64,000 nt of DNA from a bacterium (GTDB taxonomy: Bacteria; Actinomycetota; Acidimicrobiia; Spongiisociales; Spongiisociaceae), in contig JAPPHZ010000021.1 in assembly GCA_028820935.1 (NCBI GenBank), positions 6,755 through 70,754 on the forward strand, in the 5' to 3' direction. The position numbers and the translations under genes were made by a program. The notes under the pieces were generated by a model. It was given only the letters and a program-made list of their open reading frames with translations. It ran no database searches and was not told the DNA's origin. Shown one piece after another: positions 1 to 64,000 of the stretch; positions within the stretch are counted from its first letter, which is position 1, and each line of letters begins with the position of its first letter.

Positions 1-1815
1 GCTGGCGGTCTCGAGATAGGTCTCGATGTAGGGCAGACCCAAAGCCGCCTCTCGCTGCGTGGTGTGGGATGCCCGGGCGTCCGGGAAGTCCAGGAACAGC
101 ACCGCCACCCGCAGGACGCCTGTAGCCGGGATTCGACTTCGAAGCGGGAATCCTGCCGGACCCGGCGGACGGCACGAGTCCGGATCGGCCTGATCAGGGC
201 TTACGTAGTGGTACACGTCGGACGGCATCCGGACTACCGCGGGAGGCGCAGTAAGCCCGTCTTCGTGCGCCTGCTTACCCCAGCAGGTGATGGCCCCGCC
301 CGTGTGCAGCCCGCACGAATGGCGGTCGCCCAGGTCGATGGCGCTGAACTCGCCTTGCGGAGGGTCGGCCCGACCCTGCTCGTCGAAGCCCCAGCAGACC
401 ACCGAACCGTCGACGGTGATCCCGCAGGAGTGCTGCCAGCCGGCCGCTATGGCGCGGAAACGCTTGGCAGGGACATTGGCCTGTGCCGCGTGATCGGCGC
501 CCCAGCAGACGCCGACGCCGTCGGTGCGCACGCCGCACGAGTGCCAGTTGCCCGCTGCGATGGCGACGAACCGTCCGGGTGGCGGGTCGGCTTGACCATC
601 GTTGTCGGCGCCCCAGCAGGTAAGGGACCGGTCGGCGTTGCGGAGCCCGCACGTATGCCATTCCCCGGCTGCGACAGCGGCGAACTCGCCGGGTGGCGGG
701 CTTGCCTGGCCTGCGTGGTCGGCGCCCCAGCAGGTGACGCTCCGGTCGGCTCGGATGGCGCACGAGTGATCACCCCCGGCCGTGATGGCGATGAACCTCC
801 CCTCCGGCGCCCCGGTCGCCCCCCATCCGTCCCAACCCCAGCAGACGACCTCCTGGCGGCTGTCGATACCGCAGGTGTGGCTCCGGCCGGCGGTCAATGC
901 CACGAACTCCCCGTCCGGTGGTGCGGCCTGGCCCCTCGTGTTGTCCCCCCAGCAGGTCACCGTGCGATCCCTGCGTAGCCCGCAGGAATGGTCCCAACCG
1001 ACCGTGATCGCGGTGAAGTCACCCGCGTCTGGTGGTATGACGGTGCTGGCCTCCCGGGACGGGATAGCACCGGCGAAACGGAGCGCGCTGGTCAGGAAGG
1101 TGGCCATCTCTGCACGGGTGGTGGCCCGGCCGGGGCAGTAGCGGGCCGGATCGACCGCGCACCCGGAGGTGATCCCGGCCGCGGCCAAGGCGCTTATGCC
1201 CGGTAGGTGAGTGGCGCCCTGCCCGACATCGGCGAACCCCGTCGGCGGTACGGATGGCAACCGGAAGGCGCTGGTCAGGAAGGTGGCCATCTCTGCACGG
1301 GTAGTGGCCCGCCCGGGACAGAAGCGGGCCGGTTTCACCTCGCATCCCCGCGTGACTCCCAGATCTGCGAGGCGCTCCACGTGGCCCGCCCACCACGCCC
1401 CTTCGTCGACGTCGGCGAACCGTGACCGCTCGACGGGCGCAGGGTCGGCCCCATCCAATGCCCTGACCAGCCAGACCGCCACCACCCAGCGCTGGATGGG
1501 CAGATTGGGGCAGAACCGGCCTGCCGCGCACTCCGTTCCCTCGAGGACTCCCCTCGCAGCCAGGATCTCCACATTCGCCTGGTGGACACCCGCTCCGGCT
1601 ATGTCGGAGAACTGCTCAGCAGCGTGCGACGTCCCGCCCTCGCTACGTGTGCTGGAGAGAAACTCCCCGGTCTCCGGGGCCGGTGCCGGACTCGCCGGAC
1701 TCGGAAGCAAGCCCCCGACCATCAGCAGCACGGCGAACGCAAGCAGGAGGCCGCGGGTATGCTGCCGGCGCGGGTGTCCGGCTACATCATTGCGCCCGCC
1801 GACGGTACCCGTCAC
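1..1815 (-). CDS. Secreted surface protein: leader peptide, 3 SLH-like units, RCC1-type repeats and a further C-terminal region. The 3' end runs off the left edge (partial).
   Basis: The minus-strand frame is open from nt 1 up to a GTG at 1813-1815. It is absent from the ORF track because no stop lies inside the window. Hand translation gives a hydrophobic leader (RRQHTRGLLLAFAVLLMVGGLL). It also gives SLH-like units (FADVDEGAWWAGHVERLADLGVTRGC...TTRAEMATFLTSAF plus two more). About 5 RCC1-type repeats follow (e.g. GDRHSCGLHTGGAITCWG near 280-335). The exact start codon is uncertain. Confidence 0.75.
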   Translation of the reverse strand, partial: MTGTVGGRNDVAGHPRRQHTRGLLLAFAVLLMVGGLLPSPASPAPAPETGEFLSSTRSEGGTSHAAEQFSDIAGAGVHQANVEILAARGVLEGTECAAGRFCPNLPIQRWVVAVWLVRALDGADPAPVERSRFADVDEGAWWAGHVERLADLGVTRGCEVKPARFCPGRATTRAEMATFLTSAFRLPSVPPTGFADVGQGATHLPGISALAAAGITSGCAVDPARYCPGRATTRAEMATFLTSALRFAGAIPSREASTVIPPDAGDFTAITVGWDHSCGLRRDRTVTCWGDNTRGQAAPPDGEFVALTAGRSHTCGIDSRQEVVCWGWDGWGATGAPEGRFIAITAGGDHSCAIRADRSVTCWGADHAGQASPPPGEFAAVAAGEWHTCGLRNADRSLTCWGADNDGQADPPPGRFVAIAAGNWHSCGVRTDGVGVCWGADHAAQANVPAKRFRAIAAGWQHSCGITVDGSVVCWGFDEQGRADPPQGEFSAIDLGDRHSCGLHTGGAITCWGKQAHEDGLTAPPAVVRMPSDVYHYVSPDQADPDSCRPPGPAGFPLRSRIPATGVLRVAVLFLDFPDARASHTTQREAALGLPYIETYLETAS

Positions 1816-1855
1816 TCGACGGAGGCTACCCGGGTGCTGAACCGCCCGTCACCGC

Positions 1856-1943
1856 CGGGCGGGTTGGCGGCGAGGGCCCCGGGTAGGCGAGGCCCTTGAG
1901 GCTTATCGCGAATCCGCTCTCCGGCAGGATGGCGCCGAGCGGG
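1856..1943 (-). pseudogene. Displaced duplicate of the lhr 3' end (last ~30 codons)
   Basis: 88 nt align with 3143-3229 inside lhr, with 4 substitutions and one 1-nt indel (hand alignment). Without the extra C the copy would read ...LKGLAYRGPRRQPARR-stop, a complete alternative lhr C-terminus with its own TGA. Confidence 0.7.
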
Positions 1944-1998
1944 ATGCCCGGCCTTGGGCTTCCTCGGCACCGGTTCCGGCAACTTTCTGTGGACCCGC

Positions 1999-2514
1999 TT
2001 AGGCCTTGACCACCATGGTTCCTGTAGCTCTGTCGTGCCAGCCCTGACGGCTGTCGCTCACGAGGATGGAGATGAAGCACAGGATGCTCGTGATCGTGAG
2101 TATCAAGATCCGCCCGACCGAGCTACCCCAGCCGGGGACACCTCCTTGATCAGCCCCTACTACCTCTATGGCTACGACTCTCTTGCCGATAGTCCTGCCG
2201 CGGATGGCTATCAATACAGGTTCGTAGATCAGCATCAACAAAGGCGCCATCACCGGCGGCCATGTGAATAGCTGTATGACCAGGGCCAATCCCGAAAACT
2301 CCTCGGTTGGATCAGCACGCATCACACCAGTCAAGATAAGCAACAGGAGCGCTAAGAATATGGCCACCGACAGGATCGTGTAATCCAGGATCCGTGCTGT
2401 GATTCTGCTACCAACACTAGCCAGCATCCGATGTTCCCCATTACCCAGCATTACTTGCCCTGCCGTTGTCCCAGGTGTGTCTTCGCCGCTGATTGGTCGT
2501 ACCTCTTCCGTCAC
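1999..2514 (-). CDS. RDD-family membrane protein
   Basis: 171-aa ORF. It has the RDD-type layout (RITARILDYTIL..., TM segments, C-terminal GWHDRATGTMVV). GC is visibly lower than in the flanks. Confidence 0.75.
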   Translation of the reverse strand: MTEEVRPISGEDTPGTTAGQVMLGNGEHRMLASVGSRITARILDYTILSVAIFLALLLLILTGVMRADPTEEFSGLALVIQLFTWPPVMAPLLMLIYEPVLIAIRGRTIGKRVVAIEVVGADQGGVPGWGSSVGRILILTITSILCFISILVSDSRQGWHDRATGTMVVKA

Positions 2515-2516
2515 AC

Positions 2517-2912
2517 TCAGCCCTCCATCCTGTAGTCAACAAGAACAGTATCTGCGCCGCTCCCGATTGCCGTACCGACCACGAAGAGATCCGTCACGAG
2601 CCATTCGACAACGAAAACGAGCCAGATAACGAGTCCTGCTAGGAACAGTGTGGCGGTGATCACCGAAACGACCCTGGCGGTTCTGGCTAGCCGGCGACGT
2701 CTAACTGCCCTTCTCCTGGCCCGCAGTGAGAGGACGAGACCAGTGACCCAGAGTATTGCCCCGGCTAGCAGCAGGAGACCGATGGCCTCGTCGGGGTTGC
2801 TGACCAAGGATGGCACCGTCATGATCAGGATCAGCAGAACTGTGACCAGTGCCGCGGATAGCGAACAGACGAAACCGGCCATCGCCATCCGATCCCCTCG
2901 GATCATGACCAA
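2517..2912 (-). CDS. Hypothetical multi-pass membrane protein
   Basis: 131-aa ORF with ~4 hydrophobic spans and an RRRAVRRRRLAR loop. It is tightly stacked upstream of the RDD gene in the same lower-GC insert. I recognise no family. Confidence 0.5.
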   Translation of the reverse strand: MVMIRGDRMAMAGFVCSLSAALVTVLLILIMTVPSLVSNPDEAIGLLLLAGAILWVTGLVLSLRARRRAVRRRRLARTARVVSVITATLFLAGLVIWLVFVVEWLVTDLFVVGTAIGSGADTVLVDYRMEG

Positions 2913-3135
2913 CGAACTCCCGAAGCCTCATCCTGTGCCTCGTAGCCGGAGCCCTTTGGCATCATCATGAAGACACAGTATATGTCTGACCGCTCAACGT
3001 GTACGTCTCTTCATCCCACGCCTACGGTCGAGGCAAACCAGTCACTTCCCGGCAACATTGAGGGATCCACCCCCCGGCGTGCTCACGGAGCCGACGGTTG
3101 GTTCTTGTCCGGCGGGCGTTGCGATGCCCCTGCGT

Positions 3136-6100
3136 TTACGTTCGGGCAGGTTGGCGGCGAGGGCCCCGGTAGGCGAGGCCCTTGAGGCTGATCGCGAAGC
3201 CGCTCTCCAGCAGGATGGCGCCGAGCGGGTGGTCCCCGGCGGGGAGGCCGTTGATGGTCTCTACTGTCAGCCGCCGGTGCCGGATACCGATCTCGGTGAG
3301 GGCGTCGGCGGCCGCGCCGTGCAGCTCCTCCGCGTCGGTGAGGAGGGTGGCGGTCTTGCCTCCCCGCTCCAGGAACAGCAGGGGCCGGCCATCGTGGAGG
3401 ATTACGTAGGCGCCGGCCGAGCGGGAAGCCCGGCCCCGAGCTTCCTCGGGCCACGGCAGCAGGGTGCCGTACGGGTTGGCCGGATCGGCGGCGGCGAGGA
3501 TCACGGTGCCTTGGTCGCTGTCCGCGGTCCGGAGCCGGTCCACGGCCCCCGGCAGGGCGAATTGAAGGCCTCCGAGGCCCTCCACGAAGTAGCCGCGGCG
3601 GATGCGGCCCGTCTCCTCCAGATGGTTGAGGATGGGGTACAGGGTGGTCAGGCCACCGGGGATGTTCTCCGCTCGGGCGCCGGCCCTAGTCACCACTCCG
3701 TGGCGTTCCAGCAGGATCTCCGTCCAGGCGGCGCCCCATTCCGCGTCGGCCACGTCAGCCGCGCACAGGTCGGCGACCAGTGACCACCTCCCGGACGATG
3801 AAGGGGGCATGGCGGAGGGCAGCCGGCGCCGGGATCGCGCGGGGCGGGACCGGGCCACGCGGCGGATCCGTACGGCGCGCAGCGGGGCGAGGGTGTCGTT
3901 GGTGACCTCTCCCGCCCACACCAGGTCCCAGAGCGCCTCCAGGGTGTCCTCGATGCGCTCGCTGTCCACGGCCAGGTGGATGTCCCGGAAGAAGCTGGCG
4001 CCCCTCCGCGACAGGTGTGACCGGATGGCGTGGTGTAGTTCCGTGTCGGGCAGGTCATCCACGGACGGTCGATGCAGGATCGGTAGCTGCTCGCGCAGGT
4101 ATAGGGCCACCCGTCCGTCCCGAGGACCGATCCCGCCCCGGCCGACCCATACCACGTCGCCCGACGCCATGAGCTGGTCCGCCATGGTGGGCGTGTAGTC
4201 GAGCCTCGCCGCCAGAACGTCCCGTTCAAGTATCGAGGCGGGGATGGGAAGGCCCTGGAGGGTACGGATCGTCTCGACCAGGGCCGACAGGTGGTTGCGC
4301 CCGGTCCGGCCCACTCCCTGCCAGGCAGGCAGGAACCGCCCGAGGGCGCCGGCCTCGACCGCTTCGATCTCACGGCGGAGCATCGCCAGGCTACGGCGTT
4401 TCAGGCGGCGCAGCACTCCCGTGTCCACCCACTCCTGGCCGGCCTCACCCCGACGGAAGGCGCCCCGGGCCACCGTGCCGGCCTGCTCGAGCGCCACCAG
4501 GGCCACCCGGAGGGCGGCCGGGGGGAGGCCGAGGGCCGATCCGGCCTCCTCGGCCGTGAACGGCGCATGGGTGCGGGCGTAGCGGCGCACCACCTCCCCG
4601 AGCGGGTCGGGACCCGTCTCCAGGTAGGCGTCGGGAACCCCGGCCGGCGGCTGGACTCCCAATGCGTCACGCAGCCGTCCGGCGTCCTCGATGGCCGCCC
4701 ACCTCGGCGCTCCGCCCACCTGAACCCGGATGGCCCGGCGGCGCTCCTCGAGTTCGCGGAGCAGGCCGGGTGCGGAGCCGTCGGCCAGCCGGTCGGCCAC
4801 TGCCGCCCCCGTGAGCGGCCCGAGGGCCCGGAGCAGGTCATGCACGCCGTCGAGCCCCCTCACCCGGCGATCCGGGGTCAGGTACTGGAGTTCCAGCTCG
4901 ACGGCCGCGATCACGTCCTCGTCGAGCAGGTCGCGGAGCTCGCCCTCTCCAAGCAGCTCGCGGAGTAGCTCCCGGTCGAGCGTGAGGGCCGTGGCGCGCC
5001 GTTCCGACGGGGCGGCGTCCCCCTCGTACAGGTAGGAGGCCACGAACTCGAAGAGGAGCGACGAGGCGAACGGTCCGGCCGAGGTGGTGTCGACCTCCAC
5101 CACCCGCACCCGGCGGGCCGCGATGTCCCCGAGGAGTTCCCTGGCGGAGGGGAGGTCGAACACGTCCGAGAGGATCTCGCGGTAGGTCTCGAGGATGATC
5201 GGGAACGAGCCGAAGCGGGTGACGATGGCCATGAGGTCGGCGGCCCGCCGTCGCTGGAGCCACAGGGGGGTGCGACCGCCGGGCCGGCGGCGGGGCAGCA
5301 GCAATGCGCGGGCGGCCGCCTCCCGGAACCGGGCGGCGAACATGGCCGTGCCGGACAGCTCCTCGATCAGGATCGACTCCAGCTCGTCCGGGTCGAGGAG
5401 AAGGTCTTCGAGAGACGGCAGGTCGTCGGTGTCGATGAAGCGGAAGGAGATTCCGTCGTCGCTCCAGATGACGTCCACATTCCGCCCGTAGCGGTGTCGC
5501 AGGCGCTGGCCGATGGCCATTGCCCACGGCGCGTGCACCCGGCCGCCGAGGGGCGAGAGGATGGCGATCCGCCAGTCCCCGATCTCGTCGCGGAAACGCT
5601 CCACCACCACCGTCCGGTCGGTGGGAAGCACTCCGGTGGCGTCACGCTGCTCCTCGATGTATGCGACCAGGTTGCGGGCCGCCCATTCGTCCAGGTGGTA
5701 CCGGCGCCGGAGCGTGTCCACCGCCCGGTCGGTCTCCATCGCCCCGATGGTGCGGACGAAGCGGCCGATCGCCCTCCCGGTCTCGACGGGACGGCCCACC
5801 CGGTCGCCCTTCCAGAACGGCATCCGGCCCGACTCGGCGGGGGCGGGGATCACCTCCACCCGGTCGGCGGTGATGTCGCTGATCCGCCACGCCGAGGTGC
5901 CGAGGACGAATACGTCCCCGGGACGGGACTCGTAGACCATCTCCTCGTCGAGCTCGCCCACCCGGCTGCCGTCCGGAAGGTTGACCGAGTACAGCCCGCG
6001 GTCGGGGATGGTCCCGGCGTTGGTGACTGCCAGGCGCTGGGCCCCCGATCGAGGGGTCAGCGTGTGCGTGACCCGATCCCAGACCACGCGGGGGCGCAAC

Positions 6101-7545
6101 TCCCCGAACAGCTCGGACGGGTAGCGGCCGGCCAGCATGTCGAGGACCGCCTCGAAGGGTCCCCGGGCCAGATCGCGATAGGGGGCGGCCCGCCTGACCA
6201 GGGAGAGGAGGTCATCCGCCTGCCATTCGTCCATCGCTACCGCCGCCACCACCTGCTGCGCCAGCACGTCGAGCGGGCTCTGGGGAACGGCGGTGGGCTC
6301 CACCGACCGCGCCAGCATGAGGTCGGCCACCACGGTCGCCTCGAGGAGGTCCCCGCGGAACTTGGGGAAGATCTTGGCCACGCTGGTCGCCCCCACCTGA
6401 TGGCCGGCCCTACCCACCCTCTGCAAGCCGGAGGCCACGCTGGTGGGCGACTCGACGTGGATCACCAGGTCGACCGCCCCCATGTCGATGCCCAGTTCCA
6501 GTGTCGAGGTCGCCACCACGGCCGGCAGCTCACCCCGCTTGAGCAGGTCCTCGATGACGATCCGCTGCTCCCGTGACACGGAGCCGTGATGGGCGCGGGC
6601 GACCTCGTCCCCCGCCAGGTTGTTCAGCTCGGAGCAGAGGCGCTCGGACAGCCGGCGGGAGTTGGCGAACACGATGGTGGAGCGGTGGGCCCTGACCAGA
6701 TCCAGCAGGGCCGGATAGACGGAGGGCCAGATGGACCGGTAGCCGGGGTCGGCGGGCTCGGAGGCGAGCGGGTCGGGAGGTGTGGGCGCGGCCATGTCCT
6801 CGACCGGGACCACGATCTCCACCTCGAGGCCCCGCTTGCCGGGGACATCCACGATGGTGACCGGCCGCGGCGTCCAGGCGCCGCCGTCCATGGTTCCGCC
6901 TCCCATGAACTCGGCGGTGGTCGAGAGGGGTTGCTGGGTGGCGGAGAGGCCGATGCGGAGGGGACGGACGGCCGTCACCTCCTCCAGCCTCTCCAGCGAC
7001 AGGGCCAGGTGCGATCCCCGCTTGGTCCCGGCCACGGCGTGGACCTCGTCCAGGATCACCCACCGGACCGACGCCAGCATCTTGCGGGCCGCGCTGGTCA
7101 GGATCAGGAACAGGGACTCGGGGGTCGTGATGAGGATGTCCGGGGGGTGGCGCTGCATGCGCTGGCGGTCAGCGGGCGGGGTGTCGCCAGTGCGGATGGC
7201 GGCCACCACCTCGGGAAGAGGCGCCAGGCCATGACGGTCGGCGGCGTGGGCGATCCCGGTCAGGGGCGCCCGGAGGTTGCGCTCCACGTCATGGGCCAGG
7301 GCCTTCATCGGCGAGATGTAGAGGATGCGGCAGCGCCGGGACTTGACCGGCACCGGTTCGGTGAGAAGCTGGTCGAGCGTGTAGAGGAACGCGGCCAGCG
7401 TCTTGCCCGACCCGGTGGGGGCGTGGATCAGCGTGTGCTGACCGGCGGCGATGGCCGGCCATCCACTGGCCTGAGCCTCGGTGGGGCCGGGGAACGCCTC
7501 CTCGAACCAGGTGGCGGTGGCGGGCGAAAACAGGTCTCTCAACAC
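3136..7545 (-). CDS. lhr: ATP-dependent helicase Lhr (large helicase-related, DEAD/DEAH superfamily 2)
   Basis: 1469-aa ORF. Walker A is HAPTGSGKT and the DExH box is LDEVH. Motif VI is GRAGH. The long Lhr-type C-terminal extension is present. Confidence 0.95.
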   Translation of the reverse strand: MLRDLFSPATATWFEEAFPGPTEAQASGWPAIAAGQHTLIHAPTGSGKTLAAFLYTLDQLLTEPVPVKSRRCRILYISPMKALAHDVERNLRAPLTGIAHAADRHGLAPLPEVVAAIRTGDTPPADRQRMQRHPPDILITTPESLFLILTSAARKMLASVRWVILDEVHAVAGTKRGSHLALSLERLEEVTAVRPLRIGLSATQQPLSTTAEFMGGGTMDGGAWTPRPVTIVDVPGKRGLEVEIVVPVEDMAAPTPPDPLASEPADPGYRSIWPSVYPALLDLVRAHRSTIVFANSRRLSERLCSELNNLAGDEVARAHHGSVSREQRIVIEDLLKRGELPAVVATSTLELGIDMGAVDLVIHVESPTSVASGLQRVGRAGHQVGATSVAKIFPKFRGDLLEATVVADLMLARSVEPTAVPQSPLDVLAQQVVAAVAMDEWQADDLLSLVRRAAPYRDLARGPFEAVLDMLAGRYPSELFGELRPRVVWDRVTHTLTPRSGAQRLAVTNAGTIPDRGLYSVNLPDGSRVGELDEEMVYESRPGDVFVLGTSAWRISDITADRVEVIPAPAESGRMPFWKGDRVGRPVETGRAIGRFVRTIGAMETDRAVDTLRRRYHLDEWAARNLVAYIEEQRDATGVLPTDRTVVVERFRDEIGDWRIAILSPLGGRVHAPWAMAIGQRLRHRYGRNVDVIWSDDGISFRFIDTDDLPSLEDLLLDPDELESILIEELSGTAMFAARFREAAARALLLPRRRPGGRTPLWLQRRRAADLMAIVTRFGSFPIILETYREILSDVFDLPSARELLGDIAARRVRVVEVDTTSAGPFASSLLFEFVASYLYEGDAAPSERRATALTLDRELLRELLGEGELRDLLDEDVIAAVELELQYLTPDRRVRGLDGVHDLLRALGPLTGAAVADRLADGSAPGLLRELEERRRAIRVQVGGAPRWAAIEDAGRLRDALGVQPPAGVPDAYLETGPDPLGEVVRRYARTHAPFTAEEAGSALGLPPAALRVALVALEQAGTVARGAFRRGEAGQEWVDTGVLRRLKRRSLAMLRREIEAVEAGALGRFLPAWQGVGRTGRNHLSALVETIRTLQGLPIPASILERDVLAARLDYTPTMADQLMASGDVVWVGRGGIGPRDGRVALYLREQLPILHRPSVDDLPDTELHHAIRSHLSRRGASFFRDIHLAVDSERIEDTLEALWDLVWAGEVTNDTLAPLRAVRIRRVARSRPARSRRRLPSAMPPSSSGRWSLVADLCAADVADAEWGAAWTEILLERHGVVTRAGARAENIPGGLTTLYPILNHLEETGRIRRGYFVEGLGGLQFALPGAVDRLRTADSDQGTVILAAADPANPYGTLLPWPEEARGRASRSAGAYVILHDGRPLLFLERGGKTATLLTDAEELHGAAADALTEIGIRHRRLTVETINGLPAGDHPLGAILLESGFAISLKGLAYRGPRRQPART

Positions 7546-7564
7546 TACGAATCCAGGCTATCGC

Positions 7565-7581
7565 ATGCGTGTGACACGCAT
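7565..7581. promoter_or_regulatory. Perfect 8+1+8 palindrome ATGCGTGT-G-ACACGCAT, 20 nt upstream of the lhr start codon (candidate operator or 5'-UTR hairpin)
   Basis: Read directly from the sequence. It lies in the lhr/7779 divergent intergenic region. Confidence 0.3.
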
Positions 7582-7678
7582 ACCCCAAACTGGGCTCGGT
7601 CGGTCCCCGGTAGTCGGGTGCCGTCCATCCGCAGCCGTTTCGTATGGTGGTCGGCCCCTAGGAAACCGAACAAGGGTC

Positions 7679-7706
7679 TTGACCCTTCTGGTCAGGCCGT
7701 TACGTT
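7679..7706 (+). promoter_or_regulatory. Candidate sigma-70-type promoter for the 7779 gene
   Basis: TTGACC (7679-7684), a 16-nt spacer, then TACGTT (TAnnnT, 7701-7706). An AAGGAG Shine-Dalgarno sits 9 nt before the ATG at 7779. Confidence 0.3.
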
Positions 7707-7778
7707 CACTGTAAGGGTTGGCGCCGGTCGGGCAGGGCCTCAGGCTCACCTGCAACAGACAGTAAGGAGTTACCATCG

Positions 7779-8192
7779 ATGACCATGATCAAGGAATCCA
7801 CGGTCGCGAATCGGGTCGCGCAGTCCTTGGTCTTCCTGGAGCGGGCGGAGGCGGAATTCGCGATCGGCGACACCCGCCAGGGCGCGGAGAAACTCTATGG
7901 CGCCGCCGTCCAAGCCATCATCGCCGCCTCTCTCCAGCGCGGGTGGAAGTATGACTCGCATCGCGCCAACAAGAATGCCTCAGTGGAGATGGCCAGGGAG
8001 TACGGCGACTCCTCTCTGATCAACGGGTTCTCAGCTGCCGAGAAGCTGCATATCCACTTCCATCACGACAACATGGAGGATTACCAGATCGCCGCGGATC
8101 GTCACGGTGTCCGGGGTTATGTCGAGCACCTGCTCGCTCTCGTAGAAGAGTACGAAGAGCGAGGAGAGGATCGGCAAGAGCCTCTCGGGTGA
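7779..8192 (+). CDS. PaREP1-like / HEPN-superfamily helical protein
   Basis: 137-aa ORF with a good SD. The pattern AEAEFAIGDTRQGAEKLYGAAVQAIIAA...SHRAN...AAEKLHIHFHH matches my memory of the PaREP1 family (L..GD..QASEK.WGAA...SH...A..LH.NFYE). GC is lower than in the neighbours. Confidence 0.5.
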   Translation: MTMIKESTVANRVAQSLVFLERAEAEFAIGDTRQGAEKLYGAAVQAIIAASLQRGWKYDSHRANKNASVEMAREYGDSSLINGFSAAEKLHIHFHHDNMEDYQIAADRHGVRGYVEHLLALVEEYEERGEDRQEPLG

Positions 8193-8267
8193 CATCACCG
8201 CCCCGGAGCGGATCGCACAGTCGTTGGGGGATCCAACCGCTCGGATTACGCTGGCTAGAAGCGCGCA

Positions 8268-8303
8268 GGTCCGGCCGCTCTCCGTCCGGAGAGGAGCCGG
8301 ACC
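8268..8303. terminator. Long GC hairpin between convergent genes (candidate bidirectional terminator)
   Basis: GGTCCGGC-cg-CTCTCC-gtcc-GGAGAG-ga-GCCGGACC. There is no clear U-tract. Confidence 0.45.
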
Positions 8304-8432
8304 TACTTCCTTGGTCTACTGCCCTCGGCAATTTCAATTATCACTTGATGGAGCCGTGACTTCAACCGGACAACAGGCTGCGATCCCTCCGGGAGTCCTC
8401 GTGGATTTACGAGGCGGTGGGCCCGCGATGGG

Positions 8433-9224
8433 CTACGAGGCCTGCCCTTCCGAGCAACGGGCGGCCTGGACGAAGGCCTGGGCTCGGGCCGGATCCACGG
8501 GGCGGAGGACATCGCCCTGCTCCTTGATGGCGGTGCCCACGATCACCCCGTCGGCGATCTGTAGCACGGAGGCGACGGACTCCCTGTCCACTCCGGATCC
8601 CACCAGCAACCTGGTGTCGGGAAGCGCCTGGCGGACGTGGTCGATCATGTCCATGTCCGCCGGGAGGCCGGTGCCGCGCCCGGAGAGGATGATGCCGTCC
8701 GCCATTCCCCGGTCGCGGAGATCGGCGGCCGCGTCCTCGATGCGGAGGCCGGGTGGGGGAGTGGCGTGCTTGACGAACAGGTCGGCGAGCACTTCGATCT
8801 CGGGATCCAATGCCGCCCTCAACCGGGACACACGGGCGGCCTGGCCGACTATCGGGCCCTGGTCGGTGTACATCATGGACGAGAGGACGTTCACGCGGAT
8901 GAACCGGGCATCGCAGGCGGCGGCGATCGAGAGAGCGGCGACGGCGTCGTTGCGCAACACGTTGACCCCTACCGGAATGTCCACCGCGGCCCGGACTGCG
9001 GCCACCACCCGGGCCAGGGACGCCACGGTGACAGGGGGCACTCGATCGGCGAAGAACGGAGCGTCTCCGTAGTTCTCGACCAGGAGCGCATCGAAACCGC
9101 ACTCCTCCAGGAGGATGGCATCCTCGACGGCGCGCTCCACGATGGCGCCGGTGGGCGGGCGGTAGGAAGGCGAGCCGGGGAGTGGTAGGGCGTGGACCAT
9201 CCCGATGAGTTGGCGGGAGGCCAT
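8433..9224 (-). CDS. BtpA/SgcQ-family TIM-barrel protein
   Basis: The likely true start is MASRQLIGMVHALPLPGSP, inside the listed 341-aa ORF. That ATG overlaps the upstream stop (TGATG at 9222-9226). The BtpA-like N-terminus (GMVHxxPLPGSP) and VENxGDxPF motif are present. Confidence 0.75.
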   Translation of the reverse strand: MASRQLIGMVHALPLPGSPSYRPPTGAIVERAVEDAILLEECGFDALLVENYGDAPFFADRVPPVTVASLARVVAAVRAAVDIPVGVNVLRNDAVAALSIAAACDARFIRVNVLSSMMYTDQGPIVGQAARVSRLRAALDPEIEVLADLFVKHATPPPGLRIEDAAADLRDRGMADGIILSGRGTGLPADMDMIDHVRQALPDTRLLVGSGVDRESVASVLQIADGVIVGTAIKEQGDVLRPVDPARAQAFVQAARCSEGQAS

Positions 9225-9985
9225 CAGAAGATGCGCATCTCCTGGAAGGCAATCTCGGCCATCTCGCCCTTCAGGATGACGTTCTCGGCGTCGTCCGGAT
9301 GGAGCCGTCCGACCGCTACCCGGCAGATCTCCCCGGCCGGACCGCGGATGAGCTGATCCGTGTCCTCGGGACCCGCCACGTACTTGGCGTACATGGGTCC
9401 GATCCCCTCGATCCGGACTGGTTCCGTGTACTCGTACCCGGCGAGGTCGAATGCCCATGGAAGGGTCATGTGGGCGAACCAGATGACATGGCGCAGGCGA
9501 TCCGTGTCCTCGGGCTCCTCGTCCATTGCCTCGTAGATGTCGAGGCCGTGGGCCCAGACTTCCGCCAGTTGGAGGGTGGCGAAGGTCTTGGCGGACATGT
9601 CCGAGTACACCCAGGGGACGCGGTCGGAGGCCGAGGCCCGACTCATGGCGTCAACTACCTGTGCCCTACCGAGCCGCCACCACTCGATCACGTCCTGGGG
9701 GCGCATCTGCCGGCCTCGTTCGACACCGACCTCGGCGAGGTCGTCGATGCTCTCGTACTCGTCGAGGTCGTCGAGCATGGCGCCGTCCTCGGCGACGGCG
9801 TTGTGTGCGTACTCCTGGAAATGGGCCAGATGGGAGATCGCGTCGCGGATGGTCCAGTCTTCTTCAGGGATCCGGATGCTCCACTTGTTGACGGTGATCC
9901 TCTGGAGGAACTGGTCGAGTTGTTGTTGCTCCGCTACGAGGTCAGACAAGACTTCCCGCATGATCCCAAGTTTACCACTGCCCAT
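9224..9985 (-). CDS. DinB/mycothiol-dependent maleylpyruvate isomerase N-terminal domain protein (TIGR03084-like)
   Basis: 253-aa ORF. It has the pattern LxxLxxEqqqLdxxL...W.IRDxISHLAxF typical of MDMPI_N/DinB-fold metal-binding proteins. The start could be the internal MREVLSD (9961). Confidence 0.65.
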   Translation of the reverse strand: MGSGKLGIMREVLSDLVAEQQQLDQFLQRITVNKWSIRIPEEDWTIRDAISHLAHFQEYAHNAVAEDGAMLDDLDEYESIDDLAEVGVERGRQMRPQDVIEWWRLGRAQVVDAMSRASASDRVPWVYSDMSAKTFATLQLAEVWAHGLDIYEAMDEEPEDTDRLRHVIWFAHMTLPWAFDLAGYEYTEPVRIEGIGPMYAKYVAGPEDTDQLIRGPAGEICRVAVGRLHPDDAENVILKGEMAEIAFQEMRIF

Positions 9986-10151
9986 CCCTAAACGTTCCGC
10001 CCGCCAGGCCCATCCGTCCGTCCACCCGGCGGTTGGGTCGGCCGCTTCTCGACACGTAGTCGAGCACCCGGGATCGCCCGGTACGGTCGCTCGATCGGGC
10101 CGCCTCCGGAGGTCGGCACGGGGGCCACCCGCGATCGGGTTCCGGCAGGGT

Positions 10152-11225
10152 TCAGGCTGTGTGCGGCCTGGGCAGCGGACCCTCGAACCCCGGCGTCTCG
10201 TAGACGTAACCGTTGAGGCGGTCGACGAGCAGGCGCAGGCGTCCCAGGCTCCGCCGGTCGAACCACATCGTCAGCCGGGCGCAGTCGAGCGCGTCTCCAT
10301 CATTGATTTCGGCCTCCGACGGTCCGGTGGCCTCGATCCGGCCCCGGGCGAGGATGTCGGCGAACTCCCCGTTCAGGTCTTTTACCTGCTGCTCGGTGGG
10401 GGCGTGCCGCAGCCGGAGCACCAGCCGTCCGTCCACGTAGCGCTGGGAGTGATAGTTGGCGTAGAACCGGCAGATCTCGTCAGCCGCCGCGGCCGCGTCC
10501 CGGGCGCGCACGAAGAGGTTGGCGTCCGCGGGGCTGATCATCCCGTGCCCTTCCAGGCGGTCGCTGACGAACGCCTGCCACGAGGACCAGTACGACGTTC
10601 CCGCCTCCATCAGCACGACCGGCTGGATGGGCGCCTTCCCGGTCTGGATCAGTGTCAGGAGCTCGAAGGCCTCGTCCATGGTGCCGAAGCCGCCCGGGAA
10701 GATGGCGAAGGCGTGAGACTCCTTCACGAAACCCAGCTTGCGGGTGAAGAAGTACTTGAAGTTGATCAGCCGGGATCCGGCGATGTAGGGGTTGGGTTGG
10801 GCCTCGAACGGCAACCGGATGTTGACGCCGAAGGAGCCCTCCCGGCCGGCGCCCCGGTTCCCGGCCTCCATGATCCCCGGGCCGGCGCCTGTCACCACCA
10901 TCCATCCGCGGTCCTCCCACATGAGGCGGGCGAACTCGCTGGCCAGCAGGTAGTCGGGATGGTCGGGCGCGGTACGTGCCGATCCGAAGATGGTCACCTT
11001 CGGCGTCTCGGCATAGGACCTGAACACCTTGGAGGAGTAACGCATCTCCTTGAGGGCGCTGTTGAAGAGCTTGATCTCCCAGCGGTCGGCCCGATCCCGG
11101 TGGAGCTTGAGGGCGGTGGTCATGATCTCGGCGATCAGATCCTGGTTGTCACCGTCCCCGGCTCGGGCGACGAGATCTCGGATCGTCTCGTCCAGTAACG
11201 GGTCTCCCATGCTGTATCGGGCCAT
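10152..11225 (-). CDS. LOG-family nucleotide 5'-monophosphate nucleosidase (TIGR00730 / PpnN-like long form)
   Basis: The PGGFGTMDEAFE motif and GSAR...GGGPGIMEA-like Rossmann core are present. The start is set at MARYSMGDP (ATG 11223-11225), preceded by GGAGGA. Confidence 0.8.
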   Translation of the reverse strand: MARYSMGDPLLDETIRDLVARAGDGDNQDLIAEIMTTALKLHRDRADRWEIKLFNSALKEMRYSSKVFRSYAETPKVTIFGSARTAPDHPDYLLASEFARLMWEDRGWMVVTGAGPGIMEAGNRGAGREGSFGVNIRLPFEAQPNPYIAGSRLINFKYFFTRKLGFVKESHAFAIFPGGFGTMDEAFELLTLIQTGKAPIQPVVLMEAGTSYWSSWQAFVSDRLEGHGMISPADANLFVRARDAAAAADEICRFYANYHSQRYVDGRLVLRLRHAPTEQQVKDLNGEFADILARGRIEATGPSEAEINDGDALDCARLTMWFDRRSLGRLRLLVDRLNGYVYETPGFEGPLPRPHTA

Positions 11226-11288
11226 GCTTCCTCCGGTATTCGTTCCCAAGCTAGTGATTTTCACTCCCCAGACGTACCACGATCCGCC

Positions 11289-12200
11289 CTAGGTGGGAAG
11301 GGTCAGCCCGGTATCGTCCGCCAATGCCAGGCATATTCCGTCGAGTATGTCGTAGCCGGTGACGGTGATCCGCTCTAGACCGAGAACCCGGAGGGCGGTC
11401 TCTGCGATGACGGCGCCGCCCAGGATCACGGGGGCCCGCAACGGATCGAGGCCGGGGATTGCCCGCTTCTCTTCGAGCGTGAGCCCCCCCAGCCGGGACA
11501 CCATCCCTCCGAGGTCGGTCAGGCTCAGGCCGGCGCCCTCGACGCGGGTCGGATCGAAGCGGCCGAGTCGCTGATGGATGGCCGCCAGAGTCGTCCATGT
11601 GCCGGCCGTGCCCAGCGCCTCGCGCCGGTGGGTGAGGCCGGCAGGCTGCATCGCTTCGGAGGCGGTGCGGCGGGCCGCCGCGAGGTGTTCCGAGGCCGCG
11701 GGATGGGTGGGCAGGCATCGTTCGGTGAGCCGAATCGATCCGATGTTCACCGAGACGCCGCCCTGATCGGTCACGACCTCGGTGCTCCCTCCCCCGATGT
11801 CCACCACCACCATCCTGCCGGCGTCGCCGTGGCGAGCGGTGGCGCCCCGGAAGCACAGATCGGCCTCCTCCTCACCGCCGATGACGTCGGGACGGAAACC
11901 CAGCGCCTGCCGGGCAGCAGCCAGGAACTCCTCCCGGTTGACCGCATCGCGGGTGGCGGCCGTGGCAACCGCCCGAGACCTGGTGACGCCGGCCGATCCG
12001 ATGCGCCGCCCGTATCCGGCCAGCACCCGGACCGTCCGCCCGATCGATTCCGGTGTCAACCGTCCTGATCTGGTCGAGTCCCGTCCCAACCCGGTCACCT
12101 GCTCGATCCGCTCCACGTCGGCCATCCCGTCGCGCCCGACCTCGGCGATCAGCAGCCGGGTGGAGTTGGTGCCGATATCGACCGCAGCGAACCGTGGCAC
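11289..12200 (-). CDS. Ppx/GppA-family phosphatase (exopolyphosphatase / pppGpp phosphohydrolase)
   Basis: GTG start. The N-terminus AAVDIGTNSTRLLIAEV and DIGGGSTE are ASKHA-fold Ppx/GppA signatures. Confidence 0.85.
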   Translation of the reverse strand: MPRFAAVDIGTNSTRLLIAEVGRDGMADVERIEQVTGLGRDSTRSGRLTPESIGRTVRVLAGYGRRIGSAGVTRSRAVATAATRDAVNREEFLAAARQALGFRPDVIGGEEEADLCFRGATARHGDAGRMVVVDIGGGSTEVVTDQGGVSVNIGSIRLTERCLPTHPAASEHLAAARRTASEAMQPAGLTHRREALGTAGTWTTLAAIHQRLGRFDPTRVEGAGLSLTDLGGMVSRLGGLTLEEKRAIPGLDPLRAPVILGGAVIAETALRVLGLERITVTGYDILDGICLALADDTGLTLPT

Positions 12201-12388
12201 TAGTGGTCTGCCTGCGAAACGACTGGGCGTGTTCTGGCTGCCATCGGTGTCCCGTCGCTGCGTTCCGCTTCCTCAACGTGCCGCTGCGGGCACGCCTTCG
12301 TCAGCGGGCCTTGCGAGGAACACCGCTGCCGACGCCATACCACACCGCCGTCCCGCAGACAGACCACAGGGCTACAGGCAGACCGCTA
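12201..12388 (+). mobile_element. MITE-like element, family A, copy 1 (terminal inverted repeats, no ORF)
   Basis: It fills the whole ppx/AAA+ intergenic gap. The ends are TA-GTGGTCTGCCTG ... CAGGCAGACCGC-TA, and a second degenerate right-end copy (CGCAGACAGACCAC) lies just inside. By hand alignment it is highly similar to 15542-15704 along its whole length. Confidence 0.6.
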
Positions 12389-12393
12389 CGGGC

Positions 12394-13401
12394 CTACGAA
12401 CCGAACGGCGGGTCGGATGGTCCCTTGCGCACGCAGGCCGCCCAGACCGTCTCGTAGTGGTCGATGTCGTAGGCATCGATGTGGGGGAGGACCATGGACT
12501 CCCAGGCGGTGCGGAGCGGGTCCTCCCGCCGCTCATGCACCATCAGGCCCACCGGAAGGCGGTCGAGAACCGTCCGCAGGCTGATCGGGGTCTCCACCCG
12601 GGTGCCCGGATCGGTCGAGAGGAACGACCGGTTGATCTCGGTGGCCAGCCTGCTGATGTGGCGCACGTACACCTCACGCATCGACGGGTAGCGGCGGTCC
12701 AGCATGGCCTCGATCTCGGTGATGTCGGGAAAGTTTTTCTCCCAGATGACCCACCGGTCGGCGAAGGCCTTGTTGAGGGTCTGGGTGCCGGCGTAGTCAC
12801 GCAGGTCGGTCGGGTTCATCGTTCCGAACAGGCGGACATCCTCCCTGAGGGGCACCGTCTCGCCGGTCGGGAGGTCGAGCGCCGCGTAGCGGTCGAGCAG
12901 GCCGTGCAGGGCGAAGAGGGTCTCGGCCCCGGCGGCGTTCAGCTCGGACAGGTTCACGAGAGCGGTCCCTCTCAACGCGCGGGTGATGTCACCGTCCTCC
13001 CAGCGGCTCTCCGTGCCGCCCAGGCCGTCCCCGTAGAGCTTCACCGAACCGATGAGGGTGATGTCGCGCACCTCGCCCGTCAGAGGGATCCGGTAATAGG
13101 GGAGGCGCAGCAGGGCGGCGAACTGCTCGATGTCGTGGTCCTTGCCGGTGCCCATGTGTCCCCGTACTGCCAGGTGAAGCGGCACCGTGCCCTCGGGTTG
13201 CTCCCGGCGGACCTTCTCCACCTGGGCGAAGCGGTACAGCATGCCGACGTCGACGTAATGGGGGTCGGGCTCGGGGATCTTGTTGACGCGCTGGCTGTAA
13301 TCCCGCACCTCGGTCCTGGGAACCACCACCGTGTCCAGGGTGATGGGCCGGCCCTTTCCGGTCGGGTCGGTGAAGGTGACCTTGGCGGGGTGGTCAGGCA
13401 C
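12394..13401 (-). CDS. CobS-like / MoxR-class AAA+ ATPase (AAA_5) with atypical Walker motifs
   Basis: 335 aa with a GTG start overlapping the upstream stop by 8 nt. It has a CobS-like N-terminus (IPEPDPHYVD), a P-loop GHMGTGKD, a Walker-B position LVNLSELN, sensor-1 GTMNP and the FADRW motif. Confidence 0.8.
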   Translation of the reverse strand: MPDHPAKVTFTDPTGKGRPITLDTVVVPRTEVRDYSQRVNKIPEPDPHYVDVGMLYRFAQVEKVRREQPEGTVPLHLAVRGHMGTGKDHDIEQFAALLRLPYYRIPLTGEVRDITLIGSVKLYGDGLGGTESRWEDGDITRALRGTALVNLSELNAAGAETLFALHGLLDRYAALDLPTGETVPLREDVRLFGTMNPTDLRDYAGTQTLNKAFADRWVIWEKNFPDITEIEAMLDRRYPSMREVYVRHISRLATEINRSFLSTDPGTRVETPISLRTVLDRLPVGLMVHERREDPLRTAWESMVLPHIDAYDIDHYETVWAACVRKGPSDPPFGS

Positions 13402-15511
13402 TGCGTAACTCCGGCATGAGTGGGCTGCTCCCGGTTTGCTGGCGTCCGGCCCGGATCCACCAGGTGTCCTCCCCGTCCAGGGCCAGGCCCCGCCGGAGAG
13501 CCATCCGGACTCCGGCCACCATGGAGTTGGCCAGCTCGTCCGGACGGGATATCACCTGGTGGTGACGGTAGGCGGAAACCACCGTATCGTCTCCCACGCC
13601 GATCCCCAGAACCGTAGTGCCCCGCCCGTCCACCTCCTCCACCGACCGGGCCAGGGCCTCGACCGACCCCCTGGTCATTCCGTCGGCCAGCACCACCAGC
13701 ACCCGGACCCGGGCGCCGTGGTTGACCAGCCGCCCGGCCGCGTAGGTGACGTTCAGCTCGTCCACGTTGGCGCCCTTCTCGAACAACGACACGGGTGGGG
13801 TCCGGCGCGGGCTGCGCCGCGCCTCGACGCCGGCCTCGCTCGCATGGGCCGCCGTCCAGAACAGTCCGGCGAGCAGGTCGTCGGATCGCCGCCAGGGTTC
13901 GTGGAAGGCCGACAGCACGTAGTGGTTGACGGTGGAGGTGAGGCGGTCGGCCGCTGCCCCGTGGCTCTGGCGCAGCTCGCTGATGGCGGCTGCCCGGCGG
14001 CGGGAATAGGTCCACTCGGTGTCGTCCACCTGGGCGACGAAGGCGCGGTTGAACAGGGCCACCTCGAAATCCACCCGGAGTTCGTTGCACATGGCGGCCA
14101 GGGTCCAGGCGCCGAGCATTGCGGCCGCCAGACCCCAGGGGCGGCGGTCGCGGGGCGCCGACAGGCGCCGGGGCTGGAGCATGGAGGCTGATCCGTCCAC
14201 CAGCACGCTGACCGCGTAGGAGCGGCGGGTCGAGACCGACCGGCGCTCGAACATCCGCTGGTAGAGGCCGCCGCCCAGAAGCAGCGCGGCGTGGGGTGAG
14301 AGGTCGCCGGCGTCGAAGCCCGACCTCAGCCCGCGCCGCTGGTTGGCGATGAACAGGGGATGCAGCTCGCCCCCGACCTGTCGCTGATCGACGTTCCAGT
14401 CGCGGGCCGCGTTCACGAGGGCGGATCTTCCCCGGTCGGAGAAGTTGCGGAAGGAGTCGGGAACGCGCGCCACGGCCAGCTTGCCGCTCTGGCCGTTCGG
14501 GAGGTAGATGACCGGGGCCTGGCTGACCATGAGCAGCTGGTCGGTCCCCTCACCGGCGGTCCGGTCCATCCGGGCCGGCCGGAGGTCGAGGCGGGTGGGA
14601 TCCTCGGCCCCCCGGCGGACCTCGTTGTAGTGATCGGCGTCCTGGACGGCGGGAGAGAAGAGCCTGACCCGGTCCAGGCCGTCCGTCATGGCGTCCTTCT
14701 CCGCCTGCTCCCGTTCCCGGCGAGCCGGGGGTGGGTCGTCCGGCGCGCCTTCCTGTATCAAGCCGTGCGCCTTGGCGATGGCGAGGAGCTGCATGGTCAG
14801 ATGGCCGGTATCCCATGGTTGGGCGGCGACCGATGCCTCGTCGAGCACGGCGCGCGAATCCGCCCAGGCAGCCCCGGAGCGGGAGTCGAGGAGCCGTTCC
14901 AGGCGGTCGGGGGGCGCGTATCCACCCACGGACATGAAGCAGGCGATGGTGTACCGGGCCAGAGGACCGCGGCCCGCCAGCGCTCCCCGTAGGGAGGACC
15001 GGTAAAGGTCCTCGAGGACGGAGCGGGCGCCCGGATAGGCCTCCAGGCCCTGACGCTCCTGGCGGGCGTCCTCCAAGGCGAAGAAGAGAGCCTCGGCCGG
15101 GGGGCCGCCGGCCCGGTCGAGGGCCTCCAGCACGGTGAACTCCTCGCCCTCCTTCGGGCCGGGCCGGCCGTCCTGGAGCCAATGCTCCGGCAGCGGCCGG
15201 CGCTCGTCGAAGTCGGAGGAGACCAGGTGGATCACCTCGTGGAGCGCCGAGGCGAGGGCGGTCTCCTCGACGGTGACGGGCGCCCTGCGCCCGTAGGCGG
15301 CCTGGAAGAGCCCGGGGTCGATCACCACCTCGAGCTCGGACGCCCTGCTGGAGGAACCGAGCGTCACCCGCAGTTCCTCCCTGCCCGCCACGGTGCGTGC
15401 GACCCGGGTCACGGCGCCCGCCACCCGCTGGTACCGGCCGACCACCGACTCGATGGCGCGTTCCTCCGGAGCCAGGATCTCGGTCAGTAGGGAGCGATCT
15501 CGAAGTGTCAC
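13394..15511 (-). CDS. vWA-domain protein with an N-terminal HExxH region (CobT/NorD/DUF2201-like partner of the AAA+ ATPase)
   Basis: 705 aa. The MIDAS motif is VLVDGSASM (DxSxS) in the C-terminal third. HEVIH lies near residue 90. The gene is translationally coupled to the downstream AAA+ gene. Confidence 0.75.
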   Translation of the reverse strand: MTLRDRSLLTEILAPEERAIESVVGRYQRVAGAVTRVARTVAGREELRVTLGSSSRASELEVVIDPGLFQAAYGRRAPVTVEETALASALHEVIHLVSSDFDERRPLPEHWLQDGRPGPKEGEEFTVLEALDRAGGPPAEALFFALEDARQERQGLEAYPGARSVLEDLYRSSLRGALAGRGPLARYTIACFMSVGGYAPPDRLERLLDSRSGAAWADSRAVLDEASVAAQPWDTGHLTMQLLAIAKAHGLIQEGAPDDPPPARREREQAEKDAMTDGLDRVRLFSPAVQDADHYNEVRRGAEDPTRLDLRPARMDRTAGEGTDQLLMVSQAPVIYLPNGQSGKLAVARVPDSFRNFSDRGRSALVNAARDWNVDQRQVGGELHPLFIANQRRGLRSGFDAGDLSPHAALLLGGGLYQRMFERRSVSTRRSYAVSVLVDGSASMLQPRRLSAPRDRRPWGLAAAMLGAWTLAAMCNELRVDFEVALFNRAFVAQVDDTEWTYSRRRAAAISELRQSHGAAADRLTSTVNHYVLSAFHEPWRRSDDLLAGLFWTAAHASEAGVEARRSPRRTPPVSLFEKGANVDELNVTYAAGRLVNHGARVRVLVVLADGMTRGSVEALARSVEEVDGRGTTVLGIGVGDDTVVSAYRHHQVISRPDELANSMVAGVRMALRRGLALDGEDTWWIRAGRQQTGSSPLMPELRSA

Positions 15512-15541
15512 AAAGCTCTATTGTCGCAGGTCGCAGACGCA

Positions 15542-15704
15542 GTGGCCTGTCTGTGAAACAGCCAGGCGTGTTCTGGCGGCCATCGGCGTCCCGTCGCTGC
15601 GTTCCGCTTCCTCAACGTACCCTGCGGGTACGCCTTCGTCAGCGGGCCTTGCGAGGAACACCGCTGCCTCGCCATACCACACCGCCATTACACAGACAGA
15701 CCAC
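15542..15704 (+). mobile_element. MITE-like element, family A, copy 2
   Basis: TIRs are GTGGCCTGTCTGTG ... CACAGACAGACCAC. It fills the rhomboid/vWA intergenic gap and has the same orientation as copy 1. Confidence 0.6.
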
Positions 15705-15709
15705 AGTGG

Positions 15710-16537
15710 TCAGGCCACGAGGACGGCCAGCATTCCCACCAGGATGAGTATCGAGGGCACGAGGGTTCGCATCAGGTCAGCGTTCGGGCCGCCGGGTATC
15801 CGCTGCCAGGCCCACACGATCAACATCCCCGCCAAAAGACCGCCCACATGGGCCTCCCAGGCGATCCCGCGGACCAGGAGGGGCAGAGCGAGGTTGATCG
15901 CCAGTAGGAGGAGAAGCTGGCGGAACCGGGCGGCGCCGGCCGGCGTGTGGCGGAGCGGATAGGTTCCCACCAGGACGGCGCCGAACAGCCCGAAGATGGC
16001 GCCCGAGGCCCCTACCGCGGCGCCCTCCGACAGGTACTGGAAGACCACTGCTCCCGTAACGGCGGAAGCCAGATAGAGCCCCACGAAGCGGATGGTCCCG
16101 GCCCGCCGCTCGATATACGGTCCGAACACGTAGAGGGCGTACATGTTGAAGAGGATGTGGACGATGCTGCCGACGGAGTGCAGGAAGGTGGCGGTGATGA
16201 CCCGCCACCACTCTCCGGCACTGACCGCCGGAGTTATGTGGGCGTAGTCGATGGTGAACCGGGCGTTGGCGCGCTGGGCCAGGTAGGCGGCCACCGTTAT
16301 CACCATGATCACGAGGACGGCCGGGGTGATGCCGGAGCGGATGCTGCGGGCGGGCACCACGCGGGTCGTGGCGCCGGCACATTCCGGGCATCGCTGGCCC
16401 ACCGGTGAGTCCCGGGAACAGTCGCCACAGATGTGCCGTCCGCACCGCGAGCAGCGCAGGTAGGTGACCCGGTCGCGGTGCCGGTGGCAGGTGGCCGGGC
16501 CGGCGGCGCCTGGCGTTCCGTCGTCCATGCCGTCCAT
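15710..16537 (-). CDS. Rhomboid-family intramembrane serine protease with an N-terminal zinc ribbon
   Basis: The real start is probably MDGMDDG (ATG 16535-16537); the listed 445-aa ORF is over-extended. Motifs are CHRH...CSRCGRHICGDC...CPEC, HxxxN (HILFN) and GASGAIFG. Confidence 0.85.
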   Translation of the reverse strand: MDGMDDGTPGAAGPATCHRHRDRVTYLRCSRCGRHICGDCSRDSPVGQRCPECAGATTRVVPARSIRSGITPAVLVIMVITVAAYLAQRANARFTIDYAHITPAVSAGEWWRVITATFLHSVGSIVHILFNMYALYVFGPYIERRAGTIRFVGLYLASAVTGAVVFQYLSEGAAVGASGAIFGLFGAVLVGTYPLRHTPAGAARFRQLLLLLAINLALPLLVRGIAWEAHVGGLLAGMLIVWAWQRIPGGPNADLMRTLVPSILILVGMLAVLVA

Positions 16538-16594
16538 TGTACGGGCAGGGCGGCGAGTACTCGATGGCCCGCTGAGCCGGTAGCATCCCGGCCC

Positions 16595-17845
16595 ATGCAG
16601 GTTGAGATTTCCCAGACGTCCACGGGGTTGACGGTCGTGACCGAACCGGTCCCGGGAGTTAGATCGGTGGCGGTGGGCTGCTGGATAGACACCGGTAGCA
16701 GGGACGAGCGTCCCGGCGAGGCGGGGGCGGCCCACTTCCTCGAACACCTCCTCTTCAAGGGGACCGAGGAGCTGTCGGCCCGCTACATCTCCGAGACGTT
16801 CGACGCAATCGGCGCCCAGAGCAACGCCTTCACCTCCAAGGAGTACACCTGTTTCTGGGCCCGCATGCTGGACAGCGAGCTGGCAACCGGCATGGACCTG
16901 CTGGCGGAGATGCTCCAGCGTCCCGCGTTCCGACCGGACGAGATCGACTCCGAACGCAACGTGGTGATCGAGGAGATCAACATGAACGAGGATGACCCGT
17001 CGGATGTCGCCGGGGAGACCTTCATGCGGACCCTGTTCGAGGGGCATCCGCTGGGCCTACCGGTGCTGGGGACCCGCGAGTCGATCGGGGGCATGACCCC
17101 GGAGGATCTGAGGGGTTACTGGCGGAGGCGCTACGGAGCGCGAACCGCGCTGGTGGCGGTGGCCGGCAATGTGGAGCACGGGGACGTGGTGGAGATGGTG
17201 GAGCGCCGGTTCGGCGCCTGGGAGGCGGAGGACGCCACCCATGACCTGGCCGCGCTCCGGGTGGGCGCGAGGGCGAGTGTGGTGGAGCGGGACACCGAGC
17301 AGGTCCACCTGGTGTTCGGAGGCGAATCGATCCACCGCACCGACGAGGGTCGGATCACCGACGGTGTGATGCATCACATACTGGGCGGCGGGATGTCGTC
17401 CCGCCTGTTCCAGAAGATCCGCGAGGAACGCGGCCTGGCCTACGCGGTTCACAGCTTCGCGATGCGCTTCGCCGAGACGGGCGGTTGGGGTGTGTACGTC
17501 GGCACCACGCCGGCCAACGCCCACACCGTCATGGAGATCCTGGTCGAGGAGATCGAGCGGATGGTCTCCGAAGGCGTGACGGCCGCGGAACTGGACAGGG
17601 CCAAGGGACACATGCGGGGCGCCCTGGCCCTCTCGATGGAGGACACCAACGCCCGGATGATCCGCCTCGGGCGCAACCAACTGTTCGGCCTGCCCCATCT
17701 TCCCCTCGACGAGCGCCTGGCCCGGGTCGAGGCTGTCACCAGGGCGGACATCGCGGCGACGGCCGCCCGCAACCTGGCCGGTCCCCGGGTGGTGGGCGCC
17801 GTCGGTCCGCTGCCGGCGGGCGAGTTCGAGAGATACCTGTCGTGA
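16595..17845 (+). CDS. M16-family (pitrilysin/insulinase) zinc peptidase
   Basis: The start is at MQVEISQ (ATG 16595). The inverted zinc motif is HFLEHLLFKG (HxxEH). Confidence 0.85.
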   Translation: MQVEISQTSTGLTVVTEPVPGVRSVAVGCWIDTGSRDERPGEAGAAHFLEHLLFKGTEELSARYISETFDAIGAQSNAFTSKEYTCFWARMLDSELATGMDLLAEMLQRPAFRPDEIDSERNVVIEEINMNEDDPSDVAGETFMRTLFEGHPLGLPVLGTRESIGGMTPEDLRGYWRRRYGARTALVAVAGNVEHGDVVEMVERRFGAWEAEDATHDLAALRVGARASVVERDTEQVHLVFGGESIHRTDEGRITDGVMHHILGGGMSSRLFQKIREERGLAYAVHSFAMRFAETGGWGVYVGTTPANAHTVMEILVEEIERMVSEGVTAAELDRAKGHMRGALALSMEDTNARMIRLGRNQLFGLPHLPLDERLARVEAVTRADIAATAARNLAGPRVVGAVGPLPAGEFERYLS

Positions 17846-18612
17846 TCTCGGTCGGTATCTCGGGCGCCCCCGGAAGGATGGGACTCGTCTCCCAGGCCGC
17901 CATCGGGCCGCTGGAGGATCTGGCGGTGGGCGGCCTCTACGCACCGGGCCACGAGGGCGAGCCGCTCCCGGGAGGTGCCTGCTCGGGCGACCCGGAGGAC
18001 CTGCGCGGGTGTGACGTGATCCTGGAGTTGACCCATCCGGAGGTGGCCCCCTCCAACGTCAGCCGCTGGAGGTCCTTCGGCGCGCACGTGGTGATCGGGA
18101 CCTCGGGGTACGACTCCGGTCGCATCGCCCGGCTCCGGGACGAGTGGGAGGGGAGCGACCGGCGATGCCTGGTGGTCCCCAACTTCTCCCTGGGCTCGGT
18201 GCTGATGATGCGGTTCGCGGAGACGGCCGCGCCCCACTTCGCGGCTGCGGAGATCATCGAGATGCATCACGACCGCAAGCGCGACGCACCCTCCGGAACC
18301 GCTCTCAACACCGCCGCCCGCATGGGACGGGCCCGCCAGGATGCCGGCATTCCGCCAGCCGACCGGGGCCGCGAGCTGAAGGATGGCGCCCTGGGCGCCG
18401 ACGTCGAGGGTGTTCCCGTCCATTCCGTCCGGTCCCCGGGCTTGGTGGCCCACCAGGAGGTGATCCTGGGCGGGGTGGGCGAGTACCTGACCATCCGCCA
18501 CGACACCACCGACCTCGCCTCCTTCGCCGCCGGTATCGTCCTGGCGCTGCGGTCGGTCGCCTCGCTGGAGGAGCCGGTCACGGTGGGTCTGGACGGCCTG
18601 CTCGGCCTCTGA
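17842..18612 (+). CDS. dapB: 4-hydroxy-tetrahydrodipicolinate reductase
   Basis: A GTG start overlaps the upstream TGA (GTGA). The signature EMHHDRKRDAPSGTA is present. Confidence 0.9.
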   Translation: MISVGISGAPGRMGLVSQAAIGPLEDLAVGGLYAPGHEGEPLPGGACSGDPEDLRGCDVILELTHPEVAPSNVSRWRSFGAHVVIGTSGYDSGRIARLRDEWEGSDRRCLVVPNFSLGSVLMMRFAETAAPHFAAAEIIEMHHDRKRDAPSGTALNTAARMGRARQDAGIPPADRGRELKDGALGADVEGVPVHSVRSPGLVAHQEVILGGVGEYLTIRHDTTDLASFAAGIVLALRSVASLEEPVTVGLDGLLGL

Positions 18613-18705
18613 CTGCCGTCCGGGAGTGGCGGTTCCGGACATCACGGCCGGCGGCTGTCGGGTCGATCCAGTACACGGCGCCGCGCGCTACCACGGCGCA
18701 GATCG

Positions 18706-18882
18706 CTACATCCGCTCGGCTGTGGCGAGCGCGGCGTCGGCCACGAGCTGTTGGGCGAAGGTAGTAGTCGTCTGCGCCGAGTGGCGGCGGAGCTGATCGG
18801 TCACCCACCTCGAGAACGGAACGCCGAGGCTGTCGATGATCGGCACAACGCCGTCAGGCACGCTGATCGTCTTGTCCGGCAC
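18706..18882 (-). CDS. Small (58 aa) ribbon-helix-helix-like protein, not in the ORF track (below its length cut-off)
   Basis: Hand translation from GTG gives MPDKTISVPDGVVPIIDSLGVPFSRWVTDQLRRHSAQTTTTFAQQLVADAALATAERM. The strand-then-helix pattern is typical of CopG/Arc/antitoxin RHH proteins. A TGA lies immediately upstream in frame. Confidence 0.35.
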   Translation of the reverse strand: MPDKTISVPDGVVPIIDSLGVPFSRWVTDQLRRHSAQTTTTFAQQLVADAALATAERM

Positions 18883-18951
18883 GTACGTAATCTGTCATGC
18901 AGCCGGGAGCCGGACCGGGCGAGCGGCAGGAGTGGTGGTAGTTTCCTATGA

Positions 18952-19896
18952 TTGGCCCGAGCGCCAATCGACTGGGCGGCTTTCAGGCCGGCCACCCGCG
19001 AGAGGATACGGAACTTGGCTCTGACTGCCGGCTTGACCACCGCCATGATCACCCCTTTTGCCGGCGACGGGTCGGTCGACTACGGCCGGATGGCCCGGCT
19101 GGCGGCCCACCTGGTGGAGAACGGGCACGACGGCCTGCTGGTAACCGGAACCACCGGCGAGTCGCCCACCTTGACCGATGCGGAGAAGCTGGCCCTGTAC
19201 TCGACCGTGCTGGAGGCTGTCGGAGGCAGGGCGGTGGTGATCGCCGGAACCGGTACCTACGACACCCGGCACTCGGTCGAGATGTCCAAGAAGGCGGCCG
19301 ATGTCGGGGTCGACGGCCTGATGGCGGTTACCCCCTACTACTCGAGGCCCAGCCAGGCAGGTCTTCTGGCCCACTTCCTCGCCATCGCCGACGCCACCGA
19401 TCTTCCGGTCATGATTTACAACATCCCCAGCCGCACCGCCCGGTTGATCGAGGCGGAGACCCTCGCCGAGATGGCGCAGCATCCCAACATCGCCGCTACC
19501 AAGGACGCGGTGGGCGACCTCGAGTACACGAAGGCCAGCATGGAGCTGCTGCCGGATGATTTCATGGTGCTCTCGGGGGATGACTCGGCCACCCTGCCGA
19601 TGATGGAGTTGGGTGGTCAGGGCGTGGTCTCGGTGGCAGGCCACCTGGCCGGCCGGCAGATCAAGCGGATGGTCGAGGCCCACCGGGCGGGTGACGCCCC
19701 CGAGGCGTGGCGCCTCCACGACGGGCTGATGCCCCTGTTCGACGCCTGTTTCGTCGAGCCCAACCCGATGCCCACCAAAGCTGGGCTGAACGCCCTCTGG
19801 GAGCCGGTCGGGGATCCGAGGCTGCCGCTGGTCCCGGCGTCACCCGAGACCCGTGACATGGTGGTTGCCGCAGTAGGCCGAGCGCAGAGGTTGTGA
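18952..19896 (+). CDS. dapA: 4-hydroxy-tetrahydrodipicolinate synthase
   Basis: It contains TAMITPF...VTGTTGESPTLTDAEK. The start is uncertain; an in-frame TTG at 19015 with a GAGAGGA SD is an alternative. Confidence 0.9.
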   Translation: MARAPIDWAAFRPATRERIRNLALTAGLTTAMITPFAGDGSVDYGRMARLAAHLVENGHDGLLVTGTTGESPTLTDAEKLALYSTVLEAVGGRAVVIAGTGTYDTRHSVEMSKKAADVGVDGLMAVTPYYSRPSQAGLLAHFLAIADATDLPVMIYNIPSRTARLIEAETLAEMAQHPNIAATKDAVGDLEYTKASMELLPDDFMVLSGDDSATLPMMELGGQGVVSVAGHLAGRQIKRMVEAHRAGDAPEAWRLHDGLMPLFDACFVEPNPMPTKAGLNALWEPVGDPRLPLVPASPETRDMVVAAVGRAQRL

Positions 19897-21524
19897 GCGT
19901 CCGGGTCACGTTCCTGGGGGGTCTGGGCGAGATTGGCCGCAACTGCGCCGCGGTCGAGATCGACGGTCAGATCGCGCTGGTCGACTGCGGCCTGATGTTT
20001 CCCGAAGAGCACATGCGGGGCGTGGATCTCGTCCTCCCGGACTGGAGGTGGCTGGTCGAGCGCCGGGAGGACGTCCGCTGCGTGGTGCTGACCCACGGCC
20101 ACGAGGACCATATGGGCGGCCTCGGCTACTTCCTCTCGGAGCTGCCGGTCCCGGTCTTCGGCACCGAGCTGTCCCTGGCCATCGCGGCCGGGCGGGTGGA
20201 CGAGATGGGAGTGGAGAAGGATTTCCGCCCCACCCCGGACGGCCAATGGGTCACCGACGGGCCGTTCAGGTTCCAGTTGATCCCGGTTTCCCACTCGGTG
20301 CCCCAGGGGAGCGGGGTGGTGTTCGATACGCCCGAGGGTCTCGTCCTCCACACCGGAGACTTCAAGCTGGACCCGACGCCGATCGACGGGCGCCGCGCCG
20401 ACCTTCCCACCTTCGGGCGGTTCGGGAATCAGGGTATTCGTCTCCTGCTGTCGGACTCCACCAACGCCGAGAGGGCCGGATTCGTGCCCTCCGAGAAGTC
20501 CCTCGAGTCCCCCATCCTCTCCATCGTCGAGCAGGCCCCGGGACGGGTCATCAGCACCTGTTTCTCCAGCCACCTGCATCGGGTTCAGCAACTGTCGGAT
20601 GCCGGCCTGTCCGCCGGTCGCTACCTGAGCTTCATCGGCAGGTCCATGGAGCGCAACGTCACGATCGGGAGGGATCTGGGCGTTCTCCACATCTCCGAGG
20701 ATCGGGTGATCGGGATCAGCGAGGCGATGGACCTGCCGGCCGATGAGGTGATGATCATCACCACCGGTTCGCAGGGGGAGCCCTTCGCCGCGCTGTCGCT
20801 GATGGCCGTGGGACGGCACCGCTTCGTCACCCTGAACAAGACCGACACGGTCCTCATCTCGGCGACGCCGGTGCCGGGCAACGAGACCGCCGTCTCCAGG
20901 GTCATCTCCGACATGATCCGGAGGGGCGCCAAGGTCTTTCACGGCGGGAACGCCAACGTGCACGTGTCCGGTCACGCCTCGTCCGAGGAGCTCAAGACGT
21001 TCATCAACCTGATCCGGCCCGATGCCTTCGTGCCCATTCACGGCGAATACCGCCACCTGCGCGCGCACGCCGACCTAGCCATCGACATGGGTGTCCCGGA
21101 CGTGCTGGTGCTGGAGGACGGCGATGCCGTGGTCCTGGACGGCCAAACCACCCGGGTGGAACGCGGCGTGGTCGACGCGGGCTACGTGTATGTGGACGGC
21201 TCGGGAGTGGGGGACATCCAGCAGGGTCTCCTACGAGAGCGGGCCCGGCTCAGCGATGACGGGGTACTGGTGGTGGTGCTCCTCCTCGACGGGGAGGGGG
21301 AGGAGCTCGTGAGGGTCCCGCAAGTGATGAGTTACGGGCTGATGACCGAGCCCTTGCGCTTGATGGACGACGTGGCCGAGGCGGTGATGTCCGCCGCCGA
21401 CCGGGATCCTGCGCGGTTCTTCCGGGATGTCGACACCGCCGTCCGCCACGCGGCGCGCCGCGTGATCAGGAACGAGATCCGCCGCAAACCGGTGGTAGTG
21501 CCGGTGATCACCTACCTCGATTAG
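19893..21524 (+). CDS. rnj: Ribonuclease J (metallo-beta-lactamase / beta-CASP)
   Basis: A GTG start overlaps the dapA stop. THGHEDHMGG (HxHxDH) is present. The length and position between dapA and ftsK match other actinobacteria. Confidence 0.9.
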   Translation: MSVRVTFLGGLGEIGRNCAAVEIDGQIALVDCGLMFPEEHMRGVDLVLPDWRWLVERREDVRCVVLTHGHEDHMGGLGYFLSELPVPVFGTELSLAIAAGRVDEMGVEKDFRPTPDGQWVTDGPFRFQLIPVSHSVPQGSGVVFDTPEGLVLHTGDFKLDPTPIDGRRADLPTFGRFGNQGIRLLLSDSTNAERAGFVPSEKSLESPILSIVEQAPGRVISTCFSSHLHRVQQLSDAGLSAGRYLSFIGRSMERNVTIGRDLGVLHISEDRVIGISEAMDLPADEVMIITTGSQGEPFAALSLMAVGRHRFVTLNKTDTVLISATPVPGNETAVSRVISDMIRRGAKVFHGGNANVHVSGHASSEELKTFINLIRPDAFVPIHGEYRHLRAHADLAIDMGVPDVLVLEDGDAVVLDGQTTRVERGVVDAGYVYVDGSGVGDIQQGLLRERARLSDDGVLVVVLLLDGEGEELVRVPQVMSYGLMTEPLRLMDDVAEAVMSAADRDPARFFRDVDTAVRHAARRVIRNEIRRKPVVVPVITYLD

Positions 21525-21605
21525 TTGCTAGCTGCTAGTTGCTAGTTTATGTTGAACTACAATGACGACTGACTGCCTACTGCCGACTACCTACTACCGA
21601 CCACC
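21522..21605 (+). repeat. 12-unit heptanucleotide tandem array starting at the rnj TAG stop codon
   Basis: The units are tagttgc tagctgc tagttgc tagttta tgttgaa ctacaat gacgact gactgcc tactgcc gactacc tactacc gaccacc. TAG occurs at 21522, 21529, 21536 and 21543, so all three frames are covered. The second half is the related heptad in inverted orientation. Confidence 0.6.
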
Positions 21606-21662
21606 GGTCCTCGTCCGATAGCCGTCGGCATAGCCTCAGGTTGGTGTAGTCTGGTCGGCTAC

Positions 21663-24134
21663 ATGGCCAAGGCGACATCCACCCGTGGGGACACGGGGCG
21701 GAGACGGGTGTCACAGGTACATGCGAATCGCAAGAAGACGGAGCCGCGCGGGTCGCGCTCCGCACCGCGCGGGGGCGCCGCCCCCCGCCGGGCATCCGTG
21801 TCCAAGTCGGGCAAGCCTCAAACGTCCGGCCGGTCCAAGCGGGCTGCTCAGGGCCGGCGCGCCGAGCCCCGCGAGTCGATCTTCTCCCTGCTCTACGAGC
21901 GCCTCCGCTTCGGGATCGGACGCCAGGCCCACCACCTGATCGGCCTCGGGCTGGCCCTGGCCGGCGTGGTGGTGGCCCTCGCCTTCTTCCAGGCCGCCGG
22001 TCCGCTGGGCCGGCACATGCTGGATGGCCTGCGCTTGTTGCTGGGCATATGGGTTTACCTGTCGCCGTTGGTCCTCGTGGGGCTGGGAGGCACTCTCCTG
22101 CTCGGCCGTTCTGCCGATGGCCACCGCAGGATCCTCTTCGGGGTGCTCGTCTGGCTGGTGGGGTCGGTGGGGCTGTTCCACCTCATGACCGGCAATCCGG
22201 CCCTGGCCGGCGGGACCGAAGGCGTGAAGCAGTCGGGAGGGGTAGTCGGGTCGCTGATTGCCTTCCCGCTGGAGCGGACGCTCGGGTTCTGGGGTGCGTT
22301 CGTGGTGCTCGTGACGGCGCTGTCCGGGGGTGTCATGATCACCATGCGGGCCTCCATCGTCGAGGTCCTGGTGGCGGCGGGTGAGCTGAGCGTCTACACC
22401 GTGAGGGTGGTTCGAGCACGGCTGGGCGCCGCTTGTCGGCGTGTTGCGGGCATCGCCGGCGGGCGGGACGAACGCCGCGGAGCCCAGCCCTACGAGGTGT
22501 CGAGACCCCGGCGGCCGCACCGTCCGCCGCAGCGCGCTCCCGTGGACGTCCCCGGGTCGGAAGAGGCCGTCAAGGTTCCCAAGCGTCCCGATCAGCGCAC
22601 CTCGAAGGCCGGTAAGGCGAAGGCAGCCGGGCAGCGCAAAGCATCGAAGAAGCCGGCCCCGGCCGCGACTCCTTCGGATACGGACGGGTACCGGTTGCCT
22701 CCTCTCAAGCTGCTGGACACCCCCAGAGCCGAGCAGCAGAGCGGGAGGATGGTCCAGGAGACCGCCCGCCAGCTCGAAGCCACGCTCAACGACCACGAGG
22801 TCAACGCCCGGCTCACGAACGTGGTGTCGGGGCCGACCGTGACCCGCTACGAGATCGAGCTCGCCGCCGGGGTAAAGGTCGCTCGGGTCACCAACCTGGC
22901 CGGCGACATCGCCTACGCGCTCGCGACCCCTGACGTGCGGCTCCTGGCGCCCATTCCGGGCCGTTCGGCGATCGGGGTGGAGGTTCCCAACAAGCGCCGC
23001 CGCCTGGTCACGCTCGGCCATGTGCTGAGCTCGGAGGAGTCGGCCGCCAACCACCATCCGCTGGCGGTCGGTCTGGGGGAGGACATCTCAGGGCGTCCCG
23101 TCATGGTCAACCTGGCCGAGTTGCCCCATCTGCTCATCGCCGGCGCGACCGGCGCCGGCAAGTCCTCGTGTATCAACTCGATCGTGACGTCCATCCTGAT
23201 GAGGGCCAGGCCGGAGGATGTCCGGTTGATCATGGTCGACCCCAAGCGGGTGGAACTCGGCCAGTACAACGGGGTCCCCCACCTGCTCACCCGGGTGATA
23301 ACCAAGCCGAAGAAGGCCTTGGAGGCCCTGCAGTGGGCGGTCGGAGAGATGGACCGGCGCTACGAGTTGCTTGCTGACAGCGGGGTACGGGACATCACGG
23401 GCTATCGGGAGAAGTACGACGCGGGAGGCCTGGATCCGGCCAAGTTCGATCGCTTCCCGTACTTGGTGGTGATCGTCGACGAACTCAACGACCTGATGAT
23501 GGTGGCGGGGCGCGATGTCGAGTCGGCCATTGTCCGCATCGCGCAGATGGCCCGGGCGGTCGGGATCCACCTGGTGATCGCCACCCAGCGGCCCTCGGTC
23601 AACGTGATCACCGGCGTGATCAAGGCCAACATCCCGAGCCGGTTCGCGTTCTCCGTGGCCTCTCAGGCCGACTCCCGGGTGATCATCGACGTGGTGGGCG
23701 CCGAGAAGCTGGTCGGGGTGGGGGACATGCTGGTCATCACCGCCCGCGAACCGCGCCCGCAGCGGGTGCAGGGAGCGTGGGTGAGCGAGGGTGAGGTTGC
23801 GGCCGTGGTCAAGTGGGTGCGGGACCAGAAGGCGGTCGAGTACCGGAAGATCGAGGAGGAAATCCGCCAATCCCGGAGCCAGGAGGCCGCCGCGGAGGAC
23901 GAGGGCGAGGATGCCGACCTGATCCGGCAGGCCACCGAACTCGTGGTGCGCTCGCAGCTGGGGTCCACCTCGATGTTGCAACGAAAGCTCCGGATCGGGT
24001 TCGCCCGGGCAGGGCGGATCATGGACATCCTCGAGACCAGAGGGATCGTCGGGCCCTCCGAGGGCTCCAAGGCCCGCGAAGTGCTGGTCACCATGGAGGA
24101 ACTCGAAGGGGAACGGGAAAAGGTGCCGGTCTGA
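21663..24134 (+). CDS. ftsK: DNA translocase FtsK/SpoIIIE
   Basis: 823 aa. It has a basic N-terminus, 4 TM segments, a Pro/Ala-rich linker, a motor domain with AGATGAGKS and DELND, and a C-terminal gamma wHTH domain. Confidence 0.95.
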   Translation: MAKATSTRGDTGRRRVSQVHANRKKTEPRGSRSAPRGGAAPRRASVSKSGKPQTSGRSKRAAQGRRAEPRESIFSLLYERLRFGIGRQAHHLIGLGLALAGVVVALAFFQAAGPLGRHMLDGLRLLLGIWVYLSPLVLVGLGGTLLLGRSADGHRRILFGVLVWLVGSVGLFHLMTGNPALAGGTEGVKQSGGVVGSLIAFPLERTLGFWGAFVVLVTALSGGVMITMRASIVEVLVAAGELSVYTVRVVRARLGAACRRVAGIAGGRDERRGAQPYEVSRPRRPHRPPQRAPVDVPGSEEAVKVPKRPDQRTSKAGKAKAAGQRKASKKPAPAATPSDTDGYRLPPLKLLDTPRAEQQSGRMVQETARQLEATLNDHEVNARLTNVVSGPTVTRYEIELAAGVKVARVTNLAGDIAYALATPDVRLLAPIPGRSAIGVEVPNKRRRLVTLGHVLSSEESAANHHPLAVGLGEDISGRPVMVNLAELPHLLIAGATGAGKSSCINSIVTSILMRARPEDVRLIMVDPKRVELGQYNGVPHLLTRVITKPKKALEALQWAVGEMDRRYELLADSGVRDITGYREKYDAGGLDPAKFDRFPYLVVIVDELNDLMMVAGRDVESAIVRIAQMARAVGIHLVIATQRPSVNVITGVIKANIPSRFAFSVASQADSRVIIDVVGAEKLVGVGDMLVITAREPRPQRVQGAWVSEGEVAAVVKWVRDQKAVEYRKIEEEIRQSRSQEAAAEDEGEDADLIRQATELVVRSQLGSTSMLQRKLRIGFARAGRIMDILETRGIVGPSEGSKAREVLVTMEELEGEREKVPV

Positions 24135-24207
24135 TCCGTCTCGCCTGCGGGTGACGGTTCCTATCAGGTGGGCTGGCGGACTACCCGGTTCGCGTACTAT
24201 TGACCCG

Positions 24208-25392
24208 ATGCCCTACGTGTTCGAGCTCCCCGATATCGGCGATGGCCTCACCGAGGCCGACATCGTCCGCTGGCACGTTCCCGTGGGCGGCCCGGTGGAG
24301 GCCGATCATGTTCTGGTCGAGGTCGAGACGGCCAAGGCGGTGGTGGAGATCCCGGCTCCCGCCGGTGGGACGGTCCTACACCACGGCGCCCGGGAAGGGG
24401 AAACCCTGGCGGTGGGGGCGGTCCTGGCGGTCATCGGCCGAGCCGGGGAGGCCTGGCCGGATGGGGATCAGCCCGGTGACGCCGAGACCGTTTCACGGCG
24501 GTCCACCGGCCCGGCCGGCGGCGGTCCGGGTGGCGGGCGGCCGGCGGGGGACGCCTCCGTCAAAGCATTGCCCGTGGTGCGGCGGCTGGCCCGGGAGCAC
24601 GGCATCGACCTGTCCTCCGTCCGGGGGACCGGGCCGGGCGGGAGGATCACCAGGGACGATGTGATGGCGGCCGTAGAAGGCGCGCCCCCGGAGGATGCCC
24701 CGGCGCCGGCCGCGGGTGAGCGGGTCCGCCTCTCGATGCTGCGCCGCACCATCGCCGCCAACATGACGGCTTCATGGCTCGAGATCCCCCACGTAACGGT
24801 CTTCCACGACATCGATGCCACCCGCCTCCTGGCGGCCCGGCAGGCGCTGGCGGCCCGCCATGGGCGGAGCATCCCGATGGAGGCCCTGGTGGTAAGGGCC
24901 CTCGTACCGGCTCTGAACGAGTTCCGGGCCTTCAACGCAACCCTGGAGGGTGATGAGCTGGTGCTCCATCCCTCCCTGGATGTGGGGATCGCCGTGGATA
25001 CCGATGAAGGCCTGCTGGTGCCGGTGGTCCGCGAGGCGGAGAAGCTGGGTGTCATGGATCTGGCGGCGACCATCGCCGACCTCGGTGTGAGGGGCAAGGC
25101 CCGGTCGCTCCGTCCGGGCGACCTGACCGGCGCCACCTTCACCCTTTCCAACATCGGAGCTCTGGGAGGGGCCAGGGGCACTCCCATCATTCCCAAGGGC
25201 ACCACCGCCATCCTCGTCATAGGTCGGGCCGCCGACACCCCGGTGGTCCGGGACGGCGCCGTGACGGTGGCGCCCGTGATGCCGCTGTCGCTGGGCTTCG
25301 ACCACCGGGTGATCGACGGAGGACTCGGGCAGCGCTTCCTCAACAGGCTGGTCGAGAACCTGGAGGAACCGGCCCCGTTCCTGGCCTACTAG
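24208..25392 (+). CDS. Dihydrolipoamide acyltransferase (E2) of a 2-oxoacid dehydrogenase complex
   Basis: The start is at MPYVFELPDIGDG. It has a lipoyl domain (VETAKAVVEIPAP), an E3/E1-binding domain and a catalytic DHRVIDG motif. Confidence 0.9.
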   Translation: MPYVFELPDIGDGLTEADIVRWHVPVGGPVEADHVLVEVETAKAVVEIPAPAGGTVLHHGAREGETLAVGAVLAVIGRAGEAWPDGDQPGDAETVSRRSTGPAGGGPGGGRPAGDASVKALPVVRRLAREHGIDLSSVRGTGPGGRITRDDVMAAVEGAPPEDAPAPAAGERVRLSMLRRTIAANMTASWLEIPHVTVFHDIDATRLLAARQALAARHGRSIPMEALVVRALVPALNEFRAFNATLEGDELVLHPSLDVGIAVDTDEGLLVPVVREAEKLGVMDLAATIADLGVRGKARSLRPGDLTGATFTLSNIGALGGARGTPIIPKGTTAILVIGRAADTPVVRDGAVTVAPVMPLSLGFDHRVIDGGLGQRFLNRLVENLEEPAPFLAY

Positions 25393-25395
25393 TCC

Positions 25396-26238
25396 TTGCG
25401 CAGCCCGGATGTGAGCGAGACCGTTGCCGATCCGGCGGTGGTGGACCGCCGCCACCGGTCACTGCCGGCCGTTCGCGAGGCCGAGCTGCCGAGCCGGGTC
25501 ATGACGATCTCGGGATGCGAGGGGCGGATCGAAGCCCGGACCCTATCGAAGGACATGTCCGGGCCGGCAACCCGTCTCGTCATGCTGAGCCGGGGATGGG
25601 GGTCGGGCGTGGTAGGGGCGTTCACCGCCGATGTCGAGCTGTTCGTCATACGCGGCGACCTGATGGTGGCGGGAGAGCGGGTGGGCCAGTACGACTACGC
25701 AGCTGTCCGATCGGGCGAGGTGATCCCCGGGATCCGGGCCCTCTCACCCACCCTGGCGCTGCTGATGACCTCGGCGCCGGTCCGGTACGACAGCTCGGCC
25801 GGCGGGATGCTGTCCAAGCCCCTGATCGGGTCGGCGAGCGGGTCTCCGTGGACGCCGGTCAGCGAGCTCCCGGGCCGGTTCATCCGCCCACTCGCCGATG
25901 GTCCCCACGGGCAGGTGTGGCTGGCAGGGGCCCGTTCCTGGTCCAACGAGGACGGTCCGTGGCACTCCCACGCCGGCGCGGAGGAGGTCTTCGTACTGGA
26001 CGGGGAGTTCACCATGGCCGAGCGCCTACCCGGCCATGACGTCGGCGAGATCCACGATTGGGAGGCGGGGACGTACACCTACCGGCTGCCGGGGCAGCTG
26101 CACGCCGGTCCGGGTTCGGGCTCATCGGAGCTGGCCCTCGCCTTCCACCGCGTGCAGGGCGAAAGAACCATCCGCTGGGAAATGCCGGATCGCAACGAGG
26201 ACGAAACCGGCCACTCTTCCGGCCCGCGCCCGTTCTAG
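25396..26238 (+). CDS. Cupin-domain protein (two cupin-like halves, ChrR-like)
   Basis: It contains WHSHAGAEEVFVLDGEF, a cupin metal motif. The start (TTG 25396) is uncertain. Confidence 0.55.
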   Translation: MRSPDVSETVADPAVVDRRHRSLPAVREAELPSRVMTISGCEGRIEARTLSKDMSGPATRLVMLSRGWGSGVVGAFTADVELFVIRGDLMVAGERVGQYDYAAVRSGEVIPGIRALSPTLALLMTSAPVRYDSSAGGMLSKPLIGSASGSPWTPVSELPGRFIRPLADGPHGQVWLAGARSWSNEDGPWHSHAGAEEVFVLDGEFTMAERLPGHDVGEIHDWEAGTYTYRLPGQLHAGPGSGSSELALAFHRVQGERTIRWEMPDRNEDETGHSSGPRPF

Positions 26239-26289
26239 TTTGTAGTCTGTAGTTTCTAGTCGATAGTCTTTATCAGCTACTATCAACTA
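26236..26289. repeat. Heptanucleotide array spanning the gap between two convergent TAG stop codons
   Basis: On the plus strand the units are tagtttg tagtctg tagtttc tagtcga tagtctt (TAG at 26236/43/50/57/64). On the minus strand, from the E1-beta stop, the units are tagttga tagtagc tgataaa. The centre can also fold (ctagtcgatagt / actatcaactag). Confidence 0.6.
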
Positions 26290-27285
26290 GCACAGACCCA
26301 TAGCCTCCCGGGCCGCCATCACGATCTCGTCGGGTCCCGGCACGACCGCCCGCTCCAGCGGGGGGCTGAACGGGATGGGCGCATGGGCGGCGCCCACCCG
26401 CACCGGGGCGGCTCGCAGCCGGTCGAAGGCTTCGGCGGTGATGGTGGCCGCCAACTCGGCGCCGAACCCGCCGAACTCCCAAGCCTCGTGCGCCACCACC
26501 ACCCGACCTGTCCTGAACACCGAGGACAGCACGGCGTCGAGGTCGAGCGGGACCAGCGACCTGAGGTCGATCAGCTCCGCCTCGATGCCCGTCTCGGCCA
26601 GCCGGGAGCAGGCCTTCTCGGCGTGGAGGGTCATCACCGAGTAGGTGACGATGGTCAGGTCCGCGCCCCGGCGGCGAACCGCGGCAGAGCCGAGCGGGAC
26701 CACATGATCCCCGGCCGGGACCGGTCCCCGCTTGGCCGTGATCCGCTTGTTCTCCAGGTAGACCACCGGGTCGTCATCCGCGATGGCCGCCCGAAGCAGG
26801 CCCCTGGCGTCGGCCGGGTTGGACGGGGCCACCACCTTCAGGCCGGGCAAGTGGGTGAACAGGCCTTCGAGGCTGGATGAGTGCTGGCCGGCCGATGAGC
26901 GGAGAACCCCGTCAGAGGCCCGGAGCACCAGCGGGACCGACACCTGCCCGCCGAACATGTAGCGGAACTTGGCCGCCTGGTTGACGATCTCGTCCATGGC
27001 CCCGAGCGTGAACTCGACGAAACTCATCGAGGCGACCGGGCGCAGTCCGGTCACCGCCGCCCCGACGCCGACCGCCATGATGATGGCCTCCGAAATGGGC
27101 ATGTCGATGACCCGGTCGGGTCCGAACTCGTCCAGCAGGCCCCGGAACTGCCCGAAGTTGCCGCCCCAACTGATGTCCTCTCCGAGCACCACGACGCGGT
27201 CGTCCTCTCGCATGGCGGACCTCATGGCGTCCACGGTCGCCTGGCCGAAGCTCATCCTTCGCGTTGTCCTGTCCGTCCGAGCCAT
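26287..27285 (-). CDS. 2-oxoacid (pyruvate/acetoin-type) dehydrogenase E1 beta subunit
   Basis: The start MARTDR... (ATG 27283-27285) overlaps the alpha-subunit stop (TGATG). An alternative start is MSFGQ at 27255. The transketolase-like pyrimidine-binding and C-terminal domains are present (VVVLGEDI...). Confidence 0.9.
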   Translation of the reverse strand: MARTDRTTRRMSFGQATVDAMRSAMREDDRVVVLGEDISWGGNFGQFRGLLDEFGPDRVIDMPISEAIIMAVGVGAAVTGLRPVASMSFVEFTLGAMDEIVNQAAKFRYMFGGQVSVPLVLRASDGVLRSSAGQHSSSLEGLFTHLPGLKVVAPSNPADARGLLRAAIADDDPVVYLENKRITAKRGPVPAGDHVVPLGSAAVRRRGADLTIVTYSVMTLHAEKACSRLAETGIEAELIDLRSLVPLDLDAVLSSVFRTGRVVVAHEAWEFGGFGAELAATITAEAFDRLRAAPVRVGAAHAPIPFSPPLERAVVPGPDEIVMAAREAMGLC

Positions 27286-28265
27286 CAGCAGACCCGGGTG
27301 AACACGTTCTCGAGGGCGGTGCCGCCCTCCGGATACGGGCTCTCCTCGGCGAAGCGCACCGCGGCGGACACTTCCTCCCCGGTTTCCGCCCACACCTCCT
27401 CCCGGAGTCCGGCGGTCAGGAGCCCCTCATCGGTGAGCGTTCGTTCCCAGCGGAGGATCGGGTCCGCCCGGCGCCGCGCCTCCACCTCGGCGGACTCCCG
27501 GTAGACCTCGGCATCGCCCACGTAGTGGCCGCCGAACCGGTAGGTCTCCATGTTCAGCAGGGTCGGCCCGCCTCCCGCACGCGCCCGTGCCACCGCCTCG
27601 AGCGTCTCCCGGTAGGTCGCCGCGGGGTCGTTGCCGTCCGCCGTGATGCCGGGGATCCCGTACCCGGAGGCCCGGACCGAGAGATCGTCAACCGATGTGG
27701 TGCGGAGCCGGGAGGTGAACTGGGCGTACTGGTTGTTCTCGCACACGAACACCACCCCCAGGCGGTGGGTGGCGGCGAAGTTGAGCGCCTCGTGGAAGGT
27801 TCCCTTGTTGATGCCTCCGTCCCCGAAGAAACCCACCGCCACCTGGCGGGTGCCCCGGTAGCGGGCGGAGAGGGCGGCCCCCGCGGCGATGCCGAGCCCG
27901 CCGGCCACGATCCCGTTGGCCCCCAGCATCCCCACCGAGAAGTCGGCCACGTGCATCGAACCGCCCCGGCCGCGGCAGGCCCCGGTCGCCTTCCCGTACA
28001 GCTCCGCCATGACCGGGCCGAGCTCCATGCCCTTCGCTATGGCGTGGCCGTGGCCGCGGTGGGTGGAGGTGATGTAGTCGTCACGGTTCAGGGCGGCGCA
28101 CACGCCCGCGGCGATGGCCTCTTGGCCGATGTAGGTGTGGACGAAGCCGGGTAGCTCGCCCGCCTTGAACAACTCCTCGACCCGGGACTCGAACAGCCGG
28201 ATCCGCACCATGGTCCGGTGGATGCCGAGGGCCAGGCCGGGTGACATGGTCTGAGCGAGGCTCAT
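27285..28265 (-). CDS. 2-oxoacid dehydrogenase E1 alpha subunit (TPP-dependent)
   Basis: 326 aa with the TPP motif GDGGINKGTFHEALNFA...CENNQYA. Confidence 0.9.
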   Translation of the reverse strand: MSLAQTMSPGLALGIHRTMVRIRLFESRVEELFKAGELPGFVHTYIGQEAIAAGVCAALNRDDYITSTHRGHGHAIAKGMELGPVMAELYGKATGACRGRGGSMHVADFSVGMLGANGIVAGGLGIAAGAALSARYRGTRQVAVGFFGDGGINKGTFHEALNFAATHRLGVVFVCENNQYAQFTSRLRTTSVDDLSVRASGYGIPGITADGNDPAATYRETLEAVARARAGGGPTLLNMETYRFGGHYVGDAEVYRESAEVEARRRADPILRWERTLTDEGLLTAGLREEVWAETGEEVSAAVRFAEESPYPEGGTALENVFTRVC

Positions 28266-29014
28266 TGGGCGGTGTACCCCCCGTCGACGGTGATGACCTG
28301 GCCGGTGATCATCGCCGCGGCATCACCCGCGAGGAACACCACCGGGCCGGCGACATCGGCCGGGGTTCCCAGCCTCCCCAGAGGGGTGCGGGTCAGGAAG
28401 AACTCCTTCAGGTGCGGCTCCACCTCCCATTGCCTCCGCACGAGGGCGGTTCCTATGTGCCCGGGGGCAATCGCATTGACCCGGACGCCCGAGGGCGCCC
28501 ACTCGACCGCGAGGGTCCTGGTCATCTGGACCACCCCGCCCTTGCCGGCCTGGTACCCGACGCTGCCGGGGAAGCCCACCAGCCCACCGATCGAGGCGAT
28601 GTTGATGATCGAGCCGTGGCCCTGTTCGATCATGCGGCGGCCCACCGCCTGGCACGTGTAGAGGCTGCCCTTGACGTTGACGTCAAGGACCCGCTCCAGC
28701 AGTTCGGGTGGATAGTCGGCCGCAGCGCCGCGGCCCCCGATGCCGGCGCTGTTGACCAGCACGTCGATGGCGCCCAGGCGGGTGCTGATGTCCTCCACCG
28801 CCGCCTCGACCGCCTCCCGGTCGGAGACGTCCAGGGTGACGGCGGTACCCCCGACGGCGCTCGCCACCCGGCGGTTGGCCTCCGTTACGATGTCTGCGCC
28901 CACCACTTCGGCGCCGGCTGCGTGGAGCGCCAGGGCGATCGCCTCGCCCAGGCCGCCGGCCGATCCCGTGACCAGCGCCATCCGGCCGTCGAGACGGAAT
29001 CCGGGCAGGGTCAC
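28262..29014 (-). CDS. Short-chain dehydrogenase/reductase (FabG / acetoin-reductase-like)
   Basis: TGSAGGLG (TGxxxGxG) and YQAGKGGV (YxxxK) are present. It overlaps both neighbours by 4 nt. Confidence 0.85.
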   Translation of the reverse strand: MTLPGFRLDGRMALVTGSAGGLGEAIALALHAAGAEVVGADIVTEANRRVASAVGGTAVTLDVSDREAVEAAVEDISTRLGAIDVLVNSAGIGGRGAAADYPPELLERVLDVNVKGSLYTCQAVGRRMIEQGHGSIINIASIGGLVGFPGSVGYQAGKGGVVQMTRTLAVEWAPSGVRVNAIAPGHIGTALVRRQWEVEPHLKEFFLTRTPLGRLGTPADVAGPVVFLAGDAAAMITGQVITVDGGYTAQ

Positions 29015-29265
29015 GGGTCGATGTAGGCGAGGGTCGCCCCCACCGGGATCTCGTCATCGGAAGCGGCCGCCAGGATCTCGATGGCGCCGGCAGCCGGAGA
29101 CTCCAGCGCGACCTCGGCCTTCTCGGTCTCCACGATGACCACCTCCTGGCCCTCAACCACGGTGGCACCGGGGTCGACCAGCCATTCGATCACCACCACC
29201 TCTTCCACCACACCCATCTGCGGCACGGTCAGGGGTACTCGACGGGCAGGGTAGGGCGTGCTCAT
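29011..29265 (-). CDS. Stand-alone lipoyl/biotinyl attachment domain protein (84 aa)
   Basis: It contains VIVETEKAEVALESPAAG, a lipoyl-lysine motif. It is the first gene of the SDR-E1alpha-E1beta string. Confidence 0.75.
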   Translation of the reverse strand: MSTPYPARRVPLTVPQMGVVEEVVVIEWLVDPGATVVEGQEVVIVETEKAEVALESPAAGAIEILAAASDDEIPVGATLAYIDP

Positions 29266-29328
29266 CGGGGTGGAGACCTCCGGTGTCCTGGTTCTGGTCG
29301 GGCCGATTCTGCCAGGTTGGGGCCACCC

Positions 29329-30606
29329 TCAGGCGCCATGGCCGACCGCCTCCTCCTCAAGGACGCGAGCGCGGAACCGCCACAGCAACATCATCGTCAT
29401 GGCCGCCACGAAGTTGAGGGTCACAGCCGCCCAGGGCAGGTCATAGGTCCCGAACGTGTCCACGCCCCAACCGAATACCACCGGCCCGATGGTCAGACCC
29501 ACGGCGAACCCGAGCACGATCGACGCGGTGCTCTGTCCGGTCTGCTTGGGCTCCGACAGCATGATGGCGGCCATCATGCCGACCGACATCCACGAGCCGG
29601 TGCCCATCCCCACCAGCACCGCCCCCACCCAGATCAGGAAGGGCAGGGTATAGCCGGCCACCCAGGTGGCGACCAAGGCACCCGCGGACAGGGCGCCGAT
29701 CGCCAGCAGCGGGACCGAGGGATGTCCGGCTCGCTCTGCGATCCTTCCCCATAGCACCCGCCACAACGCGCCGGACGCGCCCGATACGGCGATGACCGTA
29801 CCCGCCAGGGCCACACCCATGCCGAGGTTCTCCTGGGCGTAGAGCGGAACGAAGGCCGAGTAGGTGCCCACGCCGATCCCCATGGTGACTCCGTAGGCCG
29901 AGAGCCACCGAACCGCACCGGGGAGGCGCACGCGCCGTTCCCCGGCGCTGCGCGCCGGAGTCCAGGCGGCGGGTCCGGCGGGCACGATGGCGAGGGTGAA
30001 TGCGATGCCCACCAGCGCCACCAGAGAGGCGAGTACCAGCGCCATCCGCCATCCGAGGCGGGCCGCAGTCACCGGCAGGGCCAGGCCGGTGGCCAGGATC
30101 CCGATCTGCACCCCGGACTGCTTGATTCCGGTTATCCACCCGCGGGACCCGGCAGGAACGTTCTCGACGATGATGTTGTTGGTCGCCGAGTTGGCCCCGG
30201 CGGCCGGGATTCCGGCTATCGCAGCGAACATCATCAGGGACCAGAAACCCCAGGAGAAAGCCATCGTCAGCAGCCCCAGGAACACGAACAGCAGCATCAG
30301 GATCTGGGTGTAGCGGCCGCTCAGGCGGTCGGCCAGCACCCCGAGCGGGATGCTGGTGATCATGATCGCGAAGGCGTGGAAGGTGGCGACCGCTCCGATC
30401 TCGGTCCGGGTCAGGCCCAGGTCATCGATGAAGAAACGGGACAGTATCCCGATGATCGGCCCGGGCGTCATCGATAGGGCCATCGCACCGGCGAGTACGG
30501 CCGAGAGCCCCACGAGGCCAACCCTCCGGGGTGCTTCGGGGCTCGGGCCGAGACGGTGGTCGATGTCGGAGTGCTCCCTCGGTGGCTGCCGCAGGAGGGT
30601 ACTCAC
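29329..30606 (-). CDS. MFS transporter
   Basis: 425 aa with ~12 hydrophobic spans and the D-R-x-G-R-like loop LADRLSGRY. Confidence 0.8.
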   Translation of the reverse strand: MSTLLRQPPREHSDIDHRLGPSPEAPRRVGLVGLSAVLAGAMALSMTPGPIIGILSRFFIDDLGLTRTEIGAVATFHAFAIMITSIPLGVLADRLSGRYTQILMLLFVFLGLLTMAFSWGFWSLMMFAAIAGIPAAGANSATNNIIVENVPAGSRGWITGIKQSGVQIGILATGLALPVTAARLGWRMALVLASLVALVGIAFTLAIVPAGPAAWTPARSAGERRVRLPGAVRWLSAYGVTMGIGVGTYSAFVPLYAQENLGMGVALAGTVIAVSGASGALWRVLWGRIAERAGHPSVPLLAIGALSAGALVATWVAGYTLPFLIWVGAVLVGMGTGSWMSVGMMAAIMLSEPKQTGQSTASIVLGFAVGLTIGPVVFGWGVDTFGTYDLPWAAVTLNFVAAMTMMLLWRFRARVLEEEAVGHGA

Positions 30607-30670
30607 CCGCCGGGCACGGGATCGCCCGCGCCGGATGGCGTCAAGCCGTCCTCGACACGTAGCCGACCAG

Positions 30671-31849
30671 CTACCGGTCCGTGCCGACCCTCAGCCCGGA
30701 CACGGCGCCGTCGGGCGCCACCCCCAGCCCGGGCGCATCGCTCAGGAGCAGGCTCCCCTCGACCAGCCGGGGGAAGGGTTGGGCCAGGCCCTCGCGGAGC
30801 GGGTTGGGGTTGGAATCGACTTCGAGCAGGCCGTCGCCACCCGCCGCCGCCAGCAGGTGAGCGGAGGCCACGACCCCGATTCCCGCCCCGAGGTGGTGGG
30901 GGCAGTAGCGGCGACCGGCTGCCAGGATCCGCCTGGCGACCGGCAGGCATCCCGAGATGCCGCCCCACTTGGTCACGTCCGGCTGGATGACGGCCAGCGC
31001 TCCGGCCTCGATGGCCCGGGCGAAGGCCGCCTCACCGTGCAGGTTCTCACCGCCCGCCAGGGGGGTGGGAGAATCGGCGGCGAGGGTCCTCCAGTCGGCT
31101 TCGGCCCGGTCGGCCGGGATGGGTTCCTCCAACCAGGCCGGTGCGTAGGGTGCGAGCGAGCGGATCATCGACCTGGCCTCGCCGGGGGACCACGCCTGGT
31201 TGGCGTCCACGGCGATGGTGGCTTCCCGGCCCAGTTCGCGCCGCATCCGGTCGAGGTTGGCGAGGTCGCGCCGCCTCCCGAAGCCGACCTTCAGCTTGAA
31301 GGCGCGGTGGCCCCGCTCCCGGGCCGCGGCGGCCTGGCCTGCCGGATCCTCCGGCCCGATCCCGCTGGCATAGGCCGGGACCTGTCCGCTCCCCGAACCG
31401 CCGAGGAGCCGCCAGAGCGGCAGGCGGGCCTGCCGGGCCGCCATGTCCCAAAGCGCTATGTCGATGCCGGCGATGCATTGGCTGAAGGGCCCCGGCTCGC
31501 CGGCCTGGATGCCCACCAGCCTGAACCGTTCCGATAGGTGATGGAACACGGCCTCGGGCCCGGGCCACGGCCTGCCGACGACGGCCGGAGCGAGCACCCG
31601 GGCGATCAGGTCGGCCCGGTAGCCGGCGGCGGGCTCCGGGAAGTTGCACCACACCTCCCCGTATCCGTGGACACCGTCGGTGGATCGGGCGGTCACTACG
31701 ACCGCCGGGCGGTCCGCCATCTCCCCGAAGGAGGTCCGCACCGGACGGGTGACGGGGGCGCGGTAGACGTCGACGGTCAGCGACTCGATCGCGAACGGGT
31801 CGACGGCAGGGAAGCCGGGGTCGTCGCGGGTGGTGCCGGTGGGACTCAT
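30671..31849 (-). CDS. Enolase-superfamily enzyme (mandelate racemase / muconate lactonizing enzyme family)
   Basis: The start is at MSPTGTT (ATG 31847-31849). It contains FKLKVG, VDANQAW and LEEPI metal/base motifs. Confidence 0.8.
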   Translation of the reverse strand: MSPTGTTRDDPGFPAVDPFAIESLTVDVYRAPVTRPVRTSFGEMADRPAVVVTARSTDGVHGYGEVWCNFPEPAAGYRADLIARVLAPAVVGRPWPGPEAVFHHLSERFRLVGIQAGEPGPFSQCIAGIDIALWDMAARQARLPLWRLLGGSGSGQVPAYASGIGPEDPAGQAAAARERGHRAFKLKVGFGRRRDLANLDRMRRELGREATIAVDANQAWSPGEARSMIRSLAPYAPAWLEEPIPADRAEADWRTLAADSPTPLAGGENLHGEAAFARAIEAGALAVIQPDVTKWGGISGCLPVARRILAAGRRYCPHHLGAGIGVVASAHLLAAAGGDGLLEVDSNPNPLREGLAQPFPRLVEGSLLLSDAPGLGVAPDGAVSGLRVGTDR

Positions 31850-31894
31850 GGGCACGAGTATGGTTACCGCCGTCGGCAAAGGCCAGGAAGGTCG

Positions 31895-34159
31895 ATGGGT
31901 TCCAGCACTGATTCGAGCGGAACGCCCAGGGGCGGAGGGCAGGAGGCACAAGAATACCCGGAGCCGGGCTTCGAGGGTGTGATCGGACCCGACTTCCGGG
32001 AGTCGGTTCCGTGGTGGCCGCCGATGGCGAACGATGCCCGTGGCAAGCCGGACGTGGTGCTGGTGGTGCTCGACGATGTGGGCTTCGCCGGCCTCGGATG
32101 TTACGGGGCCGAGGTGGAGACCCCGGTGATCGATGCGCTGGCGGAGCGGGGCTTGCGCTTCAACGACTTCAACGTCACCCCCCTGTGCTCACCGACCCGC
32201 GCCTGCGTGCTCACCGGGCGCAACCATCACAGCGTCGGGATGGCCTACCTGTCGAATGTCGACTCGGGATTCCCCGGACACCGGGGTCGGGTTACGAAGT
32301 CGGCCGGGACCATCGCCGAGGTGTTGCAGGGCGCCGGGTACGCCACCATGGCGATCGGGAAGTGGCACCTGGCGCCGCTGGAGGAGACCACCGCGGCCGG
32401 TCCCTACGACGAGTGGCCGCTCGGTCGGGGGTTCGGCCGGTACTACGGGTTCCTAGACGCCCTGACCGACCATTTCTACCCGGACGTGGTCGAGGACAAC
32501 CACCGGGTCGAGCCGCCGGGCAGGCCCGAGGACGGCTACCACCTGACCGAGGACCTGGTGGACCACGCCATCTCCTACGTCCGCGACCAGGTCTCGGTCA
32601 AGCCCGAGCAGCCGTTCTTCCTCTACGTGGCCTTCGGGACGGCGCACTGTCCCCACCAGGCGCCACAGGAGTACCTGGACAAGTACCGAGGGCGCTACGA
32701 CGAGGGCTGGGACGTGATCCGCCAGCGCCGGTTCGCCCGCCAGAAGGAGCTCGGGATCGTGCCCGAGGACGCCGCTCTCGCGCCGCTCAACCCCGGGGTG
32801 GAGGAGTGGGACAACCTGAGTCCCGACCAGCAGAACCTCTTCGCCCGGTTCCAGGAGGCCTACGCGGCCATGCTGGACCACACCGACGCCCAGATGGGAC
32901 GGTTGTTCGACTTCCTCGACTCGATCGGGCGGCTCGACAACACGATCGTGGTGGTCCTCTCCGACAACGGCGCCAGCCAGGAGGGCGGGCCGGACGGCGG
33001 TGCCGACATCGTGACCTACGAGGAGGACCGCTTCTGCACCGTCGAGTTCAACATGGAGCGGTTCGACACCATCGGCGGGCCGCATTCCCAGACCAACATT
33101 CCCTGGGGATGGGCGCAGGCCGCCAACACGCCGCTCCGCTGGTACAAGCAGAACACCTACGCGGGCGGGGTGCGGACGCCGCTGATCGTCTCCTGGCCGG
33201 AAGGGGTGGCCGACAACGGCGGGGTGCGCACGAGGTTCGTCCACGCCATCGACATCGCCCCCACCATCCTGGATCTCGTGGACGTGGCGCCGAAGGCCTC
33301 CTACGGGGGAGTGGACCAGATGCCCTACCACGGCGCCAGCATCCGTGACGTGCTGGACGATCGCGCCGCCCCCGCTCCGCGCGACCGGCAGTACTTCGAG
33401 ATGATCGGCCACCGCGCCATGTGGCACGACGGCTGGAAGGCGCTCACCCGGCACCGGCGGAACGAGCCGTTCGAGGACGATCCGTGGGAGCTGTACCACA
33501 TCGACTCCGACTTCTCCGAGTGCAAGGATGTGGCTGGGGAGCACCCCGAGAAGCTGGCCGACCTGGTGGGGCAGTGGTCCGAGGAGGCGGCCCGATACTC
33601 GGTGTTCCCCTTGGACGACCGCTACCTGGCGGTGCGGGCCTCCACCTTCACGCCCCCGGGGACCCCGAGGGCGAGAGACACGTTCTCCTACCTGGGGGGT
33701 TCGAGCCGGGTGCCCGGCGCCGCCACCCCCCTGGTGTTCAACCGGGACTTCAGGATCACGGCCCGGGTCGCTCCGCTGGACGCCGCCGAAGAGGGGGTGC
33801 TGGTGGCGGTGGGCGACGTGAGCGGCGGCTACGTCCTTTACCTGGCCGCCGGGCATCTCGTGTTCGAGTACTGCTATCTGGGTGATCGCCAGACGCTCAC
33901 CTCGTCCGGCCCGGTGCCATCAGGCGCGACCGAGCTGTCCTTCGGGTTCGAGAGGACCGGGGACTACCGGGGCATAGGTCGTCTGGAGGCCGACGGCCGG
34001 ACTCTCGGTGAGATGGAGATGGTCTCCATGGCCCGCGGGATGATCTCTTGGGGGTCTCTCAGCGTGGGAGCCGACACGCTGTCCCCGGTGAGCCGTTCGT
34101 ACGAGCCGGAGTTCCCGTTCACGGGCCACCTGGAGCGGGTCGACTTCGACCTCGGCTGA
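31895..34159 (+). CDS. Arylsulfatase (Cys-type, formylglycine-dependent)
   Basis: The start is at MGSSTDSS (ATG 31895); the listed 873-aa ORF is over-extended. It contains VVLDDVGFAGLGCYG and the CSPTR formylglycine motif. Confidence 0.85.
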   Translation: MGSSTDSSGTPRGGGQEAQEYPEPGFEGVIGPDFRESVPWWPPMANDARGKPDVVLVVLDDVGFAGLGCYGAEVETPVIDALAERGLRFNDFNVTPLCSPTRACVLTGRNHHSVGMAYLSNVDSGFPGHRGRVTKSAGTIAEVLQGAGYATMAIGKWHLAPLEETTAAGPYDEWPLGRGFGRYYGFLDALTDHFYPDVVEDNHRVEPPGRPEDGYHLTEDLVDHAISYVRDQVSVKPEQPFFLYVAFGTAHCPHQAPQEYLDKYRGRYDEGWDVIRQRRFARQKELGIVPEDAALAPLNPGVEEWDNLSPDQQNLFARFQEAYAAMLDHTDAQMGRLFDFLDSIGRLDNTIVVVLSDNGASQEGGPDGGADIVTYEEDRFCTVEFNMERFDTIGGPHSQTNIPWGWAQAANTPLRWYKQNTYAGGVRTPLIVSWPEGVADNGGVRTRFVHAIDIAPTILDLVDVAPKASYGGVDQMPYHGASIRDVLDDRAAPAPRDRQYFEMIGHRAMWHDGWKALTRHRRNEPFEDDPWELYHIDSDFSECKDVAGEHPEKLADLVGQWSEEAARYSVFPLDDRYLAVRASTFTPPGTPRARDTFSYLGGSSRVPGAATPLVFNRDFRITARVAPLDAAEEGVLVAVGDVSGGYVLYLAAGHLVFEYCYLGDRQTLTSSGPVPSGATELSFGFERTGDYRGIGRLEADGRTLGEMEMVSMARGMISWGSLSVGADTLSPVSRSYEPEFPFTGHLERVDFDLG

Positions 34160-34250
34160 GCCCGGATCGAGAGAACCGCTTCTTGTCGGGGGAGGCCGCG
34201 GCCTACTCCGACCTGTGGGGACCTCTTCGCTCGCGCAGTAAAATCGTCGG

Positions 34251-35567
34251 ATGGCCATGCCACCTACCGTTGCGACGCCATGGTGCCAGCCGGGATTCTG
34301 GGCCGGCATCCGGCCGCGAGTGTGGTCGGCTGTCGGGTTGTCTCCGGTCGCGTACGCGGACGAGGCCTTCTACGCGGACGAGCAGGCCCGGCTGTTCGGC
34401 CGGGCGTGGACCGGCGTGGCTCTTGCCAGCGAGTTGTCCAGGCCGGGACGGCTTCTCGTGCGGTCGGTCGCCGGGAAGTCCGTGCTGCTGACCCGGTCCG
34501 GGGATCGGTTGCGCGGTTTCCTGAACACCTGCCGTCACCGGGGGACCGAGCTGGCCGATGCCGACTGCGACATCGCGGGGGTCATCAGGTGCCCGTACCA
34601 CCGCTGGAGCTACTCGACCGAAGGCCGGCTGGTGGCGGCGCCGCTCTTCGAGGCGTCACCCCCGTCGGATTTCGACCCCGCCGACTGGCGTCTCGTGCCC
34701 GTGCGGGTGGACACGTGGGGTCCCATCGTCTTCGTCTGCCTTGACGAGGAGACGCCATCCCTTGATGTGTGGCTCGGTGACCTGCCGGAGCGGTTGGCCG
34801 GCTACCGATTGGAGGAGTGGGAGCTCGCCGACTTCGACGGAGCGACCGCCACGTTCGATGTCGGGGCCAACTGGAAACTTCTCGTGGAGAACTTCGCGGA
34901 GTACTACCACCTGCCGTGGGTTCATCCGAAGCTGGCCAAGGTGTCACGCGTCAAGGACCACTACCGCTACCAGGGTCCCGGGATGTACTGCGGGCAGACC
35001 ACCACGCCGGTCTCGAGCGACCAGCACGAAGACTGGGTGATACTGCCATCCGCCACCGGTTTGGGCGCATCCGACGCCGCCAGCGGTAGGTTCGTCGCCG
35101 TGTTCCCCAACGTCCTGCTGGCCGTGCTGCCGAACCACGTGTTCCTCATCCTGCTCGAGCCGGCCGGCGTGGGGCGGACCATCGAGCACTGCACCTTCCT
35201 GTTCCCGCCGGGCGCCGTGCCGTCGCCCGAGGACGAGCTGGGGCGGCAACGGTTTGCCGAAGCGTTCGAGACCACCCGGCGATTCTGGGTTGACGTGAAC
35301 GATGAGGACATCGACATCTGCGAACGGGTCCAGCGGGGCGTTTCCCGGGCCGGCGCGCCGCCGGGTCCCATGGCGCCTCGCTTCGAGGAACCCCTGAACC
35401 GCTTCCACAACATGACGGCCGATCTCATGACCCGCGAGTCGGTGGCGGATCTGGTGGTACCGGGCGGGGACCGGCCGGGCGACGTCGATCTCTACGGCAC
35501 CAAGCCGAATCCCATGCCGCCCCCCATCGAGGTCGAGGCCGCACGGAAGTCCCGCCCCAGCGCGTAG
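34251..35567 (+). CDS. Rieske [2Fe-2S] ring-hydroxylating-type oxygenase alpha subunit
   Basis: It contains CRHRG...CPYHRWSY (CxH...CxxH) and a C-terminal catalytic domain with ENFAEYYHLPWVH. Confidence 0.85.
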   Translation: MAMPPTVATPWCQPGFWAGIRPRVWSAVGLSPVAYADEAFYADEQARLFGRAWTGVALASELSRPGRLLVRSVAGKSVLLTRSGDRLRGFLNTCRHRGTELADADCDIAGVIRCPYHRWSYSTEGRLVAAPLFEASPPSDFDPADWRLVPVRVDTWGPIVFVCLDEETPSLDVWLGDLPERLAGYRLEEWELADFDGATATFDVGANWKLLVENFAEYYHLPWVHPKLAKVSRVKDHYRYQGPGMYCGQTTTPVSSDQHEDWVILPSATGLGASDAASGRFVAVFPNVLLAVLPNHVFLILLEPAGVGRTIEHCTFLFPPGAVPSPEDELGRQRFAEAFETTRRFWVDVNDEDIDICERVQRGVSRAGAPPGPMAPRFEEPLNRFHNMTADLMTRESVADLVVPGGDRPGDVDLYGTKPNPMPPPIEVEAARKSRPSA

Positions 35568-35728
35568 GCGGCTCCCCTCGAAGCGGGGCATCCGACTCCC
35601 GCTAGCCGCGCGCTCCGATCTCCTAGGCTGGGGTTATAGCGACTTGACAGCCCCATCTTCCGGCCGGTGTGCTGGGAAGATGAACAATCAGGGTTGAGGC
35701 GCGGCAAGTACGAGGAACGAAGGGTGTC

Positions 35729-36442
35729 ATGGAGTCCACGCAGGAGAGTCGACTGTCCGGGCTGTCACTTGTGGCGGGCGTGGTCTTGGTGGGTGTCGGT
35801 ACTTTCTTCCTTCCAAGGGGGACAGGTTCGAGAATCGACTACGTCCGCCTCGTGACGTTCAGGGCCGAAAACGCTGAACTCACCCATGCGATGTCGCTGC
35901 TGACCATCCTCGGCGTCCTGCTGTGGGTCGCCGGATTGGTCACCCTGTCACGAAGTATCGTCGCCGGTCATGGCACGACTGACGCCATGGTGCGTATCAG
36001 CATCGCCATCCTGCTCGTCTCCGCGGTCATGCATCTGGCGGTGAACGGCATCCAGCACATGATCGTCCACTTCATCAACCACGGTGTCGGGGAGGGCGTA
36101 GGAGCGGACCAGACCGACGGACTGACTGCTATGGCCGTCACCCTGCAAGGAGTAAGGGCCGGGCTGTTCATGATCAAGGAACTCTGCGAGACGGTCGGAT
36201 TCCTGGTCCTCGGCCTGGCGACATGGCGCAGGGTGCCCGCCGGCCTGCCCAGGATCGCCGCCGCGGCGGTGGTGGTCGCGTCTGTCGCCGAAGTGGTGGC
36301 GCTGGTGATCATCGAACACGCACACGACTTGACCGACAACATGCTGCCCATCCTCGTGGTAGGCGGCGGCATCACTTCCATCTGGCAGGTCCTGATCGGC
36401 GTCGGCCTTTGGAGGGGATCGCACAAGATGATCGCGGCGTAG
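35729..36442 (+). CDS. Hypothetical multi-pass membrane protein
   Basis: 237-aa ORF with ~6 hydrophobic spans. I recognise no family. Confidence 0.5.
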   Translation: MESTQESRLSGLSLVAGVVLVGVGTFFLPRGTGSRIDYVRLVTFRAENAELTHAMSLLTILGVLLWVAGLVTLSRSIVAGHGTTDAMVRISIAILLVSAVMHLAVNGIQHMIVHFINHGVGEGVGADQTDGLTAMAVTLQGVRAGLFMIKELCETVGFLVLGLATWRRVPAGLPRIAAAAVVVASVAEVVALVIIEHAHDLTDNMLPILVVGGGITSIWQVLIGVGLWRGSHKMIAA

Positions 36443-36620
36443 CCTCTGGACCTGAGGCGAGTTAGATGCGGTCCGAACTGTCGCCAAGAGTCCCGCCCAT
36501 GGTCTCGAGTGTGACCGGTCCCACCCGATCTGTTATTGCCGGATCGGCCCGCGAAGGCGGTGGCATCCTTCTGTCCTATGACGTGCGATGTCAGGACGGA
36601 TCACCGGAGGCGCCCGCATC

Positions 36621-37820
36621 ATGAGCGACGCAGTGCTGGTGGTCGGGGTTGGCATGACCCCGTTCGTGGGGTTCCGGGCCGATGCGAGTGTCCGGGACAT
36701 GGTGGTCGAGGCGGCGCGAGCGGCGCTCCTCGACGCCGGCGTCTCCGCTTCGTCCATCGATATGGGTGTTGCGGCGTACGAGAGCGACCACTTCAATCGC
36801 CAGATGAGCCTCGGTCACATCCTCCAGGACAGCATAGGGCTGGTCGGCAAGCCCACGCTCCGGGTGGAGGGTGGCGGCGCTACCGGCGCCCTAGCCATCC
36901 GCACCGCGATGATGGCGATCGCTTCGGGCACGGCCAGATCCGTGCTGGTGTTCGGCGGGGAGACCAACGGGAAGTCCGTCGACCGCGCCACCGCCACGGA
37001 GCTCCTCGCCATGTCCGCCGACTTCGAGTGGGAGACGCCGGTGTTCGGGACCTTCGCCGCTCCCTACGCGCTGATGATCACCGAGCACATGCGGCGCTAT
37101 GGAACCACGGCAGAGCAGTTCGCCGAGATCGCGGTGAAGAACAGGCGCATCGCGCTGGAGAACCCCGACGCCCACAAGGGCATGTCGATCACGGTGGAGG
37201 ACGTGCGCGGTTCGGCCCCTCTTGCCGATCCCTACCGCCTGTACGACGCCAGCCTGCTCAGCGACGGCGCGGCGGCTGTGCTGCTCGCCACCCGGGAGTG
37301 GGCGGAACAGCACTCGTCCACCTTCCGGGAGCGTCCTCCGGTGGCGGTCCTCGGTTCCGGGTCCTCCACCGACCATCCCCGCCTCTCCGACCGGTCCGAT
37401 GAGATGTTCCCCCACTTCGCGGCCAAGCGGAGGGCGGCTCGGGACGCCTACCGGATGGCCGGCATCGATGACCCGCCGCGGGAGATCGATGTGGCCGAGG
37501 TGTACGACTCCTTCAGCGGAGCGGAGTTCCAGGCCTACGAGGACCTCGGTCTCTGCCCGGTGGGAGAGGGCGGCCTGGCGGCGGCCGAGGGCCGCTTCGA
37601 CCTGGGCGGGCAGGTCTCGGTCAACACCTCGGGCGGGCTGCTGGGCAGGGGGTCGGCGGTGGGCGCCACCGGCATCGCCCAGGCGGTGGAGGTGACACGC
37701 CAGCTCAGGGGCGAGGTGTCCGGCGCCCGAGCCGTCCCGGACGCCCGGATCGGGATCACAGACACCCACGCCGGGGTCGGATCTCTGGTGGTGGTCAACG
37801 TGTTCGGGTGCACCGCATGA
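36621..37820 (+). CDS. Thiolase-like protein (SCP-x / lipid-transfer type)
   Basis: The start is at MSDAVLVVGVGMTPF, with a GGAGG SD 10 nt upstream. It has the thiolase fold and a C-terminal GGLLGRG...G motif. Confidence 0.8.
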   Translation: MSDAVLVVGVGMTPFVGFRADASVRDMVVEAARAALLDAGVSASSIDMGVAAYESDHFNRQMSLGHILQDSIGLVGKPTLRVEGGGATGALAIRTAMMAIASGTARSVLVFGGETNGKSVDRATATELLAMSADFEWETPVFGTFAAPYALMITEHMRRYGTTAEQFAEIAVKNRRIALENPDAHKGMSITVEDVRGSAPLADPYRLYDASLLSDGAAAVLLATREWAEQHSSTFRERPPVAVLGSGSSTDHPRLSDRSDEMFPHFAAKRRAARDAYRMAGIDDPPREIDVAEVYDSFSGAEFQAYEDLGLCPVGEGGLAAAEGRFDLGGQVSVNTSGGLLGRGSAVGATGIAQAVEVTRQLRGEVSGARAVPDARIGITDTHAGVGSLVVVNVFGCTA

Positions 37821-37883
37821 GCCCGTTCGAGGGATCTGTTGCAATCACCCGATTCGGGCCGGCGAAGACGCGATGCCAGAATC

Positions 37884-38110
37884 TGTCTCACCCCCGTTGT
37901 ACGTTGACCATCGCCAAGCACCAACACTGGCCGGAAGCGTCTCGCCGATCGGTTCGGTCAGCCCGAGGGAACATCAAGCTCGATGGAGCGGAGGGCCGCA
38001 TCCCGGCAGCCGGCAGGGCATGGCCGACCACGCTCCGAACAGGACAGGTGGTGGTGGGGGAGGGCCCGGTGCGGAGCGCCGTTCGGCGGAGCGATTTTCG
38101 CGTTCTCGGG
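37884..38110 (+). repeat. Noncoding repeat family B, copy 1
   Basis: It shares blocks with 54967-55201 and 42871-43080. The blocks are GTSTCAC..CCC, GAGGGAAC, GGAGCG and GGCATGGCCGACCACGCTCC...GGACAGGTGGTGG.GGGGAGGGCCCGGTGCGGAGC (~90% identical to copy 2 over ~65 nt), then TTTTCGCG...TCTCGG. Indels break every reading frame. Confidence 0.6.
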
Positions 38111-38214
38111 TCGTTCCGGGGTGTCGGGCGGCAGGTCACGATACCCGTTCCCGGGTCCCGGCGGAGGATCCGGGCAAGGCACGGGGGGCTCGTTCGCCAG
38201 GGGAGGAGCGCCTG

Positions 38215-38691
38215 ATGCGCGTGACCGGTGTCGAACGGGGGACCACTCCATCGGGAGACCCCTTCTCCTTGCTCCATGTCGAGATGGCCCAGCGGTACCG
38301 CCATGCGGTCGGGTCGGCCGATCCCTTCTATCGGGGTCTTGAAGAAGGGGTGCTGCGGGCCACCGTATGCCCGGAGTGCGGGTCGACCTGGTTCCCTCCC
38401 CGGCAGTTCTGCGATACCGACCTGTCCGAGGCCACCTGGTACGACCTGCCCGGCACCGGGAGGATCGTGGCCGCCACCCGTGTCCACAGCCCCCCTCCGT
38501 TCGGCGGCATCGAGGTTCCCTACATTCTCGGCTCGATCCGGCTCGACGGGGTGGCCGGGGGCATCACCCACCGGGTGATCTGTGACGAAGTACCGGTGCG
38601 GGGTACCGTGGTGGCGGTGACGTTCAGCAACAGCCAACCAGCCCATCCGCTCCTGCGGATAGCGTTCGCAGTCGAGGAGGTGACCGCGTGA
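38215..38691 (+). CDS. DUF35-type OB-fold / zinc-ribbon protein (usual partner of thiolase-like proteins)
   Basis: The start is at MRVTGV (ATG 38215), with a GGAGGAG SD. It contains CPECGSTWFPPRQFC, a rubredoxin-like ribbon, followed by an OB fold. Confidence 0.75.
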   Translation: MRVTGVERGTTPSGDPFSLLHVEMAQRYRHAVGSADPFYRGLEEGVLRATVCPECGSTWFPPRQFCDTDLSEATWYDLPGTGRIVAATRVHSPPPFGGIEVPYILGSIRLDGVAGGITHRVICDEVPVRGTVVAVTFSNSQPAHPLLRIAFAVEEVTA

Positions 38692-39530
38692 CCCGACCGG
38701 TCGGCATCGAGATCTTCTACTGGCTCGACAGGTGGTCGGACGACCAGTCCTCCGTGTTCTCGAAGGCCGCCGAGGCCGGCTACGAAGGGGTGGAGATCTC
38801 CCTGGTGGCAGGCCTCGACGTGGGCGTCGAGCGGATGGCGAATACCGCCCGGTCGCTGGGCCTCGACGTTCTGTGCAGCACCGGGCTGAGCCCGACCATG
38901 GACATATCCAGCCCCGATGCCTCGGTTCGAAGGGCTGGTATTGACCATCTGCGACGGTGCCTCGATGACGCCGCCCGGCTGGGCAGCCCGATCCTGGGGG
39001 GTGTCACGTACGCCACCTGGATGGGCTTTCCGGAGGGTGACCACGATGGCTACCGGGAGCGATCGGCAGCCGCCCTTCACGAGATCGCCGGCTACGCCTC
39101 CACACTCGGCATCGATGTCTGTCTGGAAGTACTCAACCGGTTCGAGACCTTCATGTTCAACACCGTGGCCGGCTGCCTGGATTTCATCGACATGGTCGAT
39201 CATCCCTCCGTCAAGGTCGAGCTCGACACCTTCCACATGAACATGGAGGAGGACGACCTCGCCGGGGCCGTCCGCCTGGCGGGGAGCCGGATCGGCCACG
39301 TCCAGGTGGCCGCCAACAACCGGCGGGCGCCCCAGTACGGCCACATCGACTGGGCTTCGTTCAGCGAGGCTCTGGACGACGCCGGCTACGAGGGTTGGGT
39401 GGTCTTCGAGACCTTCCCCAACTCGAGGGTCGAGACCGGCCAGGCCACCTATGCCTGGCGGGATCTGACCGACCGTCCCGATGAGGACGCGGCGGAGGCG
39501 GCCCGCTTCATCCGGGAGAACATCGCGTGA
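38688..39530 (+). CDS. Ketose 3-epimerase-like sugar (phosphate) isomerase/epimerase (xylose-isomerase-like TIM barrel)
   Basis: It contains GYEGVE, LEVLNRFET and LDTFHMNMEE, which resemble the tagatose/psicose 3-epimerase family. Confidence 0.75.
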   Translation: MTRPVGIEIFYWLDRWSDDQSSVFSKAAEAGYEGVEISLVAGLDVGVERMANTARSLGLDVLCSTGLSPTMDISSPDASVRRAGIDHLRRCLDDAARLGSPILGGVTYATWMGFPEGDHDGYRERSAAALHEIAGYASTLGIDVCLEVLNRFETFMFNTVAGCLDFIDMVDHPSVKVELDTFHMNMEEDDLAGAVRLAGSRIGHVQVAANNRRAPQYGHIDWASFSEALDDAGYEGWVVFETFPNSRVETGQATYAWRDLTDRPDEDAAEAARFIRENIA

Positions 39531-40540
39531 GCGTCCGCAGCCGGCGTTTCCTCAACGACCCGGCGCGGGCGGTGGAGGAGATGCTGGAGGGATACGTCGC
39601 CGCCCATGCCGGCATCATCTCGCTCCGGGACGGCATGGTGGTCCGCGCCGTTCCCAAGGCCGAGGGCAAGGTGGGCGTGGTGATCGGCAACGGTTCCGGC
39701 CACGAGCCGGCCATGATCGGCTGGGTGGGGGAGGGGCTGTTCGACGTCAACGTGGCCGGTCCGATCTTCTCCTCGCCGGGACCGGCGGCGATCCTCCGGG
39801 GTATCGAGGCGGCCGACCGGGGCGGCGGGGTGCTGCTACTGGTCTCCAGCCATGCCGGGGACATCATGAACGCCGAGCTGGCCATCGACGAAGCGGAGGA
39901 CCAGGGCATCGACGGCGTGGAGATGGTGGTCCTCTACGACGACGTGGCGTCGGCTCCCAAGGACCGGATCACGGAGCGGCGGGGCGGCGCCGGGCTCTTC
40001 TTCGTGTGGAAGATGGTGGGGGCGGCGGCCGAACGGGGCGACTCCCTGGAGGCATGCGCCGCGATCGCCCGCAAGGTCCGGGATCGCACCCGCTCGCTCT
40101 CGGCGGCGACCGGCACGGTGGTCCATCCGGTGAGCGGGCAACCCCTCGGGGACCCCGAGGACACCACCCTGTCGGTGGGCATGGGGGTTCATGGCGAGCC
40201 GGGCGACCGGCTCGGCGAGGATGTCGGGGCGGACGAGATCGCCGGGCTGATGATCGACCGGCTCCTGGATGACGCCGAACTACCGTCCGGGGCGCAGGTG
40301 GGCCTGCTGCTCAACAACGCCGGATCGCTGACGCTGATGGAACTGTCGGTCCTCTACCGGGGGGCTCGCGCCGCCCTGGAGCGGAGGGGCATCGAGTCGG
40401 TGCGGTCCTGGATGGGCTCCTACGCCACCACGCTCGATATGGCGGGGTTCGCGTTCGCCATCTGCCACATGGATGGCGAGCTGATCGATCTCTACGACCG
40501 GCCTGCCGCGGGAGCCGGGTTCACGATGGCAGGTCGGTAG
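39527..40540 (+). CDS. dhaK: Dihydroxyacetone-kinase-type kinase, DhaK (substrate-binding) subunit
   Basis: It contains RRFLNDP...GNGSGHEPA and a DhaK fold. It overlaps the upstream stop. Confidence 0.85.
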   Translation: MSVRSRRFLNDPARAVEEMLEGYVAAHAGIISLRDGMVVRAVPKAEGKVGVVIGNGSGHEPAMIGWVGEGLFDVNVAGPIFSSPGPAAILRGIEAADRGGGVLLLVSSHAGDIMNAELAIDEAEDQGIDGVEMVVLYDDVASAPKDRITERRGGAGLFFVWKMVGAAAERGDSLEACAAIARKVRDRTRSLSAATGTVVHPVSGQPLGDPEDTTLSVGMGVHGEPGDRLGEDVGADEIAGLMIDRLLDDAELPSGAQVGLLLNNAGSLTLMELSVLYRGARAALERRGIESVRSWMGSYATTLDMAGFAFAICHMDGELIDLYDRPAAGAGFTMAGR

Positions 40541-40545
40541 CGGCC

Positions 40546-41187
40546 ATGATCGACCGGGACCTGGCGGTGCGGCTGGTGGTCGCCGCGTCCACGCGGGTGA
40601 GCGACCACCGGGACGAACTATCGCGGCTCGACTCGGTGGCGGGCGACGGCGACCACGGGGTCAACATGGCGACCGCCCTGGCGGAGGCCGCCCGCCGGGC
40701 CGAGCAGGGCGATCACGGCACGGCCGCAGACGTGATGAGAGCCACCGGATCCGCCTTCCACGAGACCGTGGGCGGCGCCGCCGGTGCATTGTTCGGCGCC
40801 TTCTTCGGCGCTCTGGCCGGGCAGCTCTCCAAGGCGGCGGCGCCCGATGCGCCCCAGTTGGTGGCCGGTTTCGAGAAGGGCCTCGCCCGCGTGGCGCGGG
40901 TGGGCAAGGCGGAGCCTGGCCACAAGACCATGATCGACGCCCTGGCGCCGGCGGTGCGCGATGCCCGCCAGTCGTTGGACAGGGAGGATAGCCTGGAGGC
41001 GGTGGTGGCCGCGGCGGCCCGGGCCGCGCGCCGGGGCGCGACGGCGACCGCGGGCATGCGGCCCTCGGCGGGGCGGGCCCGCTTCGCCCCGGACCACAGC
41101 CTGGGAACCGAGGATCCCGGCGCCAACACGGTGGCCCTGGTCCTCGAGTCCTGGGCCCACCAGTTGAGAAGCGAGGTGAGGGTATGA
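40546..41187 (+). CDS. dhaL: Dihydroxyacetone-kinase-type kinase, DhaL (nucleotide-binding) subunit
   Basis: It contains LDSVAGDGDHGVNM, the DhaL motif, and is 213 aa. Confidence 0.85.
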   Translation: MIDRDLAVRLVVAASTRVSDHRDELSRLDSVAGDGDHGVNMATALAEAARRAEQGDHGTAADVMRATGSAFHETVGGAAGALFGAFFGALAGQLSKAAAPDAPQLVAGFEKGLARVARVGKAEPGHKTMIDALAPAVRDARQSLDREDSLEAVVAAAARAARRGATATAGMRPSAGRARFAPDHSLGTEDPGANTVALVLESWAHQLRSEVRV

Positions 41188-42623
41188 GCGGAGGGCGACT
41201 CCGGGTCGGATACGTGGGCGTGGCGTTCGAGAGCTATTACGCCGACGAGCACGACCAGTACCGGCGGGCCATCACCGGCCTCAGCCGCCTCTCGGACGAG
41301 CTGGACTTCGACCTGGTGGCCATCGAACAGGGGATCGGCGATCTCGACGCCGCCCGCGCCGCTGCCGACCACCTGTCGTCCCGGCAACTCGACTTCCTGG
41401 TCCTCCAGGCGGCTGCATGCGCCTCGGGCGAACTGCTGGAGCCGCTGGCGGCGGCCGCTCCCCGGCTCGGCCTCTGGGCCACTCCCGAGCCGGTACTGGA
41501 GGGATCCATCCAGCTCCACTCGCTGGTCTCGACCAACCACTTCGCCTCAATAATCCGCCGCTACCTGCGAGACCGGGGTGTGCCCTACAAGTGGTTCCTG
41601 GGCCACATCGACGAGCCGGAGACCGAACGGCGCTTCCGCGTCACCTTCCGGGCGCTGGCGGGGATCAAGGCGATGGCCTCGGCGCGGATCGGCTGGATAG
41701 GCGGCATCTCTCCCGGCTTCTACAACATGCTGTTCGACGAGGCCGGCCTGGAGAGCCGGTTCGGCACGACGGTCGGGACCCACACCATCGACGAGGTGGT
41801 CCGGCTGGCCCGGGCCGTCGAGACCCGCCCGGCCGCCTCCGTGGTACGGATGGCCACCGACCTGGCCACCGAGGTGACCGCCCCCTCGGTCGGCATGGAC
41901 CGCAACGCCCGCCTCTACCTGGCGCTCCGCCGGATGATCGAGACGGAGGGGTACGACGCCCTGGCGGTCCAGTGCTGGCCCAGCTTCCAGGAGGACTTCG
42001 ACATGGCACCGTGCATGGCCTACAGCCTGCTGGGCTCGGAGGACGGTGTGGCGGTCTCGTGCGAGGGGGACGTGCCCGGAGCGGTGACGATGCTCCTGAT
42101 GAACTCCATGTCGCCGAACCATGGGTCGGCCACCCTGCTGGACCTGACCACCCTCGACCTCGAAGCCGATGCCGCCCTGCTATGGCACTGCGGGGTCACG
42201 CCCCGCCACTTCGGCGCCGGCAACGGGATCCGCTGGGTCGATCACGTGACGCTGGGCCGCAAGTCGGATATCCGCTACGGGGTGTCGGGAGACCTGCTGT
42301 TCGCTCCCCAGCAGACCACCATCGCCTATGCGGGGGACGACTTCCGCGAGCTGTTCATCGCTACCGCCGAGGTGGTGGACACCGGCAAGGCCGGGTTCGA
42401 CGGCACCCGCGGCTGGTTCACCCGCTTCCGGCTCAACGGGGAGCCGATCGAGTTGATGGACCTGGTCAACACCGTGATGGTCCAGGGCCGGGAGCACCAC
42501 TACGCCGTGGCGCAGGGTGACCTGTCCTCGGAGCTGGCGGAAGTGGCCGCCTGGCTCGGCATGCGCACCACCCAGCCCATCCCGATGCGCGATCACCTAC
42601 AGATCGAGGGCCTCAACACATGA
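41184..42623 (+). CDS. L-fucose/L-arabinose isomerase-family protein
   Basis: 479 aa. The N-terminal Rossmann-like LRVGYVGV... and the central VSCEGDVPGAVTMLLM motif are typical of this isomerase family. Confidence 0.6.
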   Translation: MSGGRLRVGYVGVAFESYYADEHDQYRRAITGLSRLSDELDFDLVAIEQGIGDLDAARAAADHLSSRQLDFLVLQAAACASGELLEPLAAAAPRLGLWATPEPVLEGSIQLHSLVSTNHFASIIRRYLRDRGVPYKWFLGHIDEPETERRFRVTFRALAGIKAMASARIGWIGGISPGFYNMLFDEAGLESRFGTTVGTHTIDEVVRLARAVETRPAASVVRMATDLATEVTAPSVGMDRNARLYLALRRMIETEGYDALAVQCWPSFQEDFDMAPCMAYSLLGSEDGVAVSCEGDVPGAVTMLLMNSMSPNHGSATLLDLTTLDLEADAALLWHCGVTPRHFGAGNGIRWVDHVTLGRKSDIRYGVSGDLLFAPQQTTIAYAGDDFRELFIATAEVVDTGKAGFDGTRGWFTRFRLNGEPIELMDLVNTVMVQGREHHYAVAQGDLSSELAEVAAWLGMRTTQPIPMRDHLQIEGLNT

Positions 42624-42784
42624 CGGCGGACATGCCAAGCCGCATCGACGAACTGATCGCCACGGGTCGGGCCAGGCCTGCGCTGCGGCGTCTCGGCGAC
42701 CTACCGGTACCGGAACCGAGGAGTCCGGGCGACCCGATCCTCTCGGGGGAACTGGCGAAAACGCGCCGCACTGAGCGCTACTAG
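42620..42784 (+). CDS. Small (54 aa) ORF resembling the C-terminal half of actinobacterial Phd/YefM-type antitoxins, not in the ORF track
   Basis: The ATG overlaps the upstream TGA (ATGA). Translation gives MTADMPSRIDELIATGRARPALRRLGDLPVPEPRSPGDPILSGELAKTRRTERY. The pattern L.A.G..RPA.R.L.DLP.P....SE.L...R..ER is from memory only. Confidence 0.25.
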   Translation: MTADMPSRIDELIATGRARPALRRLGDLPVPEPRSPGDPILSGELAKTRRTERY

Positions 42785-42870
42785 CGTCTCGTGTCGTCGG
42801 CTCGCGGAGATCTGTGTCTCGCGACCGTCGCGGGCGGCGCGGGTCTGGTACGCGCACGAGGGGGTTGAAA

Positions 42871-43080
42871 GTGTCACGCGCCCGTCGCATACTGCCCGGC
42901 AGCTACAAACACCGCCGGTTTCTTGCTGTTCGACGTCGAGGGAACCGGAACCGGGATCAATTCGGGAGCGGACCCGCAGGGGATGGCGGAACGCGTTCGG
43001 ACCGAAGGAGGTGGTGGCTGGGGGATGGGCCCGCCGGGTTGGGGCGTGTTCCGGCGTTTTTCGCGTTCTCGTCGTCTCGG
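42871..43080 (+). repeat. Noncoding repeat family B, copy 3 (most diverged)
   Basis: It has the same block order as copies 1 and 2: GTGTCACGCGCCC, GAGGGAAC, GGAGCGG, GGAGGTGGTGGCTGGGGGATGGGCCC, TTTTTCGCGTTCTC...TCTCGG. Confidence 0.5.
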
Positions 43081-43198
43081 GAGTGGATCACGAACGATCG
43101 AATCAGGGCACTAGATTCCTTGCCTGTCGTTTACTTGATGAGGTGGTAGCGCACGCTATGAAGGCAGGATCATCGGCTCGTTGCGGGAGACGTGTGGT

Positions 43199-44116
43199 AT
43201 GACGGCGTCCTCCGATATCCGGTCGGGGGAGCGCTCGGAGCGTCTGGCGCGGGTCGCTACGGAAGACGGTCTCTTCACGGTGCTGGCGATCGATCATGTG
43301 GGGTCGTTCGCCCAGACCGTGCGTCCGGACCAACCGGATGCCATGACCGCCGCCGACATCAGCGCCGCCAAGGAGCCGATCATCGCGGCGCTCGGCCCGA
43401 TCAGCGGGGCGGTCCTGATCGACCCGGGCTATCTTGTGGCCATCGAGTCGACCGGTCCGGGCCGCCCGGAAGGTCTGGGCCTGATACTCGGCATCGAGGA
43501 CGGGGACTACTCCGACGTGCGCACGGCCCCTCGTCTCCTCCCCGGCTGGAGCGCGGAGCGGGCGGCCGAGATGGGAGCGGACGCCGTCAAGATCTCCGTG
43601 TACTACGACCCGGACGGGGACATGTCGGCGGCGGAGCGGTTCGTTACGGATGTGGTGGGGCAATGCCGGGCGGCCGGGTTGCCGCTCTTCTGCGAACCGC
43701 TGGCGCTGTACGAGGATCCCGGGGACCGTACACGGGCCGTGCTGGAAGGGGTGAGAAGGCTAGGCCCGCTGGGCGCCGAAGTGCTGAAGCTGCAGTTCCC
43801 CGTCATGCCGGAGGCCGGCCGACGCGATCCCGAGGAGTGGGCCGAGGCCTGTGCCGAGGTCGACCGGCTGAGCCCGGTTCCCTGGGTCATCCTTTCCGAG
43901 GGCAGCGACTTCGGGCTGTTCCGCGACCAGGTGCGGGTGGCCTGCGCGGCGGGAGCGTCGGGGTTCCTGGGAGGTCGGGCCATCTGGCGTGAACTCGCCA
44001 CCGGCGAGCGTGACGCGCAGCATGCCGCCGGGCGGATGACCGAACTGTGTGCCGTGGCCCGGGCCGAAGGTACGGCTTGGACGACCTCGCTGGCTCGGCG
44101 CAGCACGACCAGGTAA
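43199..44116 (+). CDS. Class I aldolase of the tagatose-bisphosphate / LacD-YihT family
   Basis: The start is at MTASSD (ATG 43199). It contains LAIDHVGSF, AVKISVYY and VLKLQFP strands typical of DeoC/LacD-type aldolases. Confidence 0.65.
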   Translation: MTASSDIRSGERSERLARVATEDGLFTVLAIDHVGSFAQTVRPDQPDAMTAADISAAKEPIIAALGPISGAVLIDPGYLVAIESTGPGRPEGLGLILGIEDGDYSDVRTAPRLLPGWSAERAAEMGADAVKISVYYDPDGDMSAAERFVTDVVGQCRAAGLPLFCEPLALYEDPGDRTRAVLEGVRRLGPLGAEVLKLQFPVMPEAGRRDPEEWAEACAEVDRLSPVPWVILSEGSDFGLFRDQVRVACAAGASGFLGGRAIWRELATGERDAQHAAGRMTELCAVARAEGTAWTTSLARRSTTR

Positions 44117-44130
44117 GGCCGGAACGGGCC

Positions 44131-44895
44131 ATGGCAGGCAGCCGGCGTCTCTACTCCGACCTGGCCTATTTGTGGCCGCTCGTCAGCCCCCCGGAGGACT
44201 ACGCCGAGGAGGCGGGCCACTGGAGGGACGCCATCCGCGCCCGGCTGGGCGGGGGGCGCCATCGCATCCTCGAACTCGGCGTGGGTGGCGGCCACAACCT
44301 GTCGCATCTCACCTCCGACTTCGAGGCCACCGGGGTCGACCTGTCCTCGGAGATGCTCGAGCACTCCCGGCGGTTGAACCCCGGCGTGGAGCATCACGTG
44401 GGCGACATGCGGACGGTGCGCTTGGGGAAGGTGTTCGACGCGGTGCTCATCCACGATGCGGTGGCCTACATGCTGACTGAGGACGACTTGAGGGCGGCCT
44501 TCGCCACCGCCCGGGCCCATCTGCGACCGGGCGGCCTGCTCCTGGTGGCGCCCGACCTGGTGGCAGAGTCCTTCGTGGAAGGGAAGGTCCTGCGCTGGGA
44601 CATCCCGCCGCCATCCCGGCCCGGCGACCCCGAGGTGAAGGTGGCGGAGCGGCTGACCGACCCCGATCCGACCGACACCACTATCGAGTCCTGGATCACC
44701 TACACGATCACCGAGGGAGGCCGCCGGCGTGTGGAGACCGACCTCCACGTCACCGGCCTCTTCCCGCTGGCGACCTGGGTGTCCCTCATGGAGGAGGCCG
44801 GCTTCGAGACCGAGGTCCTTCCCCTCCCAGGCGACGGAGACGGATGTGGGGAAAACCTCTTCTCCGGCGTGCTGGACGAGTGCCCGTCGCCATAG
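44131..44895 (+). CDS. Class I SAM-dependent methyltransferase
   Basis: The start is at MAGSRRLYSDLAYLW (ATG 44131). Motif I is ILELGVGGG and a post-I acidic residue is present. Confidence 0.75.
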   Translation: MAGSRRLYSDLAYLWPLVSPPEDYAEEAGHWRDAIRARLGGGRHRILELGVGGGHNLSHLTSDFEATGVDLSSEMLEHSRRLNPGVEHHVGDMRTVRLGKVFDAVLIHDAVAYMLTEDDLRAAFATARAHLRPGGLLLVAPDLVAESFVEGKVLRWDIPPPSRPGDPEVKVAERLTDPDPTDTTIESWITYTITEGGRRRVETDLHVTGLFPLATWVSLMEEAGFETEVLPLPGDGDGCGENLFSGVLDECPSP

Positions 44896-44898
44896 CCA

Positions 44899-44970
44899 GT
44901 GGTCTGTCTGTGGAGTGGCGGTGGTGGTGTGACCGCCAGAACACTCCTGGTTGTTGCTCCGACAGACCAC
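44899..44970 (-). mobile_element. MITE-like element, family A, copy 3 (internally deleted, inverted relative to copies 1 and 2)
   Basis: The ends are GTGGTCTGTCTGTG ... CGACAGACCAC. Both arms are retained (~40 + ~32 nt) but the central ~90 nt are missing. It sits between the methyltransferase stop and katG. Confidence 0.55.
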
Positions 44971-44973
44971 TAG

Positions 44974-47235
<2,262 letters not shown>

Positions 47236-47402
47236 GCCCTGCGACTCGACTTTCGCGTCTGTCCCAGGAGTGCGGAGTCGGGTGAACCTCCGGACCGGAT
47301 CGGGACACACCGAGGCCAGTTGAACGGGAGGGGTCCACCCACCGTCCGACAGCCGGTCGTCACGGACTTGCGGAGTGTCGGGTGGTGTGGAACGCTGGAT
47401 AG

Positions 47403-47951
47403 ATGGCGCGTATCGAGGTCATTCCCGACGATTCCTGGGATGGTGAGCTCGGCGATCTCTATCCACGGGTCGTCGATCCCGCATACGGGCGGGTCGACAA
47501 CATCATGGCCGTGCACTCGCTCAACCCCCGCGGCATGGCTGCGCACCTGCGCCTCTACGAGTCGGCGATGGCCGGCACCGCGACCCTCCGCAAGGTCGAG
47601 CGGGAGCTCATCGCCCTGGTGGTGAGCCTCGAGAACGACTGCCACTACTGAGTCGTCCACCACCGGCGCGGTCTGCGCCGCCTGATCAAGGACGATGAGC
47701 TGGTCGAGGCGATCGAACAGGACTGGACAGCCGCCGACCTGTCGCCCAAGCGGCGGTCGATGCTGAGGTTCGCCGTCAAGCTGACCACCACGCCCGCCGC
47801 AATGGACGGAGCGGACGTAGAGGCCCTGCGATCGGCCGGTTTCTCCGATCGTGACATCCTCGACATAGTCGAGGTGGTCGGCTACTACGCCTACGCCAAC
47901 CGGGTCGCCGACGGTCTCGGCATCGAGACCGAATCCTGGATCCCCGACTGA
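47403..47951 (+). CDS. AhpD/carboxymuconolactone-decarboxylase-family peroxidase-related protein with an in-frame UGA (candidate selenocysteine) at 47649-47651
   Basis: ORFs 47403..47651 and 47760..47951 share one frame, and the frame is open from 47652. Read-through gives ...ELIALVVSLENDCHY[U]VVHHRRGLRRLIKDDELV.... This is the CMD core N.C.YC..H with the second Cys replaced by UGA. Confidence 0.7.
47652..47696 (+). promoter_or_regulatory. Candidate bacterial SECIS stem-loop
   Basis: The apical stem is CGGCGC/GCGCCG (47664-69 / 47675-80) with loop GGUCU. The loop begins 18 nt after UGA. The outer helix is GUCGUCC / GGACGAU (47652-58 / 47690-96). Confidence 0.55.
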
Positions 47952-48095
47952 CCCACCCGGAGCCGGCAGGCGCGCTCGTTCCCCCGCCGGCAGCAGGAAC
48001 AAGATCCGGGGGCCTCGTTAGCATCGTTCGGTGATGAGCGCCGGAACCACCAGCCTCGGCCGCCGCCCGGCCGGAGTGCCCCTGGGGGACCGGTA

Positions 48096-50312
48096 GTGCT
48101 CGGCCGTCTCACCGATTTCGCCTGCAGCCGCCGCGGCAAGTGGGTGACGCTCATTGTCTGGCTGGCGGCCGCCGGCGCGCTGATCTCGCAGCTCCCGATG
48201 CTGGCGGACGCCAACGAGAACGAGCAGGCCCTCTTCCTGCCCAGGGACGCCGAGGCCACCCGGGCGTACCGGTTCGCCCAGGAACGCTTCCCGGCGGCCG
48301 GCACGCCGGTCCTGGTCGTGTTCCGCGAATCCGGGGGCCTGGGGCCTGCCGCCTACGCGGCGGCGGCCGAGCTGGCCGCCTGGCTGTCCGGCCCGGCGGC
48401 GCCGGACAACGTGGGCCAGGTTCTCAGCCCCGACCCGGTCATGGGGCAGAGGACCGGCCTGGTGTCGCCCGACGGCACCACCATGTACGTCTTTGCGGAG
48501 GTGGCCGGCGAGCCTGCCGACCCGGCCTTCCTCGACACGGTCCAGGCGATACGGGACCGATCGGCGGCGTTCGATCTGGGCGGCGTCGAGGTCGCCGTGG
48601 GCGGGCCCGGAGGCCTCATCGTCGACCTGGTCGGGGTGTTCACGCAGATCGACACGCTGCTCCTGGTAGTGACCGTCCTGCTGGTGCTGGTGCTGCTGGT
48701 GATCATCTACCGCTCTCCGGTCATGGCCGCCATCCCGCTGCTGGGGGTGGGGCTGGTCTTCCAGATGGCCGGGGCCATAGCGGCCTGGTACGCCCTCCGC
48801 TTCGGGATCCCCATCTCGGGGCAGACGACCGGCATCATGACGGTGGTCCTCTTCGGCACCGGCACCGACTACGTGCTGTTCGTCTCGGCGCGTTTCCGGG
48901 AGGAGCTGACGCGCCATGACGACCGCCACGAGGCGATGAGGCTGACCATGCGCGGCGTCGGCGGCGCGGTCGCCTCGGCCGGGGCGACGATCCTGGTCGC
49001 GTGCGCGGCGCTCGGGCTCGCCACGCTGCGCTCCTACCAGGCGCTCGGCCCCATCATCGCGCTGGCGGTGGCGCTGATGATGCTGGCCGCCCTGACCCTC
49101 ATTCCGGCGGTGCTGACCATCTTCGGCCGGCGCGCCTTCTGGCCCGCGCAGCCCCGCCTGCAGGCCGGCGCCACGGAGCGGACAGACTGGCGGCGCAGCG
49201 TCTACGGCCGGATTGGCGGGGTCGTTCTGGGCAGGCCAGTCCTGACCCTGGTCGTGACGGGGGTGGGCCTGGCGGTGCTGGTGGCGGGCCTGGTCCCGTT
49301 CCGGGCCAACTACGACCAGCTCGACCGGCTGCCGTCCAATACGGAATCGGTCCGCAGCTTCGAACTGTTGCGGGGCGGGTTCCCGGCCGGCGAGCTCTCT
49401 CCCACCCAGGTCTACGTCTCCCTGCCCCCGGGCGCCGGCGCCCTCGATCCTGCCGTGCTCGAGCAGCTGGATGTCCTCACGCTGGAACTCGCCGGCCACC
49501 CGGCCGTGGCCGACGTCTCCGGTCCGAGCAGACCGTTGGGGATACGGGGGCCGGACATCTCCCGACTGCCGGAGGGGAGCGGGCGCCGGTTCGTCTCCGC
49601 CGACGGGGGAGCAGGCCGTATCGAAGTGGTGCTCGTGGAGGAACCCTTCTCCGGGGAGGCCCTGGATGCGGTACCCGAGTTGCGGGCCCTCGCCCGCCAG
49701 CAGGCTTCGGCCCTGGGCCTGGCCGCCGGGAGCGTGCTGGTGGGCGGGGACACGGCCGAGGCCTACGACACCCGCACGGCGGGCAACAGGGATTCGGTGG
49801 TCGTGCTTCCCCTGATCCTCCTGGCCATCGGAGTGGTCCTGGCCCTGCTGCTGCGCTCGCTCATCGCCCCGCTCTACCTGATGGTGACGATCGCCTTCAC
49901 CTACTTCGCGACGCTCGGGCTCGTGGTGGTGGTGTTCATCGTCCTGGCCGGCCACACCGGGCTGGGTCCCGCCGTCCCGTTCTTCCTCTTCGTGTTCCTG
50001 AACGCGCTGAGCGTCGACTACAACATCTACCTCATGTCGCGCATCCGCGAGGAGGCCCGGACGGCCCCGCTCAGGGAGGCGACCCGCCATGCCCTGGCGC
50101 GCACCGGGCCGGTCATCACCTCCGCCGGGCTCATCCTCGCCGGCACCTTCTCGGCGCTGATGACCCTGCCGCTCCAGGACCTGCTGCAACTCGGGTTCGG
50201 GGTGGCGATCGGGGTGCTGATGGACACCTTCATCACCCGCACCCTGATAGTTCCGGCCGTGGTCTCCCTGCTGGGCCGGTGGAACTGGTGGCCCTCCCGG
50301 ATCACGGCCTGA
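48096..50312 (+). CDS. MMPL-family (RND-superfamily) membrane transporter
   Basis: 738 aa with two 6-TM bundles and two extracytoplasmic loops. The N-terminus has the MMPL style (LGRLTDFACSRRGKWV). Confidence 0.85.
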   Translation: MLGRLTDFACSRRGKWVTLIVWLAAAGALISQLPMLADANENEQALFLPRDAEATRAYRFAQERFPAAGTPVLVVFRESGGLGPAAYAAAAELAAWLSGPAAPDNVGQVLSPDPVMGQRTGLVSPDGTTMYVFAEVAGEPADPAFLDTVQAIRDRSAAFDLGGVEVAVGGPGGLIVDLVGVFTQIDTLLLVVTVLLVLVLLVIIYRSPVMAAIPLLGVGLVFQMAGAIAAWYALRFGIPISGQTTGIMTVVLFGTGTDYVLFVSARFREELTRHDDRHEAMRLTMRGVGGAVASAGATILVACAALGLATLRSYQALGPIIALAVALMMLAALTLIPAVLTIFGRRAFWPAQPRLQAGATERTDWRRSVYGRIGGVVLGRPVLTLVVTGVGLAVLVAGLVPFRANYDQLDRLPSNTESVRSFELLRGGFPAGELSPTQVYVSLPPGAGALDPAVLEQLDVLTLELAGHPAVADVSGPSRPLGIRGPDISRLPEGSGRRFVSADGGAGRIEVVLVEEPFSGEALDAVPELRALARQQASALGLAAGSVLVGGDTAEAYDTRTAGNRDSVVVLPLILLAIGVVLALLLRSLIAPLYLMVTIAFTYFATLGLVVVVFIVLAGHTGLGPAVPFFLFVFLNALSVDYNIYLMSRIREEARTAPLREATRHALARTGPVITSAGLILAGTFSALMTLPLQDLLQLGFGVAIGVLMDTFITRTLIVPAVVSLLGRWNWWPSRITA

Positions 50313-50344
50313 CGGCGCCGGCCCGGCGGATCGGCCCATCAGGC

Positions 50345-50362
50345 AGGGGGTTTTCTCCCCTT
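50345..50362. terminator. Small hairpin between convergent genes
   Basis: AGGGGG-ttttct-CCCCTT. It overlaps the stop codon of the minus-strand gene. Confidence 0.35.
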
Positions 50363-51053
50363 ACTCGCCCAGGCCGGCGATCCACGCGTCGAACAGCTGG
50401 TAGGAACCCTCGTTCAGCTCCGCCCGGGCGTCCTCCATGCCGACCGCGAACTCCTCCGGGTTGCTGCCCGCCCGCTCCACCATCCAGCGGGCACCGTGGT
50501 TGGCCCACCTGTTGGCCGCGGAGTTGTGCGCCTCGGGATGGAACTGGATGGCCAGCGCCGACCCCAGCTCGAAGGCCTGGGGATACCGGTCGGACCGGGC
50601 CAGCAGCACGCTGCCGGGAGGCAGGTCGAAGGTGTCCTGGTGCATCTCGAACACCCTCCGTCCGGCCACTTTCGACACCACCGGGTGGCGGTAACCGGCT
50701 TCGGTGAGCTTCACCGGGACCGCGCCGACCTCCGGACGGTCGGCCAGATAGGCCCGGCCCCCCAGGGCGGCGGCCAGCAGCTGGGATCCGAGGCATATCC
50801 CCAGCACGGGAACGTCCCGCTCCACCAGCTCGCGCACCAGGCGCATCTCGTCGACCAGGTAGGGAAACTCGTCCGTGTCGTAGGCGCCCATGCGGCCGCC
50901 AGTCATCACCAGGACGTCCACGTCCTCGGCCCGTGGGAGCGGGTCCCCGTCGATCACAATGATCTCCTCCCACTCCATCCCGGCATGCTCCAGGCGCTCG
51001 GCCAGCCTGCCCAGGGACTCGTGGGTGTGCCTGATCACCACCATCCTCCCCAT
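50361..51053 (-). CDS. Class I glutamine amidotransferase-like protein
   Basis: The start is at MGRMVVIRH (ATG 51051-53). It contains the nucleophile elbow GICLGSQLLA and a C-terminal HPE motif. Confidence 0.8.
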   Translation of the reverse strand: MGRMVVIRHTHESLGRLAERLEHAGMEWEEIIVIDGDPLPRAEDVDVLVMTGGRMGAYDTDEFPYLVDEMRLVRELVERDVPVLGICLGSQLLAAALGGRAYLADRPEVGAVPVKLTEAGYRHPVVSKVAGRRVFEMHQDTFDLPPGSVLLARSDRYPQAFELGSALAIQFHPEAHNSAANRWANHGARWMVERAGSNPEEFAVGMEDARAELNEGSYQLFDAWIAGLGE

Positions 51054-51247
51054 CGGCCGGAGTCTATCGCGCCGCCGTGGAGAGTCAGGACCGATGGTTG
51101 CACCCGGCAGGAGCCGGGATCGGCGGTCACGGAGCCTCGGAGGCGTCATGCTCCCTGTGATTCGAGACCTGGCATTGATTCGCCCTTGGGTCAATTGGGG
51201 CCGGTGGGAAGTATCATGAGCCGGGTCCCGAAGACCGGGGAGAATCA

Positions 51248-52351
51248 GTGACAGCAGCCGAGCGTTCCGCCTCCCTCAGCCGGCGCCGGCCGGCCCTGGT
51301 GGGGTTGGTCGCGCTCGCGCTGGTGGTCGCCGCGACTTCTCCGGCGCCGGCCGCCACCGGCGCCGTCGGAGGCTTCACCGACGTGCCGGAGGGCAACGTG
51401 CACGAGCCAGCCATCAACGCCCTCGCGGAGATGGGCCTGTTCGAGGACACCCTTTGCGAGGACGGCCTCTTCTGTCCCGGCGACCCGATGAAGCGGTGGG
51501 TGATGGCCGTCTGGCTGATCCGGGCGCTCGGTGGCGAGGTCACCACGACCGGGTCCTCCCGCTTCGCGGACGTCGACGCCGCCTCGTGGTGGTCCCCCTA
51601 CGTGGAGGAACTCGCCGACCGGGAGATCACCAAGGGATGCAGAACTGAACCGCTCCGCTATTGCCCGGACGGGACCGTAACCCGGGCCGAGATGGCCAGC
51701 TTCCTGGTCCGCGCCTTCGATCTCGAACCCGCCGAGTCGTCGGCCGGGTTCACCGACGTGGACGTGGGCAGCATGCACGGAGCCGACATCGACGCCCTGT
51801 TCGCGGCCGGCGTCACCGCCGGCTGCGCGGACGATCCGCTCCGCTACTGCCCCGGCCAGTCCGTCAAACGGGGCGAGATGGCCACCTTCCTGCACCGGGC
51901 ATTGCTGAAACAGCAAGAGGAGGCCGGGATCAGCGACGATGTCCCAGATGTCAGCCTGACCGACGTTTCCACCGGCGACACCGTGGAGCTCCGGTCGCTG
52001 TTCACCGGCGACAAGGCGGTCATGTTCTGGTTCTGGGCCGAGTGGTGACCCACTTGCCGGGGGCACGCCCCCGAGGTCGAGCGGTTCGCTCGAGAGAATG
52101 CCGACAAGGTCAACGTGGTGGGCATCAACCCGCGGACATGGAACAATCTGGGCGAGGCTAGGAGCTTCGTGAGCACGTACCGGCTCACCTTCACCAACCT
52201 CTGGGACAGCTCGGATACCGTCCGGAGGCACTACGGCAGCCCCTACACGTCCAGGGCGCTCCTGGTCGACAAGCACGGCAACCGGGTGGAGCAGGCTCCC
52301 AGCCTCTTCTCCACCAGCAGGTTCCAGAGGCTGGTGGACGGCCTGGACTAG
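51248..52351 (+). CDS. Surface-anchored (3x SLH) TlpA/ResA-type thioredoxin-fold protein with an in-frame UGA (candidate selenocysteine) at 52046-52048
   Basis: A GTG start follows a GGGGAGAA SD. The leader is SLSRRRPALVGLVALALVVAATSPAPAA and three SLH units follow. ORFs 51248..52048 and 52115..52351 share one frame. Read-through gives ...AVMFWFWAEW[U]PTCRGHAPEVERF..., which is WCxxC with the first Cys replaced by UGA. Confidence 0.7.
52058..52073 (+). promoter_or_regulatory. Hairpin 9 nt downstream of the UGA (candidate SECIS core)
   Basis: CGGGGG-cacg-CCCCCG. The loop does not match the E. coli GGUC type. Confidence 0.35.
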
Positions 52352-52488
52352 CGGCCCATCGGTTGCCGGTGGGGAGGGAATGTCGGGAGAAGGCCCCGGC
52401 CGGGCCTACCGGCAGGCAGGAGTGCCCGGAGCCGTTGGTCCGCCGGGTCGGGCAACCGGAAGGGCTTGCGAAACCGGCTCGATCCGCC

Positions 52489-53232
52489 TCACCTGTTTCT
52501 TATGTATATCTGCTTGTGCCCACCGAGTATCCGCTCTTCAGTCCTGAACTTGTCGGGCCGGGACTTGATGAGAGGGGACAACCGCGAGTGCCCGTAACTG
52601 CGGTAGTCGAACGCGGGGTCCAGCTTCCGTATCTGGCTCCCGACCGCCCCGATGTTGGCCCAGCCGTCCTCGTCAAGAACAGCCTCTATGGCTCGCCTAG
52701 CGGTCACGATCCATTTCGTGGGACCCGGAGATTTGTCCTGGTTGGTGGCGGGCTGCTCGGGCGCCTTCAGGTTCTCGGTGTAGACGAAGATCTCGCATGC
52801 GTTGACCAGAGAGTTCGGCGTCTGCCTCTGGCCTATACCCATGACGAACAGGCCCTGTTCGCGGATTCTCGTGGCCAGGCGGGTGTAGTCGCTGTCGCTG
52901 GAGACTATGCAGAAGCCGTCAACGGATCCGGCGTGCAGCAGGTCCATCGCATCGATGATCAAGGCACTGTCCGTAGCGTTCTTACCCACCGTGTAACGGA
53001 ACTGCTGTATCGGCTGGATGGCAAAGGTCTGCAGACCCTTCTTCCACGAGGACATTTGAGGCAGCGTCCAGTCCCCGTAGATGCGCCGGGTCGTCACGAT
53101 CCCGTACTTGGCGACCTCGGCCAGGATGTCCTCTATGAGAGAGGGCTGCGCATTGTCGCCGTCGATGAGCAGTGCTATCTGGCCCGAGCGTGATGCACGC
53201 CTTGCCATGTACTGAGCATCTTCCTGGGTCAC
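52489..53232 (-). CDS. NYN (LabA-like) nuclease domain + OST-HTH/LOTUS domain protein
   Basis: It contains ALLIDGDN...GKNATDSALIIDAMDL...FCIVSSDSDYTRLATRIRE (NYN). The C-terminus is ...DGWANIGAVGSQIRKLDPAFDYRSYG (OST-HTH). GC is clearly lower than in the flanks. Confidence 0.8.
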   Translation of the reverse strand: MTQEDAQYMARRASRSGQIALLIDGDNAQPSLIEDILAEVAKYGIVTTRRIYGDWTLPQMSSWKKGLQTFAIQPIQQFRYTVGKNATDSALIIDAMDLLHAGSVDGFCIVSSDSDYTRLATRIREQGLFVMGIGQRQTPNSLVNACEIFVYTENLKAPEQPATNQDKSPGPTKWIVTARRAIEAVLDEDGWANIGAVGSQIRKLDPAFDYRSYGHSRLSPLIKSRPDKFRTEERILGGHKQIYIRNR

Positions 53233-53310
53233 CTTGGTTGATTCTCCTTACTGAGGGAGTTCAGCCTAGATATCGCTGCCGCTAGGCGCCGGCACGTCCC
53301 TACTCGGGCC

Positions 53311-54072
53311 CTACTTGGGCGCCATCCTGATCCCGCCGTCCATGCGGATGGTCTCGCCGTTCATGTACCGGTGGGTGACCAGGAACATCACCACCTTGGC
53401 GTACTCGTCCGGACGGCCCAGGCGCTTGGGGTGGAGGACCTGGCGGCCCAGCGACTCCTTGGCCGGCTCGGGCAGGCCGGCCAGGAGGGGGGTGTCGATG
53501 ATCCCGGGGGCGATGGTGCTGACCCGGATCCCCAGAACGGAGAGATCCCTGGCGATCGGCAGGGTCATCCCCACGATCCCGCCCTTGGACGCCGAGTAGG
53601 CGGCCTGGCCGATCTGGCCGTCGTAGGCGGCCACCGAGGCCGTGTTGATGATGGCGCCCCGGTCGTTGTGCTCGTCGGGCTCGTTCCCCATCATCGCCGA
53701 GGCGGCGACCCGGATCGTGTTGAAGGTCCCCACCAGGTTGATGTCGATCACCTTGCGGAACTGGGCCAGGGAGTGGGGGGTCCCGTCCCGGGCGAGGGTC
53801 CGGCAGGGCGGTCCGATTCCGGCGCAGTTGACGACCACCCGTATCTCGCCCAGCCCGGCGGCCGCGTCGACCCCGGCCACCATGTCATCCTCGCTGGTCA
53901 CGTCACAATGGGCGAAGATGCCGCCCAGCTCGCCGGCGACCGCCCCGCCGAGGTCGTCGTTGACGTCGAGGATCGCCACCTTCGCGCCCTCGGCGGCCAG
54001 CGCCCGGGCGGCTGCCGCCCCGAGGCCCGAAGCCCCTCCGGTCACCACCGCCACAGCTCCGTTGAGGTCCAT
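53311..54072 (-). CDS. SDR, 3-hydroxyacyl-CoA dehydrogenase type-2-like
   Basis: The start is at MDLNGAVAVVTGGASGLG (ATG 54070-72, SD GGAAGGA). YSASKGG is present. The listed 442-aa ORF is over-extended. Confidence 0.85.
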   Translation of the reverse strand: MDLNGAVAVVTGGASGLGAAAARALAAEGAKVAILDVNDDLGGAVAGELGGIFAHCDVTSEDDMVAGVDAAAGLGEIRVVVNCAGIGPPCRTLARDGTPHSLAQFRKVIDINLVGTFNTIRVAASAMMGNEPDEHNDRGAIINTASVAAYDGQIGQAAYSASKGGIVGMTLPIARDLSVLGIRVSTIAPGIIDTPLLAGLPEPAKESLGRQVLHPKRLGRPDEYAKVVMFLVTHRYMNGETIRMDGGIRMAPK

Positions 54073-54251
54073 ACCGTCCTTCCTTGCCTTCCTGCCTGCT
54101 GCGCCCGACGCTACCCGGCCGTAGGCCAGACCGGAAAGTCGGCACGGCGGTTCTTTGGGTGCCTTGGCCTCGATCCGGGACGGAGCACCGGATTCTGCGG
54201 GCTCGATGCCATCATGGTGCGTGGCCAGGACGCGACCGGAGGATTCGAGGC

Positions 54252-54827
54252 GTGGCCGAACGCAGCACCAGACCCGATCAGGGCAACCGGACCCGGTCCT
54301 CGCGCGGGCCCGCTGGGGACAGGGGAGCGCGGCCACGGGACCGCACGGTCGTGTACACCGACGGTGCCTGTTCCGGGAATCCCGGACCGGGAGGATGGGC
54401 CTGGGTGATCCCCGGAGGCCGCTACCGGAGCGGCGCCGAGCCACACACCACCAACCAGCGCATGGAGCTGGCGGCCGCCCTGGACGCGGTGCGGACCATC
54501 GAAGGCGCGGTGGAGGTCGTGAGCGATTCGGCGTATGTCGTGAACTGCTTCCGGCAGGGCTGGTGGAAGGGTTGGCTCGCCCGCGGCTGGACGAACACCA
54601 AGAAGCAGCCGGTGGCGAACCGTGACCTCTGGGAGCCACTGGTCGACCTCTACCGGTCCAGGCCGATCACCTTCCGCTGGGTGAAGGGACACGGGGGCGA
54701 CCGGTGGAACGACCTGGCCGACCGGTTGGCCGTCCAGGCGTCGGTGACCCAGCAAGGCGCCGAGGGCGAGGGTCAGCCACCTCCCGGCCATCTAGCCGCC
54801 CGCAGCCGGGGTGGCGAGTGGTCATGA
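54252..54827 (+). CDS. rnhA: Ribonuclease HI
   Basis: It contains VYTDGACSGNPGPGGWA...TNQRMEL...SDSAYV...WVKGHGG...NDLADRLA (DEDD catalytic pattern). The start is uncertain; GTG 54252 was chosen. Confidence 0.8.
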   Translation: MAERSTRPDQGNRTRSSRGPAGDRGARPRDRTVVYTDGACSGNPGPGGWAWVIPGGRYRSGAEPHTTNQRMELAAALDAVRTIEGAVEVVSDSAYVVNCFRQGWWKGWLARGWTNTKKQPVANRDLWEPLVDLYRSRPITFRWVKGHGGDRWNDLADRLAVQASVTQQGAEGEGQPPPGHLAARSRGGEWS

Positions 54828-54966
54828 CTCCCCAGGCTCGCTCCGTACCCGTTCCCTGAGGCCTGCCCGGACACCGTGACGCATGCTGGATGGTCCGGCC
54901 CACCCAGAGAACGATCCTCCCCACCGAGGGTGGATCCGCCTCGGCGAAATCAACGGGGGACTGAAC

Positions 54967-55201
54967 GTGTCACACCCCCGCGATACGTTGCCTGTCGCCA
55001 AGCACCTACACCGGCCTGAAGGCTTACATCGATCGGTCCGGCCGGCCCGGAGGGAACAAACAAGGCTTCATGGAGCGAACCGTCATGCCACCCGGCATCC
55101 AGCCGGGCATGGCCGACCACGCTCCAAGCCAAGGACAGGTGGTGGCGGGGGAGGGCCCGGTGCGGAGCACCGGTTTTCGCGAGTTTTGCCCCGGGTCTCG
55201 G
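54967..55201 (+). repeat. Noncoding repeat family B, copy 2
   Basis: See copy 1. It contains an internal hairpin CATGCC-a-CCCGGC atcca GCCGGG-CATGG, flanked by GGAGCG ... CGCTCC. Confidence 0.6.
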
Positions 55202-55216
55202 TTCTTGATGCACAGG

Positions 55217-55490
55217 GCACCAAATATGACGCCCTGATCCTCAGGTTCACCGCACCAGATATGACGCCCTGTGCCTTAGGTTGGTGGGTGGGGTGGGTGT
55301 GGCTCTGAACCTTAGGTTCACAGCGCGGTAGAGCACGTTCTGAGCCTTAGGTTCATGGCGCGGTGTAAGACGTTCGGATCCTGAGGAACGCAGCACCGTG
55401 GGTGACGTTGTCAGCCTCGAGAGCTGGGGTTTGCGAACTTGAGGCGTAGGGCACCGCTGGTGACGCTCTGATCCTGAGGCTCGGAGCTTG
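55217..55490. repeat. Degenerate 35-36-bp tandem array (7-8 units), each unit centred on a TGAnCCTnAGGTTCA-like palindrome
   Basis: CCTNAGG cores lie at 55239, 55274, 55310, 55345, 55380, 55415, (55437) and 55473. A perfect 15-bp palindrome TGAACCTTAGGTTCA is at 55306-55320. Adjacent units are mutually similar (GCACC...GACGYYCTG...). Confidence 0.65.
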
Positions 55491-55507
55491 GGGGACGGGG
55501 CCGGGGG

Positions 55508-56191
55508 TTAGGGCTTGGTGAAGGACATCTCGCGGCGGAACTTTTTCCAGTCGCCGACCTTTGTGGACCAGAGGATGTCGGTGATGATCGACACCACGCC
55601 TATTACCACCAGGAGGATCGTGGCCCAGGTGGGGACTCCGGCTATCAGGGCGGCGGGGAGGAGGGCGAAGGGCAGGACCTTGGTCATCAGGGCGCCGGAG
55701 GCGTGCATCCAGGCCCGCCGCCTGGCATCGGTGGTCAGGTAGGTGGCGTAGTCGGTCTTAACGCCCGGCTGCGGTCGAGCGATAGTGCCGATGAACCAGT
55801 GGGTGAAGCGTATCCCCGCCAGCCGGCCCACCACCAGGTGGGCCAGGCCGTGGGTGGTCACCAGCATGACGCCGGCCCCGGCCAGGAGGAGCAATCCGTT
55901 CCACGGATCGGGCGTGCTGTATGCCAGGCCGACCAGCACCAGCCCCACCACAGTTCCCACCAGGGCGGAGAGGGTGCCCAATCCGAGGGGGACGGTGAGC
56001 ATTGCCCACCGCTCGAAGGCGGTGCGATCGATGGCGGCGATCCGCCCGGCGAACTCCATCGCCAGGTCCGGGCTCTGCTTGGCGGCGGAGACGACCTTCC
56101 AGAAGCCCGATCCGGCCAGCCCAGCCGCGGGGTCCGAGTCGAACTGCTCCTCGACCGTGCTCAATGCCGTTTCGGCCTCGCTCCGCTCCAT
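55508..56191 (-). CDS. Hypothetical membrane protein
   Basis: The start is set at MERSEAE (ATG 56189-91). It has ~5 TM spans and an HGLAHLVVGR segment. I recognise no family. Confidence 0.5.
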   Translation of the reverse strand: MERSEAETALSTVEEQFDSDPAAGLAGSGFWKVVSAAKQSPDLAMEFAGRIAAIDRTAFERWAMLTVPLGLGTLSALVGTVVGLVLVGLAYSTPDPWNGLLLLAGAGVMLVTTHGLAHLVVGRLAGIRFTHWFIGTIARPQPGVKTDYATYLTTDARRRAWMHASGALMTKVLPFALLPAALIAGVPTWATILLVVIGVVSIITDILWSTKVGDWKKFRREMSFTKP

Positions 56192-56292
56192 GTCCGATCT
56201 CCCCGGCTGCGGCCCTTCCGATGCTAATTGGAAGCGCCTGCTAGCTGTGCTGTCCCGGCAGGTCACGGTCCGGCCCCGAGAAAGGTATCCCC

Positions 56293-57177
56293 TCAACCCA
56301 GGCCGGTCAGGAACGCCGGGTTCTCCTTGGTCATCTTCTCCAGGGCGCCGTAGTCCACACCCTCATCAAGAAGCGAGCGGAGAAGCATGCGCATCCCCTC
56401 CGGATGCGGCGGTCCCGAGGCCTGGCCCAGATCCGAGCTGAGGATCAGCCGCTCTCCGGCATGGGCTTCGATGATCGGAGCCAGCTCCGCCGGGGTCTGC
56501 TCGCCGAACAACTCCGACACGCAGGTGACGGCGACGATCTCGAGGTAGGCACCGCATGCGACCAACTCCCGCTGGACGTCGAGGTCGTACTTGGTCAAGC
56601 TCAAGTTCACGTGGGTGACCAGCAGCCTCTCGAGTCCCACCCGGTTGGCCTCCGCGGCCACCAGGCGGGTCTCCTCGAGGCTGAGATGGCCGGTGCACAG
56701 GCACGCGCCCGCCTCGGCCACCAGCCTGATCACCGTCCTGGCGTCGCCGGTTAGGCAGCCGTTCCCATCGAGGACGGTGACACCCGGACCCGGGAGTTGC
56801 GGCTGCCGGCGGCCCAGTTGCGGGTAGTCCGGGGTTCCGTAGTAGTCATCGTGATGCTTCGAGTGGTTGGTGGGCATCCATACCACCCTGGCCCCGTACT
56901 GGAGGGCGGCCTCCACCACATACGGGTCGATGCCGCCGACCGAACGGTTCAGCACGATGGCGCCGATGGGGTCGATGCCGGGCATGGAGCGTTTGAGGTG
57001 AGCGGCGCGGTGGAACGTGGCGCTGTCATGGTCCTTCATGACGAAGCCGCGCATGCCGTAGTCGAGTGCCAAGCGGCCCAGGTCATGGTCCGTGATGGGG
57101 CGGGGAAACAGGGAGGGAGCGCTGTGGGCGTGCATGTCGATCGCTCCGCGGAGCAACTCCAGATCCCTTCGCTGCAC
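56293..57177 (-). CDS. Metal-dependent hydrolase of the amidohydrolase/TIM-barrel type
   Basis: 294 aa. It has an N-terminal IDMHAHS metal motif, and later H/D residues are spaced as in amidohydrolase-like folds. The family assignment is tentative. Confidence 0.5.
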   Translation of the reverse strand: MQRRDLELLRGAIDMHAHSAPSLFPRPITDHDLGRLALDYGMRGFVMKDHDSATFHRAAHLKRSMPGIDPIGAIVLNRSVGGIDPYVVEAALQYGARVVWMPTNHSKHHDDYYGTPDYPQLGRRQPQLPGPGVTVLDGNGCLTGDARTVIRLVAEAGACLCTGHLSLEETRLVAAEANRVGLERLLVTHVNLSLTKYDLDVQRELVACGAYLEIVAVTCVSELFGEQTPAELAPIIEAHAGERLILSSDLGQASGPPHPEGMRMLLRSLLDEGVDYGALEKMTKENPAFLTGLG

Positions 57178-57292
57178 GGATCGCCTCCTGCTTGCCCGTA
57201 TCCGGCCGGTTCCTATCGGGCCGCGGGCTCCCGAGAAGGGGTCTCGGGGTGTCCGGCAACCCTCGCCGGATGCTACAGGGAGGCGTAGCGGC

Positions 57293-58402
57293 TCAACCCG
57301 AGTGAAGCGAGTAGCTGGTGCTACGACCCCGTGCGGAGCTTCGGACGAGGATTCCGCGGTCTGCCAGGGCTGTTATGTCGCGCAGGGCGGTGTCCTGGGA
57401 GCATTTGGCTAGCTTCGCCCACTTCGAGGTGGTCAGCTTGCCCTCGAAACCGTCCAGGAGTCGGCCGAGAACCCTCCGCTGGCGCGCATTGAGCGGGACG
57501 CCTTCGACCTGCTGCCAGAAGCGGGCTTTGGTGAGCACGGATGCGAGGGTGGTCTCGGCTCCGTCGATGGCTCGGCCGAGGCACGCCAGGAACCACTCCA
57601 TCCACTCCGTGATGTCCGGTGTTCCCTGCTGGGTTCGCTCGAGGATCCGGTAGTAGCTGCGGCGTTCCACCCGGATCTGCGATGACATGCTGTAGAAGCG
57701 TTGTGAGCTGTCCTCCGAGCGGGCGAGGGCCATGTCAGCAATCGCCCGGGCGATGCGTCCGTTGCCGTCGTCGAAGGGATGGATGGTCACGAACCACAGG
57801 TGCGCCATCGCCGCCCTGAGGATCTCGTCAGCATCCGAAGGCTCGTTGAACCATCTGAGGAAAGCGTCCATCTCGCTGTCGATCCGCTCCGCCGGGGGTG
57901 CTTCGAAGTGCACTCGCTCCTTGCCGATGGGCCCCGAGATCACCTGCATCGGTCCGGTACGGTCGTCACGCCAGCCGCCCACGATGATCGGTCGCATCCG
58001 GCTGCGCCCGGTCGGGAGGAGAGCGGCCTGCCAGCCCCACAGCCGGTCCACTGTCAGGGGCCGGTCGTAGTTGCCGGTCGCGTCCAGCATCATCTCCACT
58101 ACACCCTCGACCTCGTCTTCCGCATGGCGGAGGCCGCCGATGTCCATGCCGAGGCGACGGCCGACAGCCGAGCGGACCTGTTCCAGGTCGAGCCGCTCAC
58201 CCTCGATGTCGCTGGACTTGTGAACGTCCTGGGTCAGGGTCTCGAGTGTCGCCTCCTGCCGGAGGTCGTGTCCCAACGACTGCATCCGGCCCACCAAGCG
58301 TCCCTGTCTGTAGCGGACAGAAGCCAGGTTGTCCGCCAACGTGTCCGCCCGCCAGCGGAGTCGGGGCCATCCCGGATACTCATGAATACATGATCGCCGC
58401 AT
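57293..58402 (-). CDS. Fic-family AMPylase with an N-terminal DUF4172-like region, an internal inhibitory helix and a C-terminal wHTH
   Basis: The Fic motif is HPFDDGNGRIARA. The inhibitory motif is SSDIEG, i.e. (S/T)xxxE(G/N). An ATG start at 58400-02 (MRRSCIHEYPGWPRLRW) is preferred over the TTG at 58423. Confidence 0.85.
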   Translation of the reverse strand: MRRSCIHEYPGWPRLRWRADTLADNLASVRYRQGRLVGRMQSLGHDLRQEATLETLTQDVHKSSDIEGERLDLEQVRSAVGRRLGMDIGGLRHAEDEVEGVVEMMLDATGNYDRPLTVDRLWGWQAALLPTGRSRMRPIIVGGWRDDRTGPMQVISGPIGKERVHFEAPPAERIDSEMDAFLRWFNEPSDADEILRAAMAHLWFVTIHPFDDGNGRIARAIADMALARSEDSSQRFYSMSSQIRVERRSYYRILERTQQGTPDITEWMEWFLACLGRAIDGAETTLASVLTKARFWQQVEGVPLNARQRRVLGRLLDGFEGKLTTSKWAKLAKCSQDTALRDITALADRGILVRSSARGRSTSYSLHSG

Positions 58403-58407
58403 AATGT

Positions 58408-58434
58408 GCGGTGAATGTAGCAAGTAATCACCGC
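58408..58434. promoter_or_regulatory. 7-bp inverted repeat GCGGTGA-13 nt-TCACCGC immediately upstream of the fic ATG
   Basis: Read directly from the sequence. It lies in an AT-richer patch and is a candidate operator or RBS-masking hairpin. Confidence 0.3.
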
Positions 58435-58475
58435 AAATCAGGATCCCGAACTGTCCATCAGGGTATATGAAGCCC

Positions 58476-59717
58476 TTACCAGAGGCCCAGCAGGCGGCTG
58501 TGCCATTCGGCTATGTCGGGTGTCAGGCCGGAGTGTGCTCGAACCGTGGTTCCGAGCGCGGCGAGGGCCTCGGCGGTATCCGCTGCCGATGCCGCCAGCT
58601 CGGCGGGGTTGTGCGGTCCTCCAGGGTCGAGCGCGTTGACGATCTCGAATGTGTACAGGTTCACCATGGTCGGGGTGTGCGAGACGCAGGTCACCCTCCA
58701 GCGGCCGGTGGACGGGTCCTCCCTCACGGTCAGCCGGAGGATCATGCCGTCCTGGGTCCCGGGCTTGCCTCCCTCCCGCCGGGGGGACTGCCAGGAGATG
58801 AAGTTGCCCAGGCCGTAGGCGAGGTACTCGGCTCCGATCCGGTCCACGGGCTGCACCACATGGGCGTGGTGGCCGATGATCAGATCGATGACGGGGGTGG
58901 CGAGAAGGCGGGGCCCGAGATCGGTCTGGTATCGGTCGGGCATCCGCCTGAACTCGGTTCCCCAGTGCAAGGACAGGATGATGAAGTCGGCTCCGGCGGC
59001 CCGCGCCCGTCCGGCCTCCCGCAGGATGGCCACCTCGTCGATGATGTTGGCCAGGTGGGCGTTCTCGGGACGGAGCATTCCGGTGTTCAGCCCGTAGGTG
59101 TAGGAGAGGTGGGCCACGGTCGCCCCGTTCACCTCCAGCAGGTTGAGCGCGGCGCGCTGCTCGGGGGTGCGGGCCATGCCGGTGTGGGCGACTCCGACGC
59201 GGTCGAGGGCATCGATGGTGCCGGCCACCCCTCTCATGCCGGTGTCGAGGGAGTGGTTGGAGGCCAGCGAGCACGTGTCGTATCCCGCGTAGGCGATGGC
59301 ATCGGCCAGGTGGTTGGGCACGCTGAACAGGGGGAAGGTGGACAGGTTCCGGTTGTCGGGCGACATGGGCGTCTCGACATGGCACACGGCCAGGTCGGCC
59401 GCCCGCAGGATCGGAGCTACCTGTTGGAACATCGGCGTGAAGTCCCACCCGTCGGCGGTGCGCGCCCGTCGGACTATTGGGCTGTGGATGAGCAGGTCCC
59501 CGGTGGCGGCGATCGTGAACGAGCGGGGACTGTCGCCGGCCGGAGCTGAGACGGCGGTCGAAGTTACCTCCACCGCCTCGGGCTGTAGCGGGGAAGTCGC
59601 TCCCGCACCCGGCCCGGTGACCATGGCAGCCAGGGCAAGCATCCCCACCAGAGCCGCGCCGGCCCGGCGTCCGTCCCAGGCGGGGAAGTTCTCCCGGTCC
59701 CTTGTGCGATTCGGCAT
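58476..59717 (-). CDS. CapA-family (poly-gamma-glutamate capsule synthesis-type) metallophosphatase, secreted
   Basis: It has a signal peptide followed by ATGDLLIH...LASNHSLD...SLHWGTEF...IIGHHAHV, typical of PGA_cap/CapA. Confidence 0.8.
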   Translation of the reverse strand: MPNRTRDRENFPAWDGRRAGAALVGMLALAAMVTGPGAGATSPLQPEAVEVTSTAVSAPAGDSPRSFTIAATGDLLIHSPIVRRARTADGWDFTPMFQQVAPILRAADLAVCHVETPMSPDNRNLSTFPLFSVPNHLADAIAYAGYDTCSLASNHSLDTGMRGVAGTIDALDRVGVAHTGMARTPEQRAALNLLEVNGATVAHLSYTYGLNTGMLRPENAHLANIIDEVAILREAGRARAAGADFIILSLHWGTEFRRMPDRYQTDLGPRLLATPVIDLIIGHHAHVVQPVDRIGAEYLAYGLGNFISWQSPRREGGKPGTQDGMILRLTVREDPSTGRWRVTCVSHTPTMVNLYTFEIVNALDPGGPHNPAELAASAADTAEALAALGTTVRAHSGLTPDIAEWHSRLLGLW

Positions 59718-60036
59718 CCTTGTGGAGGGTTGGTTGTAGGGGCTGTTGATGGTATGCGATCAGGCTGCGGCCCGTCGGTGGTGGTCGCGTGACCCGCCGT
59801 GCCGGATTGTCCCGGTAGCGGGGTAGCCGCCACAGGACGAGCGCTATGGCACGTGTTCGGATGCTTCCGCTTTTCAGGGCGGCGTTCATGGCCGGCGGGA
59901 GGGCATGGGCTAGCTCGGGGGGAGTCGAACGGTGACGGGGTCATCTTGTCCAAACCGATCACTTGCCACCGTGGTAGTGCCTCCGCGGGCCAGGATATGG
60001 GAGCGAAACTCCGAGCGATAGCTACCCTCGCCTGCT

Positions 60037-61953
60037 ATGGAACCTTCCGATCTCGCCCTCATCACCTCGGTGTCCGACCCGCAGATCCACCCGGACGGCC
60101 ACCGGATCGCCTTCGTCGTGACCACCATCGACCTGGAGAAGGACCTGTACAGGTCGGCAATATGGCTCTGGGACGGTGAGGCGCGCCAGTTCACCGGCGG
60201 GTCCAATGACTCGTCTCCGCGATGGTCGCCCGACGGCGGGACCCTCGCCTTCGTGAGGAAGGGCAAGGAAGAGAAGGACCCCACCCAGCTGGCGGTCATG
60301 CCCTCCGACGGCGGGGAAGCACGCGTGATCACCGACTTCGAACTGGGCGCCGGCGCGCCGGCATGGTCGCCCGACAGCAGCTCGATACTCGTTACGGGCA
60401 CCCAGTGGCACGGGGAGTGGGCCGGCCTCGAGGAGGACGAACGGTCACGGAGACCCCGGCGGGTCACCGGGTTTGACGTCCGGCTGGACAATAGGGGCTG
60501 GTTCCACGACCGCCGGACCTACGCGTACCTGGTCGATCCTGGCGGCGAGAGTCCTCCGCGCCGGGTCGGCTGCTCCGACGAGCACGAGTCGGGGCCGGCC
60601 TGGTCCCCGGACGGCGCCAAGGTGGCCATGGTGACCAGACGCGACAACCCGCGGTCTCTCGAGAGCGGTTCCGAGGTGGTCGAGGTGGAGGTGGACGGGG
60701 GCGGAGAGACGCTGCGGGCCCGGCGGTCGGGTTTCGACTCTGTCGACTACGACCCGTCGGGCAACCTGTACGGCATCGGCGACCCGGTGCCGGACTACCC
60801 GTATGTCTTCTCCCTGTGGAGGCTCGACGAACCCGCTACCGACATCACCGGGCACCTGGACCGGAGTCTCAACGACCTGCTCACCTCCGGCGCCCTGGAG
60901 AGACCGATCTGGCTGGAGGACGGTTTCCTGGCCTCCATAGCGGACCGCGGCCGGGCTTCCGTGGTCGCCTTCGGCCCCGGCGGCGGCGTGCGGACGGTGC
61001 TGGGCGGCGACCGCTACATCACGGGCCTCTCGAGGGCCGCATCCGGAAGGATGGTCTTCACAGCTACCGATCCCACCTGCCCGGGCGAGCTCTACGAGCT
61101 GACCCCCGGCGGGGAGGAACGGCGCCTGACCGACTTCAACCGGGAGATGCGTGACTCCGGCGGACTGGTCGGTCCGGACAGCTTCGAGGTCGAGAGCGCC
61201 CCGGGCGTCGACGTGGACGCCTGGCTCTACGCGCCCGAGGGCGACGGCCCGTTCCCCGTGTTGCTCAACATCCATGGAGGCCCGGCCTCGGAGTACGGGT
61301 TCTACTTCTTCGACGAGTTCCAGGTCTACGTCTCGGCCGGCTACGCCGTGGTGGCATGCAACCCGCGCGGTTCGGAGGGCCGCGGCCACGAGTGGCTCCG
61401 GGCGGTCACCGGTGACGGCTGGGGCAGGGTGGATGTGGAGGACATCACCGCGGTGGTCGACGAGGCCCTGCGCCGTGACACGCGCCTCGACCCGTCCCGT
61501 ATCGGGATCATGGGGGGGTCCTACGGAGGCTTCCTCACGGCGTGGACCATCGCCCGCGACCGGCGGTACCGCTCGGCGGTGGTCGAGCGGGCCCTGATCG
61601 ACTGGGAGTCGTTCGGCGGTACGTCCGACATCAACCGTGACTTCGCGGGCCTGTACCTGCACCCCGCCACCGCCGCGGATCATCAGGCGCTGTGGGGGGC
61701 CAGCCCGCTCGCCACCGCCGGCGACATCACCACCCCGACGCTCATCATCCATTCGGAGGACGACCTCCGTTGCCCGATCGGCCAGGCCGAGCAGCTGTTC
61801 ACCGCCCTTCTCCGCAAGGGGATCGACGTAGAGATGATCCGCTTCCCCGACGAGGGACACGAACTGAGCCGCAGCGGGGCGCCCCGCCACCGGGTGGAGC
61901 GTTTCGAGCACATCCTCGCCTGGCACGGCCGGTACCTCGGCCCCGAGTCCTAG
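60037..61953 (+). CDS. S9-family serine peptidase (acylaminoacyl-peptidase / prolyl oligopeptidase type)
   Basis: It has N-terminal beta-propeller repeats (SPRWSPDG, PAWSPDS, PAWSPDG). The C-terminal alpha/beta hydrolase carries GGSYGG and a D...H triad. Confidence 0.9.
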   Translation: MEPSDLALITSVSDPQIHPDGHRIAFVVTTIDLEKDLYRSAIWLWDGEARQFTGGSNDSSPRWSPDGGTLAFVRKGKEEKDPTQLAVMPSDGGEARVITDFELGAGAPAWSPDSSSILVTGTQWHGEWAGLEEDERSRRPRRVTGFDVRLDNRGWFHDRRTYAYLVDPGGESPPRRVGCSDEHESGPAWSPDGAKVAMVTRRDNPRSLESGSEVVEVEVDGGGETLRARRSGFDSVDYDPSGNLYGIGDPVPDYPYVFSLWRLDEPATDITGHLDRSLNDLLTSGALERPIWLEDGFLASIADRGRASVVAFGPGGGVRTVLGGDRYITGLSRAASGRMVFTATDPTCPGELYELTPGGEERRLTDFNREMRDSGGLVGPDSFEVESAPGVDVDAWLYAPEGDGPFPVLLNIHGGPASEYGFYFFDEFQVYVSAGYAVVACNPRGSEGRGHEWLRAVTGDGWGRVDVEDITAVVDEALRRDTRLDPSRIGIMGGSYGGFLTAWTIARDRRYRSAVVERALIDWESFGGTSDINRDFAGLYLHPATAADHQALWGASPLATAGDITTPTLIIHSEDDLRCPIGQAEQLFTALLRKGIDVEMIRFPDEGHELSRSGAPRHRVERFEHILAWHGRYLGPES

Positions 61954-62088
61954 CTAGAGAAGGGCCGCCGAAAGCCGGCCGGAACGGATTCTGAGGTCGG
62001 TAGTTGATCACGGTGATGGGCACAATGTACAAGAGTGATAAAGTGAATCCGCGTTCTGAAACCATGTTTGCCACTAAGCAAACTAGAT

Positions 62089-62129
62089 TACATATCTAAT
62101 AATGGATTAAGGCTTCTATAAGATATGTA
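62089..62129. promoter_or_regulatory. 9-bp perfect inverted repeat TACATATCT-23 nt-AGATATGTA inside a strongly AT-rich intergenic patch
   Basis: Read directly from the sequence. It lies ~50 nt upstream of the 62178 gene. Confidence 0.35.
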
Positions 62130-62177
62130 GCGCTTCATGGCAGCTTCTTCTAGAATCGAGAGGGGAGGAGCGGGTGA

Positions 62178-62552
62178 TTGGACTCACAACTCGTTGACTT
62201 GGGAGGGCTCGTCGCCGTGGTGGGCTTCCTCTGGGGGGTGATAGCTTGGTCGACGAAGGGCCTGAACCGGCGCCTTGACCACCAGGATGAGGTCTTGGCC
62301 GGGATGGATGCCCGCCTGACCCGGGTTGAGAACGGTCAGGTCGACTTGAAGACCGGTCAGGCGAGGTTGGAGGGGGAGGTGGCCGGGTTGAAGCAAGGTC
62401 TCCGTCAGACCAATTCCCGTCTGGACGGCATGGACTCCCGTTTGGACGGCATGGGTGGCACCATCATCCGGGTAGTGGCCGATCTCGGTGAGGTCAAGGG
62501 TGAGTTGAAGAGGATTGTCGCCAGGGAGAAGGTTACGGCAGGCGGTTCGTAG
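62178..62552 (+). CDS. Small N-terminally anchored coiled-coil protein
   Basis: A TTG start lies 7 nt after GGAGGAG. It has one TM span (LGGLVAVVGFLWGVIAW), then heptad-like repeats (MDARLTRVE..., SRLDGMDSRLDGM). Confidence 0.5.
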   Translation: MDSQLVDLGGLVAVVGFLWGVIAWSTKGLNRRLDHQDEVLAGMDARLTRVENGQVDLKTGQARLEGEVAGLKQGLRQTNSRLDGMDSRLDGMGGTIIRVVADLGEVKGELKRIVAREKVTAGGS

Positions 62553-62563
62553 CCGGTCGCCGG

Positions 62564-64000
62564 TCAGCCGGCGCCGGAGACCGGCGATGGTTCGGGTCGG
62601 CCTGGCTCCGGGCCATTCGCGGGGAGGCGAACGGTCACGGTGGTTCCCCGTCCGGGTCCGTCGCTCGTCACGCTGACCGTGCCTCCGTGGGCCAGGACAA
62701 TGGCCCTGGTGATGGCCAATCCCAGACCCGTGCCTCCTATCCCACGACTCCGCGAACCATCGGTCCGGTAGAAGCGGTCGAAGACGTGGGGCAGGTCTGC
62801 GGCGTCGATCCCGATCCCGTTATCGGCAATTACAATGTCCAGCCAACCGTTACTCTCGGTTCCTGCTTCGATTGCAACCCTGCCACCGGCCTCGGTGCAC
62901 CGGGCGGCGTTGCTCAAGACGTTCCCCAGCGCCTGGCTCATGCGAACCCGGTCCATGTCGACCAGCGGGAGGTCGGGAGACGCCCGCAGCGACAACTCGA
63001 CCTGCCGGGCCTGGAACCGCGGCCGCCAACGATCCACCTCAGCGCCCAGAAACTCGCGGACCGAGCATGGATGGAAGGTCACCCGCAGCTCTCCATGGTC
63101 GGTCTCGGCGAGCCAGTCCAGATCGGTGACCAGGCCGCGTAGCCGGTCCACCTCCCCGATGATGTGGTCGGAGGCGTCCTCCGGCGTCTGGAGGCCGTCC
63201 CGGAGACCCTGCGCCTCCAGCTGGATGACGCTGAGCGGGGTGTTGAGTTCGTGGGAGACATCGCTTATCAGGCGCCGGCGGAGCTTGCGCTGGGATTCAA
63301 GGGCCGAGGTCATCCGGTTGAAGGCGGCGCTCATCCTTCCCAGCTCGTCCGACGAGGTGACGGGAAGCCTGGTCGTGTCACCCTGGGCGATCGCCTGGGT
63401 CGCCTCCGTCAGCGCCGTCACCGGCGCCGTGATCCGCTTCGACAGCCAGGCGGCCAGCAGGATGCCGACGGCGGCGGTCAGCGCGCCGCCCGCCAGGATT
63501 ATGTAGAGGACCGTGCTGAGAAACCCGTGGGACTCGGTCGACAGGAAGTCATGGCCGACGTCCACGTACACCCGGCCCACGGGTAGGCCTCTTTGTGGAT
63601 CGACCACCGTCTCGCTCCGTCCTGCGAGATCGGGCGCAACGGTTCCGGGCGCCAACTCGGACAAAGTGTCCCTGACCACCCGTCCATCGGCGTCCGTGAC
63701 GACCACCCTTACCGGGTCCTGGTGGAAGAGCTCTTCGGATTCGTGTTCACCTTGCTCGGACCCCTCGGTCCGCCGGGTTCCATCGACGATGTATCCGGCC
63801 TCCGACAGCGGCCGCTCGACCGTCTCCCAACCACCGGTGGCGGCGTACTCCCGGCCCAGGTTGCGGGCCAGCCGGCTCGCCTCGTCCCTGCCTATCCGGT
63901 CCACGAAGACATCGAGGCGGGCCTGGGTGGTGTAGTAGGCGATGCCGACGCCGACCACGATGGTCAGCACTATGACCAGGACGATCGAGCCCATGATTCG
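62564..64000 (-). CDS. Sensor histidine kinase (TM-HAMP-HisKA-HATPase). The 5' end probably lies beyond the right edge.
   Basis: The H-box is SHELNTPLS. The N, G1 and G2 boxes are present (NAARCT, DNGIGI, GTGLGLA). The frame stays open to nt 64000. Confidence 0.85.
   Translation of the reverse strand, partial: RIMGSIVLVIVLTIVVGVGIAYYTTQARLDVFVDRIGRDEASRLARNLGREYAATGGWETVERPLSEAGYIVDGTRRTEGSEQGEHESEELFHQDPVRVVVTDADGRVVRDTLSELAPGTVAPDLAGRSETVVDPQRGLPVGRVYVDVGHDFLSTESHGFLSTVLYIILAGGALTAAVGILLAAWLSKRITAPVTALTEATQAIAQGDTTRLPVTSSDELGRMSAAFNRMTSALESQRKLRRRLISDVSHELNTPLSVIQLEAQGLRDGLQTPEDASDHIIGEVDRLRGLVTDLDWLAETDHGELRVTFHPCSVREFLGAEVDRWRPRFQARQVELSLRASPDLPLVDMDRVRMSQALGNVLSNAARCTEAGGRVAIEAGTESNGWLDIVIADNGIGIDAADLPHVFDRFYRTDGSRSRGIGGTGLGLAITRAIVLAHGGTVSVTSDGPGRGTTVTVRLPANGPEPGRPEPSPVSGAG

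Follow-up and report, generated by a model that had tools for sequence, protein, structure and literature searches.

Two open reading frames that share a frame and a strand and are separated by a single TGA raise the question of whether they are the remains of a broken gene, two separate genes or one gene whose internal UGA is translated as selenocysteine (Sec). The locus lies in a 64,000 nt stretch of bacterial DNA, the whole of which is referred to here as the window. It is highly probable that positions 47403–47951 constitute a single intact gene, that its 182-residue product is a cytoplasmic AhpD-like protein of the thiol/selenol peroxidase-related kind and that the UGA at codon 83 specifies Sec. 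The gene, its active site and the relevant neighbouring genes are as follows.

47403..47951, + strand: AhpD-like (TIGR01926, ‘peroxidase-related’) gene, a probable selenoprotein gene of 182 codons plus a TGA stop, with 57 full-length orthologue loci.
47649..47651, + strand: in-frame UGA at codon 83, the second redox position in the motif C80-H-Y-U83, very probably read as Sec; TGA in 57/57 orthologues.
47604..47663, + strand: proton-relay codons E68 (47604–47606), C80 (47640–47642), Y82 (47646–47648), U83 (47649–47651) and H87 (47661–47663), with the spacing E-x11-C-x-Y-U-x3-H.
45013..47235, + strand: katG, catalase-peroxidase of 740 aa, with two Pfam peroxidase domains.
51248..52351, + strand: candidate selenoprotein combining SLH and AhpC-TSA/redoxin regions, with a W-U-P-T-C motif, TGA at 52046–52048 and a conserved hairpin at 52077–52093.

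Translation of the + strand frame 47403–47951 gave the TGA at 47649–47651 as its sole internal stop, which agrees with the first-pass annotation, where ORFs 47403..47651 and 47760..47951 had been placed in one frame with only this stop between them. On read-through, the context of the UGA is ...ELIALVVSLENDCHY[TGA]VVHHRRGLRRL.... The sharing of a frame by two ORFs carries little information here, since approximately 100 long frames in this high-GC window are interrupted by one TGA, and when the window was screened for long frames broken by TGA, or for a TGA with GGTYYG after it, approximately 100 spurious matches emerged. Among these interrupted frames a redox-motif context was present at just 47649 and 52046. 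The present locus stands above chance because homology runs across its stop.

The family assignment was evaluated with the read-through product. Pfam CMD matched residues 45–121 (6e-14, 52 bits against a cutoff of 23) and the NCBIfam model TIGR01926 ‘peroxidase-related enzyme’ matched residues 24–175 (146.4 bits against a cutoff of 81.8), while TIGR00778 scored 42 bits against a cutoff of 27.8. The closest solved structures were 3c1l (Mlr4105), 2pfx, 2oyo and 6k40, and in the first two (E = 2e-31 and 3e-30, respectively) the second Cys of the CxxC aligns with the UGA. The fold is fixed by these solved homologues, with a best E of ~1e-31. Membership of the AhpD/CMD family, which had been proposed from the sequence motif, was thus borne out by the Pfam, TIGR01926 and PDB matches together. 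Canonical AhpD, the AhpC-coupled M. tuberculosis type represented by TIGR00777, was also considered as an assignment and rejected, with a score of 19.5 bits against a cutoff of 191.95 and no adjacent cytoplasmic ahpC.

Conservation of the UGA was assessed in a scan that took one genome from each species and found 80 loci, of which 57 cover the UGA codon. All 57 carry TGA at this column, over a range of 95 % to 59 % amino-acid identity, with WTGI01 the closest of the gathered loci at 95 %, and 18 homologues further removed (≤45 % identity) have TGT or TGC there. This comparison of Cys and UGA at a single column, a check named in the first-pass annotation, upholds its claim that UGA stands in place of the second redox Cys. 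The TGA loci came from sponge Acidimicrobiia metagenome-assembled genomes (MAGs; Ca. Poriferisodalis, Aldehydirespirator and Spongiisocius), marine MedAcidi-type genomes and Microthrix, and a few of the bins bear the names Pirellulaceae or Verrucomicrobiales. Residues E68, C80, H86 and H87 were invariant in the 57 orthologues, and the relay set as a whole was invariant or nearly so.

The region directly downstream of the UGA was examined for a selenocysteine insertion sequence (SECIS), for which two elements were considered.

47664..47680, + strand: SECIS core, stem CGGCGC (47664–47669) / GCGCCG (47675–47680) with loop GGUCU (47670–47674), supported by conservation and covariation.
47652..47696, + strand: outer 7-bp pairing of 47652–47658 with 47690–47696, in the minimum-energy fold here and not a conserved element.

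The stem and its GGUCU loop, described earlier as starting 18 nt past the UGA, are all present in the sequence. In an ungapped alignment of 60 nt counted from the UGA (U of UGA as nt 1), the loop starts at nt 22 in 49/49 distinct sequences, with no indels, and columns 22–28, GGTCTGC, are invariant in all of them. The invariance extends to synonymous sites. The codon for Gly90 is GGT in 56/56 genes, whereas elsewhere in these genes GGT accounts for 13 % of Gly codons, and for 4–29 % at three other conserved Gly columns. The codon for Leu91 is CTG in 56/57 genes.

The inner stem (columns 15–21 / 27–33) was paired in 89 % of cells, with compensatory changes in 4/7 pairs. Doubly changed cells numbered 14 against an expectation of 4.4, a covariation score that was matched by 0/500 shuffles, and registers slid relative to the observed one were paired in 23–52 % of cells. 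The seventh pair, columns 15/33, forms in most orthologues and is absent from the window, where both positions are C. These traits, a hairpin inside the ORF and 3′ of the UGA, an invariant loop G-U and covariation of the inner stem, are those of an fdhF-type SECIS.

The 7-bp outer helix that had been proposed to enclose this core fared less well. It does form in the window sequence, but across the orthologues only 72 % of cells were paired, two pairs held in approximately half of the sequences and covariation was no greater than in shuffles (111/500). The outer helix belongs to the window sequence and its nearest relatives and not to the element itself.

Single-sequence folding energies were non-discriminating. 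The sequence in the window folded only mildly better than shuffles, the z value being −2.4 when the 48-nt element was taken and between −1.6 and −1.8 when the cut was different; E. coli fdhF gave z = −1.3, and the hairpin of AT-rich orthologues is down to ~4 bp and outside the minimum-energy fold. RNAalifold applied to the 60-nt alignment recovered only four pairs and a near-zero covariation term, a weak signal that is attributable to a core that hardly varies, so the explicit pair counts are more informative. In Rfam neither a SECIS nor any other family matched credibly, whether the window was searched at gathering thresholds or 47600–47760 at E ≤10, and Rfam contains no model for bacterial SECIS of the present type.

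Part of the conservation of RRGLRR is at the protein level, since forms with Cys (TGC) at the Sec position keep the peptide HHRRGLRR. Three such full-length forms are independent (L096, L097 and L098, with L099 and L100 being repeats of L098). Two of the three have lost nucleotide features of the hairpin, with GGT replaced by GGC in the loop and CGC by CGG at the closing pair. The Cys forms may be regarded as a natural control, and the comparison indicates that strict nucleotide invariance of the hairpin is specific to the UGA forms.

Other departures were recorded as separate observations. In one MAG (L101) the Sec codon is TTA and the hairpin is intact and compensated. Decayed copies occur in related genomes, one with an internal deletion (P0012) and two present as N-terminal remnants alone (L068 and L069).

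The alternative that survives best, although still very unlikely, is that the UGA is read without Sec machinery, with a near-cognate or suppressor tRNA inserting Trp or Cys, or through local recoding, in which case the hairpin would be a mere stimulator of read-through. In its support, no tRNA of any kind was found in the window, and selA, selB, selD and tRNA-Sec were found neither there nor in the 95 loci gathered with two selenoprotein queries (ARAGORN, and phmmer with approximate E. coli SelA, SelB and SelD queries). Public gene calls that place W at the UGA codon (P0001, P0002 and P0004–P0006) might seem to point the same way; these reflect the genetic code chosen by the caller and are not data. 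Against it, the UGA aligns with a catalytic Cys in a classic Sec/Cys exchange and is followed by a GGUCUG loop at the position occupied in fdhF. Reassignment of the code as a whole is contradicted by the window, in which TGA is the ordinary stop of both katG and the AhpD-like gene, and a second gene, with UxxC, has a like pattern.

Sec machinery was found outside the gathered loci. A scan with a generic tRNA-Sec pattern gave several Acidimicrobiia tRNA-Sec genes among at least 120 matches. A clade-specific pattern constructed from these genes matched at least 120 stretches, nearly all with Acidimicrobiia or other Actinomycetota labels, and ARAGORN called tRNA-SeC in 119 of the 120 clade-pattern matches listed. 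Among the matches listed, tRNA-Sec and a TGA orthologue share a genome in three related genomes, as follows.

OY759762.1: TGA orthologue L004 and tRNA-Sec L279, the latter cut at the start of its locus, its 74 nt being identical to the same part of L285.
OZ241894.1: TGA orthologue L008 and tRNA-Sec L298.
Isolate 42010ebb: TGA orthologue L022 and tRNA-Sec L285.

The genes selA, selB and selD adjoin selC in the Acidimicrobiia loci L237, L240, L243, L283 and L334. Sponge-symbiont bins have been described as enriched in SelA and SelB COGs (PMC5649159), SelA and SelB counts per bin are given in the supplement of Slaby 2017, and complete Sec machinery has been reported in a preprint for the Acidimicrobiia order Actinomarinales (10.64898/2026.04.03.716425). 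The presence of tRNA-Sec in three orthologue-bearing genomes and of selA, selB and selD in the class argues against read-through by other means and is consistent with insertion of Sec at codon 83.

A still less probable explanation is that the locus is a pseudogene or split gene, in which a nonsense mutation left two halves that are decaying or separately expressed. Generic gene callers do return two ORFs of 82 and 63 aa, the 82-aa stump is named ‘peroxidase’ in older NCBI records and some relatives contain the decayed copies noted above. However, the same TGA is retained in every orthologue down to 59 % identity, and both halves are under purifying selection, with dN/dS of 0.09–0.35 for codons 1–82 and 0.11–0.39 for codons 95–182 (pairwise estimates, with dS up to saturation). 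No further stops or frameshifts were present in the 57 orthologues. Decay of the two halves, which had been raised as a possible objection in the first-pass annotation, was therefore not seen. Separate expression is likewise implausible, because the 36 codons that separate the UGA from ATG 47760 are conserved although they include no start codon. The third possibility raised, that errors in sequencing or assembly turned a TGC or TGT into the TGA at 47649–47651, needs just a single base change (A to C or T) to restore Cys but can be dismissed as the least probable of all, since the same TGA occurs in 57 independent assemblies from short and long reads and in three separate records of the locus. 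The reading of the locus as one intact gene with Sec at codon 83 is thus retained below.

The AhpD-like gene is flanked by katG and an MMPL transporter. katG is the upstream neighbour and has the same orientation; the gap between the two genes measures 167 nt, and no terminator-like or promoter-like site was found in it. The oxidative-stress pair with katG suggested by the first-pass annotation is real in the window but confined to the seven closest loci; the Cu/Zn superoxide dismutase gene sodC adjoins in approximately ten others, and six-frame ORF clustering, which is noisy in high-GC DNA, gave no conserved neighbour gene across the loci. An oxidative-stress theme therefore recurs among the neighbours, as katG or sodC, without a conserved operon.

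The sole AhpC/TSA-family gene near the AhpD-like gene is the SLH-bearing candidate, 3.3–4.4 kb downstream. The orthologous loci (12/12), as well as the tandem paralogues that were found, keep its TGA at 52046, and its hairpin, TCGAGC-RGTTY-GCTCGA, is conserved. The earlier proposal of a second case at 52046 therefore holds, and this UxxC-containing redoxin supports Sec decoding in the organism.

The locus belongs to the AhpD-like CxxU selenoprotein family (COG2128/TIGR01926), which has been known since 2005; the first-pass annotation had rightly described the family as not new. Zhang et al. were the first to describe it, in the Sargasso Sea metagenome, as 27 sequences with a predicted SECIS (PMC1088965). 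In GOS its 299 sequences placed it fourth in abundance among selenoprotein families (PMC2398784). Later listings of the family are found in a 2026 review of selenoproteins in prokaryotes, together with TIGR01926 (PMC13188914), and in BSepDB (PMC13326102).

The main import of the locus is accordingly a caveat for annotation, and no new biological question is opened. The statement that ORF calling mis-splits the gene applies to the ENA calls, which give products of 82 and 63 aa, and to older NCBI records, but not to the NCBI record of the same contig, JAPPLL010000046.1 (GCA_028819445.1), which matches the window and has one 182-residue product. When the exact 182-aa product was sought with X at the Sec position, no match was obtained, and public protein sets contain more than 100 clusters of ~100-aa C-terminal fragments together with 82-aa ‘peroxidase’ stumps. 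Because callers cut such genes at the UGA or insert Trp, the selenoproteomes and antioxidant repertoires recorded for marine and sponge-associated Acidimicrobiia are too small. For teaching, the locus also offers a clean case of a SECIS that constrains synonymous sites in a coding region: since the hairpin lies inside the reading frame, the codons CGG-CGC-GGU-CUG-CGC-CGN (R-R-G-L-R-R) are fixed.

In the E. coli and Moorella model, SelB with Sec-tRNA(Sec) binds G23 and U24 of the SECIS loop and the UGA is decoded as Sec. By analogy, the mRNA 3′ of the present UGA would fold into a short G+C-rich hairpin whose GGUCU loop presents G23 and U24. SelB carrying Sec-tRNA(Sec) would then bind this loop and hand over Sec once the UGA occupies the ribosomal A site. 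In mutagenesis work on M. tuberculosis AhpD, the second Cys was reportedly the nucleophile, and Sec83, at the second Cys position of the AhpD CxxC centre, is on family grounds the likely attacking nucleophile here. As judged from the family, Sec83 would reduce a peroxide or an oxidized peroxiredoxin partner, and the resulting selenenylsulfide between Sec83 and Cys80 would presumably be re-reduced by a cellular dithiol.

A wider interpretation, which we consider possible but unlikely, is that katG, the Sec-containing AhpD-like protein and the SLH Sec-redoxin form a selenium-dependent oxidative-stress module of this sponge-symbiont lineage, and that the apical motif, being identical to that of fdhF, is perhaps readable by E. 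coli SelB. If true, the shared GGUCUG at +22 might allow E. coli SelB to read this mRNA without engineering, which would provide a ready test case for expression of a marine selenoprotein.

Comparison with E. coli fdhF supports the resemblance on which the first-pass annotation had relied, namely a GGUC apical loop at the same distance from the UGA. The string TGACACGGCCCATCGGTTGCAGGTCTGCACC... was found in fdhF in 5419/5426 E. coli genomes. In both genes the element is part of the coding sequence and follows the UGA directly, and GGUCUG occupies nt 22–27 from the U of the UGA, with GGU-CUG serving as Gly-Leu codons. G23 and U24 of the fdhF apical loop are the SelB contact bases. The two elements differ in that the loop is of 5 nt here (GGUCU, closed by C-G) and of 4 nt in fdhF (GGUC, closed by A-U), that the upper stem here is pure G-C and without the bulged U of fdhF and that the lower helix of the AhpD-like element is unconserved across its orthologues. 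The bulged U in the upper stem is a trait of the E. coli fdhF element and not of bacterial SECIS in general.

At the protein level, the all-helical CMD/AhpD-core fold is held in common with the AhpD structural family. The proton relay of M. tuberculosis AhpD consists of Glu118/Cys130/His132/Cys133/His137 and that of P. aeruginosa PA0269 of Glu36/Cys48/Tyr50/Cys51/His55 (PMC3141380); their spacing, E-x11-C-x-[H/Y]-C-x3-H, is identical here, except that both have Cys where the AhpD-like protein has Sec in place of the second Cys. Relative to the published AhpD-like selenoproteins there is no essential difference, the likeness covering TIGR01926 membership, the CxxU motif, one Sec per protein, a SECIS right after the UGA and a marine setting. 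What distinguishes the present copy is its occurrence in a sponge-associated Acidimicrobiia MAG and its lineage-specific adjacency to katG.

Within the window, an in-frame TGA was also observed in a gene encoding an SLH domain and an AhpC-TSA/redoxin domain, with the following features.

51248-52351, + strand: SLH-domain and AhpC-TSA/redoxin gene, with the motif W-[TGA]-P-T-C
52046-52048, + strand: in-frame TGA of this gene
52077-52093, + strand: conserved hairpin of this gene

The TGA was retained in all 12 of the 12 orthologous loci and likewise in tandem paralogues (fetched loci L086, L089, L090 and L092). The conserved hairpin, TCGAGC-RGTTY-GCTCGA, begins 31 nt 3' of the TGA. The called product ends at 266 aa in each of the three public gene calls, that of NCBI among them; the candidate SLH/redoxin selenoprotein, possibly located at the cell surface, therefore looks to be unannotated.

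The tRNA-Sec loci considered, among the matches listed, were L111, L122, L160, L180 and L222-L337. Among these matches, the tRNA-Sec genes of Acidimicrobiia were highly uniform (GGAGGTG...CCGCCTTCAAAGCGG...GGGTTCGATTCCCGTCCACCTCC), and in some genomes selC was flanked by selA, selB and selD (L237, L240, L243, L283 and L334); in the sponge-clade loci among the same matches, selA, selB and selD were absent from the 8-kb block covered.

For the AhpD-like Sec gene (47403-47951, + strand), relatives with TGC (Cys) at the Sec codon were found at 56–60 % identity (L096:6001-6552, L097:6001-6582 and L098:892-1443), each adjoined by a SulP/STAS transporter gene. All three retain the HHRRGLRR peptide, and some nucleotides of the hairpin are gone in two of them (GGT to GGC; CGC to CGG), which looks like a fossil SECIS left by Sec-to-Cys conversion. 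Within the genome scan, the nearest Cys-form homologues (L059 and L060, 40–45 % identity) were the two copies in an archaeal MAG, Thaumarchaeota REEA66. One orthologue, L101:3001-3549 (GCA_024275815.1, JAJRYI010000263.1), has TTA (Leu) in place of the Sec codon (CHY-L-LTHHRRGLRR), but its hairpin is intact and the stem compensated (CGTCGC GGTCT GCGACG). A recent mutation, whether inactivating or altering, may account for the TTA, as may an error in base calling.

In approximately 10 loci without a katG neighbour, the AhpD-like gene is adjoined by a Cu/Zn superoxide dismutase gene, as at L004:6749-7492 (− strand; Pfam Sod_Cu, 1.8e-37). Sec-form orthologues with 59–62 % identity and the same SECIS core were present in bins labelled Pirellulaceae and Verrucomicrobiales (L051, L052 and L053), which points to the gene and its SECIS having moved together by horizontal transfer, or else to mis-binning. 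Some genomes hold degraded copies besides an intact one (P0012, a 112 aa protein call from Ca. Poriferisodalis; L068:6001-6162, L069:6001-6219 and L026:827-1039); one has an internal deletion taking out the CxxU site, and others consist solely of N-terminal remnants.

Full-length homologues with W in the Sec column (CHYW) were observed among the public protein calls (P0001, P0002, P0004, P0005 and P0006). This W is TGA translated as Trp by the gene caller, and selenoproteins are therefore concealed in protein sets as seeming Trp variants.

Follow-up and report, generated by a model that had tools for sequence, protein, structure and literature searches.

A predicted cell-wall-anchored, DsbE-like selenoprotein in sponge-associated Acidimicrobiia

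The structures closest to the protein described here are two extracytoplasmic actinobacterial proteins with the same fold, i.e. M. tuberculosis DsbE (Mpt53, Rv2878c; 1LU4) and DsbF (Rv1677; 3IOS), whose active-site stretch, WFWAPWCPTCQGEAP, is almost identical. Both were characterised as oxidases, and DsbF is a lipoprotein, like the type-B paralogues of our gene. A different kind of relative is found among the SLH cell-wall proteins of monoderm bacteria, e.g. S-layer proteins and SLH-anchored exoenzymes, which combine a signal peptide with three tandem SLH units and the TRAE motif. A limited literature search joining 'S-layer homology' with 'selenoprotein' returned incidental mentions only, and to our knowledge no other selenoprotein is fused to SLH cell-wall anchors. 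Selenocysteine (Sec) as such is well established in thioredoxin folds with a UxxC motif, as the sequence-only reading of this DNA had stated: 'thiol-disulfide isomerase-like protein' selenoproteins (UxxC, cd02966 TlpA-like) have been listed since the Sargasso Sea selenoproteome (Zhang, Fomenko and Gladyshev 2005) and appear again in the 2026 review PMC13188914. Our gene shares with this family the domain superfamily, the UxxC motif and the logic of a Sec/Cys pair plus SECIS, a likeness drawn by description only, and term searches of the Zhang 2005 and PMC13188914 accounts of the Sargasso family gave neither an SLH anchor nor a link to Acidimicrobiia or sponges. In the ResA-like WAxxUGC selenoproteins (NF041054), as is predicted here, a WAxx motif precedes Sec within a TlpA/ResA-like fold; membership in that group was rejected, with 24 bits against a cut-off of 300 and U-G-C there against U-P-T-C here.

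Within a window of 64 kb (the window being the whole stretch of DNA that was analysed), we found a reading frame that brings these features together (Table 1). TGA 52046-52048 lies in frame with both GTG 51248 and the ORF 52115..52351, and translation agrees with the earlier claims that it is the only interruption and that it falls exactly on the nucleophilic Cys of a TlpA/ResA/DsbE-type motif. The read-through product is ...GDKAVMFWFWAEW*PTCRGHAPEVERFARENADKVNVVGIN..., in which the Sec-spanning stretch is AVMFWFWAEW[U]PTCR and residues 268-367 include SFVSTYR and LTFTNLWDSSDTVR. The active site is thus read as WFWAEW[U]PTCRGHAP, and whereas Mpt53 and DsbF use Cys and have no SLH units, this gene has SLH units and a predicted Sec. 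In-frame GC3 is 0.86 on the 5' side of the TGA and 0.91 on the 3' side, about 26 loci match the product over residues 1-367, and a promoter and terminator scan found no element. From the DNA and its relatives, we consider it very probable that 51248..52351 is one gene for an exported, cell-wall-anchored thiol-disulfide oxidoreductase whose nucleophile is a Sec specified by UGA 52046.

Table 1. Features of the predicted SLH-anchored selenoprotein gene and of the second selenoprotein gene in the window.
Feature	Coordinates	Strand	Description
Predicted SLH-anchored DsbE/TlpA-like selenoprotein CDS	51248..52351	+	367 codons including predicted Sec267; GTG start; TAG stop 52349-52351
Predicted N-terminal export signal ...SLSRRRPALVGLVALALVVAATSPAPAATG	51248..51358	+	Arg-rich n-region, hydrophobic core, Ala-rich cleavage region
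Three tandem SLH units	51374..51913	+	residues 43-104, 105-166, 167-222; repeats visible by eye
Thioredoxin-fold redox domain (Redoxin/AhpC-TSA; DsbE/DsbF/ResA-like)	51929..52282	+	active site W-U267-P-T-C270
In-frame UGA, predicted selenocysteine codon	52046..52048	+	nucleophilic Cys position, residue 267
Resolving Cys270 codon TGC of the UxxC motif	52055..52057	+	Cys in 37/37 sites
Hairpin 1, CGGGGG-CACG-CCCCCG	52058..52073	+	6 bp stem, loop CACG; recurs in most homologues
Hairpin 2, probable SECIS core	52077..52093	+	stem UCGAGC(G)/(C)GCUCGA, loop (G)GUU(C); encodes V-E-R/Q-F-A-R
AhpD-like 'peroxidase-related enzyme' (TIGR01926), C-H-Y-U (CxxU)	47403..47951	+	TGA 47649-47651; second selenoprotein gene
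Canonical SECIS of the AhpD-like gene	47664..47680	+	stem CGGCGC/GCGCCG, loop GGUCU

The predicted product is organised as a signal peptide, three SLH units and a DsbE/TlpA-type thioredoxin fold, in that order, and the leader peptide and SLH triplet proposed from sequence alone were recovered in the same place. The signal region is conserved in the alignment of homologues and, together with the translation, suggests a signal peptide for either the Sec or the Tat export route. Pfam SLH scored 41.3 bits (cut-off 20.8), with only unit 2 matched at threshold (over residues 105-130); this unit carries the TRAE motif and unit 3 a KRGE, and the paralogues reach 48-49 bits. The gene differs from the monoderm SLH proteins in that its SLH units carry a small redox domain with a predicted Sec and that each of them has an invariant Cys pair in the alignment (C70/C76, C131/C139 and C193/C201). 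Across codon 267, over residues 228-345, the redox domain is matched by AhpC-TSA at 55.5 bits against a cut-off of 26 and by Redoxin at 53.3 bits against 26.6. The best structures in a PDB phmmer search were 1LU4 (Mpt53, E 1.8e-13) and 3IOS (DsbF, E 1.3e-12), aligned through WFWxxWCPxC, and the Pro of the cis-Pro loop is conserved (...hyGSPYts in the query against ...ryNVPWqp in 1LU4). The same search corrects the initial TlpA framing, as the nearest characterised relatives are the secreted actinobacterial DsbE/Mpt53 and DsbF, not the rhizobial TlpA. An AlphaFold2 model of a homologue with Cys at the active site (P0011), built from the single sequence, had a pLDDT of 36 and was unusable.

The gene belongs to a family in sponge-associated Acidimicrobiia in which SLH-anchored and lipoprotein-tethered paralogues occur, up to three in tandem. 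The latter, type B, carry lipoboxes, which we count as support for an extracytoplasmic location. Synteny around the family holds only among close relatives, and no conserved CcdA/DsbD-type gene was found among the neighbors of the family loci. By comparing 37 homologous sites in sponge-associated Acidimicrobiia MAGs, we found TGA at the active-site codon in 36 of them and TGC in one (L017); P0011 is a further Cys form, also with TGC in its DNA, and both look like very recent conversions from TGA. The earlier argument that a stop would hardly land on this codon by chance is borne out by these counts and by the open frame beyond, which continues for 97-113 codons at all sites except L064, where it runs for 193 codons to a non-homologous end. 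The C-terminus is homologous in nearly all of the 37 sites. The samples of the window bear ROBB21-1 labels, while RHO, APA and SB label the bins of other loci. Aligned with Cys-containing homologues, as had been suggested, the UGA pairs with Cys in P0011, L017, Mpt53 and DsbF, giving a Sec/Cys pair at the catalytic position. Purifying selection acts alike on both sides, with a median dN/dS of 0.31 upstream and 0.34 downstream of the TGA at a dS of about 1.0-1.2 (23 orthologues). The Cys at +3 is present in 37/37 sites, encoded by TGC in 28 and TGT in nine; the use of both codons points to selection at the protein level and hence to translation of the stretch past the TGA. The 22 codons between the TGA and GTG 52115 are likewise conserved at the protein level.

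Two hairpins follow the UGA, and their roles seem to differ. The GC hairpin nearest to it (hairpin 1), noted in the sequence-only reading, does exist and recur, but a role as SECIS did not hold up: its register slips by one base, its loop is unconserved, and it fits the published bSECIS model (loop of 3-9 nt, stem of 4-16 bp, G in the first two loop positions and spacing of 16-37 nt, at an MFE <= -7.5) in 0/37 sites. It has 68.9% paired cells, five pairs with double changes and a mean z of -1.73 against synonymous recodings, and is possibly a spacer or accessory stem. Hairpin 2 has a stem of 6-7 bp and a loop of 3-5 nt beginning with (A/G)GU, with 99.1% paired cells, and agrees with the bSECIS model on all four criteria in 35/37 sites (in this gene at -10.0 kcal/mol and a spacing of 35). 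Its mean z in the recoding test was -3.41, with p<=0.05 in 36/37 sites, and it is in the hairpin region alone that the native fold is more stable than synonymous recodings, seven control windows lying between z -0.5 and +0.27. The synonymous sites of hairpin 2 are frozen (GAG 37/37, GCT 37/37 and CGA/CGG 35/37), and the frozen codons, +10 to +15, include GCT and CGA, both rare (10% of Ala and 12% of Arg codons, respectively). The constraint on the RNA of hairpin 2 exceeds what the protein requires, and hairpin 2 (52077-52093), not the GC hairpin at 52058-52073, is the likely SelB-binding element. Because hairpin 2 is invariant, RNAalifold and pair counting lend it no covariation support, and the case for constraint is made by synonymous freezing only. 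It also persists in the Cys forms, where a test for SECIS decay is uninformative as both conversions are very recent.

Whole-segment folding gave unremarkable z-scores (-0.7 and -1.4) against dinucleotide shuffles, which serve badly as a null where the sequence is coding and GC-rich, for which reason synonymous recodings were used as controls. The SECIS check proposed for the downstream region was divided in its outcome, the bSECIS model fitting hairpin 2 while Rfam covariance models gave no match at gathering score, nor at E<=10 around the site; according to the Actinomarina preprint, failure of the Rfam SECIS models is expected for bacterial SECIS. Hairpin 2 shares stem, loop and spacing range with the canonical SECIS of E. 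coli fdhF and Moorella fdhA and with the bSECIS consensus, and differs from the canonical elements in having a variable hairpin in the spacer and a loop that starts 34-35 nt past the UGA, close to the upper limit of the spacing that the model permits.

A second selenoprotein gene, encoding an AhpD-like enzyme, was found by a screen for in-frame TGA at 4.4 kb from the SLH gene in the same window. It scores 146 bits to TIGR01926 (cut-off 81.8), is annotated by NCBI as one 182-aa product across the TGA, and has a conserved SECIS whose loop lies 18 nt past the UGA, as against 34-35 nt in the SLH gene. This is a textbook element and implies that the organism has a SelB system; its GGUCU loop shares the first three bases with the (A/G)GUU(C/U) loop of hairpin 2. 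Other in-frame TGA candidates were rejected: TGA 29329 is a genuine stop codon that separates an MFS transporter gene from one for a biotin/lipoyl carrier, and the matches in two related loci (L031 and L040) are ATP-grasp/alpha-E gene junctions.

Genes for the Sec machinery were sought with ARAGORN and with tblastn using E. coli K-12 SelA, SelB and SelD. The search covered the window, 77 related loci (~1.4 Mb) and the scaffold flanks, and yielded no selA, selB, selD or tRNA-Sec, the sole match being EF-Tu at the edge of one related locus (L021). Actinomarina, of the same class Acidimicrobiia, has the full Sec machinery. Slaby et al. reported that SelA/SelB COGs are enriched in sponge symbionts, that the Acidimicrobiia bin76 has SelA, SelB and SelD, and that another sponge Acidimicrobiia bin, bin134 (68.7% GC, 90% completeness), shows SelD without SelA or SelB. 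The GC of the window (68.5%) is close to that of bin134, a comparison with the Slaby bins that is circumstantial only.

Taken at face value, the automatic annotation describes something else. As foreseen in the sequence-only reading, gene callers report a 266-aa SLH protein, accompanied by an orphan 78-aa ORF in ENA and Logan, and dozens of such halves populate the databases: about 50 homologues with 60-95% identity all end in ...FWFWAEW (P0011 has Cys there), a protein search restricted to the redox domain recovered nothing but orphan 78-aa ORFs, without any Cys relative, and among dozens of entries inspected none reads the family through the TGA, the few full-length ones being Cys forms. The NCBI pipeline itself leaves the SLH gene truncated while reading through the neighboring AhpD-like gene. 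One could accordingly suppose a nonsense-mutated pseudogene or a truly truncated SLH protein, with the downstream part a decaying remnant or an unrelated ORF starting at GTG 52115. A shared TGA at nearly all sites across lineages, at dS above 1, is hard to square with this, as are the lack of any frameshift or extra stop in the next 97 codons at least, the equal dN/dS on both sides and the conservation of the 22 codons before the GTG and of Cys+3, in either codon. Moreover, truncation ahead of the active-site helix would leave a non-functional thioredoxin fold. Decay of the downstream codons in relatives, which had been named as a reason to abandon the selenoprotein, was the opposite of what we saw, and the comparative data effectively refute truncation, to which we give very little credence. 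An assembly error hiding a TGC or TGT is even less credible and hardly worth entertaining: the sequence, TGA included, is identical in ENA scaffold_296, NCBI JAPPLL010000046.1 and Logan SRR10996926, and over 20 further MAGs, some of them complete chromosome-level assemblies, have the same TGA (complete chromosomes carrying the family include OZ241858.1, OZ253564.1, OZ219922.1, OZ242000.1, OZ246890.1, OY760694.1, OZ241390.1 and OZ241331.1). Such an error is a general possibility only, helped by the fact that the three agreeing assemblies may derive from the same or sister samples and share reads; the NCBI contig has SNPs elsewhere, which shows that it was not copied from the others.

If the UGA is indeed read through, it might be decoded without Sec, i.e. 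by a near-cognate tRNA (Cys or Trp) or by context-dependent sense reading, with the hairpins merely slowing termination. Termination at UGA is weak when C follows, and here the next base is C in 27 sites and G in the other 10. This would suit such decoding, as would the viability of the Cys forms and the fact that the Sec machinery went unfound in the window, related loci and flanks. However, insertion of Cys would leave TGC or TGT free to replace TGA, and yet TGA prevails almost throughout with Cys forms that look recent, while an enzyme with Trp or Gly in place of the nucleophile would be inactive. Reassignment of UGA is also countered by its ordinary use, TGA being the commonest stop in the window (22/44 likely genes). 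Together with the fit of hairpin 2 to a SelB-type bSECIS model, with (A/G)GU at the loop start, and the SelB system implied by the neighboring AhpD-like gene, this makes recoding without Sec improbable, although less so than truncation. The candidate Sec originally proposed is supported by the Sec/Cys pair, the conserved TGA, downstream selection, the SECIS-type stem-loop and the second selenoprotein gene.

With Sec as the preferred reading, a UGA at the ribosome would be met by a SelB/Sec-tRNA(Sec) complex recruited, as we mostly infer, by hairpin 2 (52077-52093). Hairpin 1, the variable one, would fill the extra 16 nt between the UGA and hairpin 2, and when folded would leave 12 single-stranded nt from the UGA to the SelB-binding hairpin, as in the canonical SECIS of the AhpD-like gene. 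From what is known of the domains, the signal peptide would direct export, the three SLH units would bind secondary cell-wall polymer non-covalently, and the C-terminal DsbE/DsbF-like domain would carry out thiol-disulfide exchange on envelope or secreted proteins. Catalysis may proceed via a selenenylsulfide of U267 with the substrate or with C270, and a pure oxidase seems to us less likely than a reductase/isomerase or a redox catalyst that resists oxidation at the surface.

UxxC TlpA-like and periplasmic selenoproteins are an already known class, and current understanding is not overturned. What looks new here is the SLH anchor (replaced by lipoprotein tethering in paralogues elsewhere), the subfamily, and the far-placed SECIS. 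As a tentative extension, for which we see a possible but rather doubtful case, the family may form a surface selenoenzyme system specific to sponge-symbiont Acidimicrobiia, with SLH and lipoprotein paralogues, Sec as the default and a distinct two-hairpin SECIS class in which a spacer hairpin at the ribosome entrance compensates for the 34-35 nt placement; the possible targets of such a system are disulfides of the envelope or ones exposed to the host, in the oxidising sponge mesohyl. With the family recognised, 36 recoded sites could be corrected and a model added to selenoprotein annotation sets. A single genome with a canonical SECIS in one gene (18 nt) and, in another, a SECIS placed 34-35 nt away behind a further hairpin is also a natural test of how strict SelB is about spacing. 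Lastly, the SLH and lipoprotein forms suggest that in these sponge symbionts redox catalysis based on selenium is located at the cell surface, which fits the reported enrichment of Sec machinery in sponge symbionts.

Past its internal TGA, the frame of the SLH-domain gene was found to stay open as far as a TAG at 52349-52351, and the read-through product (51248..52351) reads ...FWFWAEW*PTCRGHAPEVERFAR.... With the stop replaced by Cys, Pfam returned AhpC-TSA (55.5 bits) and Redoxin (53.3 bits) matches at residues 228-345, spanning codon 267, as well as an SLH match (41.3 bits) at residues 105-130, which bears out the sequence-only reading of a single frame interrupted by nothing but this TGA. 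GC3 in the frame is 0.86 upstream of the TGA and 0.91 downstream. The identical sequence, TGA included, was present in the ENA, NCBI (GCA_028819445.1, JAPPLL010000046.1) and Logan sponge-metagenome assemblies, where gene callers reported a 266-aa protein, accompanied in two of the three by a 78-aa orphan, i.e. the very mis-annotation (shortened SLH protein plus orphan ORF) that had been predicted.

Features of the selenoprotein genes and of a rejected candidate (window positions, or locus and position for the paralogues)
Feature	Position	Strand	Remarks
SLH-gene ORF up to TGA	51248..52048	+	GTG start; ends at TGA 52046-52048
SLH-unit Cys pairs C70/C76, C131/C139, C193/C201	51374-51913	+	pattern GCxxxPxxYCP
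Hairpin 2	52077-52093	+	stem UCGAGC/GCUCG(A/G), loop (A/G)GUU(C/U); 99.1% of cells paired, invariant
AhpD-like selenoprotein gene	47403..47951	+	TGA 47649-47651; SECIS 47664-47680; motif C-H-Y-U
MFS transporter ORF and small biotin/lipoyl-carrier ORF	29011-30606	-	same frame, TGA between; selenoprotein-like signature, two ordinary genes
Type-B paralogues	L006:9550, L008:8341, L009:8338, L010:10118, L011:10118, L012:10115		
Type-B paralogues, further	L013:10082, L014:10115, L015:8940, L018:10118, L020:10118		

A protein search yielded about 50 relatives of 60-95% identity, each covering exactly 72% of the query and ending in ...FWFWAEW, and one full-length relative (P0011) with WFWSPYCPTC at its active site; alignment of the read-through product to this homologue, as had been proposed, places Cys at the TGA position. 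In a scan of reference genomes, 77 loci were found, labeled Acidimicrobiia (Ca. Spongiisocius, Spongiisociaceae and relatives) or merely "bacterium", many of them with bin names that agree with sponge-microbiome MAG series in the literature. All 367 residues were matched at about 26 of these loci. The catalytic codon is TGA at 36 out of 37 homologous sites and TGC at the remaining one, and is followed at all 37 by at least 97 open codons, with a homologous C-terminus in nearly all. Estimates of dN/dS (Nei-Gojobori, 23 orthologues, dS about 1.0-1.2) were 0.31 for the 240 upstream codons and 0.34 downstream; the decay of downstream codons in relatives, earlier named as evidence against recoding, was thus not seen. 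Three codons past the TGA, the resolving Cys never varies, yet it is encoded by TGC in 28 cases and TGT in 9, and this use of both codons, together with dN/dS, shows that the stretch after the TGA is selected as protein.

This recoding signature bears directly on the other readings of the interruption. A pseudogene is excluded by the conservation of the TGA, the open frame and the purifying selection in homologues, and the same comparative results exclude both an assembly error at 52046-52048 and a separate gene 3' of the TGA. Reassignment of UGA can be dismissed as well, since TGA terminates 22 of the window's 44 likely genes in the ordinary way and a same-frame TGA at 29329, considered as a Sec codon and rejected, is a true stop separating two genes. 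The SLH gene thus very probably encodes a selenoprotein, with Sec at UGA 52046. In the 37 family genes, the base directly 3' of the Sec UGA is C (27) or G (10), while the true stops are TGA (16), TAG (14) and TAA (7).

Two hairpins recur 3' of the UGA among family sequences. Hairpin 1 (52058-52073), the GC hairpin of the sequence-only reading, has a 6-bp stem in the window and recurs in most homologues, with a register shifting by one base, an unconserved loop, 68.9% of cells paired and compensatory changes at five pairs. Beneath hairpin 2, the codons for V-E-Q-F-A-R are nearly fixed (GTC 22/22, GAG 37/37, CAG 30/30, GCT 37/37, CGA/CGG 35/37), although GCT accounts for just 10% of the family's Ala codons and CGA for 12% of its Arg codons. 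Since the Gly and Val positions that follow within a few codons, conserved to an equal degree, employ all four codons, the RNA of hairpin 2 is constrained beyond protein need. Compared with synonymous recodings sampled from family codon usage, native sequences had a strong folding advantage at +30..+50 (mean z -3.41, p<=0.05 in 36/37) and a moderate one at +9..+29 (mean z -1.73), against z between -0.5 and +0.27 in seven control windows. Hairpin 2 agreed with the published bacterial SECIS model (bSECIS) in all four criteria at 35 of the 37 sites, falling short of the energy cut-off by 0.1 kcal/mol at the other two, whereas hairpin 1 passed at 0/37. Consequently, while hairpin 1 does exist, the likely SelB-binding element is hairpin 2.

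At least three subtypes were distinguished in the family. SLH units are carried by type A (WAEW-U-PTC, to which the window's gene belongs) and type C (WSPY-U/C-PTC); type B (mostly WSPF/L-U-ETC) has a lipobox and a long linker rich in Thr and Pro in their place. Genes of types A and B frequently lie side by side, with type B usually ~1.2-2.5 kb upstream; no type-B copy was found in the window's genome region. One chromosome (OZ253564.1, locus L008) has three Sec paralogues in tandem (8341, 9488 and 10805), the middle one reading WFLSPF-U-PKC, and another (OY760694.1, loci L014 and L017) has Sec forms of types A and B alongside a Cys form of type C. Both Cys forms (L017, and P0011 of loci L086/L087) differ from Sec relatives by a single A-to-C change at the catalytic codon and retain both hairpins, which indicates that Sec is the family's default and that the Cys forms arose from it recently.

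By a GC3-filtered screen of in-frame TGAs, a second selenoprotein gene was identified in the window, directly 3' of katG (44974-47235). This AhpD-like gene matches TIGR01926 "peroxidase-related enzyme" (146 bits, cut-off 81.8), and its TGA (...SLENDCHY[U]VVHH...) is kept in four related loci (L001, L003, L004 and L007). Its SECIS has a 6-bp stem and a GGUCU loop starting 18 nt past the UGA, with identical stem-loop sequence in orthologues; loop and position match those of E. coli fdhF and Moorella fdhA. Twelve single-stranded nt precede this hairpin. In the SLH gene, the UGA is followed by 9 nt, the 16-nt hairpin 1 and 3 nt before hairpin 2; an unproven idea is that folding of hairpin 1 would leave 12 single-stranded nt here also. 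ENA callers split the AhpD-like gene (82 + 63 aa), while the NCBI record has a single 182-aa product despite the TGA, implying that the annotator read it as Sec; the same annotation left the SLH gene cut at its TGA. CxxU AhpD-like proteins rank among the best-known prokaryotic selenoprotein families (2026 review PMC13188914; 2005 Sargasso Sea study), and such a canonical gene in the window implies that the host would have a working SelB system.

What doubt is left about the Sec reading comes from the Sec machinery: no selA, selB, selD or tRNA-Sec was found in the window, the 77 loci (~1.4 Mb) or scaffold flanks, the sole SelB-like match there being rejected as EF-Tu. Sponge-symbiont bins are enriched in SelA and SelB COGs, Acidimicrobiia bin76 having SelA, SelB and SelD, and bin134 SelD alone (Slaby et al.). 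In the same class, selC, selA, selD and a divergent selB occur in 84/84 complete Actinomarina genomes (Actinomarina preprint). This literature support is at the lineage level only.

In the translation, an N-terminus resembling an export signal, with RRR ahead of a hydrophobic core and a cleavage region rich in Ala, precedes three SLH units, each with an invariant Cys pair and the second with a TRAE motif, and the redox domain follows, in agreement with the leader and triple SLH anchor first proposed. Outside the cell, the two Cys of each pair would presumably form a disulfide. Many other SLH proteins encoded in these MAGs (loci L025-L077) share this unusual SLH variant. The closest redox-domain matches among solved structures, M. 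tuberculosis Mpt53/DsbE (1LU4, E 1.8e-13) and DsbF (3IOS, E 1.3e-12), share the WFWxxWCPxC...AP stretch and the cis-Pro loop Pro, and their alignment through this motif, like the Pfam matches, supports a TlpA/ResA/DsbE-type fold with UGA at the nucleophilic Cys.

No redox partner gene was found among conserved neighbors of the family genes. Just 3' of the SLH gene lies a convergent NYN-domain and OST-HTH/LOTUS gene (52489-53247, minus strand), with Fic/DUF4172 and PGA_cap genes farther beyond (gene table of locus L080). Another SLH-domain gene, with RCC1-type repeats, seems to begin within the left edge of the window and run off it (~1-1722, minus strand, placed by offset from L085 10734-13487, where it encodes 917 aa); its neighbors, likewise placed by L085 offsets, would be an Lhr-type helicase gene (3136-7545, minus strand) and one for an RDD-domain protein.

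Judging from the families involved, the selenoprotein would be exported, bind secondary cell-wall polymer through its SLH units and perform thiol-disulfide exchange via a selenenylsulfide involving U267 and C270. The mycobacterial relatives are oxidases, and Sec in the N-terminal position of the motif usually turns UxxC proteins into better reductants that resist irreversible over-oxidation. With low confidence, we lean towards an oxidation-resistant surface reductase or isomerase.

As the sequence-only reading held, UxxC thioredoxin-fold selenoproteins are established: the 2005 Sargasso Sea study predicted members within the TlpA-like superfamily (cd02966), and the 2026 review (PMC13188914) lists them along with a "UGC-containing TlpA" family. 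The SLH gene scores just 24 bits against the 300-bit cut-off of the NCBIfam model for the latter, and the motif differs. In the library searched, S-layer homology together with selenoproteins gave incidental mentions only, and Spongiisocius gave none. The anchor architecture, the subfamily with its lineage and ecology, and a SECIS lying unusually far from the UGA behind a spacer hairpin look new, the Sargasso family being compared by description. Recognizing the gene is a solid annotation correction and a worthwhile extension of the bacterial selenoproteome.
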